This document shows, piece by piece, positions 1-64,000 of a stretch of DNA of 64,000 nucleotides. Each line of letters begins with the position of its first letter. Position 1 is the first letter of the stretch. The notes under the pieces are model-generated. The model ran no database searches. It saw only the letters and a program-made list of their open reading frames with translations, and was not told where the DNA came from. The translations under genes and the position numbers were made by a program. Source of the stretch: Candidatus Poribacteria bacterium (GTDB lineage: Bacteria > Poribacteria > WGA-4E > PCPOR2b); assembly GCA_965116925.1 (NCBI GenBank), contig OZ220744.1, positions 3,840,001-3,904,000 on the forward strand, in the 5' to 3' direction.

Positions 1-171
1 GAATTGTACGGATTTTGGATGGGTTCTGTGTAAAAAAGGAAAGTCGTTTGCTTCAACATCAAGGATTCTGCCGCCAATTTCCGGTTGTAATAGCACTGAA
101 ATATGCTGATTTTCAAGAATGAGTTGGGGGTTCCCCGCATTAAGTTTATCCGCTTCATATATTCTGGTCAT
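1..171 (-). CDS. 5' part of a protein running off the window edge; galactose-mutarotase-like/DUF5107-like N-terminus
   Basis: Manual translation MTRIYEADKLNAGNPQLILENQHISVLLQPEIGGRILDV...; the LEN-x-x-I-x-V-x-x-x-P-E-x-GGRI motif; strong RBS AGAAAGGAGG upstream. Confidence 0.6.
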   Translation of the reverse strand, partial: MTRIYEADKLNAGNPQLILENQHISVLLQPEIGGRILDVEANDFPFLHRTHPKSVQF

Positions 172-314
172 CCGCTTTGTCCTCCTTTCTTAGTTTTGTT
201 ATTTGAAGGTGTTCTCCGCTTTTGGGTTGTTCTGATTACGTTTCAAGGACGGAGGCAGTTGTTGCATAGATTCATTGAATTATGTGATAGTATACAAGCC
301 CGACCTACCAAGTT

Positions 315-1361
315 TTAATTTGGATACCATGGCCAATCAATTTTATGCCAGATTCCTTGACTCGCAGCGGGCGTCCCCCCGTAGGCGAACCAAGTTAATC
401 CGAGATTTGGGCACGCAACATTGGCGTAGACTGTCCAAAAATTGTCTGCCTCTCTCCGTTGTTCGACATCTGTATCAGCAAGAATACGAATTAAATCATC
501 GGGCAAATGTGAAGAGAATTCTCTTTCAAGAAGCGTCTCTATTCTGTCAAAGCGGTGTTCTGACCTCGAAGGGGCTTTGCCGCTGATACGTTTGTTTGTC
601 GAACAACTGTGATTTGTTGCGACAATTCTTCCGTGAAGTGGATCCCTTCTTGCGTGGCTTGAACAAGCACATTCAAAAACAACAAATTCATTGGTTTTGC
701 CATCGACAACGAATAAGTTCATCCCACCAATGCGGTCAACAGTATTCAACAGGTTCTCTACATCTGAAATCGTGCGACATGTTTCAAGTGCTTCTGGAAT
801 GAATACATAAAAGTCCAAGTACGGTTTTTCTGGAGCCGGTGCATCAGAGGTAGGGAGGGCGTTGGCATGGAGCCAGAGTTTTTCTTTGTTCACGCCTGTT
901 GCTGTAAAAACGTCCCCTTGGAGACCAAAAGTCATCGTGGGAAGGCGTCCCTCAACCTCCCGAATGATGGTGTATCCCCACAGGTCTGGGAGCCAAGCAT
1001 CGTTGTTTCGACCCACCCATGCCTTTCCATCAATCTCGCATACAAAGGCACTGCAATTTTTCAAAAAACAACTTTCCGAAAACCACCATTGTGCAAGCCT
1101 TTCTAGAGGGACTCCAGATCCGTCCGACATTCCCTCTATCTCTTCCTGAAATCGTAATGGCAATTTACGAAGCCATGGCAGTGCACCACGCCGTAACTTT
1201 TCTACATCAATGAGGTTGAGCCTTTGTAACCCGGCATCGACATAGAGGTGGATATATTCCTCAAAAACATCTTTCAAAGCACGTCCGTGATTAAAACCAA
1301 TTTCTCTTGGTGTGCCTTTTAAGCGACAAATACGATTGTTATCAACGGTCGCAATTTCCAT
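315..1361 (-). CDS. Peptidase C45 family Ntn-hydrolase (acyl-CoA:6-APA acyltransferase-like)
   Basis: N-terminal 'GTPREIGFNHG', 'EEIEGMSDG', putative nucleophile in 'NCSAF', 'GRNND', 'TGVNKEKL', 'ATNH' motifs. Confidence 0.8.
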   Translation of the reverse strand: MEIATVDNNRICRLKGTPREIGFNHGRALKDVFEEYIHLYVDAGLQRLNLIDVEKLRRGALPWLRKLPLRFQEEIEGMSDGSGVPLERLAQWWFSESCFLKNCSAFVCEIDGKAWVGRNNDAWLPDLWGYTIIREVEGRLPTMTFGLQGDVFTATGVNKEKLWLHANALPTSDAPAPEKPYLDFYVFIPEALETCRTISDVENLLNTVDRIGGMNLFVVDGKTNEFVVFECACSSHARRDPLHGRIVATNHSCSTNKRISGKAPSRSEHRFDRIETLLEREFSSHLPDDLIRILADTDVEQRREADNFWTVYANVACPNLGLTWFAYGGTPAASQGIWHKIDWPWYPN

Positions 1362-1388
1362 TTTTCTGTGTCCATGTTTGTTTTAGTG

Positions 1389-1928
1389 TCACAACCGATC
1401 CACTCGATCCAGCCATCCCGTTGAAAGATCCCAATCAAATAGATCACCGGGATTTCCGCTTTCCTTCATACGAATCCACTCGTCAACACTGGATTTTTTG
1501 AATCGTAGTTCAGCGCCCACCTCAAAGTGAGGGATCTCGTTGAGCAGCTTCCACACCACGTCTGGTTCGATTTGCAGGTAAGCGGCGACCTCCTCCAATG
1601 TCATAATTTCTTTCGCCGGCCCTAAACGTCCCCCGTCCCGATCTACACGGCTTTCCAGACGGATAATTGCTTCTCGTAAAGCGTAGATGGCGGATACGAG
1701 ATCGGAATCAGGTGCATACAGACGTTCCTGTAATGTTTCCCACCAATTTTGTGCTGGCTGGATCGTTTCCGCCTTATGCGTTGATTCAATTGTTGCTTTC
1801 AGTTTGTCGTGTTCGGCGGCGCATTCCTTACAATCCGCAAGATGCGCCTCGATTGTATGCTTACCCATTGAAGAAAGCTCGTCGTCGATGTAGGCGACAA
1901 GTTCTTCGCGAACATTATTACATTCCAT
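1389..1928 (-). CDS. Zinc-finger anti-sigma-like (zf-HC2) domain fused to an excisionase-like HTH_17 DNA-binding domain
   Basis: 'MECNNVREELVAYIDDEL...EAHLADCKEC' (C...HxxxCxxC) plus 'IMTLEEVAAYLQI...IPHFEVGAELRFKKSSVDEWI'. Confidence 0.75.
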   Translation of the reverse strand: MECNNVREELVAYIDDELSSMGKHTIEAHLADCKECAAEHDKLKATIESTHKAETIQPAQNWWETLQERLYAPDSDLVSAIYALREAIIRLESRVDRDGGRLGPAKEIMTLEEVAAYLQIEPDVVWKLLNEIPHFEVGAELRFKKSSVDEWIRMKESGNPGDLFDWDLSTGWLDRVDRL

Positions 1929-2018
1929 TTTTGAATCCTCCTTTTGATTTCGTAATGCTTAGTGCTAAAACATTATGCGGTAAAACTCGCTACTCTTTAT
2001 GTTTGCTAAAATTAGAAA

Positions 2019-2046
2019 GTAGGGAACGCAGATCTGCGTTCCCTAC
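2019..2046. repeat. GTAG-type REP-like perfect palindrome
   Basis: gtagggaacgcagatctgcgttccctac is a perfect 28-bp palindrome; variants at 12271-12298 and 58304-58331. Confidence 0.8.
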
Positions 2047-2083
2047 GACTATCTCTACTTTGAACTCTTTAATACTCATTGTG

Positions 2084-3265
2084 TTAGCGGAAGGCCGGAT
2101 AGTCCGGCATCTCCTCCAAATCCGCCCAGCGTTTCCGCAATTTAGTAGCCATATCACGGACGGTTGCACCGAGGACTTCCAGATGTCCAAATTCCTCCGA
2201 CACTTGTCCAAAGATGTCGAAACACAATAGGAGAATCTGACGCTGCGTTGAGATTCCCCATTTATGGTCTTCTTCCCATACCTTTTCTATGAAATTGAGC
2301 CTAGAGTGAATTGCCCAGTAGGCACACGCTTCGACAACGGATCGAAAAAAAAGCGTATCGTCCGTTGCTTCAGGGCATCCCTTCACAAGCTCGACACGAT
2401 ACGCCATCTCCATTTTTTCAACTACATCATTTGGCACACGGTTAATATGGTACCATGTTGGGAAGCAGGCACGACCGTAGATCCCATCTCTAAGTGCATG
2501 TCGGAACTCACCAAACTCAAAGTCGAAGAGTTTCCTTTCATCGCCGACAGGCAGCGCATTCATAGGAATCGGATCGCCGTGCGTATAAGCTTGGAATGGC
2601 CCTGGGGCAGCAATGAATGTCGCAACCGTTTTCATTTCTGTCTTTGCTCCACGATGGGCTTTCACTCCAATCCTTCCACAGACTTCATCTAATTTTCCCA
2701 TAAGCCGCTGCCATTCGCCGGTTATAGAAGGAGGCTTGTCTCTGGGACCGAGTCGGTCACGGATGCTATCGTACACCGCCTTTTTAGGAATCGTCAGGGC
2801 GTGCATTTTCCCCAGTGCCCTTGCCAGTTTGATTAATTCCCCCGTTGCAGCTGTGGGCGATTCTCCGCGCAGACTCCCGTAAAAATTCCGCCCGTCTCCT
2901 AAATCCTCAATGACCATAAGCCCCTTTTCCCAATCTCCGGCATAAAATTGTGCGGCTGGCGAATTTCCATCTGAAATTTCGCTCAAAAATTCGAGTCCCG
3001 CCCAATCGTTGAAGAATCGGGGAACCATTTCATCCGGTGAGTTCGGATGAAATTCCGTTCCATCAGTGGTCAGTGCCCTTTTGATGACAACACTTTGCGG
3101 GACACCGGGAGGACTTTCTAGCATACAGCAGCGAAGGACCGTCGCCCGATCTGTATCAAATTCTGTTTCCATTTTAAGCCGCACATCGCCCCCGAATGCT
3201 TTACAGAGTACATTTTCTGCGATTGCTACGGTTTCGGCATGGTCTTTTTGGTCTGATTCAGGCAT
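2084..3265 (-). CDS. Aminoglycoside phosphotransferase/choline kinase-like protein
   Basis: 'VVIKR', 'MVIEDLG', Brenner-like 'HGDPIPMN', 'LFDFE'; start chosen at MPESDQ after GAAGGA RBS. Confidence 0.75.
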   Translation of the reverse strand: MPESDQKDHAETVAIAENVLCKAFGGDVRLKMETEFDTDRATVLRCCMLESPPGVPQSVVIKRALTTDGTEFHPNSPDEMVPRFFNDWAGLEFLSEISDGNSPAAQFYAGDWEKGLMVIEDLGDGRNFYGSLRGESPTAATGELIKLARALGKMHALTIPKKAVYDSIRDRLGPRDKPPSITGEWQRLMGKLDEVCGRIGVKAHRGAKTEMKTVATFIAAPGPFQAYTHGDPIPMNALPVGDERKLFDFEFGEFRHALRDGIYGRACFPTWYHINRVPNDVVEKMEMAYRVELVKGCPEATDDTLFFRSVVEACAYWAIHSRLNFIEKVWEEDHKWGISTQRQILLLCFDIFGQVSEEFGHLEVLGATVRDMATKLRKRWADLEEMPDYPAFR

Positions 3266-3302
3266 TATAAGTCCTTCAGTTGACAAATCAACGCAAAACG
3301 GA

Positions 3303-4106
3303 TTAAGAATCTACTTTCTCTGCCACCCAAGCCATATATTTGGGCAGTTGGGATAGCAGTGAAGATTGCTCAGCCTGCGCTCGTGTTTCCACCATCTTCT
3401 TGATATACAAACCCGCTTCTGCGATTGCGTTGATAACATCCGCAAGTGGGTGAAAAAATTCAACGATTGGCAGATTTCCATCCCAACCGCCGTATTCATC
3501 GGCGATAGGCGTTCCTGTAAAATTGGAGTATTCTGGCGAGTCGTCAAAATAGTCACGTATGACCGTAAGTGAACAACCCGTTTCTTTTAAGCAACTTACC
3601 ACCGGATGATCGGCAGACAACAACAGACGTCCACCCGGTTTCAAGACACGATGCCATACACGTGCAGCTTGATACAGGTCTTCCAGCCAGCAGATATAGG
3701 TGGCATAAACGATGTCAAACTGATTGTCCGCGATTGGTGCCAAGATTTGGGCATCGGCAACCTTGAATTCAATACGGGAGCCAATTTTCTCGGCGTTGCG
3801 TTTTGCCAGTTTAATCGCCACGGGACTAAAATCACAAGCAACAACCTCGGCACCCAGATTTTCCCACGAAAAGGCTTGCGTGGCATCGCCGGCACAACAG
3901 ATGTCTAACAGTTTTTTTTCTTTGACATCGCCAGCCAGTGCAATTTCTACATCATTCAACTCAACACCTCCATTTGCAAAAAATTGATGAAAGTCTGGGC
4001 GTTTCTTTAGCTTAAATGATGTATAATGTGGGTGGTAAGCGTCCCACGCCTTGCGGGACATTTCAAGATGTTCTGCTTTCGTTAAATTTGATTCTGTCTT
4101 TTTCAT
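3303..4106 (-). CDS. Class I SAM-dependent methyltransferase
   Basis: 'KLLDICCAGDA' motif-I variant, 'ACDFSPVAI', 'FDIVY', 'RVLKPGGRLL'. Confidence 0.85.
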   Translation of the reverse strand: MKKTESNLTKAEHLEMSRKAWDAYHPHYTSFKLKKRPDFHQFFANGGVELNDVEIALAGDVKEKKLLDICCAGDATQAFSWENLGAEVVACDFSPVAIKLAKRNAEKIGSRIEFKVADAQILAPIADNQFDIVYATYICWLEDLYQAARVWHRVLKPGGRLLLSADHPVVSCLKETGCSLTVIRDYFDDSPEYSNFTGTPIADEYGGWDGNLPIVEFFHPLADVINAIAEAGLYIKKMVETRAQAEQSSLLSQLPKYMAWVAEKVDS

Positions 4107-4150
4107 CCGTATTCCCATTCCCTTGAAAATCATCACGGTCTGGTTTGTCG

Positions 4151-4347
4151 GTGATGTTCACGGAGTAACGGCACACGGAGTGTGCCTACTACTTTATTCG
4201 GTGGTGTTCACGGAGTAACGGCACACGGAGTGTGCCTACTACTTTATTCGGTGGTGTTCACGGAGTAACGGCACACGGAGTGTGCCTACTACTTTATTCG
4301 GTGGTGTTCACGGAGTAACGGCACACGGAGTGTGCCTACTACTTTAT
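4151..4347. repeat. About four tandem 50-bp units, each with a REP-like hairpin (BIME-like)
   Basis: Unit gtggtgttcacggagtaacggcacacggagtgtgcctactactttattcg starts at 4151, 4201, 4251, 4301; hairpin ggcacac-gga-gtgtgcc followed by tactac (GTAG on the minus strand); no unique spacers. Confidence 0.9.
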
Positions 4348-4357
4348 AATGTTTATT

Positions 4358-4465
4358 TATAGTAGATTTTAGAATTAATGAAACACTCCAAATCGGCGCA
4401 GTTGGAAACAGCGCCTACCAAACATGGGGAACGAAAGTGTCTATTTATTTTTTGAATTCACTATA
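4358..4465. mobile_element. MITE family A (TATAGT...ACTATA ends) carrying a central REP hairpin
   Basis: 108 bp with inverted ends tatagtagattttagaat / tttgaattcactata; core ggcgcagttggaaacagcgcctac; other copies at 13103, 21290, 31424. Confidence 0.8.
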
Positions 4466-4475
4466 TTTTTAGCGT

Positions 4476-6545
4476 TCACCATAATTGACGAAAATTTGGG
4501 AAGTTGGATTCAAACAGATACGCGAGTTTCGTAAACACAGCTCGCTCACCCGGCAGGCTATCCACAAACACAAAGAAGAAGTGGCTTTCTGGGGTGAACT
4601 CGTAGTCGAAGATTGCGTTGAAATTGTAGCTAATCTCATCTTGCAGCCGCTCATCAACGCGTTCAACAAAAATGAGCCAACCGATCTTTCGGGTTAATTG
4701 ATAGTTACTGCGGAGCCGGAAAATCAGTGTGTTTCGATACGTGCGCCAAAAGAAATTCTCAAGGTCTATATCAGCAGTCAGCTTGCCGAAGAGGTTGACA
4801 CCCGCAGAGCAGCTAGTAAATCGGTTGAACTCATCTCGACGTGTGCCGAAACGATTTCCAACCCCTAAGTGCCACCACGGTGCTTCATAAGCAACCTCTG
4901 AACCGATAAACTTGGTGTCAAAAAGTTGACCGACTTCGCGGAGTACACCAAACCCACCGGAAGTGAAGAGGTCAAACCGACCAACATCAATATTGAAACG
5001 GAACTCGCTCCGCCGTTCCCGTAGTAATTTTTGTGCATTGATTTGATGAAAATGGCGCGTATCAATCTGAAACAGCTGCACCAAATTTTCCTCCGGAAAC
5101 TCATAGTTGTATCTTACACGGGCACGGCTCCGACGGAACGCCTCATCTTCAAGCCCCATCTCATTTGGACGAAAGCCGTCCTGAATCTCTTCGAGCCGAA
5201 TGTTGGCGAGCCACCCTTGATGCAGCCATTCCATCGCGGTATAATACGCCCAGTGCGTTTCACCATCAATGAGGTCAACCGCATACTGCGATGTCGCAGT
5301 CCAGTTTCGATGAAGTCCAAATCGACCGTTGAGCGATAGGAGTCCTACATCGCGGTCAGCTTGGTGTTTGTGTGTGCCCATTGCGCCGATGACAGTCCGC
5401 TCACCGATATTGTAATTCACCCGCCCAGCTAAAAGATTCGCCTGCTTTTTCTGATCGGCATCGTATCGATCTATCATTTTGCCATAGGTATTGACAACCG
5501 AGAAATTAGCACCGCCCATTGTACCTGCTGTTTTGGCACCGAAATCAATTTCTTGAACACGACGGGTGTAGAATAGATTGAGCGGTAGATCAAACAACTC
5601 GGCACCCTCCCGGAAGAATGGACGGCGTTCAGGGAGAGACAATTCCCGGTCACTTGCGATGTTAATTTGGGTTGGATCGCTCTCTAATTGTGAAAAATCG
5701 GGATTAAAAGTCACATTTGAGGTGAGGCGCGTCGAAATTGGGAGGATAAGGTCTAACCCACCATCAAGGTCATTGGGTCGATTTTCTATCGCGCGATAGC
5801 TACCGTAGGGGAGAATACCGAGTTTCTGCTCTGTTTTGATCTTTTCCAAATTTAAGCCAGTTAAATTGCCAAACTCCGACACACGTGAGAAAAAAGCGGT
5901 GTGTGCCCAAGAATAGGATTGACTGTTTACCGGACGGACCCGCCAAAAGTTAATCCCCCATGTGGTATTGCGCGGATTAAAACGGAGTGCACGGAACGGA
6001 ATCGCAAATTCTGCGGTCCAACCATTCTGGTGTTTCTTTATTTTCGCTTCCCATTTTGCATCCCAACTCATGTCGAAAACACTCTCGTTGCTGACCCGCT
6101 CATCTGTCTGTGTGCCGAGCGTATTGACGGCAAAAATGTAGCAGTTACGACGGTCATGATAGGTATCAAGCATCACTTCGATACAGTCATTCTGCCAAAC
6201 AGGGGAATCCCGGCGCGTTTTCGTTTCACGTAGACTGTTCATGTCCGGTTCCTCGCAATGCACACCGATATAGAGGGTATTCTCATCGTACAAAACCTTT
6301 GCTTGAGTGTTTAGCTGTGCAAGCTGAATGTCTCCCTCTTTTGCACGGAAGAACTTGTTGGCAACTTGGGCGTGTTGCCATACACTGTCGGTAAGCTTGC
6401 CATCAATAACCGGGGGAGTATCCACCCATGTGGCATTGATGGTGCGCGTCGAATTTTGCGTTTCTGCGAAAAGCGGTATAGCGAACAGCGCAATTAGCAC
6501 CCAAAGTATTGCACGCAGCCACTGCAGCCGTTTAGTTTTCTCCAC
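4476..6545 (-). CDS. CBM9-like sugar-binding domain + DUF5916-type outer-membrane beta-barrel protein
   Basis: Signal peptide; 'PPVIDGKLTDSVW', 'WTAEFAIPF', 'WGINF', 'TFNPDFSQLESD', 'LPERRPFF', 'LFYTRR'. Confidence 0.8.
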   Translation of the reverse strand: MEKTKRLQWLRAILWVLIALFAIPLFAETQNSTRTINATWVDTPPVIDGKLTDSVWQHAQVANKFFRAKEGDIQLAQLNTQAKVLYDENTLYIGVHCEEPDMNSLRETKTRRDSPVWQNDCIEVMLDTYHDRRNCYIFAVNTLGTQTDERVSNESVFDMSWDAKWEAKIKKHQNGWTAEFAIPFRALRFNPRNTTWGINFWRVRPVNSQSYSWAHTAFFSRVSEFGNLTGLNLEKIKTEQKLGILPYGSYRAIENRPNDLDGGLDLILPISTRLTSNVTFNPDFSQLESDPTQINIASDRELSLPERRPFFREGAELFDLPLNLFYTRRVQEIDFGAKTAGTMGGANFSVVNTYGKMIDRYDADQKKQANLLAGRVNYNIGERTVIGAMGTHKHQADRDVGLLSLNGRFGLHRNWTATSQYAVDLIDGETHWAYYTAMEWLHQGWLANIRLEEIQDGFRPNEMGLEDEAFRRSRARVRYNYEFPEENLVQLFQIDTRHFHQINAQKLLRERRSEFRFNIDVGRFDLFTSGGFGVLREVGQLFDTKFIGSEVAYEAPWWHLGVGNRFGTRRDEFNRFTSCSAGVNLFGKLTADIDLENFFWRTYRNTLIFRLRSNYQLTRKIGWLIFVERVDERLQDEISYNFNAIFDYEFTPESHFFFVFVDSLPGERAVFTKLAYLFESNFPNFRQLW

Positions 6546-6627
6546 CCTCTTTTTCTCCTACCTCATTTGTGCCCAAAGTTGCACTTTGTATTTCAGAACC
6601 CAGATTTTTCCACGAAATAGTCATTTA

Positions 6628-7401
6628 TTAGATCTCTCCATTCAGGTGTGTTTTCACTTGTGCCAACATCTCCTCTTCAGAGATTGCCTCCTCCCGGTCT
6701 CCAGCGTATTGCACTTCCACCCACCGATAAATCTTCTCGACTGCTGGATGGGTTTCGCCTATGGGCGTTTGACCTTCCCCCTCCAGATAGGCATTTATCC
6801 ACAACAACACACCATATTTGCCGGAGGTTCTGGTAATGATAATATCGACTAATTCTTCTTTGTCTTCTTTCGTCTGTGGAAATTTGCCTTCTTTGTTCAC
6901 TTCCAAACCGGATACATTGGAGATAACTGCCTTATCAATATAGGAGTGTTTGAAGGCGTAATGATGCGGACGTGGGTTGTCAAATTCGGTATATTTGCCG
7001 ATATTAATCTGGCAACGAAAAACCACCGGTGCTTTCCCACGAGATTGTGCGAGCTGTGCTGCCCTTGTATGAGCTTCCCTTGATTTTTGGGTAAACCAGA
7101 TCTTCTTCCCTGCCCGCGCCCGCGCCTTGAATCCTTCCGTCATAATCGCCTTGGCTCTATCAATCGTCGTGCCGTGCCAGACGGTGATGACATTTTTAAA
7201 CCCGGTATTCCAGCCCACATTGATAACACTGCGAATCCACTTGGGTTCAACGCCGTGACGAATTGCGAACTCTTCCAGCGTTAGATCCGGGTCTTGTGCA
7301 GCCTGTTTCTGAAATTGTTCTGCCAACCAGGCGAGATCTTTATCTTCAAGTCGTCGCTGATAGAGATCCTGTTTTTGCCGATTTTTTCTTTTTTTCGCCA
7401 A
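6628..7401 (-). CDS. Hypothetical protein: HTH-like N-terminus + ADP-ribosyltransferase/Tpt1-C-like fold + helical C-terminal domain
   Basis: 'VWHGTT...AIMTEGFK...IWFT...A...A...RG..PVVFRCQI' pattern; TTG start after AAAGGGG. Confidence 0.55.
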   Translation of the reverse strand: MAKKRKNRQKQDLYQRRLEDKDLAWLAEQFQKQAAQDPDLTLEEFAIRHGVEPKWIRSVINVGWNTGFKNVITVWHGTTIDRAKAIMTEGFKARARAGKKIWFTQKSREAHTRAAQLAQSRGKAPVVFRCQINIGKYTEFDNPRPHHYAFKHSYIDKAVISNVSGLEVNKEGKFPQTKEDKEELVDIIITRTSGKYGVLLWINAYLEGEGQTPIGETHPAVEKIYRWVEVQYAGDREEAISEEEMLAQVKTHLNGEI

Positions 7402-7415
7402 TGTAAAACACCCCT

Positions 7416-8747
7416 TTATGACAAACACCAGACATTTCCGGTGAACGGTGGGAATAGACAGTCGAGCAGAACACCCGCTTCGTCCCGTCCATCACAATCG
7501 ACAAAATTGGTTTTCAATTCGTTGAACCGACGGCGACCACACAGGAGTTGCAAAAAAGTCAGATCTGGAAAGCGCGCATCGCCGTCCTCGACTGAATCGG
7601 GCGACCAGTTGGAGATGTCCGTTATTTTTCCGCCGTTAAATTTTAGTTGAATGCCGCTTCGGTAGTAATTCAGTTTCAGTTCGCCGTTATAGCCTTCTGC
7701 GACAGTTCCTACGAGATTCTTTTCTAAAGCAGGCTGGATATGCCGTAAAAAGGCGACTAGATCCGGCACACGGATGTACAATCCATACGGTTCATCCACG
7801 CGGATTTTATTTCCCAGCAAGGCGTGGTAGGCGGGATGTGTGCGTCCAAGTTCCAGGTTGATAGCCTTCAATTCTTGGTCTTTATGATTTCCGTATGCAG
7901 GCATTGCTTGCGCGATTTTCCACAATCCACCCAACATACCCGGCATCAGGTTAAGATAGCCTACGCCGGATTTGAGTTCGATCCGAACGATGTATAGTGC
8001 GTTGTCCTCTATCCACGGGTAGTATTGTACGTAGCCCAACCGATCACCCGCCGCCGTCTCAATGATTAGCCATTTCCAGTGTGCAAAATCGTTTTCTGAA
8101 CGTCCGCCGAACTCATAATTCCATTCCGCCTCTGACCGTAGGGTCGAGAAAGGTTGACGACAACTAGCACAGTCGTACAACTCTCGAATGAAGGTGTGGT
8201 CATCGTCTACCACGGAACGCAGATGATATTTTTCGGAGTCACCATCTTTCAGTTTCGGCAGATCGATTCCAGCTATGGCTCTTCCGCCGTCGATCTCCAT
8301 TGCCATCTCATACCCGAATTGGCGATAGTACCACGGGATGCCGGTGATGCCCTGCATCAGTTCACCCTTCACTGCACTCAAGGCGTGTATCACCTCAAAC
8401 TGTTTTCGCACCAAGCCGCGTCGACGGTATTCCGGTTCCGTGACGACCACTTCGGGTCGCCCAAACTTGAACGGGATCCCACGGTATGCCCACGTCTGGG
8501 AGATGAGACACATTGACGAGACGATTTTGTTCGTGCGGGTATCTTCCACTAATGTAAAATCGCTCGCTTTCACCGTTGGATGACGACCTGACATCAAACC
8601 GCGTATCCCAACTCCTACTTTCTCATCCTCGAAGATGCGGGCGTTAAATTCAGCGAGGGCGTCCACGTCTTCGGGACGTGCAAACCGCAATATTAGATTG
8701 TCGCCTAGATCAATAGGCATTTGAGAGAGAATTGAATTTTTAGACAT
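7416..8747 (-). CDS. Eis-like GNAT acetyltransferase with SCP2-like C-terminus
   Basis: 'VVTEPEYRRRGLVR', 'YYRQFGYE', C-terminal 'FLQLLCG'. Confidence 0.8.
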   Translation of the reverse strand: MSKNSILSQMPIDLGDNLILRFARPEDVDALAEFNARIFEDEKVGVGIRGLMSGRHPTVKASDFTLVEDTRTNKIVSSMCLISQTWAYRGIPFKFGRPEVVVTEPEYRRRGLVRKQFEVIHALSAVKGELMQGITGIPWYYRQFGYEMAMEIDGGRAIAGIDLPKLKDGDSEKYHLRSVVDDDHTFIRELYDCASCRQPFSTLRSEAEWNYEFGGRSENDFAHWKWLIIETAAGDRLGYVQYYPWIEDNALYIVRIELKSGVGYLNLMPGMLGGLWKIAQAMPAYGNHKDQELKAINLELGRTHPAYHALLGNKIRVDEPYGLYIRVPDLVAFLRHIQPALEKNLVGTVAEGYNGELKLNYYRSGIQLKFNGGKITDISNWSPDSVEDGDARFPDLTFLQLLCGRRRFNELKTNFVDCDGRDEAGVLLDCLFPPFTGNVWCLS

Positions 8748-8928
8748 TTACGCTTCCGTCCTCGAGCCATAGCGGCTTGAGATAGTTAATCAATAAATCG
8801 TGGTATCGTTTGATAGGTATTCTCATAAACTTATCAAAAATCACTTTAGGGGTGTATCCCAAGCATTTATGCTTGGGATACACCCATGCTTTAGCGTTAT
8901 TTTTTTTGTGTATTTTGTAGGTAAAACA

Positions 8929-8937
8929 TGATATAAT
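8929..8937 (+). promoter_or_regulatory. Extended -10 promoter (TGnTATAAT) for the tnpB transcript
   Basis: tgatataat directly before the structured leader. Confidence 0.55.
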
Positions 8938-8942
8938 TATGG

Positions 8943-9017
8943 TGGCTTTCGTGGGAAGGTCTCACACCACCGCACGGTGGTGCTTCCCACAGCCTTTGAG
9001 ACAGGATATGAAAGCCA
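8943..9017 (+). ncRNA. Putative structured 5' leader RNA with pseudoknot/kissing loop
   Basis: Perfect helices 8943-50/9010-17, 8951-58/8983-90, 8965-71/8976-82; bulge GTCTCA (8959-64) complementary to TGAGAC (8997-9002). Confidence 0.55.
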
Positions 9018-9030
9018 GAAAGCTAATTCC

Positions 9031-10167
9031 ATGAAAACCTACAAATTCAAACTGTATTCTAATCACGGCAATCGTGATCTGCATAAGACAATAGAAGGAC
9101 ACGCATCTGTCTGGAATCATTGCGTCGCGCTCCAGCGTCGGTATTATGCAATCTACGGCAAATATATCAGCAAGTTTAGACTCATCAATCATGTCTCTAA
9201 ACTGAAACGGTTGCCTCGGTTTGCCCATTGGAATCAGCTGCCGAGCCAATCGATTCAGGACGTAGCAGCACGTCTTGATAAAGCCTACAAAGCGATGTTT
9301 GAAGCGCGTGCTGCGGGTCGGAAATGGGGGCGTCCCCGTTTCAAACCGCGTCAGAAATATAAGTCGTTCACATTACTCCAAGCCGGCTGGAAACTTTTGC
9401 TGGGCAATCAGATCCGTATTGGTAAACGAATCTACCGATACTTCAAATCCCGCGAGATACTTGGCACTCCAAAACGCTGCACTATCAAGCGGGACGCCGT
9501 CGGTGATGTCTATATCTGTGTTTTAACGGACTATGAGGAACCTGACCTGAACCGAGCCATGACGGGTAAAATCGCAGGCTTCGATTTCGGTCTGAAACGG
9601 TATCTCACCGGTCATAACGGGCACGATATAGAATCACCACAGTTTTTCAAGCGGAGCATTAACGCCATCAAACGTGCGAGCCGTAAGCACAGCACCAAGC
9701 GCAAAGGTTCAAAGAACCGAGAACGTGCACGACTGAACCTCGCCCGTAAACACCGCACCATCGACCACCAGCGCAGCGACTTCCATTGGAAACTCGCACA
9801 CCATCTGACCGATGAATATGACGAGATACGACTTGAAGACTTGAACCTACAGGGCATGAAAGCGCTCTGGGGTCGCAAGGTCAGCGATCTCGGCTTTGCT
9901 GATTTCGTTCTGAAGCTGGTGTATATCGCTTCCAAAAAAGGTGTTAAAATCACGTTCATCTATCGGTGGTATCCTTCGAGTCGAACCTGTTCCGCTTGTG
10001 GTGCGGTCAATGATGCGTTGAACCTCCGTGATAGGACGTGGCAGTGTCCGAACTGCCACACGCAGTTGGATAGAGATCGCAATGCTGCGGTCAATATCTA
10101 TCGGGTTGGGGCATCAACCCATGCAGGAGAGGACGTAAGTCCCGGTTCGCCGGGCAATCCTTGTTGA
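9031..10167 (+). CDS. tnpB: RNA-guided endonuclease TnpB
   Basis: 'KTYKFKLY' N-terminus; RuvC-I 'GFDFG', RuvC-II 'LEDLNL', zinc finger CSAC...CPNC, RuvC-III 'DRDRNAAVNI'. Confidence 0.95.
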   Translation: MKTYKFKLYSNHGNRDLHKTIEGHASVWNHCVALQRRYYAIYGKYISKFRLINHVSKLKRLPRFAHWNQLPSQSIQDVAARLDKAYKAMFEARAAGRKWGRPRFKPRQKYKSFTLLQAGWKLLLGNQIRIGKRIYRYFKSREILGTPKRCTIKRDAVGDVYICVLTDYEEPDLNRAMTGKIAGFDFGLKRYLTGHNGHDIESPQFFKRSINAIKRASRKHSTKRKGSKNRERARLNLARKHRTIDHQRSDFHWKLAHHLTDEYDEIRLEDLNLQGMKALWGRKVSDLGFADFVLKLVYIASKKGVKITFIYRWYPSSRTCSACGAVNDALNLRDRTWQCPNCHTQLDRDRNAAVNIYRVGASTHAGEDVSPGSPGNPC

Positions 10168-10258
10168 TAGCACAATTCGATTCCTATCGGAAAGGGACTC
10201 CTAAGAATCCCAATCCTTTAGGTTTGGGAGTATGTCAAAATGAAAACCGTTCTCGCCA
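10100..10258 (+). ncRNA. TnpB omegaRNA (reRNA) scaffold plus 3' guide derived from the flank
   Basis: Overlaps the tnpB 3' end (gggttggggcatcaaccc; cccggttcgccggg hairpins) through the right end; guide would begin at 10239 (aatgaaaaccgttctcgcc). Confidence 0.65.
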
Positions 10259-10327
10259 TCAAACGCAACAAGTAGAATTGTGTTATCGCGGACGATTGCC
10301 GCCCGGGCTACAAGTCGGATTCCTTGT

Positions 10328-10882
10328 CTATTGGCTTTGAATTTGATATTTTCTGACAAGTCTTTCTCCACTATGGATTGAGTTTTCTTTTATTCCATTT
10401 TCTTTAAGGGAAAACCCTAACTTTTCCAAAACCTTCATCGAAGCCATATTATTTTCAGTGGTACTTGCTTGAATTGTTGACAATTCCAAATATTCAAGCC
10501 CAAAATTAACAATGCTCTTGCAGGCTTCGGTTGCAAATCCCATGTTCCAGAATTCGGGGAGAATAGAGTAACCCAGTATCCCCAATTCTCCGTCTTTTCT
10601 CAAGGTGACAATCCCGATAGTTCGAGAGTCCTCCTTTTTCTTAATTAGCAAAGTCATACTGTTTTCGGTAGTTTCCTTCGAGACACAATGAGAAGTCGTC
10701 CGTTTCGCGTCCTCATATCCGAAAGGAAATGGCACTTTTCCTAGATGTTGTGAAACCCTCCAGTCGGAATATAGTTGATGAATGAAATCTACATCACTCA
10801 TTTCAATAATCTTAAAACAGAGGCGATCTGTCTCTACATTCGATAATTGTTCGGCAATATTATAACTTCTTAAAGTTTTCAT
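10328..10882 (-). CDS. RimJ/RimL-type GNAT N-acetyltransferase
   Basis: 'ETDRL', 'LGYSILPEFWNMGFATEA', 'NMASMKVLEKLGF'; visibly AT-richer than neighbours. Confidence 0.85.
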   Translation of the reverse strand: MKTLRSYNIAEQLSNVETDRLCFKIIEMSDVDFIHQLYSDWRVSQHLGKVPFPFGYEDAKRTTSHCVSKETTENSMTLLIKKKEDSRTIGIVTLRKDGELGILGYSILPEFWNMGFATEACKSIVNFGLEYLELSTIQASTTENNMASMKVLEKLGFSLKENGIKENSIHSGERLVRKYQIQSQ

Positions 10883-10942
10883 TCGGTCGCCCTTTGGTTT
10901 TTTACTTCGTTTTTTCTATCATCGCCGGTCTATTTCTCGCGT

Positions 10943-11770
10943 TTAGGCGGTGTCTTCCGTTTTACGAGCAATCGCCATAATATGTGTACTTACACCAATT
11001 ATTGATGGCTCGCTTTCAAGAGAACGGGCAATATTTAGCAGACGCTCACGGCAATTTGGATCAGCCCACTGTTCTTCAAGATTTTGTAGCAGCCAAGCGG
11101 GGCCCTGAATGCCAAATAGACTCTCAAGATCAAATCCCACAGCTTCTATTTCTGATTTGAGTTCCTCGGGCCGGTGAAGGAACGCCGTTGTAAAGTACGC
11201 TGGATGTTCGTTTGGATTCCGGTGCTGCCCATCCCGTAGATCGCGGTCTACAATTTTGATATACTCCGGATCCATGATACCATCTGCCATCCCGCGTAAA
11301 GTTGAAGCATATCGAGAAATAGCAACGGTGAATATGATGCCGCCCTTGCGAAGGATTCGATACGATTCTTGTAATGCCGAGATTCGTTCGTTTCGCTCCG
11401 TCAAATGGTACAATGGTCCCAGCATGAGAACGACATCTACAGAGTTATCTCCCCGATCTAAATGACGGGCATCCCCAACGCAGAGCTCTGCAATCGGATG
11501 GTTGGGTTGGGCTTGTGATGCTGTGGATGCTTGTTCCACATGAAGCGAAACGGGATCCACAAGATGAACCTCATATCCTCCCCTTGCAAGCCAGCAGGCA
11601 TAGTTTCCGGGACCACCGCCCACGTCATATACTACAGCTGGCGTCGCTGGCAGATGGCATGAGATCAGTTCCCGAATACGAGTCTCCTCAAGTTGTCCTC
11701 CACTTGATGAAAGCCGTTGAATTTCATCTCCCCGCTCATAATAAGCTACGATGCTGTTTAGCTTGCACAT
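10943..11770 (-). CDS. Class I SAM-dependent methyltransferase
   Basis: 'VYDVGGGPGNYA', 'VGDAR', 'DVVLMLGPLYHL'. Confidence 0.9.
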   Translation of the reverse strand: MCKLNSIVAYYERGDEIQRLSSSGGQLEETRIRELISCHLPATPAVVYDVGGGPGNYACWLARGGYEVHLVDPVSLHVEQASTASQAQPNHPIAELCVGDARHLDRGDNSVDVVLMLGPLYHLTERNERISALQESYRILRKGGIIFTVAISRYASTLRGMADGIMDPEYIKIVDRDLRDGQHRNPNEHPAYFTTAFLHRPEELKSEIEAVGFDLESLFGIQGPAWLLQNLEEQWADPNCRERLLNIARSLESEPSIIGVSTHIMAIARKTEDTA

Positions 11771-11826
11771 GTGAGGAAACCTCTTGATACTGAGTTACAC
11801 CTTAAAAATGTCGGTCACTCGAAATA

Positions 11827-12416
11827 ATAGGACTTACGCAGTTGAACGGTAAAATCCAACCCCTTCCGCTACGCGGAACCTATACCTCCATTTCAATGCT
11901 TCACCGACACGATTCGGCAATTTGGCAGGGCACTGGCAGGTCCAAAAAAATATTTCAACGTTACATCGGGGGTTCATTTTTGGTGGATGCCCCTCTGAAC
12001 CCCGATGGGGCCTAGCTTCAGAGCATTTGTAGATTTTTACCACGTAAGAGAAGGTGCATGTAAACGGCTTTTTGACCTGCCAAATACGCACTGTTTATGA
12101 ACCGTTTTTCACTCAAATGGCACCATAACCGTGCCAAATGTCAGGGATTTGGCAGGTCCCTGACAGGTCAAAGCTCTGAAGTGCGTAAGTCTTGTTATAG
12201 CAGAAATTTACTTCTGAGATTCATCGGACATTTGGAGATTTTTCATTTAAACTAGGAGTTACGAACTTCAGTAGTGAACGCAGATCTGCGTTCCCTACGG
12301 ACTCCTTATGGAGCCTCTGCTGTAGTTGCCCGATTCATCGGGCGTTGGAGATAGTGTCTTGCGGCGATAAATCGCCGAACTACAGGTATCTAAGTGTTCA
12401 ACTGCGTAAGTCCTAT
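11827..12416. mobile_element. Pair of inverted MITE family B elements (AGGACTTACGCA ends) forming a composite with 21-bp perfect outer TIRs
   Basis: ataggacttacgcagttgaac (11827-47) is the exact reverse complement of 12396-12416; inner ends at ~12176-12194 and 12253-12271. Confidence 0.75.
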
Positions 12417-12637
12417 AAACTATAGTGGTAGAACGCTTTGCAGTCTTAATTTTTTAACGCACACTTCGCTATATTCTTCAATTTATTTTTAATTCGGCAC
12501 GGTTTTCTACTTTCTAAGTGGGTAGATGGTGGGTGAGGAATTGAGTATTCGTTGGCAGGGAAAAAGGACATTTGATATAATACTTGGCAGTTACGTTGCC
12601 TCACCCAAAATCAAGTGAATAAAGGAGAAAAATTGAT

Positions 12638-13051
12638 ATGGCAGATGGATTTAACGCACCGGGTGTCGTCAAGCCCTTTGGGATTTTTTCGGGTGCTGCT
12701 TGGCAGCCGGAGGGCAAGGTTTTGCATATTTCTGGGCATGTTGCACAGGACCCTGACGGCAACACGGTCGGGGTAGATGATATTCGTGCTCAGACCCGGC
12801 AGACGTTGATAAACATTCAGACCGTCCTATCGAGCGTCGGAGGAGAGATGTCGGATATCGCCAAGGTTACCGTCTTCGTGACCGATATGTCTACACTCGC
12901 CGATATCCACGCAGTACGCGCTGAGTTCTTCGATCCACCATACCCCGCTAGCACGTTGGTTGAAGTAAGCCGTTTGGTCAATCCTGAGTGGCTGATTGAG
13001 ATTGAAGCGGTGGCGGTAATCCCGTTTGACCGAGTTAAAAATTCCGTATAA
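12638..13051 (+). CDS. RidA/YjgF family protein
   Basis: 'HISGHVA', 'QTRQTLINI', 'KVTVFVTD', 'PASTLVEVSRL...LIEIEAVA'. Confidence 0.9.
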   Translation: MADGFNAPGVVKPFGIFSGAAWQPEGKVLHISGHVAQDPDGNTVGVDDIRAQTRQTLINIQTVLSSVGGEMSDIAKVTVFVTDMSTLADIHAVRAEFFDPPYPASTLVEVSRLVNPEWLIEIEAVAVIPFDRVKNSV

Positions 13052-13102
13052 GGCAAAGTGCCGGGGCGGTGTCTTCCAACCCCGGCGAAAGTTGGGAGGA
13101 TT

Positions 13103-13380
13103 TATAGTAGATCTCAGAATTAATGAAACACTCCAAATCGGCGCAGTTGGATGAAAATTAAAAAAACAGTTCGGTAATTTGCTAGCGACGCCGGCGCGGT
13201 TGAATGAAGATAAAAAAATAATTCGGTAATTTGCTAGTGACACCGGCGCGGTTGAAAACCACGCCTACCATACGTTTCGAGGAAAACCGGGATTACCGAT
13301 TTAAATACTTAAACTTCATCACACCGCGCCTACCGAACATGGGGAGCGAAAGTGTCTACTTATTTTTAGAATTCACTATA
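13103..13380. mobile_element. MITE family A copy with nested family C element(s) (13151-13319)
   Basis: Same ends as the 4358 copy; insert ATGAA...TTCAT in the REP loop, with a duplicated left arm at 13151 and 13204. Confidence 0.8.
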
Positions 13381-13394
13381 ATTGCCACCTCTTA

Positions 13395-14687
13395 TCAAGC
13401 CGCAGCATGAATACTCGCGCGTGTGCCCTCCACGTCAAAACAAGCGAACTGATTGTCTCGCATCAGGCGTGTGGCAATCTGCATCGCCTGTTTTTCGGTC
13501 ATATAGCCGTCCGCAATCTCCCCCTCAAGGGCGCGGCGAATCTCGTTACGCGCTTGAATCGCGTAAGCCATTGAGCTGGTGGGCCATCCTGTATCTCCAC
13601 CGAAAGCGAATATTTTATTCGATGGGACCGCGTGTATGAATCGACGCAGGAAGTCGCGGGAGCTATACGGATCTATGCTCCACGCCCAACACAAATCGAC
13701 CCAGATGTTGCGATAGTGCTTTGCTAGGGCGACAAGCTCATCGTTGTAGGGGTAGGCGATGTGCATCAGGACAAATTTAGCATCCAAGTAGCGGGCAAAG
13801 AGATCGCACATATTTCCGGCAGGGATCCGACTTACCGGCATTCGGTCATTTCCTGCGTAGTAGCCTGTGTGAATTTTGAATGGAAGGTTATGTTCGATCG
13901 ACAACTCAACTCCTCGCGCCCAACACCAATCGCCCAAGCAGAGATAGGTTTCGACGCTAAGCTCCTCCGCGGGTTGGTTTAGCACTTGGGAGAGTGCCGC
14001 TGATGCCTCAACATCGTTCCGTTCGATCCAATTGAGGGTTCGGTTGTAAGCGTGCTGTGCCTTCACAGCAATAGCGCATGGTCCATGCTTCGCGAAAATT
14101 GCCTCCATCCCCTGCTTGAGTGTGCGGAGATCCTTCACTTCAACGCCTGTCTCGGCGTGGATCTGTTCCGTGTCGATCTGCCCGTTACAAAAGCCAGCCC
14201 ATGAGAGGTCATAGAGAAAGAAGTCCAGCCCGGAATGATCGGGTAAACAGGGCCAACTGAAATCATCAGTCTGCACATGATCGAGGTTCGCTACATCGTG
14301 CAGCAGGCGATAACGTTCACCGGGCTTGCGCAGTGCTTTAATTTTCTCACCCGCTGATTCTAGGGCTTCTCCGGTGAGTTCATCAATCCCGTAGACATGC
14401 TCTGCAATGAGTCGCACCGCCTCGCCGTATCCGGTGAACTGCGTCGCTTCCCACGCCTCTTGAATACCTTTGAAACGCCCGGCAATATCTGAGTCTGAAG
14501 CATCCATCAGGCGTTGCATCGAGTCGGGCGATGCGCCCGCCGTGTTGAGGTCTGCGGGAACGTAATTTCCAAACAGGTCTTGTAAGATGTCGGGACCGTC
14601 TTCTAGCCAATCTGGTTCCTTTCGTAGGTGTTCGTGTGTGTCAACCAGAGGGGTCGCTTCGATGTGGTGTGCAAGGTCTGTCGGCAT
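13395..14687 (-). CDS. Amidohydrolase-superfamily protein (uronate isomerase-like)
   Basis: 'VDTHEHL', 'FKIHTG', 'VLMH', 'FAFGGD'. Confidence 0.8.
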   Translation of the reverse strand: MPTDLAHHIEATPLVDTHEHLRKEPDWLEDGPDILQDLFGNYVPADLNTAGASPDSMQRLMDASDSDIAGRFKGIQEAWEATQFTGYGEAVRLIAEHVYGIDELTGEALESAGEKIKALRKPGERYRLLHDVANLDHVQTDDFSWPCLPDHSGLDFFLYDLSWAGFCNGQIDTEQIHAETGVEVKDLRTLKQGMEAIFAKHGPCAIAVKAQHAYNRTLNWIERNDVEASAALSQVLNQPAEELSVETYLCLGDWCWARGVELSIEHNLPFKIHTGYYAGNDRMPVSRIPAGNMCDLFARYLDAKFVLMHIAYPYNDELVALAKHYRNIWVDLCWAWSIDPYSSRDFLRRFIHAVPSNKIFAFGGDTGWPTSSMAYAIQARNEIRRALEGEIADGYMTEKQAMQIATRLMRDNQFACFDVEGTRASIHAAA

Positions 14688-14805
14688 ATTTCTTATCCTT
14701 TCTGATTTTGAATCGTGATATAATCATCTTAAAGTTCGGCATTAATTGTTAGTTTAACAGAGCCTAGGGTTTTACTCAAGAATTTTATGGAAGGACGTGT
14801 GAGTT

Positions 14806-15624
14806 ATGGGTAAGAAAACACCGCAGACGCAGGCTGCGACGATGGAGGTTGGATTGCTTATTGGAAGCCTAGATCAGTTGGAAGATGTTGCGGCGTGGGG
14901 TTATGACTACGCCGAAATCTCTCCCGGCCTCCTTGGAATTGATGAGGACGCTGGTACAATCGAACAAAAGGCACTTGAACAGATTCAGGCGTCGCCGGTG
15001 CCTGTTACAGCGATGTGTGGCTTTTTGGGTCGGTCAAAAGTGGTCGGACCGGAGGTTGACAACGCACGAGTGCGTGACTATGTGATACGTCTGTTTGATG
15101 CGATGCAGCAAGCTGAAATCCCAGTAATCGGTTACGGCAGCGGTGGATCTCGCTTTGTCCCCGACGGATTTTCTGGTGAACGGGCATTGGAACAGGTGAA
15201 CGACTTCCTCCAGATGTGCGCCGACTTGGGCGAACCTCGTGGGGTACAGGTCGCCCTTGAACCGTATAATTACGACGATGCAAACCTCATCAATACGGTT
15301 CCAGAAGGGGTTGAAATGGTTCGGCAGGTCAACCGCCCCGCCATCCAGTTGATGGCGGATTTCTTTCACATGCGACTGAACGGCGAGTCATTCGATACGC
15401 TTGCAGAAGCGGGTCTATACCTGATCCACGCACATATTGCTGAACCGGGTCGAGGCCGTCCGCAGACAACCCCGGCAGAACACGCAGCATACCTGCAAGC
15501 GTTGTGTGAGGCTGGATACTACGGACGTGTAACGCAGACCGGCGAGTTACCCACTTACGATTCGCTTGCAGAAGCTGCTGCAACACTCAAACGATTCGCG
15601 CGTGCAGGAGGGGAGAAACAGTGA
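14806..15624 (+). CDS. Sugar phosphate isomerase/epimerase (xylose isomerase-like TIM barrel)
   Basis: 'ALEPYN', 'ADFFHM', 'HAHIAE' metal-binding motifs. Confidence 0.85.
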   Translation: MGKKTPQTQAATMEVGLLIGSLDQLEDVAAWGYDYAEISPGLLGIDEDAGTIEQKALEQIQASPVPVTAMCGFLGRSKVVGPEVDNARVRDYVIRLFDAMQQAEIPVIGYGSGGSRFVPDGFSGERALEQVNDFLQMCADLGEPRGVQVALEPYNYDDANLINTVPEGVEMVRQVNRPAIQLMADFFHMRLNGESFDTLAEAGLYLIHAHIAEPGRGRPQTTPAEHAAYLQALCEAGYYGRVTQTGELPTYDSLAEAAATLKRFARAGGEKQ

Positions 15625-16319
15625 CCGCACCGACTTTCCACTACAGTCGCATCGTTGATCTTTCACGTCCGCTGGTTCCGAGTAAGGGGCAGCATCCGTG
15701 GGTCCGGTATGAGACACAGATTGACAGCATCGTCAGCGATCCCGAAACCGCTCCGGCGTCAGGTCGCTGGTACGTGGTGACACAGATTGGGCTGAGCGGT
15801 CATGCGGGAACTCACGTTGAGGCACCCTTGCACGCGGTCGAGAATGGTGCTGCAGTTGGTGAGCTACCAGTTGAGCAGTTCTTCGGTGAGGCGGCTATCT
15901 TGGACCTCAGCGACGTGCCTTGGTCAATGCCCATTGAGCGTCCACGTCTTGAGGAGGCAGCAGCGCAAGCCGGAGGAATCCAAGCGGGTGACATCGTTTT
16001 TATCTATTTCGGTTGGGATCGTCGTGCTGCGGTTGAAGGCGGGGGACCGCCCTATCCCACGCCTGACGCGCTCCGATGGTTGGTGGATCCGGGGGTAAAA
16101 CTACTCGGCATAGACAGTCCCGGACTTGAGGTGCCGGGCAGCCGCGAACTGATTAACCACCACATTTTATTCGACCGGGGAATCCCGTTAATCGAGAGTC
16201 TCGCACATCTGGAAGATCTCCGCGAGAATCGTGTGTACGTTTTTGCACAGCCGTTGCCCGCCCTTGGCGCGGATGCCATTCCGCTGCGTGTGCTGGCATT
16301 TGAGGGGACTTCCGATTAA
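15621..16319 (+). CDS. Cyclase family protein (kynurenine formamidase-like)
   Basis: 'VDLSRPL', 'HAGTHVEAPLH', 'GIDSPG', 'IESL'. Confidence 0.9.
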   Translation: MTAPTFHYSRIVDLSRPLVPSKGQHPWVRYETQIDSIVSDPETAPASGRWYVVTQIGLSGHAGTHVEAPLHAVENGAAVGELPVEQFFGEAAILDLSDVPWSMPIERPRLEEAAAQAGGIQAGDIVFIYFGWDRRAAVEGGGPPYPTPDALRWLVDPGVKLLGIDSPGLEVPGSRELINHHILFDRGIPLIESLAHLEDLRENRVYVFAQPLPALGADAIPLRVLAFEGTSD

Positions 16320-16327
16320 TGCGATAA

Positions 16328-17137
16328 TCAAAAAATCTGCATAATTGGCTGTCCCTCCCAATCTTCGGACAATGGCAGATCGAGAACATGAGCGAGCGTC
16401 GGGGCAGTGTCAAAGATTCGCACTGGTTCTTTGATCTCGCCGGTCTGCTTGATCTTCGGTCCAGCTGCTATCCACGGAATTGTCAAATCTTCTGGTAGGT
16501 CCGTTCCATGACTCTTTCCGTGCCCACCGTGGTCGCTCTGAACAAGGATAAAGTAGCGTTCCAGCAGGTTTGCCTTTTCGAGTGCTTTGAGCAGAATCCC
16601 GATTGCTTGATCTGCAATGCCAATCTGTTGAATATATTCCTCAGACATCCAAGCATGTCGATGTCCTACAATATCTACCACCCCTAAATAGACGAAGCAG
16701 AAATCCGGTTGTTCGGCGGTCAGGTGTTCCGCTGCGATCTGTGCTATCGTTAGATCACCCTCCGGATCGTCAAGATTCTCCCTAAAATAGGAGAAATCGA
16801 GTGAACCCGGTGCTGCCAAATCTCGGAGCTGCTCCCAGTTATAGATAAACGCCGTCGTTTTTTTCATTGCATGAGCGGCCTCAACGATACTCGGCACCGG
16901 GCGCACCATCGGGACCCATGTATTGGTTGTGATACCGTGCCGTGATGGCGTTACGCCCCGAAACATGGAGGTGTGGCACGGCAGTGTAGACGATGGAACA
17001 ACGCTCTGTGCATTGAAAGTGTAAGCCCCCCGTGCAATCAGGGTATCAATGTTTGGCGTATTCGCCTGCTGGATGCCATCGGGACGGCAACCATCAATGA
17101 CAATGAGGATTGTGCCGTAGCTTGAAGAGTTTTGCAT
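16328..17137 (-). CDS. Alkaline phosphatase superfamily / nucleotide pyrophosphatase-phosphodiesterase
   Basis: 'IVIDGCRPD', 'STLPCHTSMF', 'DIVGH', 'SDHGG'. Confidence 0.85.
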   Translation of the reverse strand: MQNSSSYGTILIVIDGCRPDGIQQANTPNIDTLIARGAYTFNAQSVVPSSTLPCHTSMFRGVTPSRHGITTNTWVPMVRPVPSIVEAAHAMKKTTAFIYNWEQLRDLAAPGSLDFSYFRENLDDPEGDLTIAQIAAEHLTAEQPDFCFVYLGVVDIVGHRHAWMSEEYIQQIGIADQAIGILLKALEKANLLERYFILVQSDHGGHGKSHGTDLPEDLTIPWIAAGPKIKQTGEIKEPVRIFDTAPTLAHVLDLPLSEDWEGQPIMQIF

Positions 17138-17284
17138 AAAATTTCCTCTCAATCGTATGGAATGAGTTTGACCGGTGCATAGCGGAATATGGATAAATTT
17201 TGGATCAACAGCGTCTATGATACCCTATCGTGACACCGTGCACAAGTGGAAATTCCTATCGTCAATCCAATCAATTCAAAGTGC

Positions 17285-17313
17285 TTGACACAGTACGGAT
17301 TTCTGAGTATAGT
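17285..17313 (+). promoter_or_regulatory. sigma70 promoter
   Basis: TTGACA-17nt-TATAGT upstream of 17397. Confidence 0.6.
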
Positions 17314-17396
17314 TAGAGCGCATTAACCCTTGGCGTAAGAAATTATAGATCCCGATCTGATCGGGACGAACCCGTAAGGAAAATTTGGAGAGAAAA

Positions 17397-18404
17397 ATGG
17401 CAAAAATACGAATGGCTCAGTATGGAACGAAACATGGACACGCCTCCGGCAAATTGCAGGCGATGCAGGTAAACGATGATGTCGAAATCGCAGGGGTTTT
17501 TGAACCTGACCCGCAGCAGCGCGCCTCGCTTGAAGGATCGGGTAGCACTGCTTTTGAGGGTGTTCACTGGTTCGACGACAAGAGCGAGATGTTAGAGGAT
17601 GAGAGCATTGTGGCGATTTCCTCCGAGGGTCTCAACGCGGAAAGTCTCGATCAGACCGAGGAGATTGTCGCTGCTGGCAAGCACGTCTGGTACGATAAAC
17701 CTGCCGGCGATAACTGGACGCAATGGCAGCAGGTAGTAGCGGCTGCGGAGGCCAGGGGGCTGCTCATTCAGATGGGCTATATGCTGCGCTATCATTCTGC
17801 TTTCAAGCAGGTTGCTAGCTGGGCAAAGTCCGGCTTTTTGGGCGATGTGTTTGCTGTGCGTGCCCATATGTCCACAAATATAACTGAAGATGCCCGAACT
17901 CGGATCAGCAACACGCATCAGGGCGGCATCTTTTTTGATTTGGGCGGTCACATGCTCGACCAAGTGGTCTGGATTTTGGGCCGTCCGGTGAAGGTGACTT
18001 CATTCTTACGGAACGACGCAGGCTCAGTATCGGCGTTTCAGGATAATACCTTGGGAGTCTTTGAGTTTGAAAACGCCCTTGCTTTTATCGACATCGCCGC
18101 GATGGAAACCCAACCAGCGGCGCGTCGTTTTGAGGTGTACGGCAGTCAGGGGAGCGCGATCATTGTTGAACCCTTTGAACCCGGTCTGCAAATTCGCCTC
18201 TGTTTGGCGGAAGCGAAAGATGGCTACCAAGAAGGTGAGCAGTTTGTAAAGATCGATGGGGAGAGCCGTCAAAGAACCTATGAACTGGAATTAGACGCCT
18301 TTATAGCAACCATTGAGGGAAAGCAGCCCCCGGATCGACCGATGTCACATGAACTGCTTGTGCAGGAAACGCTGCTGCGCGCAACTGGGGGAATTTCGAG
18401 CTAA
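17397..18404 (+). CDS. Gfo/Idh/MocA family oxidoreductase
   Basis: 'GKHVWYDKP', 'GYMLRY', 'GGIFFDLGGHMLD'. Confidence 0.9.
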   Translation: MAKIRMAQYGTKHGHASGKLQAMQVNDDVEIAGVFEPDPQQRASLEGSGSTAFEGVHWFDDKSEMLEDESIVAISSEGLNAESLDQTEEIVAAGKHVWYDKPAGDNWTQWQQVVAAAEARGLLIQMGYMLRYHSAFKQVASWAKSGFLGDVFAVRAHMSTNITEDARTRISNTHQGGIFFDLGGHMLDQVVWILGRPVKVTSFLRNDAGSVSAFQDNTLGVFEFENALAFIDIAAMETQPAARRFEVYGSQGSAIIVEPFEPGLQIRLCLAEAKDGYQEGEQFVKIDGESRQRTYELELDAFIATIEGKQPPDRPMSHELLVQETLLRATGGISS

Positions 18405-18441
18405 ATCAAAGGTGCTGCTCTGTCCAACAAGAGAGGGTATT

Positions 18442-20256
18442 ATGAGCGACAATACAACAAACTTAACCATCCGCTTCCTCACTGACGCTGATGTCCCGAA
18501 GATTCCCCGTTTCTTTGAGGGCCTTTCCGAGGCAAGTCGCTCTTTTTATCATCCATACCCCTTTGATCAAGGTGCGGTCACGAAGATTGCTGAAGAACTC
18601 CATAATCCGAGCTGCGTCCATATCGGCGCATTTAGCGACGAAAAGCTGGTTGGGCATGTCTGGTACGTTGACCGAGGAGGAGATGGTTATCCGGGTTTAG
18701 GCATTGGGATTGTCGATACCTTCCACAACAGAGGCATCGGCCAAGGGCTGATGGGCCGGATCGAAGGTATTGCCCGCGAGCGTGGGAAGCAGGGACTCGC
18801 CTTGACCTGTTATCGGGAGAATTATCGGGCGATCCGCGTTCATGCCAAACAGGGCTATCGCTTGGTTGGAAGGACTGGAGATGATGTCCAGTTTCGGATG
18901 GTTCGCAATTTCGCCGACGATGACACGCCGTACACAATACGGGGGGTGTACGCTTCAAGCATTCCGTGGAATATCGCACCACTGACGACGGATACTTGGA
19001 GCCTCGCTGATTGGAAATGGTACATTGAACTGCTCAATGCAGCGGGCTGCAACTTACTAAAGCTTTATATTTGGCCTACGCAGTATTACCATCCGGACGA
19101 GCCGGAATTGGCTTCCAATGCGTGGCGTTATCAGGTCTGGCACGACGCGCTGGCGTATGCCCGTGTGATGGGGATGGAAACCCATGTCGGCTTTTCAAGC
19201 GGAACCGTGCCGCCTTTAACATGGCTGCGCTACCCCCAAATGCGTGCAGAAGATGTCAATTACACCGGCATCACCCTCTGCTGGCAGCGTGGGAAAGAAC
19301 GCATCCTACCCTATCAGGAATATCTGATCGAGACCTTCGCGGACGTGGCGGACAGTTTTGTTCTCTGGTTCGCAGATCCGGGTGCCTGTATCTGTTCGGA
19401 GTGTAGGGACTACTTGCGGGTCATGTTGAACGCCCTACACACTATATCTAAGGTCATTGATGGCAGAGCATCGATCACGGCTTGCCCTTGGTGGATTGAA
19501 AACATTGAAGCCGGACGAAATGGCTTTGCGCCGCACCCAAATCTGCGCCATCGAATTGCGGCAGAGCTACCCAAAGGAAGCGCGGTGATTATCAGAAGTG
19601 TCGAATATGAAACGATTGACATCATGCGGGAACACGGATTGATTCCTTTACCGCTTGCGTTCTTTCTTGATCCGGAAGGAGGATTTGAGTCGAATAACAT
19701 CTTGCCTGAACCCAAATTGCGGCAGATTGATGCGTGGCTCGAAAGAGGGCTTGCGGAAAAACACACCGCTTCACTCGCTTATCGCTTGACGCCTTATACG
19801 CAGTATCCGGGGGATTACTACTTTTTTCGCCGGCAATTGAACCCCACGCAGTCGAGAGAATCTATCCTCACAGGGCTTGGTGAGTATATTTGTAATCCGT
19901 ACCAGCGAGAAGAATTTCGAGAGGAAGAGGCGCGCTTTGCATCAGCAGTAGAGTCGCTTGACCGGTGGTGGAGCGATCGGGGGGAACAAGATCTGGATGA
20001 CGCAGTAGTAGGACTCGACGCTCTCACGGAAAGACACGCCTCTGTCAGAGACCTTGCCGATGCAGCGACTTTGTTACAGCGATTGTCGCATGGATTGGGT
20101 GATCAATCGCTTGAAGAATTCACCGAAGACCTACGTCTTCAGATGAGTCCTATGCCAATTTTTCGAGGGTTGACGCTTGATAATCTCTGGTCAGGTAGGG
20201 CGCAGGCGTTTCTACAACTTCGCGTTCAAAATTGGTTGAACCGGCTACAACCGTAA
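18442..20256 (+). CDS. GNAT acetyltransferase fused to a glycoside-hydrolase-like TIM barrel
   Basis: N-terminal 'GIVDTFHNRGIGQGLM...NYRAIRVHAKQGY'; then 'WSLADWKWYIELLNAAGCNLL', 'WFADPGAC.C..C'; start at MSDNTT after GAGGG. Confidence 0.65.
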   Translation: MSDNTTNLTIRFLTDADVPKIPRFFEGLSEASRSFYHPYPFDQGAVTKIAEELHNPSCVHIGAFSDEKLVGHVWYVDRGGDGYPGLGIGIVDTFHNRGIGQGLMGRIEGIARERGKQGLALTCYRENYRAIRVHAKQGYRLVGRTGDDVQFRMVRNFADDDTPYTIRGVYASSIPWNIAPLTTDTWSLADWKWYIELLNAAGCNLLKLYIWPTQYYHPDEPELASNAWRYQVWHDALAYARVMGMETHVGFSSGTVPPLTWLRYPQMRAEDVNYTGITLCWQRGKERILPYQEYLIETFADVADSFVLWFADPGACICSECRDYLRVMLNALHTISKVIDGRASITACPWWIENIEAGRNGFAPHPNLRHRIAAELPKGSAVIIRSVEYETIDIMREHGLIPLPLAFFLDPEGGFESNNILPEPKLRQIDAWLERGLAEKHTASLAYRLTPYTQYPGDYYFFRRQLNPTQSRESILTGLGEYICNPYQREEFREEEARFASAVESLDRWWSDRGEQDLDDAVVGLDALTERHASVRDLADAATLLQRLSHGLGDQSLEEFTEDLRLQMSPMPIFRGLTLDNLWSGRAQAFLQLRVQNWLNRLQP

Positions 20257-20311
20257 AGGATTATTGGACGAAAACCGACAACTCATTTGTTCAATTTGCA
20301 AAGGGGAAGAT

Positions 20312-21310
20312 ATGACATTACTACGATGGGGAATCCTTGGTTGTGGAGATGTGGCAGAATACAAAGGTGGACCACCACTCTATACCGTCGAAGGTTCCGA
20401 ACTAATTGCGGTGATGCGGCGTGATAGAGAGAAGGCTGAGGATTTTGCAGCGAGACATGGCGCGAAACGCGCTTATCACACAGTTGAAGAGCTGCTAGGG
20501 GATGACGAGATTAACGCAGTCTATATCGCAACACCGCCGTACCTGCACTGTGAACAGACGATTCTCACCGCGGAGGCGGGGAAGCATGTTCTCTGTGAAA
20601 AACCGATGGGCATGAATGTCGCCGAGTGTCAGCAGATGATTGATGCCTGCCGTGGGAACAACGTTACGCTTACAATCGCTTACTACAGACCCTTTTTTCC
20701 GAATATCGTAAAAATGAAGGAATTGATGGAGGCGGGAGCAATCGGGGAAGTTGTGCTAGGGCAAATCAATCACACCGCTTCCTATGATCCGAGCAGCCAT
20801 GAGTGGGGCGCATGGCGCACTGATCCGAAAATTAGTGGTGGCGGTGTCCTGATGGATCTGGGGAGCCACCGGATTGATCTGCTGATGTATCTATTGGGGG
20901 AGGTGACGTCTGTTTCTGGGTACGCAGAAAACGTCTATCTGCCCCATCCAGTTGATGATTCTGCTGTCTTCACTTTACGCTTTGAAAACGGGGCACATGC
21001 TGTTGCAAATATCAACTGGAATGTTGGCGTTTCGATTGACGAAGTGGCAGTCTACGGTACGGAGGGGAGTTTGCGCTGCACCCCGCTCAATAGCGGAAAC
21101 CTGACGCTTGAAACGAAGGACAAAAGCGAGTCATTCCACCAACCTCCATTGCCGTATATGCACACGGGGTTAGTTGAAGCCCTCGTCAGTCAGATGCGTA
21201 CAGGTGTGCCAATCCGCTGTACGGGACAGGAAGGGTTAAGGACAAATGCGATTATCGCTCAAATCTACGCGAACAGTGTGAAAGGGAACTATAGTGAATT
21301 CAAAAAATAA
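20312..21310 (+). CDS. Gfo/Idh/MocA family oxidoreductase
   Basis: 'WGILGCG', 'AGKHVLCEKP', 'GGGVLMDLGSHRID'; last codons and stop supplied by a MITE A end. Confidence 0.9.
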   Translation: MTLLRWGILGCGDVAEYKGGPPLYTVEGSELIAVMRRDREKAEDFAARHGAKRAYHTVEELLGDDEINAVYIATPPYLHCEQTILTAEAGKHVLCEKPMGMNVAECQQMIDACRGNNVTLTIAYYRPFFPNIVKMKELMEAGAIGEVVLGQINHTASYDPSSHEWGAWRTDPKISGGGVLMDLGSHRIDLLMYLLGEVTSVSGYAENVYLPHPVDDSAVFTLRFENGAHAVANINWNVGVSIDEVAVYGTEGSLRCTPLNSGNLTLETKDKSESFHQPPLPYMHTGLVEALVSQMRTGVPIRCTGQEGLRTNAIIAQIYANSVKGNYSEFKK

Positions 21311-21397
21311 ATACACACTTTCGCTCCCCATGTTTGGTAGGCGCTGTTTCCAACTGCGCCGATTTGGAGTGTCTCATTAATTCTAAAATCTACTATA
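21290..21397. mobile_element. MITE family A copy (inverted orientation)
   Basis: Near reverse complement of 4358-4465. Confidence 0.85.
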
Positions 21398-21404
21398 AGC
21401 CTAA

Positions 21405-22388
21405 TCACTCTGGGGCACTCCACATATAAATGAGTTCTCCATTTTGGCTTTCTTCCGTGGAGATCCAAGGAAAATTGCACTGCTCCATCTTCTCAATCAA
21501 ATGGTTCATCACGCGAATCGGATTGGAGATATGGCACACGTCTCTCAGTTGTGATTCGGTGACTACCTGCTGGTTGATTATGTATTCAATGGCACACTGC
21601 TCATCTAAATTGAGGAGTATTTCTTTTCGTTGATCGTTTGCTGCTACCGGTAGACCCGAATCACCTTCTTCTATTTCCCCAACTTCCGGGGTTTCCTTCG
21701 CAGCTTGCTCTGAATCCGCCACTACCCGCTGTCCCAAACTCTGACAAGCTGGAACCACTGCTTCTGCAATTCTATTTTTGATCCGGTCCAAATCGCCTTG
21801 TAGTTCCTGGATTTCCTCGTGCAATTGCGTGATGAGCTCGAGTGGCTCTGTGTTGTTGATCGGCGAGTTTAACTGCTCATCGTCAGGAAGGTCACTGGCT
21901 TCTCCCCAATCCGATCCTATCTCCTCTATGAAAGGAGGGTAGAGGTTATCTATACTCGGTGCAGCAGAAGGTAGCCCCACATTTTCAGAATCTGCCGTGT
22001 CTGAGCTCTGGTGCGATTCACAAGGTGGGGTATCAATAAGTTCGATGTTGTACTTGTAGGGGCTGACCCCACCTCTGCTATCAATGTATGAAACCTTGAC
22101 GTAGCAGCAATCGCCGACTTTCAATTGATCCATTTGTCCCTGAATCCGTCTGAGAGTGCGTGCATGATAGTCTCGAAGCATCTCCGGCATCCCTTTGACT
22201 AGCAGCTTAAAATAAGCTATCGGATCGCAGTCGGACTGAAAATATGGTGCTTTAGTAAGCGGTTGCGTCAAATTTGGAAACCGCACAATTTTGGATGGTA
22301 CTGGATTGTCTAACGCCTCAAGTTCAATTCCCCACTGGAGCGGTGCCTCTTTTATACAGGTTGCGACGTAAGTATGATGTTTGGGCAT
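21405..22388 (-). CDS. Hypothetical protein (S1-like motif, acidic linker, coiled coil, possible C-terminal winged helix)
   Basis: 327-aa ORF with AAGGAGAG RBS; 'LKVGDCCYVKVSYID'; heptad 'LITQLHEEIQELQGDLDRIKNRI'. Confidence 0.6.
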   Translation of the reverse strand: MPKHHTYVATCIKEAPLQWGIELEALDNPVPSKIVRFPNLTQPLTKAPYFQSDCDPIAYFKLLVKGMPEMLRDYHARTLRRIQGQMDQLKVGDCCYVKVSYIDSRGGVSPYKYNIELIDTPPCESHQSSDTADSENVGLPSAAPSIDNLYPPFIEEIGSDWGEASDLPDDEQLNSPINNTEPLELITQLHEEIQELQGDLDRIKNRIAEAVVPACQSLGQRVVADSEQAAKETPEVGEIEEGDSGLPVAANDQRKEILLNLDEQCAIEYIINQQVVTESQLRDVCHISNPIRVMNHLIEKMEQCNFPWISTEESQNGELIYMWSAPE

Positions 22389-22509
22389 TTCAAAGCTCTC
22401 CTTAGTAACACCTCAATATAATAATACAATAGATGCCTCGGTAAGTTCGTCATACGAAACGTGAAAGGCTGCATAAAAGTTACAAAAAATTGTGTTTTCT
22501 GTAATAATC

Positions 22510-22556
22510 ACACAATATATAGTATTCTATTTTTAACAATCGGCTATATATGGTAT
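22510..22556. promoter_or_regulatory. Tandem NrdR-box-like operators
   Basis: acacaatatatagtat (22510-25) and cggctatatatggtat (22541-56), 31 bp apart. Confidence 0.5.
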
Positions 22557-22650
22557 ACAAAACTTGCGTTAAGTAAATATTTGCAACATAAATTGCACCT
22601 AAGATTGCGCGCAATCGGTCTATGATAGTGTGGATTGGAGACTTGCAAAC

Positions 22651-23535
22651 TCAAGGATACATTTCTGGCACAAAGGTTTGGTCTGTCATGGGTGGCCGCA
22701 TATATCCGGTATCTTCTTGGAGTGGTGGTAATTCTAACTTTGGGTGGGCGAGTGCCTCGTAAGGAATCAGAGTCAACAGGTGGTGAATGCAGTTGAGCCG
22801 CGCACGTTTTTTGTCATGAGCATCAACTACATACCAAGGGGCTTGTTTGATATCTGTATACTTAAACATCTCATCTTTGGCTCGGGAATAATCAATCCAT
22901 CTTTTGCGGGATTCCATATCTATTTCACTGAGTTTCCAACGTTTGGCCGGATTTTTGATTCGCCTTCTGAAACGGCGTTCCTGCTCATCCGCATCTACAG
23001 ATAACCAATATTTGATCAGAATAATCCCGGAGTGCACCAGCATCCGCTCAAATTCGGGGCAGGAACGCAAAAACTCATGATATTCTTCCGCAGTGCAAAA
23101 GCCCATTACCCGCTCGACCCCGGCGCGATTGTACCAACTTCGATCAAAAAATACTATCTCACCGGCTGCCGGCAGATGGGAAACATATCGTTGAAAATAC
23201 CATTGTGTTTTCTCCCGTTCGGTTGGGGTGCCTAGCGCAACAACCCGGCAGATCCGTGGGTTCAGTGGCTCTGTAATTCGCTGGATGGTTCCGCCCTTGC
23301 CTGCGGAGTCACGCCCTTCAAAAATCACGACTACCTTTAAGCCTTGGGTCAGGATATGTTCTTGGAGTTTGATTAATTCTATCTGAAGTTGGGCAAGCTC
23401 TTTCTCATAGAACTTACGCTTCAATTTATTTCGTTCTTCTACAGGCTTATCCGTCGGTTGGAGCCTGATGAAATCTTTCCCAGTTTGCTGATCTTTCTGC
23501 TTTTTAGTTGCTTCATCTTTTTTCTTTTTCGACAT
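22651..23535 (-). CDS. ppk2: Polyphosphate kinase 2
   Basis: 'FEGRDSAGKGG', 'WYFQRY', 'FDRSWYNRAGVERVMGF'. Confidence 0.95.
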   Translation of the reverse strand: MSKKKKDEATKKQKDQQTGKDFIRLQPTDKPVEERNKLKRKFYEKELAQLQIELIKLQEHILTQGLKVVVIFEGRDSAGKGGTIQRITEPLNPRICRVVALGTPTEREKTQWYFQRYVSHLPAAGEIVFFDRSWYNRAGVERVMGFCTAEEYHEFLRSCPEFERMLVHSGIILIKYWLSVDADEQERRFRRRIKNPAKRWKLSEIDMESRKRWIDYSRAKDEMFKYTDIKQAPWYVVDAHDKKRARLNCIHHLLTLIPYEALAHPKLELPPLQEDTGYMRPPMTDQTFVPEMYP

Positions 23536-23664
23536 GGTTACCCCGCTACTGATGCAAGTTTAGAGACTTTCACTGCCTCTTCTCTGACAATTCCGCCGTG
23601 CCTGACAATCCACTGCATTATACTTACTACAGGGTTTTATGTCAACAGGAATTCTGGTTCGTGA

Positions 23665-23857
23665 AGGGCAATCGCATCTGTTATAGGAATTCGGTAGTTG
23701 GGCAATCAGAACGCTGGGTAAATCCCTTTTGTAGCGCAGATGTACTGCACTTTGGGCACGTACAGATTGGAAATCTGTACCCACGATATGAAATAGGCAA
23801 TGATTTTCGCAATTCAAGGGTGTAAATCCTACACAATATCTACATACGATTGCCCTA
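23665..23857. mobile_element. MITE family D with target-site duplication
   Basis: TIR agggcaatcg/cgattgccct; direct repeat tggttcgtga at 23655-64 and 23858-67; internal hairpin gtacagattggaaatctgtac. Confidence 0.75.
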
Positions 23858-23958
23858 TGGTTCGTGAGATTGCTATTGACAAACCATAATAATTCAGTGA
23901 TAATTATACAAAGATTTTACATACCCTCAGCCCCATTTCCACAATGAAGGAGACAGGA

Positions 23959-24291
23959 ATGAAACATTTTGGTTTGGCAATCAATTTGAAAGATGATCTG
24001 GAGATTATCGAAAAATACAAAGAATATCATAGCAACGTTTGGCCCGAAGTTCTAGAGAGTCTGCACACGATTGGTATCACGAAGATGAATATCTACCTGT
24101 TAGGTCGCCGGATGTTCATGGCAATGGAAACCGTTGATGCGTTTGACGTTGAAAAGGATTTCCCGCGATACCTGGAACAGCATCCACGCTGCCGTGAGTG
24201 GGATGAGCTGATGCGGACCTATCAAGAGCCGGTGCCTGAAAGAAAACCGGAGGAATGGTGGGCGTTGATGGAGTGCGTCTTTGAGTTCTAA
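23959..24291 (+). CDS. L-rhamnose mutarotase family protein
   Basis: 'YKEYHSNVWPEV', 'GITKMNIY', 'WDELM', 'WWALMECVF'. Confidence 0.85.
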   Translation: MKHFGLAINLKDDLEIIEKYKEYHSNVWPEVLESLHTIGITKMNIYLLGRRMFMAMETVDAFDVEKDFPRYLEQHPRCREWDELMRTYQEPVPERKPEEWWALMECVFEF

Positions 24292-24463
24292 CCGTAAGAT
24301 AACAGCATTGATAGCGTATGGATCAAGAGGATAAGAAATCTCGCTTAGAAGCGATGTTGTTTTGCACAGCGTTCACGGGGATCGAGGGAAAGTTTGGGAT
24401 GTGTCGTTTGGCACCCGTCTCGCAATCAGAATCGGAACGATAAAAGACAAACGTAAAATAACG

Positions 24464-25237
24464 ATGAAAAAAACAATCGATCTCATTCAGGCAATGAAAC
24501 AGAATGGACAAAAAATTGCGATGCTGACCGCGTATGACTACCCAACGGCGCGTATCCTCAATGAGGCAGATATCGACATCATCCTCGTTGGCGATTCGCT
24601 CGGCATGGTAGTTTTGGGCTATGAAGACACGCGATCGGTTACGATGGCGGATATGCTCCATCACACCCGAATCGTGGCACGAGCCAATACAACGTGTTTA
24701 CTTATCGCGGATCTCCCGCATCAAGCTTATGAAACTCCGGAGCAGGCGGTCAAAAATGCGCGCGCCCTTTGTGATGCCGGTGCTGATACGGTGAAATTTG
24801 AGGGTAACAAGCCGGAGATTGTAAAAGCCATTGTCGGTGATGGTATTCCGGTGATGGGGCATGTTGGGTTATTACCGCAGACGAGTGAGAAATTTCGGGT
24901 GCATGGGCGCAAGCGGTCCGAAGCCGTGCTGATTGCCGATGACGCAAAGGACCTTGAAGCTGCTGGTTGCTTTGCAATTGTCCTTGAATCTATCCCAGAG
25001 AAACTGGGTCGAAAAATCACGAAGTCGTTGCAGATTCCGACAATCGGCATCGGAGCGGGGGCGGGCTGTGATGGGCAGGTGTTGGTGCTTCATGATATAC
25101 TTGGACTTTTTGACCGCACGCCGTCATTCGTCAAGCAGTATGCAAATATGCGGAAAGAGATCCACCGGGCTGTGACGCACTATAAGCTAGAAGTTCAGCA
25201 GGGGACCTTCCCCGATGAAGGGCATTCATATCGTTGA
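24464..25237 (+). CDS. panB: 3-methyl-2-oxobutanoate hydroxymethyltransferase
   Basis: 'MLTAYDY', 'ILVGDSLGM', 'HVGLLPQ', 'IGIGAG...DGQVLV.HD'. Confidence 0.95.
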   Translation: MKKTIDLIQAMKQNGQKIAMLTAYDYPTARILNEADIDIILVGDSLGMVVLGYEDTRSVTMADMLHHTRIVARANTTCLLIADLPHQAYETPEQAVKNARALCDAGADTVKFEGNKPEIVKAIVGDGIPVMGHVGLLPQTSEKFRVHGRKRSEAVLIADDAKDLEAAGCFAIVLESIPEKLGRKITKSLQIPTIGIGAGAGCDGQVLVLHDILGLFDRTPSFVKQYANMRKEIHRAVTHYKLEVQQGTFPDEGHSYR

Positions 25238-25286
25238 GTGGAGCGTAAATTAAAATTTACTGCGCTTTGCAGGTAAGGAGAAAGCC

Positions 25287-26156
25287 ATGTTCAAAATAGG
25301 TGTTATTGGTGATGAGATTTCACAAGATTTTCAAACGGTTGTCAATGTCGCAAAGGAGTTGAATCTTGACTCAATCGAGATTCGATCTGTGTGGGATAAG
25401 CCGCCGCAGGAATTAACGGAGAGCGATATCAATGAGATGAAACGGATTCTTGATGGAACGGGGGTTCAAATCGTCGGAATCGCCTCGCCGTTTTTCAAAT
25501 GTGACATTGATAACCCGCAGGAACGGCAGGAACATCTTGGAATTCTTGAGCGGTGTATCGAGGTAGCGAAAGCGTTTGATATCAACCTTATCCGCACTTT
25601 CGTCTTTTGGAAAACGGATAACGTCAAGGAACGGTGGGGCGAGATTATCGCTTCCTATGACGAGCCGGTGCGGATGGCGAATGGGGAGGGGATGATTTTA
25701 GGGATGGAAAACGAAGCCTCAACTTCCCTATCAACCGCCAAACTGACAGAGCGATTTATCTGTGAAATTGATTCTCCCAACATCCGCGCTATTTGGGACC
25801 CAGCCAACGAAGCTCACTCAGAAGGCGAGATGCCCTATCCCAACGCGTATGAAAGGCTCAAGCCGCTGATGGTGCATGCCCACCTGAAAGACGCTGGCGA
25901 AAACCCTGAAACGGGTGAGATGGAGTCTGTTCCGGTCGGTGAAGGCGTGATCGATTGGCAAGGACAACTTCAAGCCTTCGTTGACGACGGTTATGAAGGA
26001 CATCTCTGCTTGGAAACGCATTGGCGTCCGACCTCAAAGATTGAGGATGATTTGCTCAACCGTCCGGGCGGAACGGCATTCTCCGAAGCGGGGGAGGAAG
26101 CTTCTCGAATCTGTCTGCAAAATCTGTTTGGGATGATTGAGAAGCTGCATAGGTAA
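25287..26156 (+). CDS. Sugar phosphate isomerase/epimerase (TIM barrel)
   Basis: 'GDEISQD', 'MENE', 'WDPAN', 'HAHLKDA', 'LETH'. Confidence 0.85.
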   Translation: MFKIGVIGDEISQDFQTVVNVAKELNLDSIEIRSVWDKPPQELTESDINEMKRILDGTGVQIVGIASPFFKCDIDNPQERQEHLGILERCIEVAKAFDINLIRTFVFWKTDNVKERWGEIIASYDEPVRMANGEGMILGMENEASTSLSTAKLTERFICEIDSPNIRAIWDPANEAHSEGEMPYPNAYERLKPLMVHAHLKDAGENPETGEMESVPVGEGVIDWQGQLQAFVDDGYEGHLCLETHWRPTSKIEDDLLNRPGGTAFSEAGEEASRICLQNLFGMIEKLHR

Positions 26157-26170
26157 AATGTAAAGGGCAA

Positions 26171-27322
26171 ATGATCATGAAGATTGTAGATATAAAAACC
26201 CAAACATTCAAATATCAGACGAACCAGGTTAGGGACTCAGAGGGCCACGGACATCCTGGGCCCGAACATGACGCAACTCAAACGCTGCTAACGATTGTTA
26301 CCGACGAAGGCTTGGAGGGTTACGCCTTTGGTGGCAGCCCCGCCATCGTGGAGCAAATTTTCAAGCCTGCGCTGGTTGGGGAAGATCCATTCTATCGTGA
26401 AAAACTATGGCAACGGCTCAAGCACTGGCAGCGCATCCATCGAAACCTCACAGACAACGTGATCGGTGTAGCGGACATGGCGTTATGGGATCTCGCGGGT
26501 CGCTGCTTTGGTCAGCCGGTCTATAAGCTGCTGGGAGGCTATCGAGACAAAGTCCTCGCCTACGCCAGCACCATGTGCGGTGACGAAGAGCCGGACGGGC
26601 TTAGCAGCCCAGATGACTATGCTCGGTTCGCGGAGTGGTGCATACAGCGTGGCTACAAGGCGATCAAGCTGCACACTTGGATGCCACCTATTCCGTGGGC
26701 TCCTGACCCCAAGATGGATGTCAAAGCGTGTGCTGCCGTGCGAGAGGCGGTCGGTGACGATGTTCCTCTGATGTTGGACTGCTACCATTACTACAGTCGA
26801 GAACAGGCACTCTATATCGGCAGGGAACTTGAGAAGCTCAACTACTACTGGTTTGAGGAGCCGATGGATGAACACAGTACCTCTTCTTATGCGTGGCTGG
26901 CAGAACAGTTGGATATCCCGGTTGTGGGTCCCGAAACCGCTGAGGGAAAGATGTTCACCAGAGCGGAGTGGATTCTGCGCGGTGCTGCGGATATCCTGCG
27001 GGGCGGCGTGGGAGATGTGGGAGGGATTACACCGTTGATGAAAGTTGTGCATCTGGCAGAGTCGTTTGGCATGGCGATGGAGGTACACGGCGGCGGCGGT
27101 GGAAATCTCCATGTGTTAGGCGCGATGGGTATCCCCGGTGAATTCTACGAGCGGGGCCTCCTCCACCCGTTTATCGACTATGATGAGGTCGAGCCTTGGC
27201 TGCATTCAAAGATTGACGCTATGGACGATGAGGGATATGTCCATTTGCCGCAGGGACCGGGGCTAGGCTACGACATCAATTTCGATTACATCGAAGAAAA
27301 TGCTGTCGAGAGCGGACAATAA
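26171..27322 (+). CDS. Mandelate racemase/muconate lactonizing (enolase superfamily) enzyme
   Basis: 'DMALWDL', 'PVYKLLGG', 'IKLH', 'LMLD', 'WFEEP', 'PGLG'. Confidence 0.9.
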   Translation: MIMKIVDIKTQTFKYQTNQVRDSEGHGHPGPEHDATQTLLTIVTDEGLEGYAFGGSPAIVEQIFKPALVGEDPFYREKLWQRLKHWQRIHRNLTDNVIGVADMALWDLAGRCFGQPVYKLLGGYRDKVLAYASTMCGDEEPDGLSSPDDYARFAEWCIQRGYKAIKLHTWMPPIPWAPDPKMDVKACAAVREAVGDDVPLMLDCYHYYSREQALYIGRELEKLNYYWFEEPMDEHSTSSYAWLAEQLDIPVVGPETAEGKMFTRAEWILRGAADILRGGVGDVGGITPLMKVVHLAESFGMAMEVHGGGGGNLHVLGAMGIPGEFYERGLLHPFIDYDEVEPWLHSKIDAMDDEGYVHLPQGPGLGYDINFDYIEENAVESGQ

Positions 27323-27372
27323 ACGCGCCATGCCGAAGCCTGTTTCCACCAATTGAAGGGAAAACCGTACCC

Positions 27373-28083
27373 ATGAAACTCGAAAACCAAGTTGCAATTA
27401 TCACCGGCGGTGGACGCGGAATTGGCAGATCAACTGCGCTCGCCTTTGCACAGGAAGGTGCAGATCTGGTGCTTGCGGCGCGAACGCTCTCAGAGATTGA
27501 AGCCGTCGCAGGCGAGGTCTCTGCACTCGGTCGGCAAGTCCTTGCAATACCAACGGACGTAACGCAAAAATCGCAGGTGGACGCGATGGTGCAACGGACG
27601 CTCGACAGATTCGGCAAGGTTGATATTCTTGTCAGCAACGCGGGCGTTGCGATCCACAACCCGATTCCCAAGATTCGTGAGGAGGATTGGGATCTCAATA
27701 TCGCCGTTAACCTCAAAGGCGTCTTTCTCTGCACGCAGGCAGTGTTCAGCCACATGTGCGAGCAGAAGTCCGGGCACATCGTCAACGTCTCGTCGGTCTC
27801 CGGCAAATTTGGGCACCCCAACGGCGGGGCGTACTGCGCCTCTAAATTTGGCGTTGTCGGTTTCACCGAGACCACGAATAACGAAGGACGTCCACACGGT
27901 GTCAAAGCGAGTGTGGTGTGTCCGGGACCTGTTGACACCAAGATGCGTCGAGATAATCACCCGGCGGATGTCATCGAGCATCTAACCTTGCCAGAAGAGG
28001 TCGCAGATTTAATCCTGTTTCTCGTTTCGCAGTCCCCACGTGCTCACATTCTTGAGACAGTTATTCGGACGCCACTGATGTAA
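27373..28083 (+). CDS. SDR family oxidoreductase
   Basis: 'TGGGRGIG', 'SNAG', 'YCASKFG'. Confidence 0.95.
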   Translation: MKLENQVAIITGGGRGIGRSTALAFAQEGADLVLAARTLSEIEAVAGEVSALGRQVLAIPTDVTQKSQVDAMVQRTLDRFGKVDILVSNAGVAIHNPIPKIREEDWDLNIAVNLKGVFLCTQAVFSHMCEQKSGHIVNVSSVSGKFGHPNGGAYCASKFGVVGFTETTNNEGRPHGVKASVVCPGPVDTKMRRDNHPADVIEHLTLPEEVADLILFLVSQSPRAHILETVIRTPLM

Positions 28084-28099
28084 AAACCGAGGAGGGCAA

Positions 28100-28543
28100 A
28101 TGGTAATTCGTCTACTCAGTATCTGCATTCTGGTTCTGTGTGTTTCGTCGTGGGACTGGGCATCCGTACCGGAGGAGGCTGCGGACCTCACTTTTATCTT
28201 GCGTGCGAATCCGATCCAAATCTCACATCAAAAACAGGAAGCCATCCCGTTCAATCCCAGAGAATCAACACCGATCCGTCTATTTTCGACTGGGCTTATT
28301 CGTATTTACCAGAAATATATCTCGACGCAAGATCTACCCGCCTGCAACTTCTCCCCGAGTTGCTCCCGATTCGGGATGGGGGCAATCCAAAAATACGGCT
28401 TCTCTCGCGGTGTACTGTTGGCTGCTGACCGTCTGCTGCGGGATAATGGAATGGCACTGCACACGCACTACCCCTTTGACGAAATAAGCGGCAAGTACAT
28501 TGATCCGGTTGAGGGATACTCACGGGAGGCGCTGACAAAATGA
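28100..28543 (+). CDS. YidD-like (membrane protein insertion efficiency factor) domain protein with signal peptide
   Basis: 'IRIYQKYIS...CNFSPSCSRF...AIQKYG...DRLLR'. Confidence 0.8.
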   Translation: MVIRLLSICILVLCVSSWDWASVPEEAADLTFILRANPIQISHQKQEAIPFNPRESTPIRLFSTGLIRIYQKYISTQDLPACNFSPSCSRFGMGAIQKYGFSRGVLLAADRLLRDNGMALHTHYPFDEISGKYIDPVEGYSREALTK

Positions 28544-29415
28544 TTTGTCGTCACGCCGTTTTTCTCGCCGCGCTCTGCTGCGTCTTTCCCGCATTGATGG
28601 CAATTGCAGACACCCCCCCAATTGATTATTATCAACCTGAAAATATCCGCAAGTTTGCAGATTATCTCTACGCTCAAGGCGACTACCTCCGTGCAGCGGG
28701 TGAGTATCAGCGTTACCTCTTTTCTCAGCCGACTACTTTGGGGGATGAGGTTTTACGCCGAATCGCCGATAGCTATCGTTTGGGTGGCCAGCCTGAACGC
28801 GCCGTTCAATTCCTCGAAACGCTTCTCCAAACGCAGCCCAATTCCAATTTAGCACGATATGAGCTAGGGGCAACCTATTTCCTAATGGAACAGTACGACG
28901 AATCTGCGCGCTTTCTCAAGGAAACACAGGATCTATTTCAGGGAGAAGAGTATCGCTGGAAGTCACAGATACTGATTGGCATGAACAAACTGATGCAAAA
29001 ACGGTGGGAGAATGCTATCCAACACTTCGACCAGTTTGACTTGAGTGGATTGCCAGAAGTTGTTGGTCACCGTGCGTCAACCTACAAAGGATACGCTGAA
29101 AAGGGGAGAACCCTTCCGTCCAAAAGTCCACTGTTGGCGGGATTCCTGTCCACGGTCTTGCCCGGCAGCGGCAGGGTTTATGTAGGACGCTCTAGCGATG
29201 CGCTGCTCACTGTGTTCCTGTTGGGAGTGTTGGGGTGGGCGGCTTACGACGGGTTTGCCGAAAACGGCGTTTCGTCGCGTAAAGGTTGGACGTTTGGCAC
29301 ACTTGGGGGTATTTTCTATCTCGGCAATATCTACGGCTCTGTCGTCGCCGCACAGACCCATAACCGGCGAACGGAAGCAGCATTTTTGGCAACAATCCCG
29401 CTTGAGATTCCGTAG
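28540..29415 (+). CDS. TPR-repeat protein with C-terminal membrane helices
   Basis: 'FADYLY...GDYLRAAGEYQRY', 'KSPLLAGFLS..LPGSGRVYVG'; overlaps the YidD-like gene (ATGA). Confidence 0.75.
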   Translation: MICRHAVFLAALCCVFPALMAIADTPPIDYYQPENIRKFADYLYAQGDYLRAAGEYQRYLFSQPTTLGDEVLRRIADSYRLGGQPERAVQFLETLLQTQPNSNLARYELGATYFLMEQYDESARFLKETQDLFQGEEYRWKSQILIGMNKLMQKRWENAIQHFDQFDLSGLPEVVGHRASTYKGYAEKGRTLPSKSPLLAGFLSTVLPGSGRVYVGRSSDALLTVFLLGVLGWAAYDGFAENGVSSRKGWTFGTLGGIFYLGNIYGSVVAAQTHNRRTEAAFLATIPLEIP

Positions 29416-29431
29416 AGGGGTTCCGGTTGTT

Positions 29432-30529
29432 TTACCGCCTATATTCAAGCAACGTTGCCCCTGTGGTGCGGTTAAAGAGATGTACCTTGGTGGACTTAAA
29501 ACGGATTGGCACACTGTCGCCGCGGTCCATGCGGGCGTCGGGGTGGGTTCGCGCCTTAAAAGTCACGCCCTCCAATTCCAAGGTAAGAAACAGATCGCTG
29601 CCCAACGGTTCTCGTACCACAACGTTGGCTTGGGCGGTGGGTGATTCGCTCGGCAACACCTCGATATCTTCCGGACGTACCCCGAGCTGTACCTCTGCCG
29701 AATCGTTCTCAATCAAGCGTTGTGTCTGTCCCGGCGTAAATTCACATGTATATCCCTGCCCCTTTACCAGCCACTGATCTCCACCGTTTTGCAGCTGACC
29801 GTCGAAGAAATTCATCGGCGGACTTCCAACAAAGCCAGCGATGAAGGCATTGGCAGGTTGATTGTAGATTTCTTCGGGCGTCCCCAACTGCTGGAGTTTG
29901 CCTTCATTAAGCACCACAATCCGATCCGACATAATGAGCGACTCGGCTTGGTCGTGCGTGACATAGACAAATGTTTTTTCCAATTCAGCGTGCAGCCGTT
30001 TGAGTTCGGTGCGCATTGTCACACGCAATTTAGCGTCGAGATTTGAGAGCGGTTCGTCGAGCAGGAACACATGTGCATTCCGGACGATGGCACGCGCTAA
30101 TGCCACGCGTTGTCGTTGCCCACCACTGAGTTCACGCGGCTTCCTCTTGAGCAGGTGGTCGATCTCCATTGCCTTCGCTGCATCCTGTACAAGTTGTTCA
30201 ATCTCATCAGCCGGTGTACGGCGCATCCGCAAGCCAAAGGCGATGTTATCGTAAACCCGCATGTGTGGGTATAGCGCGTAGGTTTGAAAAACCATTGCGA
30301 TATCACGCCGTTCGGGTGGAACATTTGTCACGTCGTCGTCGTCGAAGAACACCCGTCCGCTTGTTGGGTCTTCCAAGCCCGCGATAATGTTTAACGTCGT
30401 GGTCTTGCCACAACCCGACGGTCCCAGCAACGTCAAAAATTCGCGATCGACAATTTCAAGGGTTAGGTCGTCTACCGCGACGACATCTCCGAAGTGTTTC
30501 GTAAGATGTTCAATAACAACTTTTGCCAA
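29432..30529 (-). CDS. Carbohydrate ABC transporter ATP-binding protein (MalK/UgpC-like)
   Basis: 'GPSGCGKTT', 'LSGGQRQRVAL', 'LDEPLSNLDA', TOBE-like C-terminus. Confidence 0.95.
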   Translation of the reverse strand: MAKVVIEHLTKHFGDVVAVDDLTLEIVDREFLTLLGPSGCGKTTTLNIIAGLEDPTSGRVFFDDDDVTNVPPERRDIAMVFQTYALYPHMRVYDNIAFGLRMRRTPADEIEQLVQDAAKAMEIDHLLKRKPRELSGGQRQRVALARAIVRNAHVFLLDEPLSNLDAKLRVTMRTELKRLHAELEKTFVYVTHDQAESLIMSDRIVVLNEGKLQQLGTPEEIYNQPANAFIAGFVGSPPMNFFDGQLQNGGDQWLVKGQGYTCEFTPGQTQRLIENDSAEVQLGVRPEDIEVLPSESPTAQANVVVREPLGSDLFLTLELEGVTFKARTHPDARMDRGDSVPIRFKSTKVHLFNRTTGATLLEYRR

Positions 30530-30589
30530 AGAATCCCTCCTGTCCCCTAAAAAGTTCGTCCGAATTACTTCAATTTTTCAGACCTCAAT

Positions 30590-31375
30590 CTATTGGGTTT
30601 TTCTTTTTATTTCACTCCACATTGTTGCCAGTTTTCGCCGCGGTTGTACAGCGGCAGGAGCATCGTATTTTACCTCAAAATCGTCAAAGCGAATAATGTT
30701 GCCAAATCCCGATGACAGATAGATTGTTCCTTCAGTATAACGAACGTCCCTCAAACCCAGTATCTGTTCCTCATTGACAAAAACTCGGAATAAATTTGCA
30801 TCTGCAACAACTCTAAAACGATACCACTCACCCATTTTGACATCAAACGGTGAAAACCTCAGCAACTCATTCTCTATGAAGACGCCCCTAATAAAACCCT
30901 CTGCATTTACCGCCACCCGTTCTATATGCCAAATTGATGCTCCAACACCCCACTCTCCCTCGGTGTTTTGGCCAATAAAAAAATAGTAACCTAAGTCACT
31001 CAGCGATCGTGGATCTTGTAACTTATCGTCCTTTACAAGCCCGAGGAACTTTTCAGTTGAATGCCCACGAAGTCCAATTCCTGCTCCATTAGCAACAATC
31101 GGCTGAAACAAGAAAAGCTCGAGTCTCACAGACACCGTTACATCATAATCGCTAGCGGGCATCCCTTTAAGGGGTAACAAAACGAGAGTGGTGCTGTCCG
31201 GTTGGGGAGGCGGGACACCTGCAATCAATTCACCATCTTCAATAGCTACCGTCTGATGATCCTCGCTAATCACCCACCCCTCCAAATCCAAATTGTTGAA
31301 ATCATGCCGAAGTACCTCTGCTGATGCCGATGATACCAGTAATGTTAACATTAACAGAACGGTTCCTCGTTTCAC
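30590..31375 (-). CDS. Secreted beta-jellyroll (DUF1080-like) protein with C-terminal W-x-x-I-K motif
   Basis: Signal peptide; 'GEWYRFRV', 'GTIYL', 'RFDDFEV'; ends AAVQPRRKLATMWSEIKRKTQ. Confidence 0.65.
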   Translation of the reverse strand: MKRGTVLLMLTLLVSSASAEVLRHDFNNLDLEGWVISEDHQTVAIEDGELIAGVPPPQPDSTTLVLLPLKGMPASDYDVTVSVRLELFLFQPIVANGAGIGLRGHSTEKFLGLVKDDKLQDPRSLSDLGYYFFIGQNTEGEWGVGASIWHIERVAVNAEGFIRGVFIENELLRFSPFDVKMGEWYRFRVVADANLFRVFVNEEQILGLRDVRYTEGTIYLSSGFGNIIRFDDFEVKYDAPAAVQPRRKLATMWSEIKRKTQ

Positions 31376-31423
31376 AGAAAATTACCTATCCTTTCTTCCG
31401 TCGGCTTTATTTTCGATGGTTAC

Positions 31424-31643
31424 TATAGTGGATCTTAGAATTAATGAGACACGCCAAACCGGTGCGGTTACATGAAAATTAAAAAAATAATTCGGTAATT
31501 TGCTAGCGATGCCGGCGCGGTTGAAAACCGCGCCTACCGTATGTTTCGAGGAAAATAGGGATTACCGATTTAAATACTTAAACTTCATAAAACCGCACCT
31601 ACCGGGGGGCAAAAGTGTCTATTTATTTTTTGAATTCACTATA
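31424..31643. mobile_element. MITE family A copy with nested family C element (31472-31588)
   Basis: tatagtggatcttagaat...gaattcactata ends; 117-bp ATGAA...TTCAT insert in the REP loop. Confidence 0.8.
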
Positions 31644-31678
31644 AGTATCAACCGTCAGCCGCTTTTCCTTTTGTAAAG

Positions 31679-32536
31679 CTATCCCGTCACCGCACCACCA
31701 ATGCCGTGAATAATGAATCGCTGGAAGATGAATGCGAGGATAATCGGTAGGAGTACTACCAAAACCCCACCGGCGGCGATGATTGTGAAGTCGATCTGTA
31801 ACTCCTGTGCAAAGTCTGATGCTACCACGGTTACAGGCTTTGAAAATATGGTGGAGGTGAACAAGAGGGCAAAGAAAAATTCGCCCCACGACGAGATGAA
31901 GGAGAAAATGCCCACCGCGATCATACCGGGCGTCGTTACTGGCAGGAACACACGGAACAGTGCACCGAGACGGGAACAGCCATCGACCCGCGCCGCACGT
32001 TCCAAATCGAGCGGCACCGTCTGGAAATAGCCCTTGAGAATCCAGATAGTGAACGGTAACGTGAAGGTTACATGGGCGAGGATGACCGCAATGTGGGTAT
32101 CTAACAAGCCGTAACTACGCATGACGAGATACATCGGTATCATAATCGCCACGCCCGGCACACTGCGGGAACCGAGATAGAACAACAGCAGGGCAAGGTT
32201 ACCACCAAAATTCATCCGTGCCAGTGCGTATGCCGCAAGCGATCCGAAGAACAGATTGATAAACATCACCGTGCCTCCGATGATGAAGCTATTGACAATA
32301 GCACGAGGGAACTGCCGTGCGGTCGCCGCACCGATTTCCGCACTGTCGCCATATACACGGAAGTACATTAGGTAGTTTTCGAGTGTCGGATCGCGTGGAA
32401 TCCAATGCAGTTGCGTTGCTTCGCGTTCTTGCATGAAACTGACCATCACAACCCACAAGTACGGTATTACAATATACAACGCTGCAATCAGCACCAGTAC
32501 ATATAAAATCGTTCGTTTGACAACCTCTCTATTCAC
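31679..32536 (-). CDS. Carbohydrate ABC transporter permease (MalG-like)
   Basis: EAA motif 'LERAARVDGCS', hydrophobic helices. Confidence 0.95.
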   Translation of the reverse strand: MNREVVKRTILYVLVLIAALYIVIPYLWVVMVSFMQEREATQLHWIPRDPTLENYLMYFRVYGDSAEIGAATARQFPRAIVNSFIIGGTVMFINLFFGSLAAYALARMNFGGNLALLLFYLGSRSVPGVAIMIPMYLVMRSYGLLDTHIAVILAHVTFTLPFTIWILKGYFQTVPLDLERAARVDGCSRLGALFRVFLPVTTPGMIAVGIFSFISSWGEFFFALLFTSTIFSKPVTVVASDFAQELQIDFTIIAAGGVLVVLLPIILAFIFQRFIIHGIGGAVTG

Positions 32537-32548
32537 AAGATCCCTTTC

Positions 32549-33520
32549 TTATCCTTGGACGGTGCCTCGACGATACAGCACTCGAATATAAATAATCGCC
32601 AGTCCCATCGTGATGAGTGTAATCAGATAAGAGTAGGCATTTGACCCACCGAAGTTGAGGCGACCAAACGCTTCCTTATAAGTCTGCCAAGCGATGACGT
32701 AGGTCGCATCGCCGGGACCGCCTGCCGTCAATGCGTAGATAATGTCGAAGCCACCGCGGAAAGCGTTCATCGTTTCAATGATAGCGACAATCATAATCGG
32801 GTGCAGCAACCAAGGTAGCGTGATATGTTGGAAGCGACGCCAAGCACTTGCACCATCCACTTGGGCTGCACGGTATTGCTCACCGGGAATTGCCTGCAAC
32901 GCGGCTAAAAAGATAATACATGCGAACGGCACACTTCGCCAGACGTGGGCAGCGATCGCGGCGTTGAGTGCAACAAACGGCGAAGCCATCCCCAGATACT
33001 CAATCTCAGCCCCTGTCAGGCGATTGAACATATCGACGAAATCACCTATCATCTGGTTGAATGCGCCGTGTTCACCGAATAGCCCTGCCCACATCAAGCC
33101 GTTGACGATACCCGGCACCGCCCACGGAATCAGTAGCAGCGCACGTGCGAGTCCTCGCCCTTTGAATTGTTCGTTGAATAGCACGGCAATGCCTATTGCA
33201 ACAACGATAACCAGTGCCACAGACATTCCCCCAAAATAGAGGGTCACACGCAGCGAATGCCAAAAATCGTAACTGGTCAATACATCAATATAGTTGCCCA
33301 AGCCAATGAAGGCGTGGTCTTCTGGTCGCCGCAAATTATAACGGTGCAGACTGGTCCACAATGATACGACAACCGGATACGCAATCAGCGCAAGGATGAG
33401 AATAACGCTCGGAACATTGAGCAGGTAGGCGAAAATGCGGTCGCCACGTTCTTTTGTTGTTAAGCGCGAAGCGTCTTTGTCTCCTGCGCTGGTCTGGTCC
33501 TCTAAGTTGTTTTCATTCAC
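32549..33520 (-). CDS. Carbohydrate ABC transporter permease (MalF-like)
   Basis: 'FIGLGNY', 'LLIPWAVP', 'YRAAQVDGAS.W.RF..ITLP'. Confidence 0.95.
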   Translation of the reverse strand: MNENNLEDQTSAGDKDASRLTTKERGDRIFAYLLNVPSVILILALIAYPVVVSLWTSLHRYNLRRPEDHAFIGLGNYIDVLTSYDFWHSLRVTLYFGGMSVALVIVVAIGIAVLFNEQFKGRGLARALLLIPWAVPGIVNGLMWAGLFGEHGAFNQMIGDFVDMFNRLTGAEIEYLGMASPFVALNAAIAAHVWRSVPFACIIFLAALQAIPGEQYRAAQVDGASAWRRFQHITLPWLLHPIMIVAIIETMNAFRGGFDIIYALTAGGPGDATYVIAWQTYKEAFGRLNFGGSNAYSYLITLITMGLAIIYIRVLYRRGTVQG

Positions 33521-33541
33521 AATCGAATTTCCTTGTCAAGT

Positions 33542-34915
33542 TTATGTCCACTCTCGCTTCAATTCCTGGCACCGCTTCGCAATCCGCGCTAACCCATCGC
33601 GTGGCGAAACTTGGCGGATAAGAATCTTCTGGATTTCCGGCTGCGAATAGAAATTGAAATCGGGATACCATGGGGCTCTGATAATTTCGCGGATGCGTGC
33701 CACCGCTGACAATGCCCTGACCATCTCAATGTCGCCCCATAGCTCAGTCAGGTCGATAATTTCCGGGTCGTCGAACATGGACTCGAACGCAAAGCCCAAA
33801 CCGCACAAGCGATACCAGTGCCGCGCTGTGTAGTAGTCACCTGCTGCATCTTTGCCGCCCAGAAACTGCATTAGCTGCCAAGCGTCTAATAGGTGCTCCT
33901 CACGACAGTGCGTGGTTAAGCAGTACATCCGTGTCCAGCCGAGCGTGCCATTTTGCCCCGGTTCGAGGGAGGGGATGTATGTCATTTTAAGAGGTTTAGC
34001 ATAGAGGGTCTCAGATTCGGGGATACCCCGTGCCCGAAGATCCGCTTCAACAACGGCACTGTTCTCTCGATTATTGACCCATTCCATATTGTGCCGGATG
34101 ATCATCGCAAACGCTTGACGCCCTGCTGCGAAATTCTCCAGGATCAGGGGCGAAGTCAGGGAATTGATGTCGATAATACGGTGCTTGTGGATACCGTCGA
34201 CAATCCACTGAAGGATCTTCTCTGCGCGTCTGCCTTCATCATCAGGAAAAATTGGATTAAGGTCGTCGTCGAACAGATCAATCTCAGAGGCGTAGTTCAA
34301 TGTCCACCAATCGAAGAAGCCAGTAACGACCTGCCGAAAACCGAGCATAATCGGATACTCGACCAAATCGCCAGCAGGACTGCGGACCCTTGTCTCCTTT
34401 ATTTTTATCGCCTGTTCCGTCAATTCGTCCAGCGTCCGCGCTGCTTTCTCATATCCCGCCGCCTGCACCATCGACTCATTGTATGCCCATACCATAAAGT
34501 CGGTGTAATAGGGCAGCCCGTAGCGTTCCCCTTTGTAACTCATCGCCTCTAGGTTATAGTCGAAGATGTCATCGCCGTATTCATCCGCTCCGGGCATACC
34601 TTCGTAGGGACGGATCCACCCCGCCTCAATCCATTCGACAAAGTCATCATCACGCACGTAGCAGCAATCCATCGGTGTTTTGCCGACGAATAACGCGACC
34701 ATTTTATCGTGGTAGTTGCCCGACACTGCCTCGTAGGCGACGTCAATGTTTGATTGCTGTGCAAAATATTCGATGTTTTTACGGACAAGATCAGGTTCGT
34801 AGGGCCAGCCTTTGAAAATGACGCCTTCAGGCGCGTTCCGCAAGCAGCCTGTCATCAAGCCAGCACCTGCCAACGCCGAAGTTTTAAGAAAATGACGCCG
34901 CGTTATTCCTGCCAC
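33542..34915 (-). CDS. Sugar ABC transporter substrate-binding lipoprotein (Tat signal), paralogue 2
   Basis: GTG start 'VAGITRRHFLK...LMTGC'; 'YGLPYYTD'; same length as paralogue 1. Confidence 0.85.
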   Translation of the reverse strand: MAGITRRHFLKTSALAGAGLMTGCLRNAPEGVIFKGWPYEPDLVRKNIEYFAQQSNIDVAYEAVSGNYHDKMVALFVGKTPMDCCYVRDDDFVEWIEAGWIRPYEGMPGADEYGDDIFDYNLEAMSYKGERYGLPYYTDFMVWAYNESMVQAAGYEKAARTLDELTEQAIKIKETRVRSPAGDLVEYPIMLGFRQVVTGFFDWWTLNYASEIDLFDDDLNPIFPDDEGRRAEKILQWIVDGIHKHRIIDINSLTSPLILENFAAGRQAFAMIIRHNMEWVNNRENSAVVEADLRARGIPESETLYAKPLKMTYIPSLEPGQNGTLGWTRMYCLTTHCREEHLLDAWQLMQFLGGKDAAGDYYTARHWYRLCGLGFAFESMFDDPEIIDLTELWGDIEMVRALSAVARIREIIRAPWYPDFNFYSQPEIQKILIRQVSPRDGLARIAKRCQELKREWT

Positions 34916-34994
34916 TTCACCCTTTCCTGCTCGCACCTTGGCACACGCAAATTGACGGCTTCGCGAAGTGGTCCGTTCCGTAGTTGTCGACGCA

Positions 34995-36368
34995 CTAGGT
35001 CCACTCCCGCTTGAATTCCTGACACCTTTTCGCCATCCGCCCCAGTCCATCGCGAGGAGATTGCTGACGCAGCAGGATTTTCTGGATCTCCGGCTGGTAG
35101 TAAACGTTGAAATCAGGGAACCACGGGGCTTTGATGTTTTCTCGGATGCGGGCGACCTGTGATAACTCTTTAACTAGTTTGATGTTCCCCCACTTCTCCG
35201 TCAGCGCGACGATTTCCGGATCGTCCATCAGAGAGATGAACGCGAACCCCAAGCCCCGGAGTTGGAACCAACGTCGTGCTGTGTAATAGTCACCAGTCGC
35301 ATCCTTGCCTCCGAGGAATTGCATCAACTTCCATGCGTCCAATAGATGATCTTCTTGGCAGTGAGCTGTCAGACTATACATTCGCGTCCACCCCAACGTG
35401 CCGTGTTGTTCGGGTTCAAGAGAAGGGAGGCGTGCCATCTTAATAACCTTTGCATGGAGGGCTTCTGTTTCGGGGATGCCGCGTTGGCTCAGATAGGTTT
35501 CAGAGACGGCGGAGTTTTCGCGGTTATTTATCCATTCCACATCGTATTTACTCATCAGGCAAAACGTCTGTCTACCCGCTGCGATGTTCTCTCGAATATC
35601 TGGCATCGTCAATGAATTGATGTCAATAATATGGTGCTTGTGGATGCCATCGACAAGCCACTGAAGGATTTTTTCCGCTTGTCGCCCCTCATCGTCAGGA
35701 AAAATTGGGTTGAAATCGTCGTCAAACAGATCGACCTCGCTCGCGTAATTCAGGGCCCACCAGTCGCCGAAGCCGGTGACGTTCTGACGAAAGCCAAGCA
35801 CAATCGGATATTCAACAATATCCCCGTCGGGCGATTTCACCCGTGCCTCCTTGATTTTGATTGCTTGCTCCGTCAACTCGTCCAGAGTTTGCGCTGGTGC
35901 GTCAAAGCCTGCTGCCTCAAGCATCTGCTCGTTATAGAGCCAAACGGTAAAGTCGGTATAGTAGGGCAGCCCGTAGCGTCTACCCCCGTAGGTCATAGCG
36001 TCGGCATTATAATCAAAGATATCTTCCAGATACTGGTCGGTCCCGGGTAGATCGTCACAAGGACGCAGCCATCCCGCTTCAACCCATTCCGCGAGATCAT
36101 CATCGCGCACGTAGCAGCAATCCATCGGTGTTTTGCCGACGAACAAGGCGACCATTTTATCGTGGTAGTTGCCCGACACTGCCTCGTAGGCGACGTCGAC
36201 ATTAGATTGACGCTCGAAATATTCGATATTTTCGCGCACGAGGTCCGGCTCATAGGGCCAGCCTTTGAAAATTACCCCTTCGGGCTTTTTCCGCAAGCAG
36301 CCTGTCATCAAGCCTGCCCCTGCCAACGCCGATGTTTTAAGAAAATCGCGCCGCGTTATGCCTGCCAC
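34995..36368 (-). CDS. Sugar ABC transporter substrate-binding lipoprotein (Tat signal), paralogue 1
   Basis: 'ITRRDFLK' twin arginine, 'LMTGC' lipobox, 'YGLPYYTD'. Confidence 0.85.
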   Translation of the reverse strand: MAGITRRDFLKTSALAGAGLMTGCLRKKPEGVIFKGWPYEPDLVRENIEYFERQSNVDVAYEAVSGNYHDKMVALFVGKTPMDCCYVRDDDLAEWVEAGWLRPCDDLPGTDQYLEDIFDYNADAMTYGGRRYGLPYYTDFTVWLYNEQMLEAAGFDAPAQTLDELTEQAIKIKEARVKSPDGDIVEYPIVLGFRQNVTGFGDWWALNYASEVDLFDDDFNPIFPDDEGRQAEKILQWLVDGIHKHHIIDINSLTMPDIRENIAAGRQTFCLMSKYDVEWINNRENSAVSETYLSQRGIPETEALHAKVIKMARLPSLEPEQHGTLGWTRMYSLTAHCQEDHLLDAWKLMQFLGGKDATGDYYTARRWFQLRGLGFAFISLMDDPEIVALTEKWGNIKLVKELSQVARIRENIKAPWFPDFNVYYQPEIQKILLRQQSPRDGLGRMAKRCQEFKREWT

Positions 36369-36548
36369 TTCACTCCTCCAACTGTCGATTGACTTTCCAT
36401 GTGCAATTTTAGCCTATCTCTCGTTTCTTGTCAAGGATTGTCTTCTGATTTATAAAGTTGGATTCCGTGATAGAATTTGCGAAGATTTTTAGCCTAGCGA
36501 TACACTATTTGACAGAATTGTTTGCCCAAACGTAATATTACATTTATT

Positions 36549-36666
36549 GGCTCATGTAAAAACGGAGTGCAATTACGATGAACGCGTTGACGGCGGGGAA
36601 ACCAGATGCCCCGCCTACGGTTTTTGAGGTAAGTCAATGCTTTTGCACTAATTCTTAACATGAGCC
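36549..36666. mobile_element. MITE family E (GGCTCATGT ends) with target-site duplication
   Basis: ggctcatgtaaa / ttaacatgagcc; flanking direct repeat tacatttatt; internal REP-like ggcggggaaaccagatgccccgcctac. Confidence 0.8.
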
Positions 36667-36707
36667 TACATTTATTTAACATTTTTAACAAATCTGTAAT
36701 TTTTCGA

Positions 36708-36736
36708 TTGACAAGTTGTTGCATTTCTGATAAATT
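36708..36736 (+). promoter_or_regulatory. sigma70 promoter for the secreted-protein array
   Basis: TTGACA-17nt-TAAATT. Confidence 0.5.
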
Positions 36737-36896
36737 TCTCTATAGAAGGGGTATTGTTACCAAACAATACTAACTCAGGAAACTGAGGATGATTAACAAA
36801 CCTATCTGAATTTCAAATGGGAATCCTAGCACAATATCTAGGCAGTTCCATAGGATTTTTCGGATAGACACTTTGAATAAATAGGAGGCTAAGATA

Positions 36897-37823
36897 ATGT
36901 TACGGACAAAAGTATCTTTAATCCTGATAACGCTCCTTGCTATTGGAGTCATTTGGAGCTTACCCTCAACTGTTGACGCACGTGATGTCACTGTCCTAGT
37001 GTTTAACAACACACCCGAATCGTGGGGTGTTTGGGGCCCGCCTGCCCGAGATCCCGCTGCGTTCGATGGTGGAAAAATTAAAACCGCACTTCAAGGCACG
37101 TGGTACGATGCCATCTTCAAGCAGTTCGGCTTTACAGAGGGCAAAGACTTTCTGGAGATCATTGGCGACGATGTCGCAAGGTTTGAAAGGGAACTCTGGA
37201 GCGACAAGTGGGATGTTGTTGTTTTCAATTACCACATCTGGCGAGATAGCCCTGACCTGCAGGCGTGGATTGAGCAAAATGGCAACAAACTGAAGGAGTT
37301 CATGGACGAAGGTCATGGCGTCATCAGCACCGGCGGTCGGGATCCCGAAGATAGACCGTTGGTAGCCCTTTGGGACGGTATGGACAAGGCGTTGGCTGGG
37401 TTCCCCGTGGCGGACAAATGCTGTCTCGCGTACGTTGAGGGCACACCGTTGACCAAAGATATGGTGGGCGGCATTATTGATACGTCTAAATCCCCGGATC
37501 CGACCTTCGTGGGTGACGGCGATTTCCCCGGCTATGATAGGGGTCTATTGCCCGGGCACGCTGAAGTGGCAGCCGAAGATATTGGTGATCCCAATATTGC
37601 CATTATCGTCTATGGACGAGTTCAAAGAGGGGCTTATGTCCTGAGTGGCAGCGCCGAAATTACCAATATGAACATGGGTTTCGGTCAGAAGGAGCTCGGT
37701 CAAGGCAATTCATGGCTCCTCTGGCGGAACATGATCGATTGGTTTGAAGATGCGAACCTTCGCTCGGTGAATCCGAAGTCACAGCTACCCATGACTTGGG
37801 CACAAATTAAGACCGGTCGATAA
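36897..37823 (+). CDS. Secreted hypothetical protein (possible class I GATase-like fold) with C-terminal W-x-x-I-K motif
   Basis: Signal peptide ending VDA; 'WDVVVF', 'LKEFMDEGHGVI'; ends SVNPKSQLPMTWAQIK. Confidence 0.65.
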   Translation: MLRTKVSLILITLLAIGVIWSLPSTVDARDVTVLVFNNTPESWGVWGPPARDPAAFDGGKIKTALQGTWYDAIFKQFGFTEGKDFLEIIGDDVARFERELWSDKWDVVVFNYHIWRDSPDLQAWIEQNGNKLKEFMDEGHGVISTGGRDPEDRPLVALWDGMDKALAGFPVADKCCLAYVEGTPLTKDMVGGIIDTSKSPDPTFVGDGDFPGYDRGLLPGHAEVAAEDIGDPNIAIIVYGRVQRGAYVLSGSAEITNMNMGFGQKELGQGNSWLLWRNMIDWFEDANLRSVNPKSQLPMTWAQIKTGR

Positions 37824-37840
37824 ACAATAACCCAATACTT

Positions 37841-37866
37841 GGGGGCAAGTGTGACTTGCCCCCTTT
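37841..37866 (+). terminator. Hairpin, probable terminator
   Basis: gggggcaagt-gtg-acttgccccc followed by ttt. Confidence 0.5.
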
Positions 37867-37923
37867 CCGCAATTTTCATAAAAATTAAAGGAGGATAGAT
37901 AAGGATATTAGGGAGGGAATATT

Positions 37924-38793
37924 ATGTTTCGCACGATCTTATTATTTTTAATTGGCATCTCGTTAATCTGCCAGTTTCTACCAATAGGTGTGGATGCCAA
38001 AGTCCTTGGTTACTGGACCTTTGACGACCAAAAGAAGCTCGGGCAGGATTTGTCACACTTCGGAAATGATGGGGAATTGAAGGCAGGGGCTTGGACACGG
38101 CAAGGAAAGGTCGGCGGTGCGTTGAACCTAACAGGTGGCGGGGACCAAGCACCACACTACTTTGAGGTGCCTCATGACAATAGCCTAAATGTCAAAGACC
38201 AAGTGACCTTGATGTGTTGGATCAGTTTTAGCGGTCCCGCAGAAGAACAGAGTTTAATCTATAAAAATGGTCCCTTTATATTAGAAGGCGACAAGAAAGA
38301 TCGGACGTTTTGGTCATCTTATGGATTGGTTAAGTGGCGTGATAGGTGTGCATGTGGTACTTTTGGATTCGATGCGAACACAGAAGGCGGCCGATCGGCT
38401 GTGTTGCCCGGGGATCCGTTGATTCCCGAACCAAATGATTGGCACCATGTTGCGGCAGTAGCAGACGGCACTGAAATTAAAATCTACCGAGATGGCAAAG
38501 AGAGGGCAAAAGGTGCCCAACGCGGACCGTTTAGAAATTCCGAGCAGTCTTTGACAATTGGTTACGATCACCGCGTTCCGGTGGACCGGGTCGGCGGTGC
38601 GAGACGTCACCTGCGGGGCACCATAGATGAAGTGATGGTTCTCGATCAGGCACTGACCCCGGCTCAGGTTCAAGAGGCGTTTAATCTCGGTGAAAGAGGG
38701 AAGTCCCTCACCGAGATGGTGGAGATTTTTTCGGTCGAAACCGAAGGCAAATTAGCCACGCAGTGGGGCGCGATTAAATCGACAAGACAGTAA
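37924..38793 (+). CDS. Secreted LamG-like jellyroll (concanavalin A-like) protein 1
   Basis: Signal peptide; 'GYWTFD', 'GKVGGAL', 'TLMCW', 'WHHVAAV', 'GTIDEV'; C-terminal motif. Confidence 0.85.
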   Translation: MFRTILLFLIGISLICQFLPIGVDAKVLGYWTFDDQKKLGQDLSHFGNDGELKAGAWTRQGKVGGALNLTGGGDQAPHYFEVPHDNSLNVKDQVTLMCWISFSGPAEEQSLIYKNGPFILEGDKKDRTFWSSYGLVKWRDRCACGTFGFDANTEGGRSAVLPGDPLIPEPNDWHHVAAVADGTEIKIYRDGKERAKGAQRGPFRNSEQSLTIGYDHRVPVDRVGGARRHLRGTIDEVMVLDQALTPAQVQEAFNLGERGKSLTEMVEIFSVETEGKLATQWGAIKSTRQ

Positions 38794-38825
38794 GCGGCTT
38801 GTACGTTGTGGAAATATGACTCTAG

Positions 38826-38868
38826 ACCCACTATCTGACTCATATTGATATGGATAGTGGGTTTTTTT
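38826..38868 (+). terminator. Rho-independent terminator within the LamG array
   Basis: acccactatct...ggatagtgggt followed by a T run. Confidence 0.6.
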
Positions 38869-38886
38869 ACAAAAGGAGGGTTATCC

Positions 38887-39753
38887 ATGTATCGCATTGG
38901 ACCAATTTTTGTATTTCTGTGCATCTATTTTTTCAGTGTGTTGCCTAGCCACGTTGACGCCAAAGCCCTCGGTTACTGGATGTTTGATAACAAAAATGAG
39001 GTAGGGAAGGATTCTTCGGGCTTTGACAATCACGGCGAGCTGAAAAAGGCTGCCGTCCATGATGTAAAGGGACAAGTCGGCGGTGCCTTGAAATTGGATG
39101 GGGTCTCATGGCTTGAAGTCCCGCATGATGATAGCCTCAACGCCAAAGATCAGATTACTCTGATGTGTTGGGCAAATTTTGATGCCGGCGCTTTAGGGGA
39201 ATCCAGCGAGGTATCCTTGATTTACAAGAACGGTCCTTTTATATTAGAGGGGGATCAGAAAGACCGGCGATTTTGGACCTCTTATTCGCTGGCAAAGCTT
39301 CGTCCAAGAAAGAAGTTGGGAAGTTTTATATTTGAAGCGCAAATGACGGAGGGGCGTGTGTTTACAGCCCCTGGGGATAAAGACCATCCCGAAGTAAACG
39401 AATGGTATCACATTGCAGCGACAGCTGATGGCACAAAGGTGCGACTTTACACCAACGGAGTCGAAAAAGCATCCGCTGACCAGAGGGGTGAGTTCAAACC
39501 TTCGGAACAGGTGTTAACGATTGGCTTTGATTTACGTATTCCGCCGGACCGCGGTGGATCTAAGCCTTATCATTTTGGACTCCTCGATGAGGTAATTATT
39601 CTCGATAAGGCAATAACCCAAAACCAAGTCAAAGAAGCAATGGAGTTAGGCGAAAAAGGGAAATCGCTTGACAATTTTGACGTGCTCTTTGACGTCGCCC
39701 CTCAAGGCAAATTGGCTGTCAGATGGGGGGAACTTAAAGCAGGAAGCAAGTAA
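38887..39753 (+). CDS. Secreted LamG-like jellyroll protein 2
   Basis: Paralogue of protein 1; RBS AAAGGAGG. Confidence 0.85.
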   Translation: MYRIGPIFVFLCIYFFSVLPSHVDAKALGYWMFDNKNEVGKDSSGFDNHGELKKAAVHDVKGQVGGALKLDGVSWLEVPHDDSLNAKDQITLMCWANFDAGALGESSEVSLIYKNGPFILEGDQKDRRFWTSYSLAKLRPRKKLGSFIFEAQMTEGRVFTAPGDKDHPEVNEWYHIAATADGTKVRLYTNGVEKASADQRGEFKPSEQVLTIGFDLRIPPDRGGSKPYHFGLLDEVIILDKAITQNQVKEAMELGEKGKSLDNFDVLFDVAPQGKLAVRWGELKAGSK

Positions 39754-39840
39754 AACGGACCAATAACACAAATTGATATTATCTATCTTCCTATGACAAA
39801 GACGGGTGGATAGATTGTTTCGATGAAAGGAGTGTTATCA

Positions 39841-40701
39841 ATGTCTCGACGAATAATTATTTTGGGTTGCGTCATCATCTACTGCCTTTGCTTTCCCTTG
39901 ATAACCGTTGATGCCAAGCTTCTCGGCTATTGGGCTTTCAACAGTAAAAAGGACTTTGGCAAGGATTCCTCTCCGAACCGCAACGATGGAGTGGCGAAAG
40001 GCAACGGAACTGCTGAATGGATTGCAAGAGGCAAAGTAGGTGGCGGGTTGAAACTGAAAGATGGTTGGCTTGAGATCCCTCACGATGATAGTCTTAACGT
40101 GAAGGATCAGATTACGCTGATGTGTTGGGTTCAATTCAGTGGCGAGGGTGATCCATTTGGTGGTACAGGTCGGGATCAGTCCCTCGTTTGGAAGAACGGT
40201 CCATTTGCGACAAACAAGCGATTCTGGACCTCTTATGCCTTGCGCGTATGGCGCAGACATACCAAGTTTGGTAGTTTCGGCATTGATGCCAACATGACAG
40301 AAGGTCGAAGCGCGGCAGCGGATCCAGACTTTCCTGACCCAGGGGATGCAGACAAAACGTGGTATCACATTGCGGGCGTCGCTGATGGAGCAGAGGTCCG
40401 AATTTATACCGATGGGAAACAGAAGAAAGCCTCCCCGCAACGGGGGGAATTCCAAGCAACAGATCTCCCTTTAACGATTGGCTACGACTTACGTCCCGGC
40501 TTGTTGGCTGGGCGCGAATATCTCTACGGGATTATTGATGAGGTCGTAATCGTAGATACAGCATTGACTGAGGCTCAAATCAATGCAGCAATGGATTTGG
40601 GTAACAAAGGAAGGTCGCTTGAGGGATTCGGTCCCGTTTTTGCTGTTGACCCCAAAGGCAAATTAGCCACGCAATGGGGGGAAATTAAAGCGCGGAAGTG
40701 A
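39841..40701 (+). CDS. Secreted LamG-like jellyroll protein 3
   Basis: Paralogue; RBS AAGGAG. Confidence 0.85.
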   Translation: MSRRIIILGCVIIYCLCFPLITVDAKLLGYWAFNSKKDFGKDSSPNRNDGVAKGNGTAEWIARGKVGGGLKLKDGWLEIPHDDSLNVKDQITLMCWVQFSGEGDPFGGTGRDQSLVWKNGPFATNKRFWTSYALRVWRRHTKFGSFGIDANMTEGRSAAADPDFPDPGDADKTWYHIAGVADGAEVRIYTDGKQKKASPQRGEFQATDLPLTIGYDLRPGLLAGREYLYGIIDEVVIVDTALTEAQINAAMDLGNKGRSLEGFGPVFAVDPKGKLATQWGEIKARK

Positions 40702-40773
40702 CTATTGTCCGCGTCTTAAACCAAGGATGCATTCACTCCCCAATTTGGCTAGAAAGTGAAAGGAGAATTTCCA

Positions 40774-41631
40774 ATGTTTCGTATGATTTTAAGTACTGGG
40801 ATTTTGTTAATCTGCTTTTTATGTTGCTTGACAATGAATGTCGATGCGAAAGTCCTCGGTTATTGGACGTTTGATGACAAAAATGATCTCGGTGAGGATT
40901 CGAGTCCACTCGGCAATGATGGAGAGATAAAGGGCGATGGAAGTGCCGAATGGACTGCAAAAGGTAAGGTAAGCGGCGGATTGAGTCTAAATAATGCTTG
41001 GATTGAAGTGCCACACAACGATAGTCTCAACCTCAAAGATCAAGCAACCCTGATGTGTTGGGTTAAATTTGCCAACCCCGGCGATTTTGCCGCTGGCGGT
41101 GGTCGGGAACAGTCCTTAATCTGGAAGTATGGACCGTTTGAAACAAACAAGCGATTTTGGACATCTTACGCTTTGCGCGTGTGGCGTCCCAAATCAAACT
41201 TCGGCAGTTTCGGATTTGATGCCAATATGACAGAGGGACGCAGTGCGGCCGTTGATAAAGAATTTCCTGACCAAGGAGATATAGAGGGAACATGGTATCA
41301 CATCGCAGCGACCGCTGATGGCGCAGAAATTCGGGTCTATACCAACGGCAAAGAGACGGGAAAGGGAATCCAAAGAGGCGTATTTCAGGCTTCTGATCTG
41401 CCTCTAACAATTGGGCATGATTTGCGTCCTATATTAGCACATCATGCGTTTGTCAACGGTATCATGGATGAAGTTGTAGTCGCGGATAAAGCATTGACCG
41501 CTGCCGAGATCAAAGAGGCAATGGCATTGGGTGAAAAAGGAAAGCCAATTGAAGGGTACAATCCGATCTTTGCTGTTGAGCCCGCGGACAAATTGGCCAC
41601 CCAATGGGGCGCAATTAAAGCACGGAGGTAG
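40774..41631 (+). CDS. Secreted LamG-like jellyroll protein 4
   Basis: Paralogue; RBS AAGGAG. Confidence 0.85.
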   Translation: MFRMILSTGILLICFLCCLTMNVDAKVLGYWTFDDKNDLGEDSSPLGNDGEIKGDGSAEWTAKGKVSGGLSLNNAWIEVPHNDSLNLKDQATLMCWVKFANPGDFAAGGGREQSLIWKYGPFETNKRFWTSYALRVWRPKSNFGSFGFDANMTEGRSAAVDKEFPDQGDIEGTWYHIAATADGAEIRVYTNGKETGKGIQRGVFQASDLPLTIGHDLRPILAHHAFVNGIMDEVVVADKALTAAEIKEAMALGEKGKPIEGYNPIFAVEPADKLATQWGAIKARR

Positions 41632-41703
41632 GAGTTGTCTGTATCTAAAATCAAACACACACTCACTACCCAATCTGGCTCGCAGATGCAAGGACAATCT
41701 TTA

Positions 41704-42561
41704 ATGTTGCGTACCGTTTTAGGCACTTGGGCGTTGTTAATCTGCCTTCTATGTTGTTTGACGACCAACGCTGATGCAAAAGTCCTCGGCTATTGGGCTT
41801 TCCAGAGCAAAAAGGATCTTGGCAAGGATTCCTCCCCAAATCGTAATCATGGGGAGCTCAAAGGCGAAGGTTCAGCGGAATGGATTGCGAAGGGCAAAGT
41901 AGGCGGCGGGATAAAATTTGATGGTAAGTCTTGGCTTGAAGTGCCTCACGATAATAGCCTCAACGTGAAGGACCAAATTACACTGATGTGTTGGGCGAAA
42001 TTTGGTAATCCCGGCGATTTTACAGGGGATGGTCGGGAGCAGTCCTTAATCTGGAAGTATGGACCGTTTGAAACAAACAAGCGATTTTGGGCTTCTTATG
42101 CCTTGCGCGTGTGGCGTCCCAAATCAAGATTCGGCAGTTTCGGATTTGATGCCAATATGACGAAGGGACGCAGTGCAGTGGTCGATCCAAAATTTCCGGA
42201 TCAGGCTGACTTGGAAGAAAACTGGTATCACATTGCAGCGACTGCTGATGGCACGGAGATCCGAGTTTATACTAACGGTAAAGAAACAGCAAAGGGACCC
42301 CAAAGGGGCGAGTTTCAGGCTTCTGAGTTGCCCCTAACGATTGGTCATGACCTGCGTCCCATACTCATACATTTTGCTTTTATGAACGGTATCATGGATG
42401 AGGTTGTGGTCGCTGACAAGGCACTGACCGGAGCTGAAATCAAAGAAGCAATGGAATTAGGCGAAAAAGGGAAACCGATTGAAGGGTACAATCCCATTTT
42501 TGCCGTTGAGCCCGAGAGTAAATTAGCCACCCAATGGGGTGCGATTAAGGCGCGGAAATAG
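41704..42561 (+). CDS. Secreted LamG-like jellyroll protein 5
   Basis: Paralogue; start MLRTVLG chosen by alignment of the upstream region with gene 4. Confidence 0.85.
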   Translation: MLRTVLGTWALLICLLCCLTTNADAKVLGYWAFQSKKDLGKDSSPNRNHGELKGEGSAEWIAKGKVGGGIKFDGKSWLEVPHDNSLNVKDQITLMCWAKFGNPGDFTGDGREQSLIWKYGPFETNKRFWASYALRVWRPKSRFGSFGFDANMTKGRSAVVDPKFPDQADLEENWYHIAATADGTEIRVYTNGKETAKGPQRGEFQASELPLTIGHDLRPILIHFAFMNGIMDEVVVADKALTGAEIKEAMELGEKGKPIEGYNPIFAVEPESKLATQWGAIKARK

Positions 42562-42653
42562 AAGTTGTTCAGATCGGTTGTTTGCTGATGGGGGTCGGCA
42601 AACTCCGTGCATTCTCACGTATTCGGCTGCAGCTATAGATAGGGGGGTAATCA

Positions 42654-43529
42654 ATGTTTCGTATTATGTTAGTTTTCGGCGTGCTGTTAATCTATCTTTT
42701 GTGTTGCCCCTTGACTAACACTGATGCCAAACTCCTCGGTTATTGGGCTTTCGAGGATAAAAATAATCTAGGGAAAGATTCCTCTCCAAGCCGCAATCAT
42801 GGAGAAACGAAAACGTTCGTCGGTGAAGCACAATGGACGGACAAGGGCAAGGTAAAGGGAGGGCTGCAACTACCGAATGGTCAAGAAACTTGGCTTGAAG
42901 TCCCGCATCATGAAAGCTTGAATGTGAAGACAGGGCAAATCACCATGATGTGTTGGGTCAAGTTTACGGACCCCGGGGCTTTTACAGGCTTCGGTGAAGA
43001 TGGCTCCTTGATTTGGAAAAATGCGCCTTATGCAGAAAATAAGCGATTCTGGACTTCGTACGCCTTGCGACTGTACCGACCGGGGATTAGTCGAGGCTCG
43101 TTCTCGTTTGACGCAAATATGACGGAGGCACGAGCAGCGGCAATTGATCCGGATTTTCCACTCGTCGTGGATGAATGGTATCACGTTGCAGGGGTTGCTG
43201 ATGGTACAAAAGTAAGAGTTTACACCAACGGAAAAGAGAAAGCAGCTGGCGATCAGCGGGGGGTATTCCAACCTTCTGATAATCCGTTGACAATCGGGTT
43301 TGATCTGCGCGATCCGAATGAACCTGTTGCTCGACATTTTCTGGGATTTGTTCGAGGTATCATGGATGAAGTGGTAATTTTAGACCATGCGCTGACCGCA
43401 GGTCAAATCAAAGAAGCCATGGAGTTGGGCGAAAAAGGGAGGTCGCTTGAGAGTTTCCAGCCTGTCTTCGGCGTGGAACCTCAAGGTAAGTTAGCAGTTA
43501 AATGGGGCGAGATCAAAATGGCAAAGTAG
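42654..43529 (+). CDS. Secreted LamG-like jellyroll protein 6
   Basis: Paralogue. Confidence 0.85.
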   Translation: MFRIMLVFGVLLIYLLCCPLTNTDAKLLGYWAFEDKNNLGKDSSPSRNHGETKTFVGEAQWTDKGKVKGGLQLPNGQETWLEVPHHESLNVKTGQITMMCWVKFTDPGAFTGFGEDGSLIWKNAPYAENKRFWTSYALRLYRPGISRGSFSFDANMTEARAAAIDPDFPLVVDEWYHVAGVADGTKVRVYTNGKEKAAGDQRGVFQPSDNPLTIGFDLRDPNEPVARHFLGFVRGIMDEVVILDHALTAGQIKEAMELGEKGRSLESFQPVFGVEPQGKLAVKWGEIKMAK

Positions 43530-43594
43530 TTTAATCTTTGTTAGGATTTCAAAACCGTAGCGGGGTTTAACTCAACTAACAGGAGGTATGACCA

Positions 43595-44449
43595 ATGTCT
43601 CGACGGTTTATCATTTTTGGGGGAGTGCTCATTTTCCTTCTCGGCACTTTTCTAGTAGATGTTGATGCCAAGCTTCTCGGCTATTGGACGTTTGATGTCA
43701 AAGCGAATGCACACAAGGATTCTTCTCCCAATAACAACCACGGAGAATTCAAAGGGGGTGCCGGATGGACGCCACAGGGCAAGGTTGGCGGCGGCGTTGT
43801 ACTAGAGGAAGGGGCGGACTCCTACTTTGAGGTCCCTCATGACAACAGTCTGAATACGAAGGATCAGGTCACGTTGATGTGCTGGGTTAAATTTACACGA
43901 CCCGATTTCGGAAGAGATCAGTCCTTGGTTTGGAAAAACGCGCCTTTTAAGGAGTCAAACAAGCGATTTTGGGCTTCTTATGCACTGCGAACGTTTCGTG
44001 AAGGGTTTAAGTTAGGCGGGTTCGCATTTGATGCCAATACGGAAGGTGGCCGAACGGCTGCGGTAGATCCAGATTTTCTTGTAGCGAATGATTGGTATCA
44101 TGTTGCCGCGGTCGCAGATGGCAAAGAGGTCAGAGTCTATACTAACGGGAAGGAAAAAGTGGTTAAGGAACAGAGAGGCGCGTTTCAAGCAACTGAATTC
44201 CCGTTGACCATTGGCCACGATTTGCGTGACCCGGACGCTGGTAAAGTCCGCCGGGATCAGTTAGGATATGTCCAAGGCATCATGGATGAAGTGGTGGTCC
44301 TCAGTCACGTACTGACCGCTGCTCAAGTTAAAGAAGCCAAAGAGCTAGGGGACCGTGGGAGGTCACTCGACAAATATGTTCCAGTCGCTGCGGTCGAACC
44401 CACCGGCAAAATAGCCGTTAAATGGGCGGAGATTAAAGCGCGGAGGTGA
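43595..44449 (+). CDS. Secreted LamG-like jellyroll protein 7
   Basis: Paralogue; RBS AGGAGG. Confidence 0.85.
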   Translation: MSRRFIIFGGVLIFLLGTFLVDVDAKLLGYWTFDVKANAHKDSSPNNNHGEFKGGAGWTPQGKVGGGVVLEEGADSYFEVPHDNSLNTKDQVTLMCWVKFTRPDFGRDQSLVWKNAPFKESNKRFWASYALRTFREGFKLGGFAFDANTEGGRTAAVDPDFLVANDWYHVAAVADGKEVRVYTNGKEKVVKEQRGAFQATEFPLTIGHDLRDPDAGKVRRDQLGYVQGIMDEVVVLSHVLTAAQVKEAKELGDRGRSLDKYVPVAAVEPTGKIAVKWAEIKARR

Positions 44450-44491
44450 GTGGGTGTAATTGAGTCTAGGTTGTTCGGAAGTAGAAATTCC

Positions 44492-44521
44492 TTGACAAGC
44501 TAACCGCGTCTGATGTAGACT
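44492..44521 (+). promoter_or_regulatory. sigma70 promoter of tRNA-Leu
   Basis: TTGACA-18nt-TAGACT. Confidence 0.55.
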
Positions 44522-44555
44522 GTAGCGGTTGTTAAACCGGCAGCAAACGGCCTAC

Positions 44556-44641
44556 GCCGGGATGTTGGAATTGGTAGACAAGCTAGATTCAGGATCTAGT
44601 GGGCCCTTTCGCCCGTAGGGGTTCAAATCCCCTTCCCGGCA
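44556..44641 (+). tRNA. tRNA-Leu(CAG), long variable arm, CCA not encoded
   Basis: Acceptor gccggga/tcccggc+a; D-loop ggaattggtagac; anticodon arm ctaga-ttCAGga-tctag; T-loop gttcaaat. Confidence 0.95.
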
Positions 44642-44646
44642 TTTAT

Positions 44647-44878
44647 CTAAAAAATCTTGGCTCATGTAAAAAGAAAGTGCAAAACACGAAGCGAAATCGT
44701 AGGGGCGGGGTCTCCCCGCCCGCCGTAAGGGTTGGGGGACCCAACCCCTACGAATATTCGGTTTCTCTGCATTAAATCTTAACATGAGCGAAAATCTTTA
44801 GGTCTGTATCCCAAACATTTATGTTTGGGATACAGACGGCTGACGCACATATCATGTAGCGTCGTTTTTTTTGTATCA
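44647..44878 (+). mobile_element. Orphan IS200/IS605 left end related to the tnpB element, interrupted by a MITE E copy
   Basis: TTAT|ctaaaaaatctttagg...gtatcccaaacatttatgtttgggatac...tagcgt...tttttttgtat parallels 8831-8912. Confidence 0.65.
44659..44790. mobile_element. MITE family E copy with different REP cargo
   Basis: ggctcatgtaaa / ttaacatgagcg; 8-bp direct repeat aaaatctt; cargo gtaggggcggg...cccgccc and gggttgggg...ccaacccctac. Confidence 0.8.
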
Positions 44879-44889
44879 CGCCTTTTATC

Positions 44890-46734
44890 TTACCGGATCA
44901 CCGCGAACTTTCCACTCACCGAATTCTTTCCCCTTTGCCCCTCTCTCAAGGCTTCAATGTGATAGACGTAGATACCGGGGGCGATCTGTTCCCCAACCTC
45001 GTTCCGTCCATCCCAACGTTGAATTGAGGTGTTGTTGCGATGGTCAATCTGTTTGATGAGATCGCCGGTACTGTTGTAGATTTGGATTGTTGCACGGTCG
45101 GGTAGATTGCGGAATTCCATTGGATGCGAGCCCCCGTTCAGACGATATGGATTTGGGACAAAAATCACCTTGTCTAAGTTCAATTCAGGGGCTGCGATGG
45201 TTTCTTCAGGGAGAGTGACATCTACGATTTGAGAGAGTTGACTTTCTCCACCGGATGGATTCGTCGCAGTGATTGCGTAGAAATACCGGGAACCCGGGTA
45301 GCCATCGTGGTCAACAAAAGTAGAAGTTCCGGACGGGACCGATGCAATCCGCGTCCATGGGTCACGACCGGTGTGGTTACGATAGATAAAATATCGGCTG
45401 ATATTACGTGTAGATTTTGTCCAACCGAGGATAATCTGGTCTCCGTCGCGTGTTGCTGCTAAACCTGTCGGCACATCCGGAAAATGATCTGGGCTGATAC
45501 TGACGGCAGAGGAATCAAATTCAAGCAGTTGCTCGCTGGCGTGCACAGGACGAATTTTGTAGGTGTATTCTACGCCGCCCTGAATTTCTCTGTCGTCAAA
45601 GGTGGTTCCTGTGATAATCCGCCCAACCTGCCGGAATCCATCCTCACTCCCTGCCTGTCTCAAAACAGTATAGCCAACCACTGGATTGATCGCTGCCCCC
45701 CATTTCAACCGAACGGTTCCTCTGACAACTTCAGCAGTTAATCGTTGCGGCGTAAAGGTAACAGTTTTTGCCGCATTGATATTTTTCTGTAGGTCTGCTA
45801 AGTTTTCGCCGGCGACGAGAGCAAAAGTAACAACGATAAACTGGTTAGGCGGTATGTCATAAGGACCCGCTGAAATAATGGATACATAATCCCAAGGTGG
45901 AAGGTTAAGTGCCTCTAAATGGTCCTTTCTGGCAGTAAAAATATCTGGATTAGCCATGAAAAGGGATCGACCTTCATCTAAAAACAGGTCTAAGATTTGT
46001 CGCTTCTCAAGATCGAAAAACGGGATAATCTGATGGGTATTCAACTTCCCGTCCAGCAAGGTGAGACCTGTATGTACCTGATTAAGCCCATCGGTATCAT
46101 CTCCATCATAGGTAAATAGCGTTTGATGTGCTTCATCCCAATCCACCCAATCCTGGCTTAATTCCCCAGTTGCTAAATCGGTCCCATCGACATCCCAGTT
46201 TGCCATCGTTGCGACATAGATACCCTCAAGTGTTTCATTGCCGTTGTTTTTGACAGTCAGCCTTATCACAACGAAATCGCCTGCATCGGGCTGATTATTG
46301 GTGCTCCAAGAAAAACTCTGCTGACCAACTGCGATATTGAGCGGAAAACCAGCGATCCCGGATGAGTCGTATCGTGCTATAATTGTCTGTCGTTCATCTG
46401 GATCTACTTTTGCAACATTCGTTGGTGCGGCTTGCCATTCCCCAATTTCGAGGGGACCCAGGTCAGTGGGATCTAAATCCCATGCACTCGCTACATTTCC
46501 ATTTGCATCACCGACCCAAATCTCCGATAGCTCGTGGAGATAGTAGGCCTCTCCAGATTTGGTAAATCTAAAGTTGCTAGTCAGTCCATCTTCCCCAATT
46601 GCGGCAAGCGAGCCCTCACCGACTATGTGGAATTCGACATTTCCCGATGTGTGTACTTGAGTCAAACCGATAATTGGGGCAATCAGGTTGATGAGAAACC
46701 AAATCGCACCTAGAAAGATTTTTTGAATTTTCAT
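44890..46734 (-). CDS. Secreted protein with fibronectin type III repeats and a C-terminal FlgD-Ig/T9SS-type-A-like domain
   Basis: 'PTGLAAT...LGW...YFIYR...YFYAITATN..GES'; 'VPNPY...IQIYNSTGDLI...WDGRN..G...PGIYVY...GKFAVIR'. Confidence 0.8.
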   Translation of the reverse strand: MKIQKIFLGAIWFLINLIAPIIGLTQVHTSGNVEFHIVGEGSLAAIGEDGLTSNFRFTKSGEAYYLHELSEIWVGDANGNVASAWDLDPTDLGPLEIGEWQAAPTNVAKVDPDERQTIIARYDSSGIAGFPLNIAVGQQSFSWSTNNQPDAGDFVVIRLTVKNNGNETLEGIYVATMANWDVDGTDLATGELSQDWVDWDEAHQTLFTYDGDDTDGLNQVHTGLTLLDGKLNTHQIIPFFDLEKRQILDLFLDEGRSLFMANPDIFTARKDHLEALNLPPWDYVSIISAGPYDIPPNQFIVVTFALVAGENLADLQKNINAAKTVTFTPQRLTAEVVRGTVRLKWGAAINPVVGYTVLRQAGSEDGFRQVGRIITGTTFDDREIQGGVEYTYKIRPVHASEQLLEFDSSAVSISPDHFPDVPTGLAATRDGDQIILGWTKSTRNISRYFIYRNHTGRDPWTRIASVPSGTSTFVDHDGYPGSRYFYAITATNPSGGESQLSQIVDVTLPEETIAAPELNLDKVIFVPNPYRLNGGSHPMEFRNLPDRATIQIYNSTGDLIKQIDHRNNTSIQRWDGRNEVGEQIAPGIYVYHIEALREGQRGKNSVSGKFAVIR

Positions 46735-46902
46735 CTTTACCTTACTTTGATGGTATATGTAAATGAGCTCTTGAAAGCAATTGAAATAGCATAGCAGAAG
46801 TGGAAGAGGGTGTCAAGATTAGAAAACAGTTGCGGAATGTTTGAAAATAAACTACAATCTAAAATAGTGAAATGAATACCCACACCCAACTTGGAAAGAA
46901 CT

Positions 46903-47853
46903 ATGACTTCTGAGAAAAAGACAGGTTTTGTATACCACACTGATTATCTCAACCACGATACCGGAATGCAGAATCCCGAACGTCCGGAACGTCTACAGGC
47001 GAGCATCAAGGCACTGCAAGCCTCTGATTTTTGGGAGGACTTGTACCAGATCGAAGCCACTCCTGCGACGATTGAGCAGACCTGTTATGCACACGTTCGA
47101 GAGCATATTGATCAGATCAAGTGGTACTGTGAAAATAATCTTCCCCTCGATTACGATACACCAACCTCGCCCGCGTCTTATGACATTGCACGCCTTTCGA
47201 CTGGAGGGGTGTTGAGGGCAGCAGATGCTGTCATAGCAGGCAACGTGAGCAACGCCTTTGCCCTTGTCCGTCCGCCCGGACATCACGCCACTCCGAACCG
47301 TTCAATGGGCTTCTGTCTGTTCAACAACGTTGCAATCGCGGCACGATACCTACAGCGTGAACATGGAATGGAGCGTGTCGCAATTATCGATTGGGATGTC
47401 CATCATGGCAACGGGACGCAGGATATCTTTTATGATGACGCTTCCGTTTTCTTTTTTTCCGCGCATCAAGTGCCTCTCTACCCCGGCACCGGTATGGCAA
47501 ACGAGACGGGTACGGGTAACGCTGTTGGCACAACTTTGAACATACCGATGCGTCCGGGCAGTGGATCCGGTGACTACATCGAAGTCTTCCAAAACCTCCT
47601 TAAGCCGGCCCTACTCGATTTTTCTCCCAATTTCCTGATAATCTCGTCTGGATTTGACGCACACCGTTTAGATCCTCTAGCGGCGATCAATATGACCGCA
47701 GACGGTTTTGCGAGTCTGACCGATATCCTTTGCGAAATTGCGGCAGAAACTTGTGAGGGACGATTGATCTCAGCACTAGAGGGTGGCTATGACCTTAAAG
47801 GGCTATCCGAATCGGTTGTCGCTCATGTTGGGCGGTTGAGGGCACATGCGTAA
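46903..47853 (+). CDS. Histone deacetylase family amidohydrolase
   Basis: 'RPPGHHA', 'GFCLFNN', 'DWDVHHGNGTQ', 'GFDAH', 'LEGGY'. Confidence 0.95.
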   Translation: MTSEKKTGFVYHTDYLNHDTGMQNPERPERLQASIKALQASDFWEDLYQIEATPATIEQTCYAHVREHIDQIKWYCENNLPLDYDTPTSPASYDIARLSTGGVLRAADAVIAGNVSNAFALVRPPGHHATPNRSMGFCLFNNVAIAARYLQREHGMERVAIIDWDVHHGNGTQDIFYDDASVFFFSAHQVPLYPGTGMANETGTGNAVGTTLNIPMRPGSGSGDYIEVFQNLLKPALLDFSPNFLIISSGFDAHRLDPLAAINMTADGFASLTDILCEIAAETCEGRLISALEGGYDLKGLSESVVAHVGRLRAHA

Positions 47854-47886
47854 GTCAGATCTTTGACGCTCCCATTGCATTGAGGC

Positions 47887-48561
47887 TCAAAGCGATTTAC
47901 ACGCTGTGACAAACTCCGATGAGGTCGAGGTATACCCGATAATATGTTCAAAATTACGCAACATGACCTTTCGCAGCCAGCCTCCCTCTGGTAAGCTTGG
48001 ATCGACTGTATCAGGATACTCGGCGGAATGCGTGCAATCCCGAAGCATGATGACCCGATAATTGTGCTCGACTGCACCGGCGAGGGTTTGGTATAAACAG
48101 GCACGCTGGCTGAAACCAACCGCAACCAGATTCTTGATGTCATAGCACCGCAAGTGGTAATCGACATGCGTCTCATAGAATCCTGACCACTCCCGTTTGG
48201 GAAAGTCTGGCTCATGCGGTAACGGCTGGATCGACGGGGAATAGTTCGGTTTATAGGGCGTTCTTGAGGCAGGTGATTGCCTTGTTTCAGCAAGGGGATC
48301 ACCCCAGCGTGTACCGTGGATCTCTCGTTTGATGCTGCCCGGCTCATCAACGAGGGAGAAGTCATTGTGAATAAAAACAACCCTCATGCCTGCCGTGCGT
48401 GCCGCAGCCAACGCCGGCGCAATCCCATCTTCCACATGCCGATTTCCCGCCCCACAATCGCTATCCACAATCATGAAAGCGGTTCGATTCAATTCAAGTT
48501 CCAATTCACCGTGTTGAGTTTCATTACTGTACCAACGCACAGGAAGCGTTAAGCTAGCCAT
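47887..48561 (-). CDS. Isochorismatase-like cysteine hydrolase
   Basis: 'AFMIVD', 'FPKREWSGF', 'VGFSQRACL' (Asp-Lys-Cys triad positions). Confidence 0.8.
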   Translation of the reverse strand: MASLTLPVRWYSNETQHGELELELNRTAFMIVDSDCGAGNRHVEDGIAPALAAARTAGMRVVFIHNDFSLVDEPGSIKREIHGTRWGDPLAETRQSPASRTPYKPNYSPSIQPLPHEPDFPKREWSGFYETHVDYHLRCYDIKNLVAVGFSQRACLYQTLAGAVEHNYRVIMLRDCTHSAEYPDTVDPSLPEGGWLRKVMLRNFEHIIGYTSTSSEFVTACKSL

Positions 48562-48583
48562 AGTGAACCTCCTCTCCAATCAA

Positions 48584-49927
48584 TCAGTAACTCGATGGTT
48601 TTGGTGTTGCGGGGGGCCAATATCCGTTGGGGTCTTCATTCCAAGGGTGTCCGCATAGCCGAGAAATCACGCACCACTCCGCCGATGTGAGATGTGCATG
48701 GTTATGAAAAAGGAAACGTTTCAGACCTGCTGCCTCCGAAGCTGTGAGGATGCGATGTAGGTCTCCAGCAGTCATTGGATCCCCGCCGTGTGGCATCCGC
48801 CCTGTGTCCACCCAAGGGACAATTTTCTCCGGCTGACTGACCGCTGCAAGTGCCCGTTCGGTTTCAGTCGTAACGACTTGATCAAAGAAAGCTTGGGGAA
48901 ACCCCAAATCCATGTCCGATAGAGAGTTTACCTCCGGCAAATCTATACCCATCCACGCTTTCAGCACGGTAAAGCAATCCCGTTCGGTCAAATGCGGATT
49001 CCACTCTTGAATCTGTCCTATCCAACGGGCGACGGTGCCGTACATTCCGTCGAAACCCCGATGCCAGAAGTAGTGTTTGACGAGCAGCACATCAACAATT
49101 TGATCCCAAGCATGGAAATCGAGCGCAGTCATTCCAGAAAATACGGCTGAACGGGGACCATTTCCCAATAACAACTTGCGCGGGGATTTATCCAGTTCAT
49201 GCCGAAATGCCTCCCCTGTTTTAATTCCATCCTCCCGCCGCCAGCGGAGCCAGTAAATCGCATCCTCATTGATATCGAAGAGGTTCATCTCCGATAGCAC
49301 GCCGTAGGCTCCGTAATAGCGGACTTCGGCGGAGGTAAGATTGCGAAAACGCTCATGGAGATGGCGTCTGCCACGTTCAAGTCTGTCTGGATTATATCCT
49401 CTGATAGCAGCTTGGGCTTTGGTTGATTCGGGAATATCCGCAAACACGGCATTTCCGTGATGCCACTCCAGTTCATAAGCGGACTCTGTCCAACCATCCA
49501 TGATACCGCCATCGACCTGTGGAAAGCTGCCGAATGTCTCATCCCAGACCGCTGCCATAGCAACCGCGCCGTAGGGATCCTCCTCCAGCGGAAGCGGTTT
49601 CGCACCCGTTGCACCGCTGCCGGGGGCAAAGATGAAAATCTCCCAACCGCGTGACTTGGCGTTATCGAGCATCGCATGGAGCAGCTTCTCTTTCGAGGGA
49701 TCGGTTTCTGTGTCTCGGACATTTGGCTCCAACCCGCGATTGCGATAGGCTTGCGGGTTGGAAGGAAAAGCAGGAATGGTGAATTGACCCTGTGCATCGG
49801 CAAAAAGTGTGCGCCCAAAAACAAAGCCTTTGATTCCACCAGCTTCCCACGCATCAAAGATCCGTTCATAATCGTTCATCACCGGTTCAAGGGGTTGACC
49901 GATGCGTATCCACGCTTGCAGTGCCAT
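48584..49927 (-). CDS. Hypothetical protein, possibly glycoside-hydrolase-like TIM barrel
   Basis: 447-aa ORF in an operon; aromatic-rich, 'VDGGIMDGW', 'WLRWRRE', 'VKHY'. Confidence 0.5.
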   Translation of the reverse strand: MALQAWIRIGQPLEPVMNDYERIFDAWEAGGIKGFVFGRTLFADAQGQFTIPAFPSNPQAYRNRGLEPNVRDTETDPSKEKLLHAMLDNAKSRGWEIFIFAPGSGATGAKPLPLEEDPYGAVAMAAVWDETFGSFPQVDGGIMDGWTESAYELEWHHGNAVFADIPESTKAQAAIRGYNPDRLERGRRHLHERFRNLTSAEVRYYGAYGVLSEMNLFDINEDAIYWLRWRREDGIKTGEAFRHELDKSPRKLLLGNGPRSAVFSGMTALDFHAWDQIVDVLLVKHYFWHRGFDGMYGTVARWIGQIQEWNPHLTERDCFTVLKAWMGIDLPEVNSLSDMDLGFPQAFFDQVVTTETERALAAVSQPEKIVPWVDTGRMPHGGDPMTAGDLHRILTASEAAGLKRFLFHNHAHLTSAEWCVISRLCGHPWNEDPNGYWPPATPKPSSY

Positions 49928-49996
49928 GTTGTGAACTCCTTTTTTGTCGAGATGTTTCTTGAGATACCTCTTTTGCTATGGATTCCACTTTTACCC

Positions 49997-50755
49997 CTAC
50001 CCATGAGGCATAATATAGCGGCGTCGATGATAGGCAATGCGGAATCCCTGTCGTTGGTATATCCGCTCGGCGTTGCTGCCCGTTGTTGTCTCCAGCGTTG
50101 TCCATCGGTTGCCCATCGCTTGTGAATCTGCAACCGCTCGTGCGATCATAGCAGAAGCGATCCCTTTGCGGCGATGTTCAGGCAGTGTTGCGACATGGTC
50201 AACGTAACCCATGCCAAATTGTGAGTAGACCAGCGTTGTACCTGCCGGCGCACCGTCCACACGTGCTAGATAGCGGCGCACTTCAGGCACGACTAGCACA
50301 TCGCGTCCGACTTCCCCCATCGTCTGGTCATGACCGAATCCACGGCACATGATATCCGCCCAAAGGTCGTATTCCTTATCGAGTGAAACATCAACTTTCG
50401 CGACAGTTTCGGCGGGCGGTGGTGTAGTGGATGGATCATAGACCATCGCCGATGCCAACATGCCCTCCGTGAAGCCACGCCTCTCCAACCGCTCGCTAAG
50501 GTTAGCAGGACGGTCTAGTGGCGAAAGGGTGAACATGCAGTCGTATTGTTTCTCTTGAAACAGGCGAATCGCATCGTCGATCAACCTGTCTACTTGGGCA
50601 TCGTCCACGTTCACCTGTACAATGCGGTGAAAGAAGTCCATCGCTGCGCGGTCATGACTGAACGCTAGTGCGCCGTTGAGATCGTGATTGTCACACCACG
50701 AAGCGCGAAGGGTAATCCAGAGTTTTTCAAAGGTAGTCATCAGTTCGTCAGGCAT
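49997..50755 (-). CDS. GNAT family N-acetyltransferase
   Basis: 'VATLPEHRRKGIAS', 'IYQRQGF'. Confidence 0.85.
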   Translation of the reverse strand: MPDELMTTFEKLWITLRASWCDNHDLNGALAFSHDRAAMDFFHRIVQVNVDDAQVDRLIDDAIRLFQEKQYDCMFTLSPLDRPANLSERLERRGFTEGMLASAMVYDPSTTPPPAETVAKVDVSLDKEYDLWADIMCRGFGHDQTMGEVGRDVLVVPEVRRYLARVDGAPAGTTLVYSQFGMGYVDHVATLPEHRRKGIASAMIARAVADSQAMGNRWTTLETTTGSNAERIYQRQGFRIAYHRRRYIMPHG

Positions 50756-50805
50756 AATTACACTCCTATGACATGATTACATCAGGGTGATTCTGTCTCT
50801 GCCAA

Positions 50806-52059
50806 TTAAACAGAACGGCTAAATCGAGGCTCAACCAACCGGAAGGTCAGCAGGACGCTACAAAAGACTAAGACAGAACACGAAATAAACACAGATTCAA
50901 AAGAGAATCGATCAATCAGCAGCCCAACCACCGGCGATCCCAGCAATGGTACTGTCTGAAGAACACTCAGCAATCCCAAGTATTGCGGGTGTTTTTCCTG
51001 TGGAGAAATCTCAAGTGTGTAGTTTGTAAGAATACGACCCGATACCGGTGTGAATCCCAAACAGGCATATACAAGCCAGTACCAGTGCGCTCCCATCGGC
51101 AGGCGACTCAAACCGACCGCCAGCAGAGGCACACACGCGGCGACAAAGATTAGCACGCGCATCACAATCCGATTGCCGTGCCGATCTGCGATATTCCCCA
51201 TCACTAAGGCACCGAGTCCGCTGACTGTGTTTTGTGCAATCAACAGCGTTACAAAGTTTCTTGACACTAATCCTAACGTTCGTTTTCCAAAAACGGTATA
51301 GTGCGGAAAAATGGGCCAACCTGTGTAGAATAACATCAGGACTATTGCGAATATACGAAAATTCCGGTCATATCGCAGCAGCATCAGTCCAGAACTGAGA
51401 TATTTGAGAAAAGGCACGGTTCGCGCCGAATGGTCATCAGGGGGTTCACGAAAAAACAGACTGGCGCACGCAGCAAAGCCAAAGAACATCCCCGTCATCC
51501 CAAATATCCAAGCATAATTGGCAGTGTCGCCGCGAACCCAACGGGGCATCACAAGCCAGACGATAATAATTGCAAGCGTACAGCCGATGAGACTGGCATA
51601 AGCCAATAGGCGACCCCGTCTTCTAGGACGAATCAGTTTTCCCTGTAGTGTGCCGTTCGCTAGGACATTGCTGCCGTAGGTCAGCCAGTGCAAGCCATAC
51701 AGTGTCAGAAAAATCGCTACGATTGTGTTGTTTGACCAACTTCCAAATTCAAGGCTCAGTGCCAGCACTAGCCAAGGAAAGGTAATACCGAAGGCGGAAA
51801 GTATAAACACCATTCGTTTTCTTGGCATTTTTGCCACGCGGTGTGCGATAAGAATCTGAGGTATACTTTGTCCAATTCGAGAGATGAGGGGCAGCAGTCC
51901 CCGGATAAACCCCGATAAAGTGTAGACATCCAGAAACCCCGGCATTACTACCGATTCAGTCTTGAAAATCCAGCCGAGCCTCATAAAGATTTGGTTAGCC
52001 GCAAACACAACGAGATTGCGCTTTTCGTGCTGCTCGACCTCTTTCTCGATTGTGTTCAT
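50806..52059 (-). CDS. MFS transporter
   Basis: About 12 hydrophobic segments; 'GNIADRHGNR' motif A. Confidence 0.85.
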   Translation of the reverse strand: MNTIEKEVEQHEKRNLVVFAANQIFMRLGWIFKTESVVMPGFLDVYTLSGFIRGLLPLISRIGQSIPQILIAHRVAKMPRKRMVFILSAFGITFPWLVLALSLEFGSWSNNTIVAIFLTLYGLHWLTYGSNVLANGTLQGKLIRPRRRGRLLAYASLIGCTLAIIIVWLVMPRWVRGDTANYAWIFGMTGMFFGFAACASLFFREPPDDHSARTVPFLKYLSSGLMLLRYDRNFRIFAIVLMLFYTGWPIFPHYTVFGKRTLGLVSRNFVTLLIAQNTVSGLGALVMGNIADRHGNRIVMRVLIFVAACVPLLAVGLSRLPMGAHWYWLVYACLGFTPVSGRILTNYTLEISPQEKHPQYLGLLSVLQTVPLLGSPVVGLLIDRFSFESVFISCSVLVFCSVLLTFRLVEPRFSRSV

Positions 52060-52089
52060 AAAGAAAAATGCCCTTTCCAAGACCGAAAC

Positions 52090-52133
52090 AAAAAATCGTC
52101 ACTTCGGCAGTATGGTTGCAACCGGAGTGACGA
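52090..52133 (-). terminator. Rho-independent terminator after ilvC
   Basis: tcgtcactccgg...ccgaagtgacga followed by a T run on the minus strand. Confidence 0.65.
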
Positions 52134-52167
52134 CTTTGATAAAAATCTGGGATTCAAGGTGCGATTA

Positions 52168-53160
52168 CTACTCCTCAAGCCAACTCATCATACTTCGTAG
52201 ATCCTTCCCTACCTTTTCGATCTTTAGCTCTGACTCTCGGCGACGGAGGGCTTGTAGCACGGGTTGGTTCGCTTGATTTTCCAGTACCCACTCCCTAGCA
52301 AATTCTCCGTTCTGTACCTCTTTAAGAATTGTCCGCATACGCTCTCGGACGCCATCATCAATGACACGAGGCCCGCGGGTGAGATCGCCAAACTCCGCCG
52401 TGTTACTGACATCATTGCGCATTTTGCTGAGTCCACCCGTGTAGATCAGATCTACAATCAACTTCAGCTCATGCAAACACTCAAAAAACGCCATTTCCGG
52501 TTGGTAGCCAGCCTCGACGAGGGTATCGAAAGCAGCCTTAATCAGGGCGGTCGTCCCGCCACAAAGCACCGCTTGTTCGCCGAAGAGATCGGTTTCCGTC
52601 TCCTCGCGGAAGGTAGTCTCAATGATACCCGCCCGCGCCCCACCGATCCCCTTCGCATACGCGAGTGCGATGTCTCTGGCATGTCCCGTTACATCCTGCT
52701 GGATAGCGATAAGGCACGGTACGCCGCCGCCTTCTTCAAAGACCTGTCGAACGAGCAGCCCCGGTCCCTTCGGTGCAATCATCGCCACGTCAATGTCGCT
52801 GGCTGGAATGATCTGACCGAAATGGATGCTGAAACCGTGTGAAACCATCACCATGTTACCGGCTTGCAGATTCGGCTCGATCTGATTCCGATACACCGCC
52901 CCATGTTGTTCATCCGGGATGAGAATCTGGACAATATCTGCTTCAGCAGCGGCTTCGTCAATACTTTTGACGGTCAATCCTTCCGATTCTGCTGCCGGTT
53001 GGGAGCGGCTGCCGGGTCGCAGCCCGAGGACAACGTTTGCGCCGCTGTCCTTGAGGTTCAACGCCTGTGCGCGTCCTTGGCTGCCATAGCCGATGACAGC
53101 AACAGTCCGTTCCTTGAGTAAATCAAAATCTGCATCGCTATCGTAATAAATTGTTGCCAT
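52168..53160 (-). CDS. ilvC: Ketol-acid reductoisomerase
   Basis: 'IGYGSQG', 'APKGPG', '[16 protein letters not shown]', 'SNTAEFGD'. Confidence 0.97.
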
Positions 53161-53206
53161 GAATACTCCTTATATGTAAAACGTGAAAACGCAATCATGC
53201 GTGGCA

Positions 53207-53698
53207 TTACTTTGCGGCACCGCGCATAATTGCAATTTTACCGGTGCGGGCAAGTTCTTGAATGCCGTAGGGACGTAGCAGATCAATCGCCGCCTTTAGT
53301 TTCCCTTCGTCGCCAGTCACTTCGATGATTAGGGAGTCGGGCCCGACATCCACTGTGTGGGCACGGAAGATCTCGACAATTTGGAGAATTTCGCCACGGC
53401 GTTGCGGCTCGGCGTAGACCTTAATCAGTACAATCTCCCGCTCGACGTGGTTTTCAACAGTAAGATCTGTCACCTTGATTACGTCAATCAGCTTGTTCAG
53501 GTGTTTGTAAATCTGTTCAATGATCTGCGCGTCCCCATGTGTAACGATTGTCATGTGTGAAACGTCCGGATCATCAGTTTCAGCGACATTGAGGCTGTCA
53601 ATGTTAAATCCGCGCCCACTGAACAACCCCGCAATTCGCGCGAGGACCCCGAAGCGATTTTCAACAAGTACGGAAAAGATGTGTCGTTCTTCAGTCAT
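53207..53698 (-). CDS. ilvN: Acetolactate synthase small subunit
   Basis: 'LVENRFGVLARIAGLFSGRGFNIDSL', 'ELARTG'. Confidence 0.95.
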   Translation of the reverse strand: MTEERHIFSVLVENRFGVLARIAGLFSGRGFNIDSLNVAETDDPDVSHMTIVTHGDAQIIEQIYKHLNKLIDVIKVTDLTVENHVEREIVLIKVYAEPQRRGEILQIVEIFRAHTVDVGPDSLIIEVTGDEGKLKAAIDLLRPYGIQELARTGKIAIMRGAAK

Positions 53699-55374
53699 TA
53701 TGCCAAACCTCGTATCACATCGCCAAGTCCCGCCCCCGCAGGAACCATTGGGAAGACATTTTCCTCTTCATCAACGATAAAGTCGATAACAACGGGACCG
53801 TCGTTGATGCCTTTTGCTTTCTCCAGTGCCGGACGGACATCTTCAATTCGCTCAACACGAATCCCGGTCGCCCCAAATGCCTCAGCGAGCAGTGCGAAAT
53901 CGGGGTTATCGTGATAGTCAACAGCGGCGTAGCGTTTCTGGTGGAAGAGTTCCTGCCACTGCCGAACCATGCCGAGATACATGTTGTTGATAATGAAGAT
54001 CTTGAGCGGGAGTTTCATGGTGATAGCGGGAACAAGTTCCTGTATCGTCATGATGTATGAGCCGTCGCCATTGATGTTGACAACCGTTTTGTCAGGACAG
54101 CCAAGCTGTGCACCGATTGCTGCTGGCAAGCTGAACCCCATAGTGCCGAGACCACCGGAATTTAACCATTGACGTGGTTCGGTGAATTTGAAATATTGCG
54201 CCGCCCACATCTGATGCTGTCCGACATCTCCAACGACTATCGCATCCGGGTAAAGGTTGTAAATCTGCTCGATTACATACTGCGGCATAATGTTATCACC
54301 ATTTTGTTCATACTCAAAGGGATACTGCTCTTTCCACTCATTAATTTGGCGCATCCAGGGTTCGATATCTACGCGATGCACCCGTTTGTTCATTTCCGCT
54401 AATACGCGCTTGGCATCGCCGACAATCGGCACATCAATGGGAACGTTCTTGCCAATGCAAGAGGCATCAATGTCAATATGGATCTTCTTCGCGTTCGGCG
54501 CGAATTTCGTCAAGTCCCCGGTAACACGGTCATCGAATCGGGCACCGACCGCAATGACGAGATCGGAATCGGTAAACGCATAGTTAGCGCAGCAGGATCC
54601 GTGCATACCGGGCATCTCCATTGCCAGCGGATGGGTTTCGGGAAACGCGCCTAAGCCCATTAGTGTTACGGTAATTGGAATACCTGTTTTTATTGCTAAC
54701 TCACGCAGTTCTTCAGAGGCGTTGGAAAGCGTTACACCACCGCCCGCGTAGAGTATTGGACGCTCGGCGTTGTGAATCAGCTCAACCGCTTTTGCGATCT
54801 GGCGTGGGTGTCCCTCTACCTTCGGTTTGTAGCTGCGGATATTGATCTTCTCTGGGTAACGGAATAACGATTCGTGGATCTGCGCATCTTTGGCGAAATC
54901 GACGACGACGGGCCCAGGTCTGCCCGTGCTAGCGATATGGAATGCTTCTGCTATGACCTCAGCGACTTCATCCCCACTTTTGATTAAATAACTGTGCTTG
55001 CATACCGGGCGCGTCACGCCTATAACATCACACTCTTGGAAGGCATCGTTCCCCATTAGATGGGTAAAAACCTGCCCCGTGATTGCCACCATCGGAATCG
55101 AATCCATATAGGCGGTTGCGATACCGGTCACTAGATTTGTGGCACCGGGGCCCGAAGTGGCAAGCGTCACACCGACCTTACCGGTCGCCCGTGCATAGCC
55201 ATCGGCGGCGTGTGACGCACCTTGTTCGTGCCGCATCATGATTAGTTTCACATCAGGGTGATCGTAGAGGGCGTCAAAGATTGGCATCGCTGCGCCGCCG
55301 TTGACACCGAAAATATACTCCACGCCTTCCTGTTTGAGACTTTCAATCAGTATTTTTGCTCCTGATAGTTCCAT
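53698..55374 (-). CDS. ilvB: Acetolactate synthase large subunit
   Basis: 'RHEQGA.HAADGYARATG', 'TSGPGATN', 'SGGLGTMGF', 'GDGS', 'GMVRQWQ'. Confidence 0.97.
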   Translation of the reverse strand: MELSGAKILIESLKQEGVEYIFGVNGGAAMPIFDALYDHPDVKLIMMRHEQGASHAADGYARATGKVGVTLATSGPGATNLVTGIATAYMDSIPMVAITGQVFTHLMGNDAFQECDVIGVTRPVCKHSYLIKSGDEVAEVIAEAFHIASTGRPGPVVVDFAKDAQIHESLFRYPEKINIRSYKPKVEGHPRQIAKAVELIHNAERPILYAGGGVTLSNASEELRELAIKTGIPITVTLMGLGAFPETHPLAMEMPGMHGSCCANYAFTDSDLVIAVGARFDDRVTGDLTKFAPNAKKIHIDIDASCIGKNVPIDVPIVGDAKRVLAEMNKRVHRVDIEPWMRQINEWKEQYPFEYEQNGDNIMPQYVIEQIYNLYPDAIVVGDVGQHQMWAAQYFKFTEPRQWLNSGGLGTMGFSLPAAIGAQLGCPDKTVVNINGDGSYIMTIQELVPAITMKLPLKIFIINNMYLGMVRQWQELFHQKRYAAVDYHDNPDFALLAEAFGATGIRVERIEDVRPALEKAKGINDGPVVIDFIVDEEENVFPMVPAGAGLGDVIRGLA

Positions 55375-55477
55375 AACAATCTCCTCTTAAGTTTGACACA
55401 TGTAACGTGAGACATGAAACGTAATAAAAAACGCATTACGCTTCACGTATTAATTTTTTATTAAGAATATACCCAAT

Positions 55478-55810
55478 AAAAAAGCCCTCCCGTTCCAACC
55501 CTCAGTTGTCTCGATTGAAAATTTCGAGAACAACTTGTGAGGACATACTTGGAGACGAGAAGGGCTTTCTCTAAAGTCCTTACCGTGGTACCACTCCAAT
55601 TCCCTTTTGTCAATCAAATACTGTGTGTAAAAGGGCACTCATTGGTATGCGTAACGTGCATGAATTCGGCTAACCCTACTCAGCGTTTTCAGGTTAGCAG
55701 CTCCAGGGCGACCTTCAGTCGGGGTTACTTGGGGAAATCTCTCAGCCGGTGGATTTCCCGCTCTGTCAAGACCGTTCGACTTACTCCTCCCCTTCATCGC
55801 TTTTGTGTAT
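55478..55810 (-). promoter_or_regulatory. T-box riboswitch (transcriptional), specifier GUC = Val
   Basis: Stem I GCGAUGA..AGUA..AGAG..GCUGAGAG..GAAG-GUC-GCCCU; T-box AAUUGGAG-UGGUACC-ACGG (55583-601); antiterminator partner CGUCUCCAA; terminator AAGCCC...GGGCUUUUUU. Confidence 0.85.
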
Positions 55811-55905
55811 TCAATTTTGAACAAGATTAATGATATATATTTAGAAATATAGCGTACCTTCAGTGAAACATCTGAAGGCACGCTATCTCATTTGCAATCG
55901 TCGCC

Positions 55906-56520
55906 TTAGCCTTTTGCAGCGGCGTAACGTCTGGCGACCTCTTCCCAGTTGATAACGTTCGCCCAAGCCTCGATATAGGCAGGACGCAGGTTCTGATATT
56001 TTAGATAGTACGCATGTTCCCAGACATCAAGACCGAGTATCGGTGTATGTCCCTGCATGATGGGGCTATCTTGGTTAGCAGTCGAGTAGATCTGCAAACC
56101 GCCGGTTTCATCAACAACGAGCCATGCCCAGCCGGATCCGAAACGGGTTGTTGCAGCGGTGGTAAACTCTTCCTTGGCAGCCTCAAGCGACCCACAAGCG
56201 GCCTCGATTGCAGCGGCGACCTCCGGCGTAGGGGTACCACCACCGTTGGGGCCCATTATGGTCCAGAAGAGTGAATGGTTGGCATGACCGCCGCCATTAT
56301 TGATAACAGCTTGCCGTTTGTCTTCTGGCACCTGGTCGATGTTACGTAACAAGTCTTCGACCGACAAGGCTGCCAAATCATCAAGCCCTTCAAGAGCGGT
56401 ATTAAGATTAGTGATGTAAGCCTGATGGTGTTTTCCGTGATGGATTTGCATCGTTTGCTCGTCAATGTGTGGTTCCAGAGCGTTGTGAGCATACGGCAGG
56501 TCAGGTAGTGTATGTGCCAT
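55906..56520 (-). CDS. sodA: Mn/Fe superoxide dismutase
   Basis: 'HHGKHH', '[13 protein letters not shown]', 'FGSGWAWL', 'DVWEHAYY'. Confidence 0.95.
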
Positions 56521-56720
56521 TAGAATTTACCTCCTTGGGAATTCCTATAATTTTGAAGTTGATAAATCAACACTAACTAAAAACATATAGTCCTTAAATC
56601 GCCCTATTATAACACATAGAATAATTAAAGCCAAGCGATTTTTGTAAATGCTTGATTGACCGCCCTAATAATCTGTGATAGAATAGATTTACGACTTAAT
56701 AGATGAGAAGGTTAGACACA

Positions 56721-58259
56721 ATGACACGTGAAACCATAGTTGTTTTAGATTTCGGTTCGCAGTATACACAGTTAATCGCACGGCGTGTCCGCGAACACAA
56801 GGTGTACTGTGAGATTCATCCCTACACTATTCCGCTAAATCAGCTGGCAGCCCTCCAACCGAAAGGTATCATTTTCTCTGGTGGTCCTGCAAGCGTCTAC
56901 GCGACAGATGCCCCCCTGCTCGATCCGAAGATTTTAACGCTCGGCGTACCGATTCTCGGTATCTGTTACGGTATGCAGCTTATCGCGCACCTCTCCACCG
57001 GCGGAAAAGTGCACCCCGCCGATGAGCGCGAATTTGGTTCGGCAGAATTGACCGTGGATCTGCCGATCCCGTTGTTTGCGGATCTGTCGAAGACGGTAGA
57101 TGTCTGGATGAGTCACGGCGATCGAATTGATGTTTTACCTGATGGATTTCATCCTGTCGCCCACACCCATAATTCCCCAATAGCAGCGATTGCAGATTTG
57201 GATCGGGACATCTACGGCTTGCAATTCCATCCGGAGGTTATCCACACACGCGATGATAACCGGCTACTCGCCAATTTTGTCTATGAGGTCTGCGAATGTA
57301 GCGATGAATGGACGATGGAATCCTTCATCGCCGAATCAACAGAGAAGATTCGCGCCGAAACGGGTGGTGCTCGCGTGTTATGTGCCGTAAGTGGTGGGGT
57401 TGACTCGACAGTGCTCGCGACGCTGCTTAAACGTGCGGTCGGGGATGCGCTGGTCTGCGTTTTTGTCAATAACGGTCTGTTGCGGAAAAATGAAGCAGAT
57501 CAGGTATTGTCAACCTTTCGGGAACTTGGCATTGATGTTTATTACGTTGATGCTGCCGAACGGTTTCTCGAATATCTTTCGGGTGTTGAAAGTCCGGAGC
57601 AGAAGCGTAAAATTATTGGAAATCAGTTCATTGAAGTATTCAAAGAAGGATTAGAGCAAATTGGACAGATCGACTTCCTAGCGCAGGGTACACTTTACCC
57701 CGACGTAATCGAGAGCGTGTCCGTCAAAGGACCATCGGCGACGATTAAGACCCACCATAATGTCGGTGGACTTCCTGAGAATCTGCCGTTCAAACTGATT
57801 GAACCGCTTCGTGAACTGTTCAAGGATGAAGTGCGAGCGGTCGGATCAGAACTGGGTATCCCGAAACAGGTTCTAGGACGGCATCCATTCCCCGGTCCCG
57901 GTTTAGCCGTCCGCATCTTGGGTCCAATCACGCAAGAACGTCTTGACATGCTTCGGGAAGCAGATGAAATCTTCATCGCAGAGTTACGGAACGCAGGACT
58001 ATATGACGAAATCTGGCAGGCGTTGACTGTGTTTCTTCCTGTTAAGAGTGTTGGCGTGATGGGTGACGAACGCACCTACGAAAACGTTGTAGCTTTGCGC
58101 GCTGTGACGAGCACCGATGGCATGACAGCGGACTGGGCGAAGATTCCTCACAACGTTTTGGGCATCATTTCCAATCGCATCATCAACGAGGTACGTGGTA
58201 TCAATCGCGTCGTTTATGATATCAGCTCTAAACCGCCGAGCACGATTGAGTGGGAATAA
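56721..58259 (+). CDS. guaA: GMP synthase (glutamine-hydrolysing)
   Basis: 'LDFGSQY', 'GICYGMQ', 'QFHPEV', 'SGGVDS', 'KPPSTIEWE'. Confidence 0.97.
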
Positions 58260-58376
58260 CAAAGAAGAGTTCATTCCAAGAGTTCATTAGTACATTCGTC
58301 ATTGTATAGAACACAGATCTGTACTCCATACTTGCGTTAATTAATGAACCAATGCCCCAACAAAAGGAAAACAAAC

Positions 58377-59918
58377 ATGCCTACTCCTCCTGACTATCGG
58401 ATTATCTACAATTGGGATGGTGCTCCCCACGGCTACTCTGAGCCGCCGCAGTCTGTAAATGCTTTTCTGGAAAAGGCTTACGCCCCTCTAGAAGATACGC
58501 AGGTCGGTGCCCATTTCTGGTGTATAGGGGAACATGCCGCTCGCTGGCAAAGTGATGTCCTTGAACAGCTCGGTGATGTCCATGGTCGGCGTTATGAGAG
58601 TGCTCCGTCATACATCCACACTGAAAACATCCGTCGGATGGCAGAGCGCGGCGAAGATCCGCAGCAAGCCATTATTGATCGTGGGCATCAACTTGGGATG
58701 CATGTCTACGCCTCAGTACGCATGAATGATAATCACTTCAGTGGAGCGCAGATCGCTGATTTGGAAACACTGCATCACACGGAACTGACACAGATGCGGA
58801 TCAAACATCCGGAGTGGCTGCTCGGCGATCAGACATCGGAGTGGTTCGCGCTCTCATGGAACTTCGCTGTCCCCGAAATACGGGAACATCGCTACGCACA
58901 CATCAAAGAAATCTGTGAACGATATGACTGGGATGGCGTCGAATTGGACTGGCAACGACACGCCTTTCACCTACCTGCCGACGATGCGTACCGATTCCGA
59001 TACGTCCTGACCGACCTTCAACGAGCGGTGCGACAGATGACCGACGCGCTAGCGCAGAAGCGCGGGAAACCGTTCTACTTAGCGGCGCGTGTGTCTGGTA
59101 CGTTGGAGATGTGCCGCAACATCGGATACGACATTCCGACTTGGGTAAACGAGGGGTTGGTGGACATCCTGATTCCTGCGGGTGGTGCTGCGACGGATCC
59201 TTCCCTAGATGTCGCAGCTTTTGTTGAACTGTGCCGAGATAAGCCGATTGCGGTCTACCCCGGATTTGATGGCGGCTTGCCCGACCCTTTCGTGGGACCT
59301 GAAGATGCCGAGACCAAAGACCGAATGCGTACCCGCGCTATCGCTAGTCGATACCACAGTGCAGGCGCAGATGGCATCTATGTCTTTAACTGGCACGCAA
59401 ACCGCAATTCGAGACGAGAATTGCTTTCGCAGATTGGATCACCCGATACATTGCAAGGCACGGACAAAATTTATGCGGCAACCCATCGCTTTCTACAGGA
59501 GACAGGAGAATGGCGGGGTGCTTACCGAAATGACCGCCTTTGGGGCGATGTCCCGGTTGCTCTGAAGCGGACGATCACCGGTGAGGGTCCAACGATTAGG
59601 CTAAATGTAGTGGACGATTTATCGCCTGACACCCCGAAACAGATTGAGCTACGGGTGCGACTGGATCAGTGGGTGCGTGGCGATGTGGTGAGGGTCTCGT
59701 GGGATGGGACAGTCCTTGATAATCCCACAATTCGCTACTGTACCATCAATGACCCGCATCGTATTTCGGACGTGAGCGGGGCAGCGTGGTTGTGTTTTGA
59801 GATGGAGGTGCCTCTAGGTGTCGGTTCACACGAAGTCAAGGTTGTGCTTGAGGAACGTCACCCGAAGGTTGCCTCTGACATCGTGTTGACAGATGTGGAG
59901 TTGGTCGTCCGCTTTTAA
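58377..59918 (+). CDS. Glycoside hydrolase-like family 10 (GHL10/DUF187-like) TIM barrel protein
   Basis: 'IIYNWDG', 'SVRMND.H', 'NFAVPEIR', 'YDWDGVELDW.R', 'GADGIYVFN'. Confidence 0.65.
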   Translation: MPTPPDYRIIYNWDGAPHGYSEPPQSVNAFLEKAYAPLEDTQVGAHFWCIGEHAARWQSDVLEQLGDVHGRRYESAPSYIHTENIRRMAERGEDPQQAIIDRGHQLGMHVYASVRMNDNHFSGAQIADLETLHHTELTQMRIKHPEWLLGDQTSEWFALSWNFAVPEIREHRYAHIKEICERYDWDGVELDWQRHAFHLPADDAYRFRYVLTDLQRAVRQMTDALAQKRGKPFYLAARVSGTLEMCRNIGYDIPTWVNEGLVDILIPAGGAATDPSLDVAAFVELCRDKPIAVYPGFDGGLPDPFVGPEDAETKDRMRTRAIASRYHSAGADGIYVFNWHANRNSRRELLSQIGSPDTLQGTDKIYAATHRFLQETGEWRGAYRNDRLWGDVPVALKRTITGEGPTIRLNVVDDLSPDTPKQIELRVRLDQWVRGDVVRVSWDGTVLDNPTIRYCTINDPHRISDVSGAAWLCFEMEVPLGVGSHEVKVVLEERHPKVASDIVLTDVELVVRF

Positions 59919-59953
59919 GGCAGTTATTATGTGAGATGCACATTGATACCCTT

Positions 59954-60172
59954 GAACCAAAGAAGAACTATCAGTCAATAACCCCGCCCTGAAGGGCGAG
60001 GCTTGCAATCCCGTGCCAACGGGCACTTGCAAGTTAAACCGTTGACTAGACGATTATATCGCGGGTCTAAGGCGTGGCAGCCTAACTGATGTTTCAGGTG
60101 CTCCCCAAGCCTGATTCCGCTCTGATGCCGTGATGTCGATGGGGTAATACACACACCCACAGGAGTGATTTA
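59954..60172 (+). ncRNA. IsrB omegaRNA (HEARO-like) with 5' guide from flanking DNA
   Basis: gtcaa...ttgact closing stem, gcttgcaa/ttgcaagt and gtgcc/ggcac hairpins, caggtgctccccaagcctg with gtcgatggggta pseudoknot partner, directly upstream of the PLMP ORF. Confidence 0.75.
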
Positions 60173-61240
60173 CAATGTTTGTTCCTGTCGTTGACAAAAA
60201 GCGTAACCCCTTAATGCCGACCACACCCGCAAGGGCAAGGAAGTGGGTGAAGTCGGGGAAAGCCACACCGTTTTTTCGGAATGGCGTATTCTGTGTAAGG
60301 TTGAATGGCGAACCCTCTGGCACCCAAACCCAAGAGATAGCCGTTGGGATTGACCCCGGTAGCAAGAAAGAAGGATTCACTGTCAAGTCAGAGAAATCGA
60401 CATATCTGAATGTACAAGCCGACGCTCATAACAAGGTTAGCAAAAAAGTTGAAGCACGGCGTCAATTGAGGCGGGGTAGACGGTCACGGAAGTGTCCGAA
60501 TCGGAAGCACCGCACCAACCGCATGGTCAATAAACAACGGATACCCGCCGGCACACGGACACGGTGGGATTGGAAACTCCGAATCCTCGACTACCTGTCC
60601 ACGATGTTTCCGATAACGCATGTCTGTGTTGAGGATATCAAAGCACGGACATCGAAAGGTGCCCGTACCTGGAACGAGTCTTTTAGCCCCCTTGAGGTAG
60701 GGAAGCAATGGTTCTACGCTGAAATCCAGAAGCGTTGGATATTGGTCACACTCAAAGGTTTTGAAACAAAAGCAATTCGTGATTCGCTCGGACTCAAGAA
60801 GTCTGGCAACAAGATGTCCAACGACTTCAACGCCCATTGCGTAGACTCATGGTGCTTGGCATACCATGTAGTCGGAAGCGATACAGATCGAGTGGACAAT
60901 ACTGGTGTGTTTTATGTCAGTCCGATACCCATTGCACGGCGGCAATTGCACAGACAGAACCCACAGAAGGGTGGCAGACGCCCACGCTACGGCGGTACAA
61001 TGTGCAAGGGCATAGCCAAGAACACACTGGTAAAGCATGTAAAATATGGATTGACGCGTGTTAGCGGATATATGGAGCAAAAAGGTTATTCCCTATACGC
61101 GTTGGAGGGCAAACGTCTCACTCAGTCTGCCAAACGTGAGAGTTTCAAACTCCTCACACGATTAAACTTTAACTATATCTAAGAAGGAGCACTGTTTCCT
61201 CCCCGCCTTAAAAGACCGGGTTTCCACAGCGAAGATTTCG
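59974..61240 (+). mobile_element. IS200/IS605-derived isrB element (no tnpA)
   Basis: Begins GTCAATAACCCCGCCCTGAAGGGCGAGG; terminal hairpin ccccgccttaaaagaccggg near 61200; 3' flank ATGA. Confidence 0.75.
60175..61182 (+). CDS. isrB: RNA-guided nickase IsrB (IscB-like, lacking HNH)
   Basis: 'PLMPT' N-terminus, RuvC-I 'GIDPGSK', Arg-rich bridge helix 'RRQLRRGRRSR', RuvC-II 'VEDI', RuvC-III 'HCVDSW'; 335 aa with no CxxC/HNH. Confidence 0.85.
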   Translation: MFVPVVDKKRNPLMPTTPARARKWVKSGKATPFFRNGVFCVRLNGEPSGTQTQEIAVGIDPGSKKEGFTVKSEKSTYLNVQADAHNKVSKKVEARRQLRRGRRSRKCPNRKHRTNRMVNKQRIPAGTRTRWDWKLRILDYLSTMFPITHVCVEDIKARTSKGARTWNESFSPLEVGKQWFYAEIQKRWILVTLKGFETKAIRDSLGLKKSGNKMSNDFNAHCVDSWCLAYHVVGSDTDRVDNTGVFYVSPIPIARRQLHRQNPQKGGRRPRYGGTMCKGIAKNTLVKHVKYGLTRVSGYMEQKGYSLYALEGKRLTQSAKRESFKLLTRLNFNYI

Positions 61241-61756
61241 ATGACGCTAGACAGTCAATATCAACCTAAAAAAACGACAGTGGATGCGGCAGCTGAAAGT
61301 TCCGATAGATCGGAATGTCCCGATCGAATCGGGATCCTCGGTGCGGGACTCGAAGGGCATAAGTTAGTGATTATCTGCCGAGCCGTCGTTTTTACACTTC
61401 TGACGCTATATGTCGTATTTGGTCCCTTTTATAAACAGGTCCTGAAGGGTAAATCAGACGCCTTCCGGGCATGGCGGATGTATCATACTCGTGGAATCGG
61501 CGTTTGTGATGTAGAATTTTTCATTCGACATCCAGATGGCCGTATCGAGTACATTGACCGTTTCCAAGTATTAGGTCGTGACAAATTGCTGGGATCACAT
61601 CACTCTGCGCGGCGGATCATGTGGGTAGAAGGTGTGTTGGCGGTGGGGCAACGTCTACGACAGAAAGTAGGGAATGTTGCTGATTTGCGGGTAAACGCCC
61701 GTATCGGCACCCGTGACGGATGGAAAACCCTATATGTGGATAAACGCATCGAATAA
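61241..61756 (+). CDS. Single-TM partner of the HTTM protein (SdpA/DUF5819-like)
   Basis: One TM segment followed by 'FRAWRMY'; adjacent to the HTTM gene. Confidence 0.5.
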   Translation: MTLDSQYQPKKTTVDAAAESSDRSECPDRIGILGAGLEGHKLVIICRAVVFTLLTLYVVFGPFYKQVLKGKSDAFRAWRMYHTRGIGVCDVEFFIRHPDGRIEYIDRFQVLGRDKLLGSHHSARRIMWVEGVLAVGQRLRQKVGNVADLRVNARIGTRDGWKTLYVDKRIE

Positions 61757-61786
61757 TAAAGGGTAACAGCGGAAACATAATCAGCC

Positions 61787-62620
61787 TTGCAAGCCATATT
61801 ACGCCTCCTACAGCATTTCTATAACTGGGCATTGTGTTATCGTGATTCCACCCGTTCCGTGGGCTTAATCCGAATCGGATTGGTTCTGCTCATCTGGTCT
61901 GAATGGGCAGGTGAACTGATACTCTGTCGGGATGTACGGCTGGGTGCCATTCTACTCAATTCTGCGTTTTTCCTCTTTAGTGGGCTTATGTGTGTCGGGC
62001 TATGGACGCGCGTGTCATCAATGGGCACAGCCATCATTGCCTCGATTTTGTTTAGCATACATGGAGAATTCAGGCATCATCACACCTTCCTCTTGGTCAT
62101 GGTTACCTTCTTCATCGCGCTGACACCGTGTGGCCGCTCATATTCCTTAGATCGTTGGTTGGCACTCCGCCGCTCGCTAAAATCAAGTTTACCACCACCA
62201 CCTGAAATCGGCAATCTGTGGGGGCTACGCCTCATTGCCATTCAATTGTCGATGGTCTATTTCTGGACCGCCTATGAAAAACTTTACTGGGGATTTTTGA
62301 GTGGTGCCCGTATGGAACTCCTCGTTTACAACTATTATGCGGGGTATGACTACGCAAATATCCCTGGGTTTTCTGTGATCTGCTGTATTGTTGCAATTAC
62401 TACTGTGATACTGGAATTTCTACTGGCTTTCGGGCTGTATATCCCCAAATTTCGCAAATACTTGATGCCTGCTGGGATCGCCTTGCATGTCCTTTTTTAC
62501 CTCTTATTACCTATCCGCACTTTCACTTTAGCCATGATTCTCTTGTACCTCGCTTTCATCCCAGCGACTTCCGTTCACCGTTTCATTGACGACATGCACG
62601 AGGGTTATCAACCTGCTTAA
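61787..62620 (+). CDS. HTTM domain membrane protein (vitamin K-dependent carboxylase/SdpB-like)
   Basis: 'GLIRIG', 'GLWTR', 'HHHT', 'YSLDR', 'QLSMVYFWTAYEKL', 'GIALH'. Confidence 0.8.
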   Translation: MQAILRLLQHFYNWALCYRDSTRSVGLIRIGLVLLIWSEWAGELILCRDVRLGAILLNSAFFLFSGLMCVGLWTRVSSMGTAIIASILFSIHGEFRHHHTFLLVMVTFFIALTPCGRSYSLDRWLALRRSLKSSLPPPPEIGNLWGLRLIAIQLSMVYFWTAYEKLYWGFLSGARMELLVYNYYAGYDYANIPGFSVICCIVAITTVILEFLLAFGLYIPKFRKYLMPAGIALHVLFYLLLPIRTFTLAMILLYLAFIPATSVHRFIDDMHEGYQPA

Positions 62621-62638
62621 AGAGGAGACGACATAACC

Positions 62639-63886
62639 ATGAAAGTCACCGATATCGAAACACACGTTATCTGTCCACCGTTTCAAGCATGGAATAGCGA
62701 GGCATTGACGCGCTATCAGGGTCCTGACTTCCGTTATCGCACGGTCTTTGTTGTTCGCACGGATAACGGGTTGGAAGGTTTAGGTGAGCATGTCGGCAAA
62801 TTATGGGATGGGATGGATGAATGGATTGAGCAGCTGCGCGGTACGAATCCGTGCGATTGGTTAGCGCACCCATCGCTCCCTATCGCCCTCGCGCCAGCAA
62901 TCTACGATCTGGTCGGCAAATACAACGACGTTCCTGCTTACAAACTGTTCGGACCACAAGCCCGTTCACGCGTACCGATGGCGGCGTGGACCGTCTCACA
63001 AACACCTAAAAAGATGGCAGAGGAGGTTGAGCACGCAGCCGCTGCGGGTTACACATGGCTCAAGTTCCACACCTTCCACTGCCACAACGTTGTCGCACAG
63101 ACCGAGGCGATGCAGCTTAGGCTTGAGGAGAACGCAACGTCGGGCTTTAAGATTCATTACGATATCAACTTCGACAATACGGTGGAACATGTCTTGGACT
63201 TGGCGCGGGAATTGATACAGTTCCCTATTGCAGGAGCGATTGAAGACCCGTTGCGTACGCACGATTTTGAAGGGTATCGCATACTGCGAGACAAATGTCC
63301 GCTGCCGATCTACTTCCACCATCTACCGCTAGGTGGACGGGAGGCGTTGATGGGACTCGCAGACGGGTACATGCTGGGTCACGCCTCCCCTGGACAGGTT
63401 ATTCAACGGGCAGGCCTGTTTGAAGCGGCGAATGTGCCGTTCATGATGCAGAACACAGGTGGTAACATCACACGAGCATTTATCGCACACATGGCAGCGG
63501 TCTTCCCGATGGCGACACTTCACCACGTTACCTGCACCCATTTGTGGGAAGAGGACGTTGTGACACCGGCGTTAGAGGTTGCTGGCGGGACAGCGCGTGT
63601 GCCAGAGGAGCCGGGGTTGGGCGTGACGCTTGATCGTGATGCGCTTGCTCACTGGTCTAAAGTTGAACCTGAACCATTACCACGCGCTTTGATACAGATT
63701 CAATATGCAGGTCTCGCGCCGATTTACGCACGGCTGCCCGTCCGTTCTGTGGGCGATGGTCTGGGCACCGGTCCAAGTTTCATAGATGGACACGGTCCCG
63801 GTTATAATCAGCCGGTTGATATGTACTTCTGGGATGATGATGGTTCGGCAGCGTTTGCGGAAGCGTGGGAACGCACGGAAGACTGA
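62639..63886 (+). CDS. Mandelate racemase/muconate lactonizing (enolase superfamily) enzyme
   Basis: 'TDNGLEGLGE', 'AIYDLVGK...PAYKLFG', 'LKFH', 'IEDP', 'PGLGV'. Confidence 0.85.
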   Translation: MKVTDIETHVICPPFQAWNSEALTRYQGPDFRYRTVFVVRTDNGLEGLGEHVGKLWDGMDEWIEQLRGTNPCDWLAHPSLPIALAPAIYDLVGKYNDVPAYKLFGPQARSRVPMAAWTVSQTPKKMAEEVEHAAAAGYTWLKFHTFHCHNVVAQTEAMQLRLEENATSGFKIHYDINFDNTVEHVLDLARELIQFPIAGAIEDPLRTHDFEGYRILRDKCPLPIYFHHLPLGGREALMGLADGYMLGHASPGQVIQRAGLFEAANVPFMMQNTGGNITRAFIAHMAAVFPMATLHHVTCTHLWEEDVVTPALEVAGGTARVPEEPGLGVTLDRDALAHWSKVEPEPLPRALIQIQYAGLAPIYARLPVRSVGDGLGTGPSFIDGHGPGYNQPVDMYFWDDDGSAAFAEAWERTED

Positions 63887-64000
63887 TTTGACATTGCAGT
63901 TGACTCCTCCATTCTAAGTATCGCCTCAAAAACCTACCTCTCCCCACTCTGAATTATAAGGATACCCATCAATCACACAAAACTTCCTGTCACTTTTTTT

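Follow-up and report, generated by a model that had tools for sequence, protein, structure and literature searches.

What occupies the stretch between the promoter and the start codon of a tnpB gene in Candidatus Poribacteria, and what might an RNA folded there do for the gene behind it? The question was raised by a preliminary description of one window (the whole stretch of DNA analyzed here, 64,000 nucleotides of contig OZ220744.1), made from the sequence alone, which reported a compact pseudoknotted RNA in the 5' leader of tnpB and proposed for it the role of an undescribed cis-regulatory RNA, a ribozyme or a TnpB-binding element. In the following, the element carrying this leader, its fold, its relatives and the readings that these allow are considered in turn.

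The Carrier Element and Its tnpB Gene

The leader is carried by a tnpB-only (IS1341-type) element of the IS200/IS605 group at 8835–10238 (+), two near-identical copies of which (97.7 and 95.5%) occur elsewhere in the genome, both with a leader identical to that of the window. Features characteristic of IS1341-type elements were all found, namely tnpB without tnpA, subterminal hairpins, a TCAA right end and a short AT-rich motif at the left junction; five matches to Y1 transposases lie elsewhere in the source genome. The sequence TTAT at 8831–8834 (+) is common just 5' of the element across copies in the source genome and, by analogy with IS200/IS605 biology, is likely to be the target-adjacent motif or left cleavage site. 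The left-end subterminal hairpin, identified with a repeat finder, has 17-bp arms (8850–8885, no strand assigned), and in the near-identical copy near G000:C1 571500 (L081) it carries a small insertion. The tnpB gene (9031–10167, +) encodes a protein of 378 aa with the domains PF01385 and PF07282, in which the RuvC triad (D185/E269/D349) and the zinc finger are intact. The presumed omegaRNA region and right end cover 10100–10238 (+), the 5' limit being approximate, and include a hairpin at 10208–10229 and the terminal TCAA at 10235–10238. A sub-threshold Rfam 15 match to HgcC (10129–10251, E 0.39) falls on this 3' end and not on the leader. The closest named relatives of the element were Candidatus Poribacteria in 80 of 80 loci. 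While the left-end hairpin, the intact TnpB and the TCAA right end are shared with ordinary IS1341-type elements, the promoter-plus-leader module sets this element apart, not having been seen in 90 TnpB loci from outside Poribacteria.

A number of other features were recorded in the window. Genes for GNAT acetyltransferases flank the element on the opposite strand (7416–8747 and 10328–10882, both −), a T-box leader is located at 55548–55806 (−, 105 bits), and a tRNA with a long variable arm and a CAG anticodon is located at 44556–44641 (+). A single contig from an RNA library, possibly of DNA origin, spans both the left-end hairpin and the leader. An antisense promoter was considered and rejected, the number of minus-strand sites in the promoter scan being within chance (5 vs. 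2.8 ± 1.5 expected), as was a short upstream ORF that begins at 9008 and ends over the tnpB ATG, its frame not being kept across relatives.

Fold of the Leader

The leader follows an extended −10 promoter box (TGnTATAAT, 8929–8937, +) that was read from the sequence; the promoter scan also demands a −35 box, and this promoter is absent from its list. The predicted +1 is G8944. Helix P1 (8943–8950/9010–9017, +; from the sequence and the repeat finder) encloses a bulged hairpin at 8951–8990 (+), composed of P2 (8951–8958/8983–8990), a 6-nt bulge (8959–8964) and P3 (8965–8971/8976–8982) with a GCAC loop, and a small hairpin, P4, at 8993–9005 (+; stem 8993–8995/9003–9005, loop 8996–9002). The bulge, GTCTCA, is exactly complementary to P4 loop bases 8997–9002 (TGAGAC), which gives a 6-bp pseudoknot between bulge and loop. 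All four helices and the pseudoknot are therefore present as they had been drawn in the preliminary description. The folding z-score is −4.0, and none of 200 shuffles folded equally well.

It is at the 3' edge that the picture changes. The structure had been said to end 13 nt before the ATG, with no clear Shine-Dalgarno sequence outside it. The tnpB ATG at 9031 does lie 13 nt past 9017, but 9017 is not the end of the structure, as a second, tandem complement of the 5' strand comes after it. The 5' strand of P1 (8944–8950, +), starting at the predicted +1, can pair either with box 1 (9010–9016, +; register A), in which case the ribosome site would be open, or with box 2 (9018–9024, +; register B), in which case it would be shut and the 5' strand would act as an anti-Shine-Dalgarno sequence. 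A Shine-Dalgarno sequence is also present, albeit a weak one: AGAAAG at 9017–9022 (+) stands 8 nt ahead of the ATG and is complementary to the final bases of the 16S tail of the source genome, and its spacing before 3438 long ORFs peaks at 8, 9, and 10 nt (23, 30, and 28 cases) with three cases or fewer at each spacing from 15 to 29 nt. The tandem second partner, which had been missed, is what makes the leader two-state.

Conservation and Covariation of the Core

The window leader was aligned with 40 of 80 related loci, distinct and mostly free of large indels (alignment A1, 41 rows). With the pseudoknot included, 93.8% of cells pair, compared to 40–48% in slid controls, and changes on both sides are seen in 20 of 30 pairs, including all 6 pseudoknot pairs. 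The pseudoknot taken by itself pairs in 78% of cells in this alignment because MAFFT misregisters its 6- and 7-nt forms, and each copy was therefore parsed on its own; of 198 instances, 13 could not be parsed, and removal of duplicates left 173 distinct copies. By this approach, bulge–loop pairing of at least 6 bases was found in 132 of the 173 distinct copies, which represent 69 different bulge sequences, compared to a mean of 8.2% and a maximum of 13.9% when the bulge was set against the loop of another copy (300 permutations). In a second alignment, A2 (64 rows), which is model-fitted and biased towards its own structure, both partners have changed in 22 of the 24 nested pairs. A sequence-free descriptor, comprising only the bulged hairpin, a pseudoknot of at least 6 bp and two P1 partners, identified 21 distinct loci in the source genome, 20 of them family members, compared to a single locus in each of two genomes shuffled locally. 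Covariation among the relatives bears out both the helices and the GTCTCA/TGAGAC pairing.

Helix lengths are largely fixed across the 173 copies, P2 having 8 bp in 127 and P3 having 7 bp in 153, with P4 ranging from 3 to 5 bp in relatives. The only unpaired positions that are at least 90% conserved among 98 canonical copies are the first two bases of the P3 loop, the bulge positions being 38–83% conserved in the same 98 rows. In P2 and P3, G-U pairs outnumber A-C mismatches (145 vs. 10, with a parser that allows G-U freely), which fixes the strand. Substitutions in the pseudoknot amount to 8–13 changes per position on a tree of 40 tnpB sequences, compared to a mean of 9.3 at 60 fourfold sites; diversifying selection is not claimed, as leader exchange and the 6/7-nt register inflate such counts.

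The preliminary description had also held that this RNA is separate from the omegaRNA, and this is supported. The omegaRNA lies at the right end, over the 3' end of tnpB and into the flanking guide, whereas the leader lies at the 5' end, and pairing between the two was rejected as a candidate, the longest duplex (mean 6.85 bp in 110 elements) being no better than in a mid-gene control (6.73 bp). Structured RNAs linked to tnpB elements are already known from Rfam, among them IS605-orfB-I (RF03065), HgcC and omegaRNA-type motifs, the first two being listed in the available text of PMC11701678. The leader differs from all of these, in that the proposed search of Rfam 15 gave no match to it at the gathering score or at E values up to 10; related loci gave none in 11 at gathering and none in 4 at E values up to 1. 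Resemblances to hammerhead, HDV-like and SRP-Alu RNAs found no support in these searches. Full-text searches of the literature gave no description of such a leader. On comparative sequence evidence, the fold and its pseudoknot are real, and the leader represents a structured RNA family that is apparently uncatalogued.

Hairpins of ~31 nt are inserted in or between the tandem boxes of L006, L007, L014, L015, and L062 (about 1470–1500), and further inserted hairpins are found at this junction in G000 322173 and 4280383; the ~31-nt insert is probably a tiny mobile repeat.

Two Partners for the 5' Strand

In alignment A1, register A pairs in 94% of cells, with column 4 covarying, and register B in 97%. 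Among 142 leaders in which the −10 box is strong and the 5' strand measures 6–10 nt, two partners of at least six contiguous pairs were found in 105, one in 26 and none in 11. The 105 leaders with two partners span 25 different 5' 7-mers, and cross-laid controls gave two partners in a mean of 3% and a maximum of 9.7% (200 rounds). At one position of the 5' strand, G is accompanied by C in both boxes in 24 of 29 leaders and T by A in both in 20 of 25. Another Poribacteria family has a 5' strand of wholly different sequence and retains the tandem complements, and a genome outside the building of both motif models (G116, 29 matches) has new 5' strands with both boxes altered in step; in this genome the first of the two conserved P3 loop bases is also different. 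Leaders with fewer than two good boxes do exist (37 of 142), L033 and L040 being single-box examples.

The position of these pairings is also kept. The 5' strand extends 7–8 nt from the predicted +1 in 126 of 154 strong-box leaders, beginning at the seventh base after the −10 box, and in 134 of 142 leaders it starts with a purine (G or A); the −10 box was picked as the best upstream match, so that the start site is a prediction. In most leaders, box 2 stops 3–10 nt short of the ATG; it covers this codon in L130, L157, L164, L169, and L210, and several copies with such coverage belong to family f3. In L130 and L157 the boxes are 16–18 nt apart, and box 2 is still on the initiation region. In family f3, box 2 is weakly Shine-Dalgarno-like (anti-Shine-Dalgarno duplex about −1.5 to −6 kcal/mol). 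The motif GTGAT is hardly enriched before genes of the source genome, and in 43 of 173 copies, members of the conserved sister subfamily described below among them, no ORF of at least 80 aa adjoins the motif. Both pairings and their placement over the initiation region are established by comparison of the copies.

The two registers are close in energy. Over 119 rows, in which some registers are wrongly assigned, the median difference is 0, the stabler register being that of box 2 in 41, that of box 1 in 53 and neither in 25. In the window copy, with the pseudoknot left out, nearest-neighbor energies are −34.9 kcal/mol for the open and −32.1 kcal/mol for the shut state (pair probabilities of 0.92 and 0.02), so that the open state is better by 2.8 kcal/mol.

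Distribution and Relation to TnpB

Two motif models, R1 and R2, were used to follow the leader in other genomes, and part of the 80 related loci served to train them. With R2, 75 of these loci, training sequences included, show the motif ahead of tnpB, one of the 75 with a partial match. At E values up to 0.5 R2 gives 37 matches in the source genome, 26 of them before intact or truncated tnpB, 2 in miniature elements, 6 of the cassette type described below and 3 others. Of the 26 TnpB C-terminal domains encoded in this genome, 21 have the motif ahead of them, and three of the five TnpB copies without it also lack the stretch carrying the internal promoter. The motif was found in 73 of 101 Poribacteria genomes (R1 in 41 of 101, R2 in 32 of the remaining 60), and those bearing it all belong to families f1–f3 of one order. 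A further run gave matches in 5 of 35 genomes, 10 of the 35 being repeats of earlier negatives. The TnpB-bearing genomes G103, G104, G115, G117, and G118 gave no match.

Grouped at 50% identity, the 116 downstream ORFs with a length of 250 aa or more give 11 clusters. Ten are TnpB-like by BLAST, their representatives being 21–44% identical where they align, and the eleventh is unrelated. The subtype of the RNA tracks the host family and not the TnpB clade, which suggests, from these sequence relationships, that a promoter-plus-leader module may have been exchanged between elements.

Limited searches of viral, plasmid and metagenome sequences did not find the motif outside the phylum Poribacteria. 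R2 found it in 0 of 6 and 0 of 80 TnpB loci on viral contigs, and in four plasmid loci gave one AT-rich match of 13 bits (E 0.17); the descriptor found it in 0 of 90 TnpB loci from outside Poribacteria, compared to 55 of 80 in the positive control. No match for the leader was obtained by blastn against plasmids, and none of the matches to exact patterns (8 in metagenomes, 5 plus 0 in viral sequences) fits R2. Scans of viral contigs with other TnpB clades yielded no loci.

Not all copies are attached to tnpB. A sister form has a pyrimidine-rich 5' strand and Shine-Dalgarno-like tandem boxes with no start codon adjoining, and sits in a dispersed cassette of roughly 450–600 bp (G000:C1 319826, 322173, 338633, 2911452, 3117397, and 3232566; loci L300–L329). 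Most copies of the cassette have a sigma-54-type site, and part of the subfamily lies ~55 nt downstream of the predicted sigma-54 start. An exact pattern for the sister form matched 20 of 176 Poribacteria genomes, with 0 for the reversed control. Genes following the cassettes encode LRR, TPR, LDL-repeat, PAS/sigma-54 activator and STAS proteins as well as an unannotated cysteine-rich ORF of ~97 aa, and the 16 ORFs scanned downstream were mixed, with no common pathway seen. The sister form, found away from tnpB, shows that this gene is not the only setting of the fold.

Further copies without tnpB were observed. In miniature elements at G000:C1 4280383, 5589040, and 2585494, the promoter, the leader motif and the apparent right end are present and the coding part of tnpB is gone. 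The promoter and motif also occur without tnpB before a long unrelated ORF at G000:C1 5833002 (L108), and ~230 nt before an ORF of 228 aa with a hydrophobic N-terminus at G000:C1 5221835 (L092); these two are possibly exapted remnants of the element.

A Proposed Two-Register Gate and Its Alternatives

Given that both partners change together with the 5' strand, and that the second overlaps the Shine-Dalgarno sequence, we lean, at slightly better than even confidence, towards reading the leader as a two-register gate on translation, located at the extreme 5' terminus of the tnpB mRNA. P2, P3, and P4 together with the bulge–loop pseudoknot would form a fixed, shape-defined core that presents the first 7–8 bases of the transcript to the two tandem complementary boxes. 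Box 1 would be transcribed first, and while the 5' strand is paired there the Shine-Dalgarno sequence and start region would be free and TnpB would be made; a slip of 7–8 nt to box 2 would bury the ribosome site. Covering of that site by one of the partners probably makes the leader an on/off gate for synthesis of the RNA-guided nuclease. In either state the 5' end would be paired and shielded from RNase J, which the source genome encodes. With registers so close in energy, the small ribosomal subunit would pay only the difference between them and not the cost of the whole helix. The strong internal promoter would then be likely to supply nuclease at a low level or in pulses, and a host factor may bias the balance between the registers. 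The slip itself may be independent of any ligand. As the nearest-neighbor model favors the open state in the window copy, repression there would need tertiary contacts or a factor, and since registers balanced near 50:50 would repress translation only slightly, some trigger as yet unseen is plausible. The main fact that the gate leaves unexplained is the sister subfamily.

Control of this kind has a precedent within the same IS family, where, according to the available text of PMC4513863, a structured 5' UTR silences translation of IS200 tnpA and an antisense RNA, art200, is also present. Leader structure represses initiation there, as is proposed here, but the gene in the present case is tnpB, and the structure is a pseudoknotted three-way junction in which the 5' strand has two alternative partners.

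A bolder version of the gate is tentative and on balance doubtful, namely that the leader belongs to a novel class of RNA switches that respond to a signal, are defined by shape with almost no fixed sequence, and act by slippage of a 5' strand between tandem boxes, placing many TnpB clades under one host cue (a metabolite, an ion or a host protein) in sponge symbionts, and that the fold has been reused in the sigma-54-type cassette, upstream of host genes encoding eukaryote-like repeat proteins.

The alternative that survives best, although it is unlikely, is an ON riboswitch in the usual sense, whereby a metabolite or ion would bind the three-way junction or the bulge–loop pocket formed with box 1, lock that register and free the Shine-Dalgarno sequence, tying TnpB to a host signal. 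In its predicted pairings the leader has the layout of a translational riboswitch, with a structured 5' leader and mutually exclusive pairings of which one hides the ribosome site, and resembles an aptamer whose closing strand doubles as the anti-Shine-Dalgarno sequence. The constant lengths of P2 and P3 would suit such an aptamer, as would the presence of the fold before host genes. The contact between bulge and loop is a branched kissing loop, a motif described in the accessible text of PMC8457670 from 14 natural RNAs, including pistol, THF and ZTP; bulge–loop or loop–loop contacts occur in the THF, ZTP and c-di-GMP-II riboswitches, and bulge–loop kissing motifs make ligand pockets in three riboswitches. 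Like translational riboswitches, the leader has a kissing contact within a compact junction, placed ahead of a Shine-Dalgarno sequence that can be sequestered (PMC8457670, in part). Unlike them, it is nearly sequence-free and has no conserved pocket, its highly conserved unpaired bases being limited to the two of the P3 loop, one of which differs in G116, and its switch is a slip of 7–8 nt between tandem boxes. The topology of the purine riboswitch is a further case with which the kissing contact may be compared. The absence of any riboswitch match in Rfam also stands against a riboswitch. The leader is mostly found before tnpB, and the 16 host ORFs scanned were mixed, with no common pathway apparent among them.

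Rather less probable is a static stabilizer of the 5' end, in which the knot would only shield the mRNA, as precursor of the omegaRNA, from 5'-end-dependent decay, and the tandem boxes would stem from recurrent duplication by slippage. The location of the leader at the predicted +1, the presence of RNase J, the sister subfamily with no adjacent start codon and the existence of single-box leaders all fit this explanation. What it does not account for is that most differences between the boxes are compatible with wobble pairing, that each box changes with the 5' strand, and that box 2 is always on the initiation region, even where the boxes are widely separated as in L130 and L157.

The TnpB-binding element of the preliminary description, taken as an autoregulatory operator to which free TnpB would bind as to a mimic of omegaRNA, locking the closed register, is weakly disfavored by the data and appears improbable. 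The motif does precede most TnpB domains of the source genome, and TnpB handles its own mRNA according to the available part of PMC10278001. However, the same fold leads about 10 TnpB clusters whose members are as divergent as noted above, its subtype follows the host family and not the protein, it also occurs without tnpB, and the model detects no second copy at the 3' ends in 80 loci. Thus, of the proposal of an undescribed cis-regulatory RNA, the conserved, pseudoknotted and covarying RNA without an Rfam match is retained, and the ribozyme and TnpB-specific operator readings are unlikely.

IS200/IS605 elements move as single-stranded DNA of the top strand. The folding strand is this same strand, and a structure acting in TnpA-driven transposition as single-stranded DNA, and not as RNA, was therefore also weighed, all the more as motifs of RNA and of single-stranded DNA are hard to separate computationally, as noted in the main text of PMC5737381, which, in its available form, does not mention Poribacteria or IS605. 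We regard this explanation as very improbable, given that the fold lies at a fixed distance from the promoter and is tied to the start codon, that it sits ~60 nt inside the left-end hairpin, and that copies without the motif occur in three places.

A comparison with pistol ribozymes is instructive for the fold. As described in the accessible text of PMC6154101, in pistol a hairpin loop forms a 6-bp pseudoknot with the point where two helices join, and the leader shares this contact, probably with the same hairpin–pseudoknot–helix stack, whereas the order of hairpins in the leader is reversed and closed by P1. In pistol, a dinucleotide junction of conserved length, the cleavage site, links P3 and P2, and about 10 nucleotides are highly conserved, including purine 32, G40, and G42 (PMC6154101, in part). 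A self-cleaving ribozyme, such as a permuted pistol-like fold, is accordingly the least credible of the explanations despite this common topology, as the 3' strand of P3 runs straight into that of P2 with no dinucleotide opposite the bulge in 41 of 41 rows of A1, so that the G-U cleavage junction is absent, catalytic purines are not conserved, only the two loop bases reach 90% conservation, and no ribozyme matched in Rfam at E values up to 10.

Significance for Poribacteria and Their Mobile Elements

The natural variation of the leader offers an unusually clean case of three-way covariation between one strand and two partners, and an intramolecular bulge–loop kissing motif with dozens of natural sequence variants, which may be of use in RNA structure work and in the design of riboregulators. 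As its reach is apparently one order of Poribacteria, its general importance is capped accordingly.

For the elements themselves, what limits TnpB output in natural hosts has so far been a matter of suggestion, the available text of PMC10278001 demonstrating an internal inhibitory segment in tnpB mRNA and suggesting post-transcriptional control like that of tnpA; no such tnpB leader appears in that part of its account, nor was one found in the accessible part of PMC10691335. The leader described here belongs to the jumping genes of sponge-symbiont Poribacteria and, at the predicted start site, begins their tnpB mRNA. It provides a concrete candidate of 90 nt, ready for mutation, for the translational control of tnpB, and one that is common to about 10 nuclease clades.
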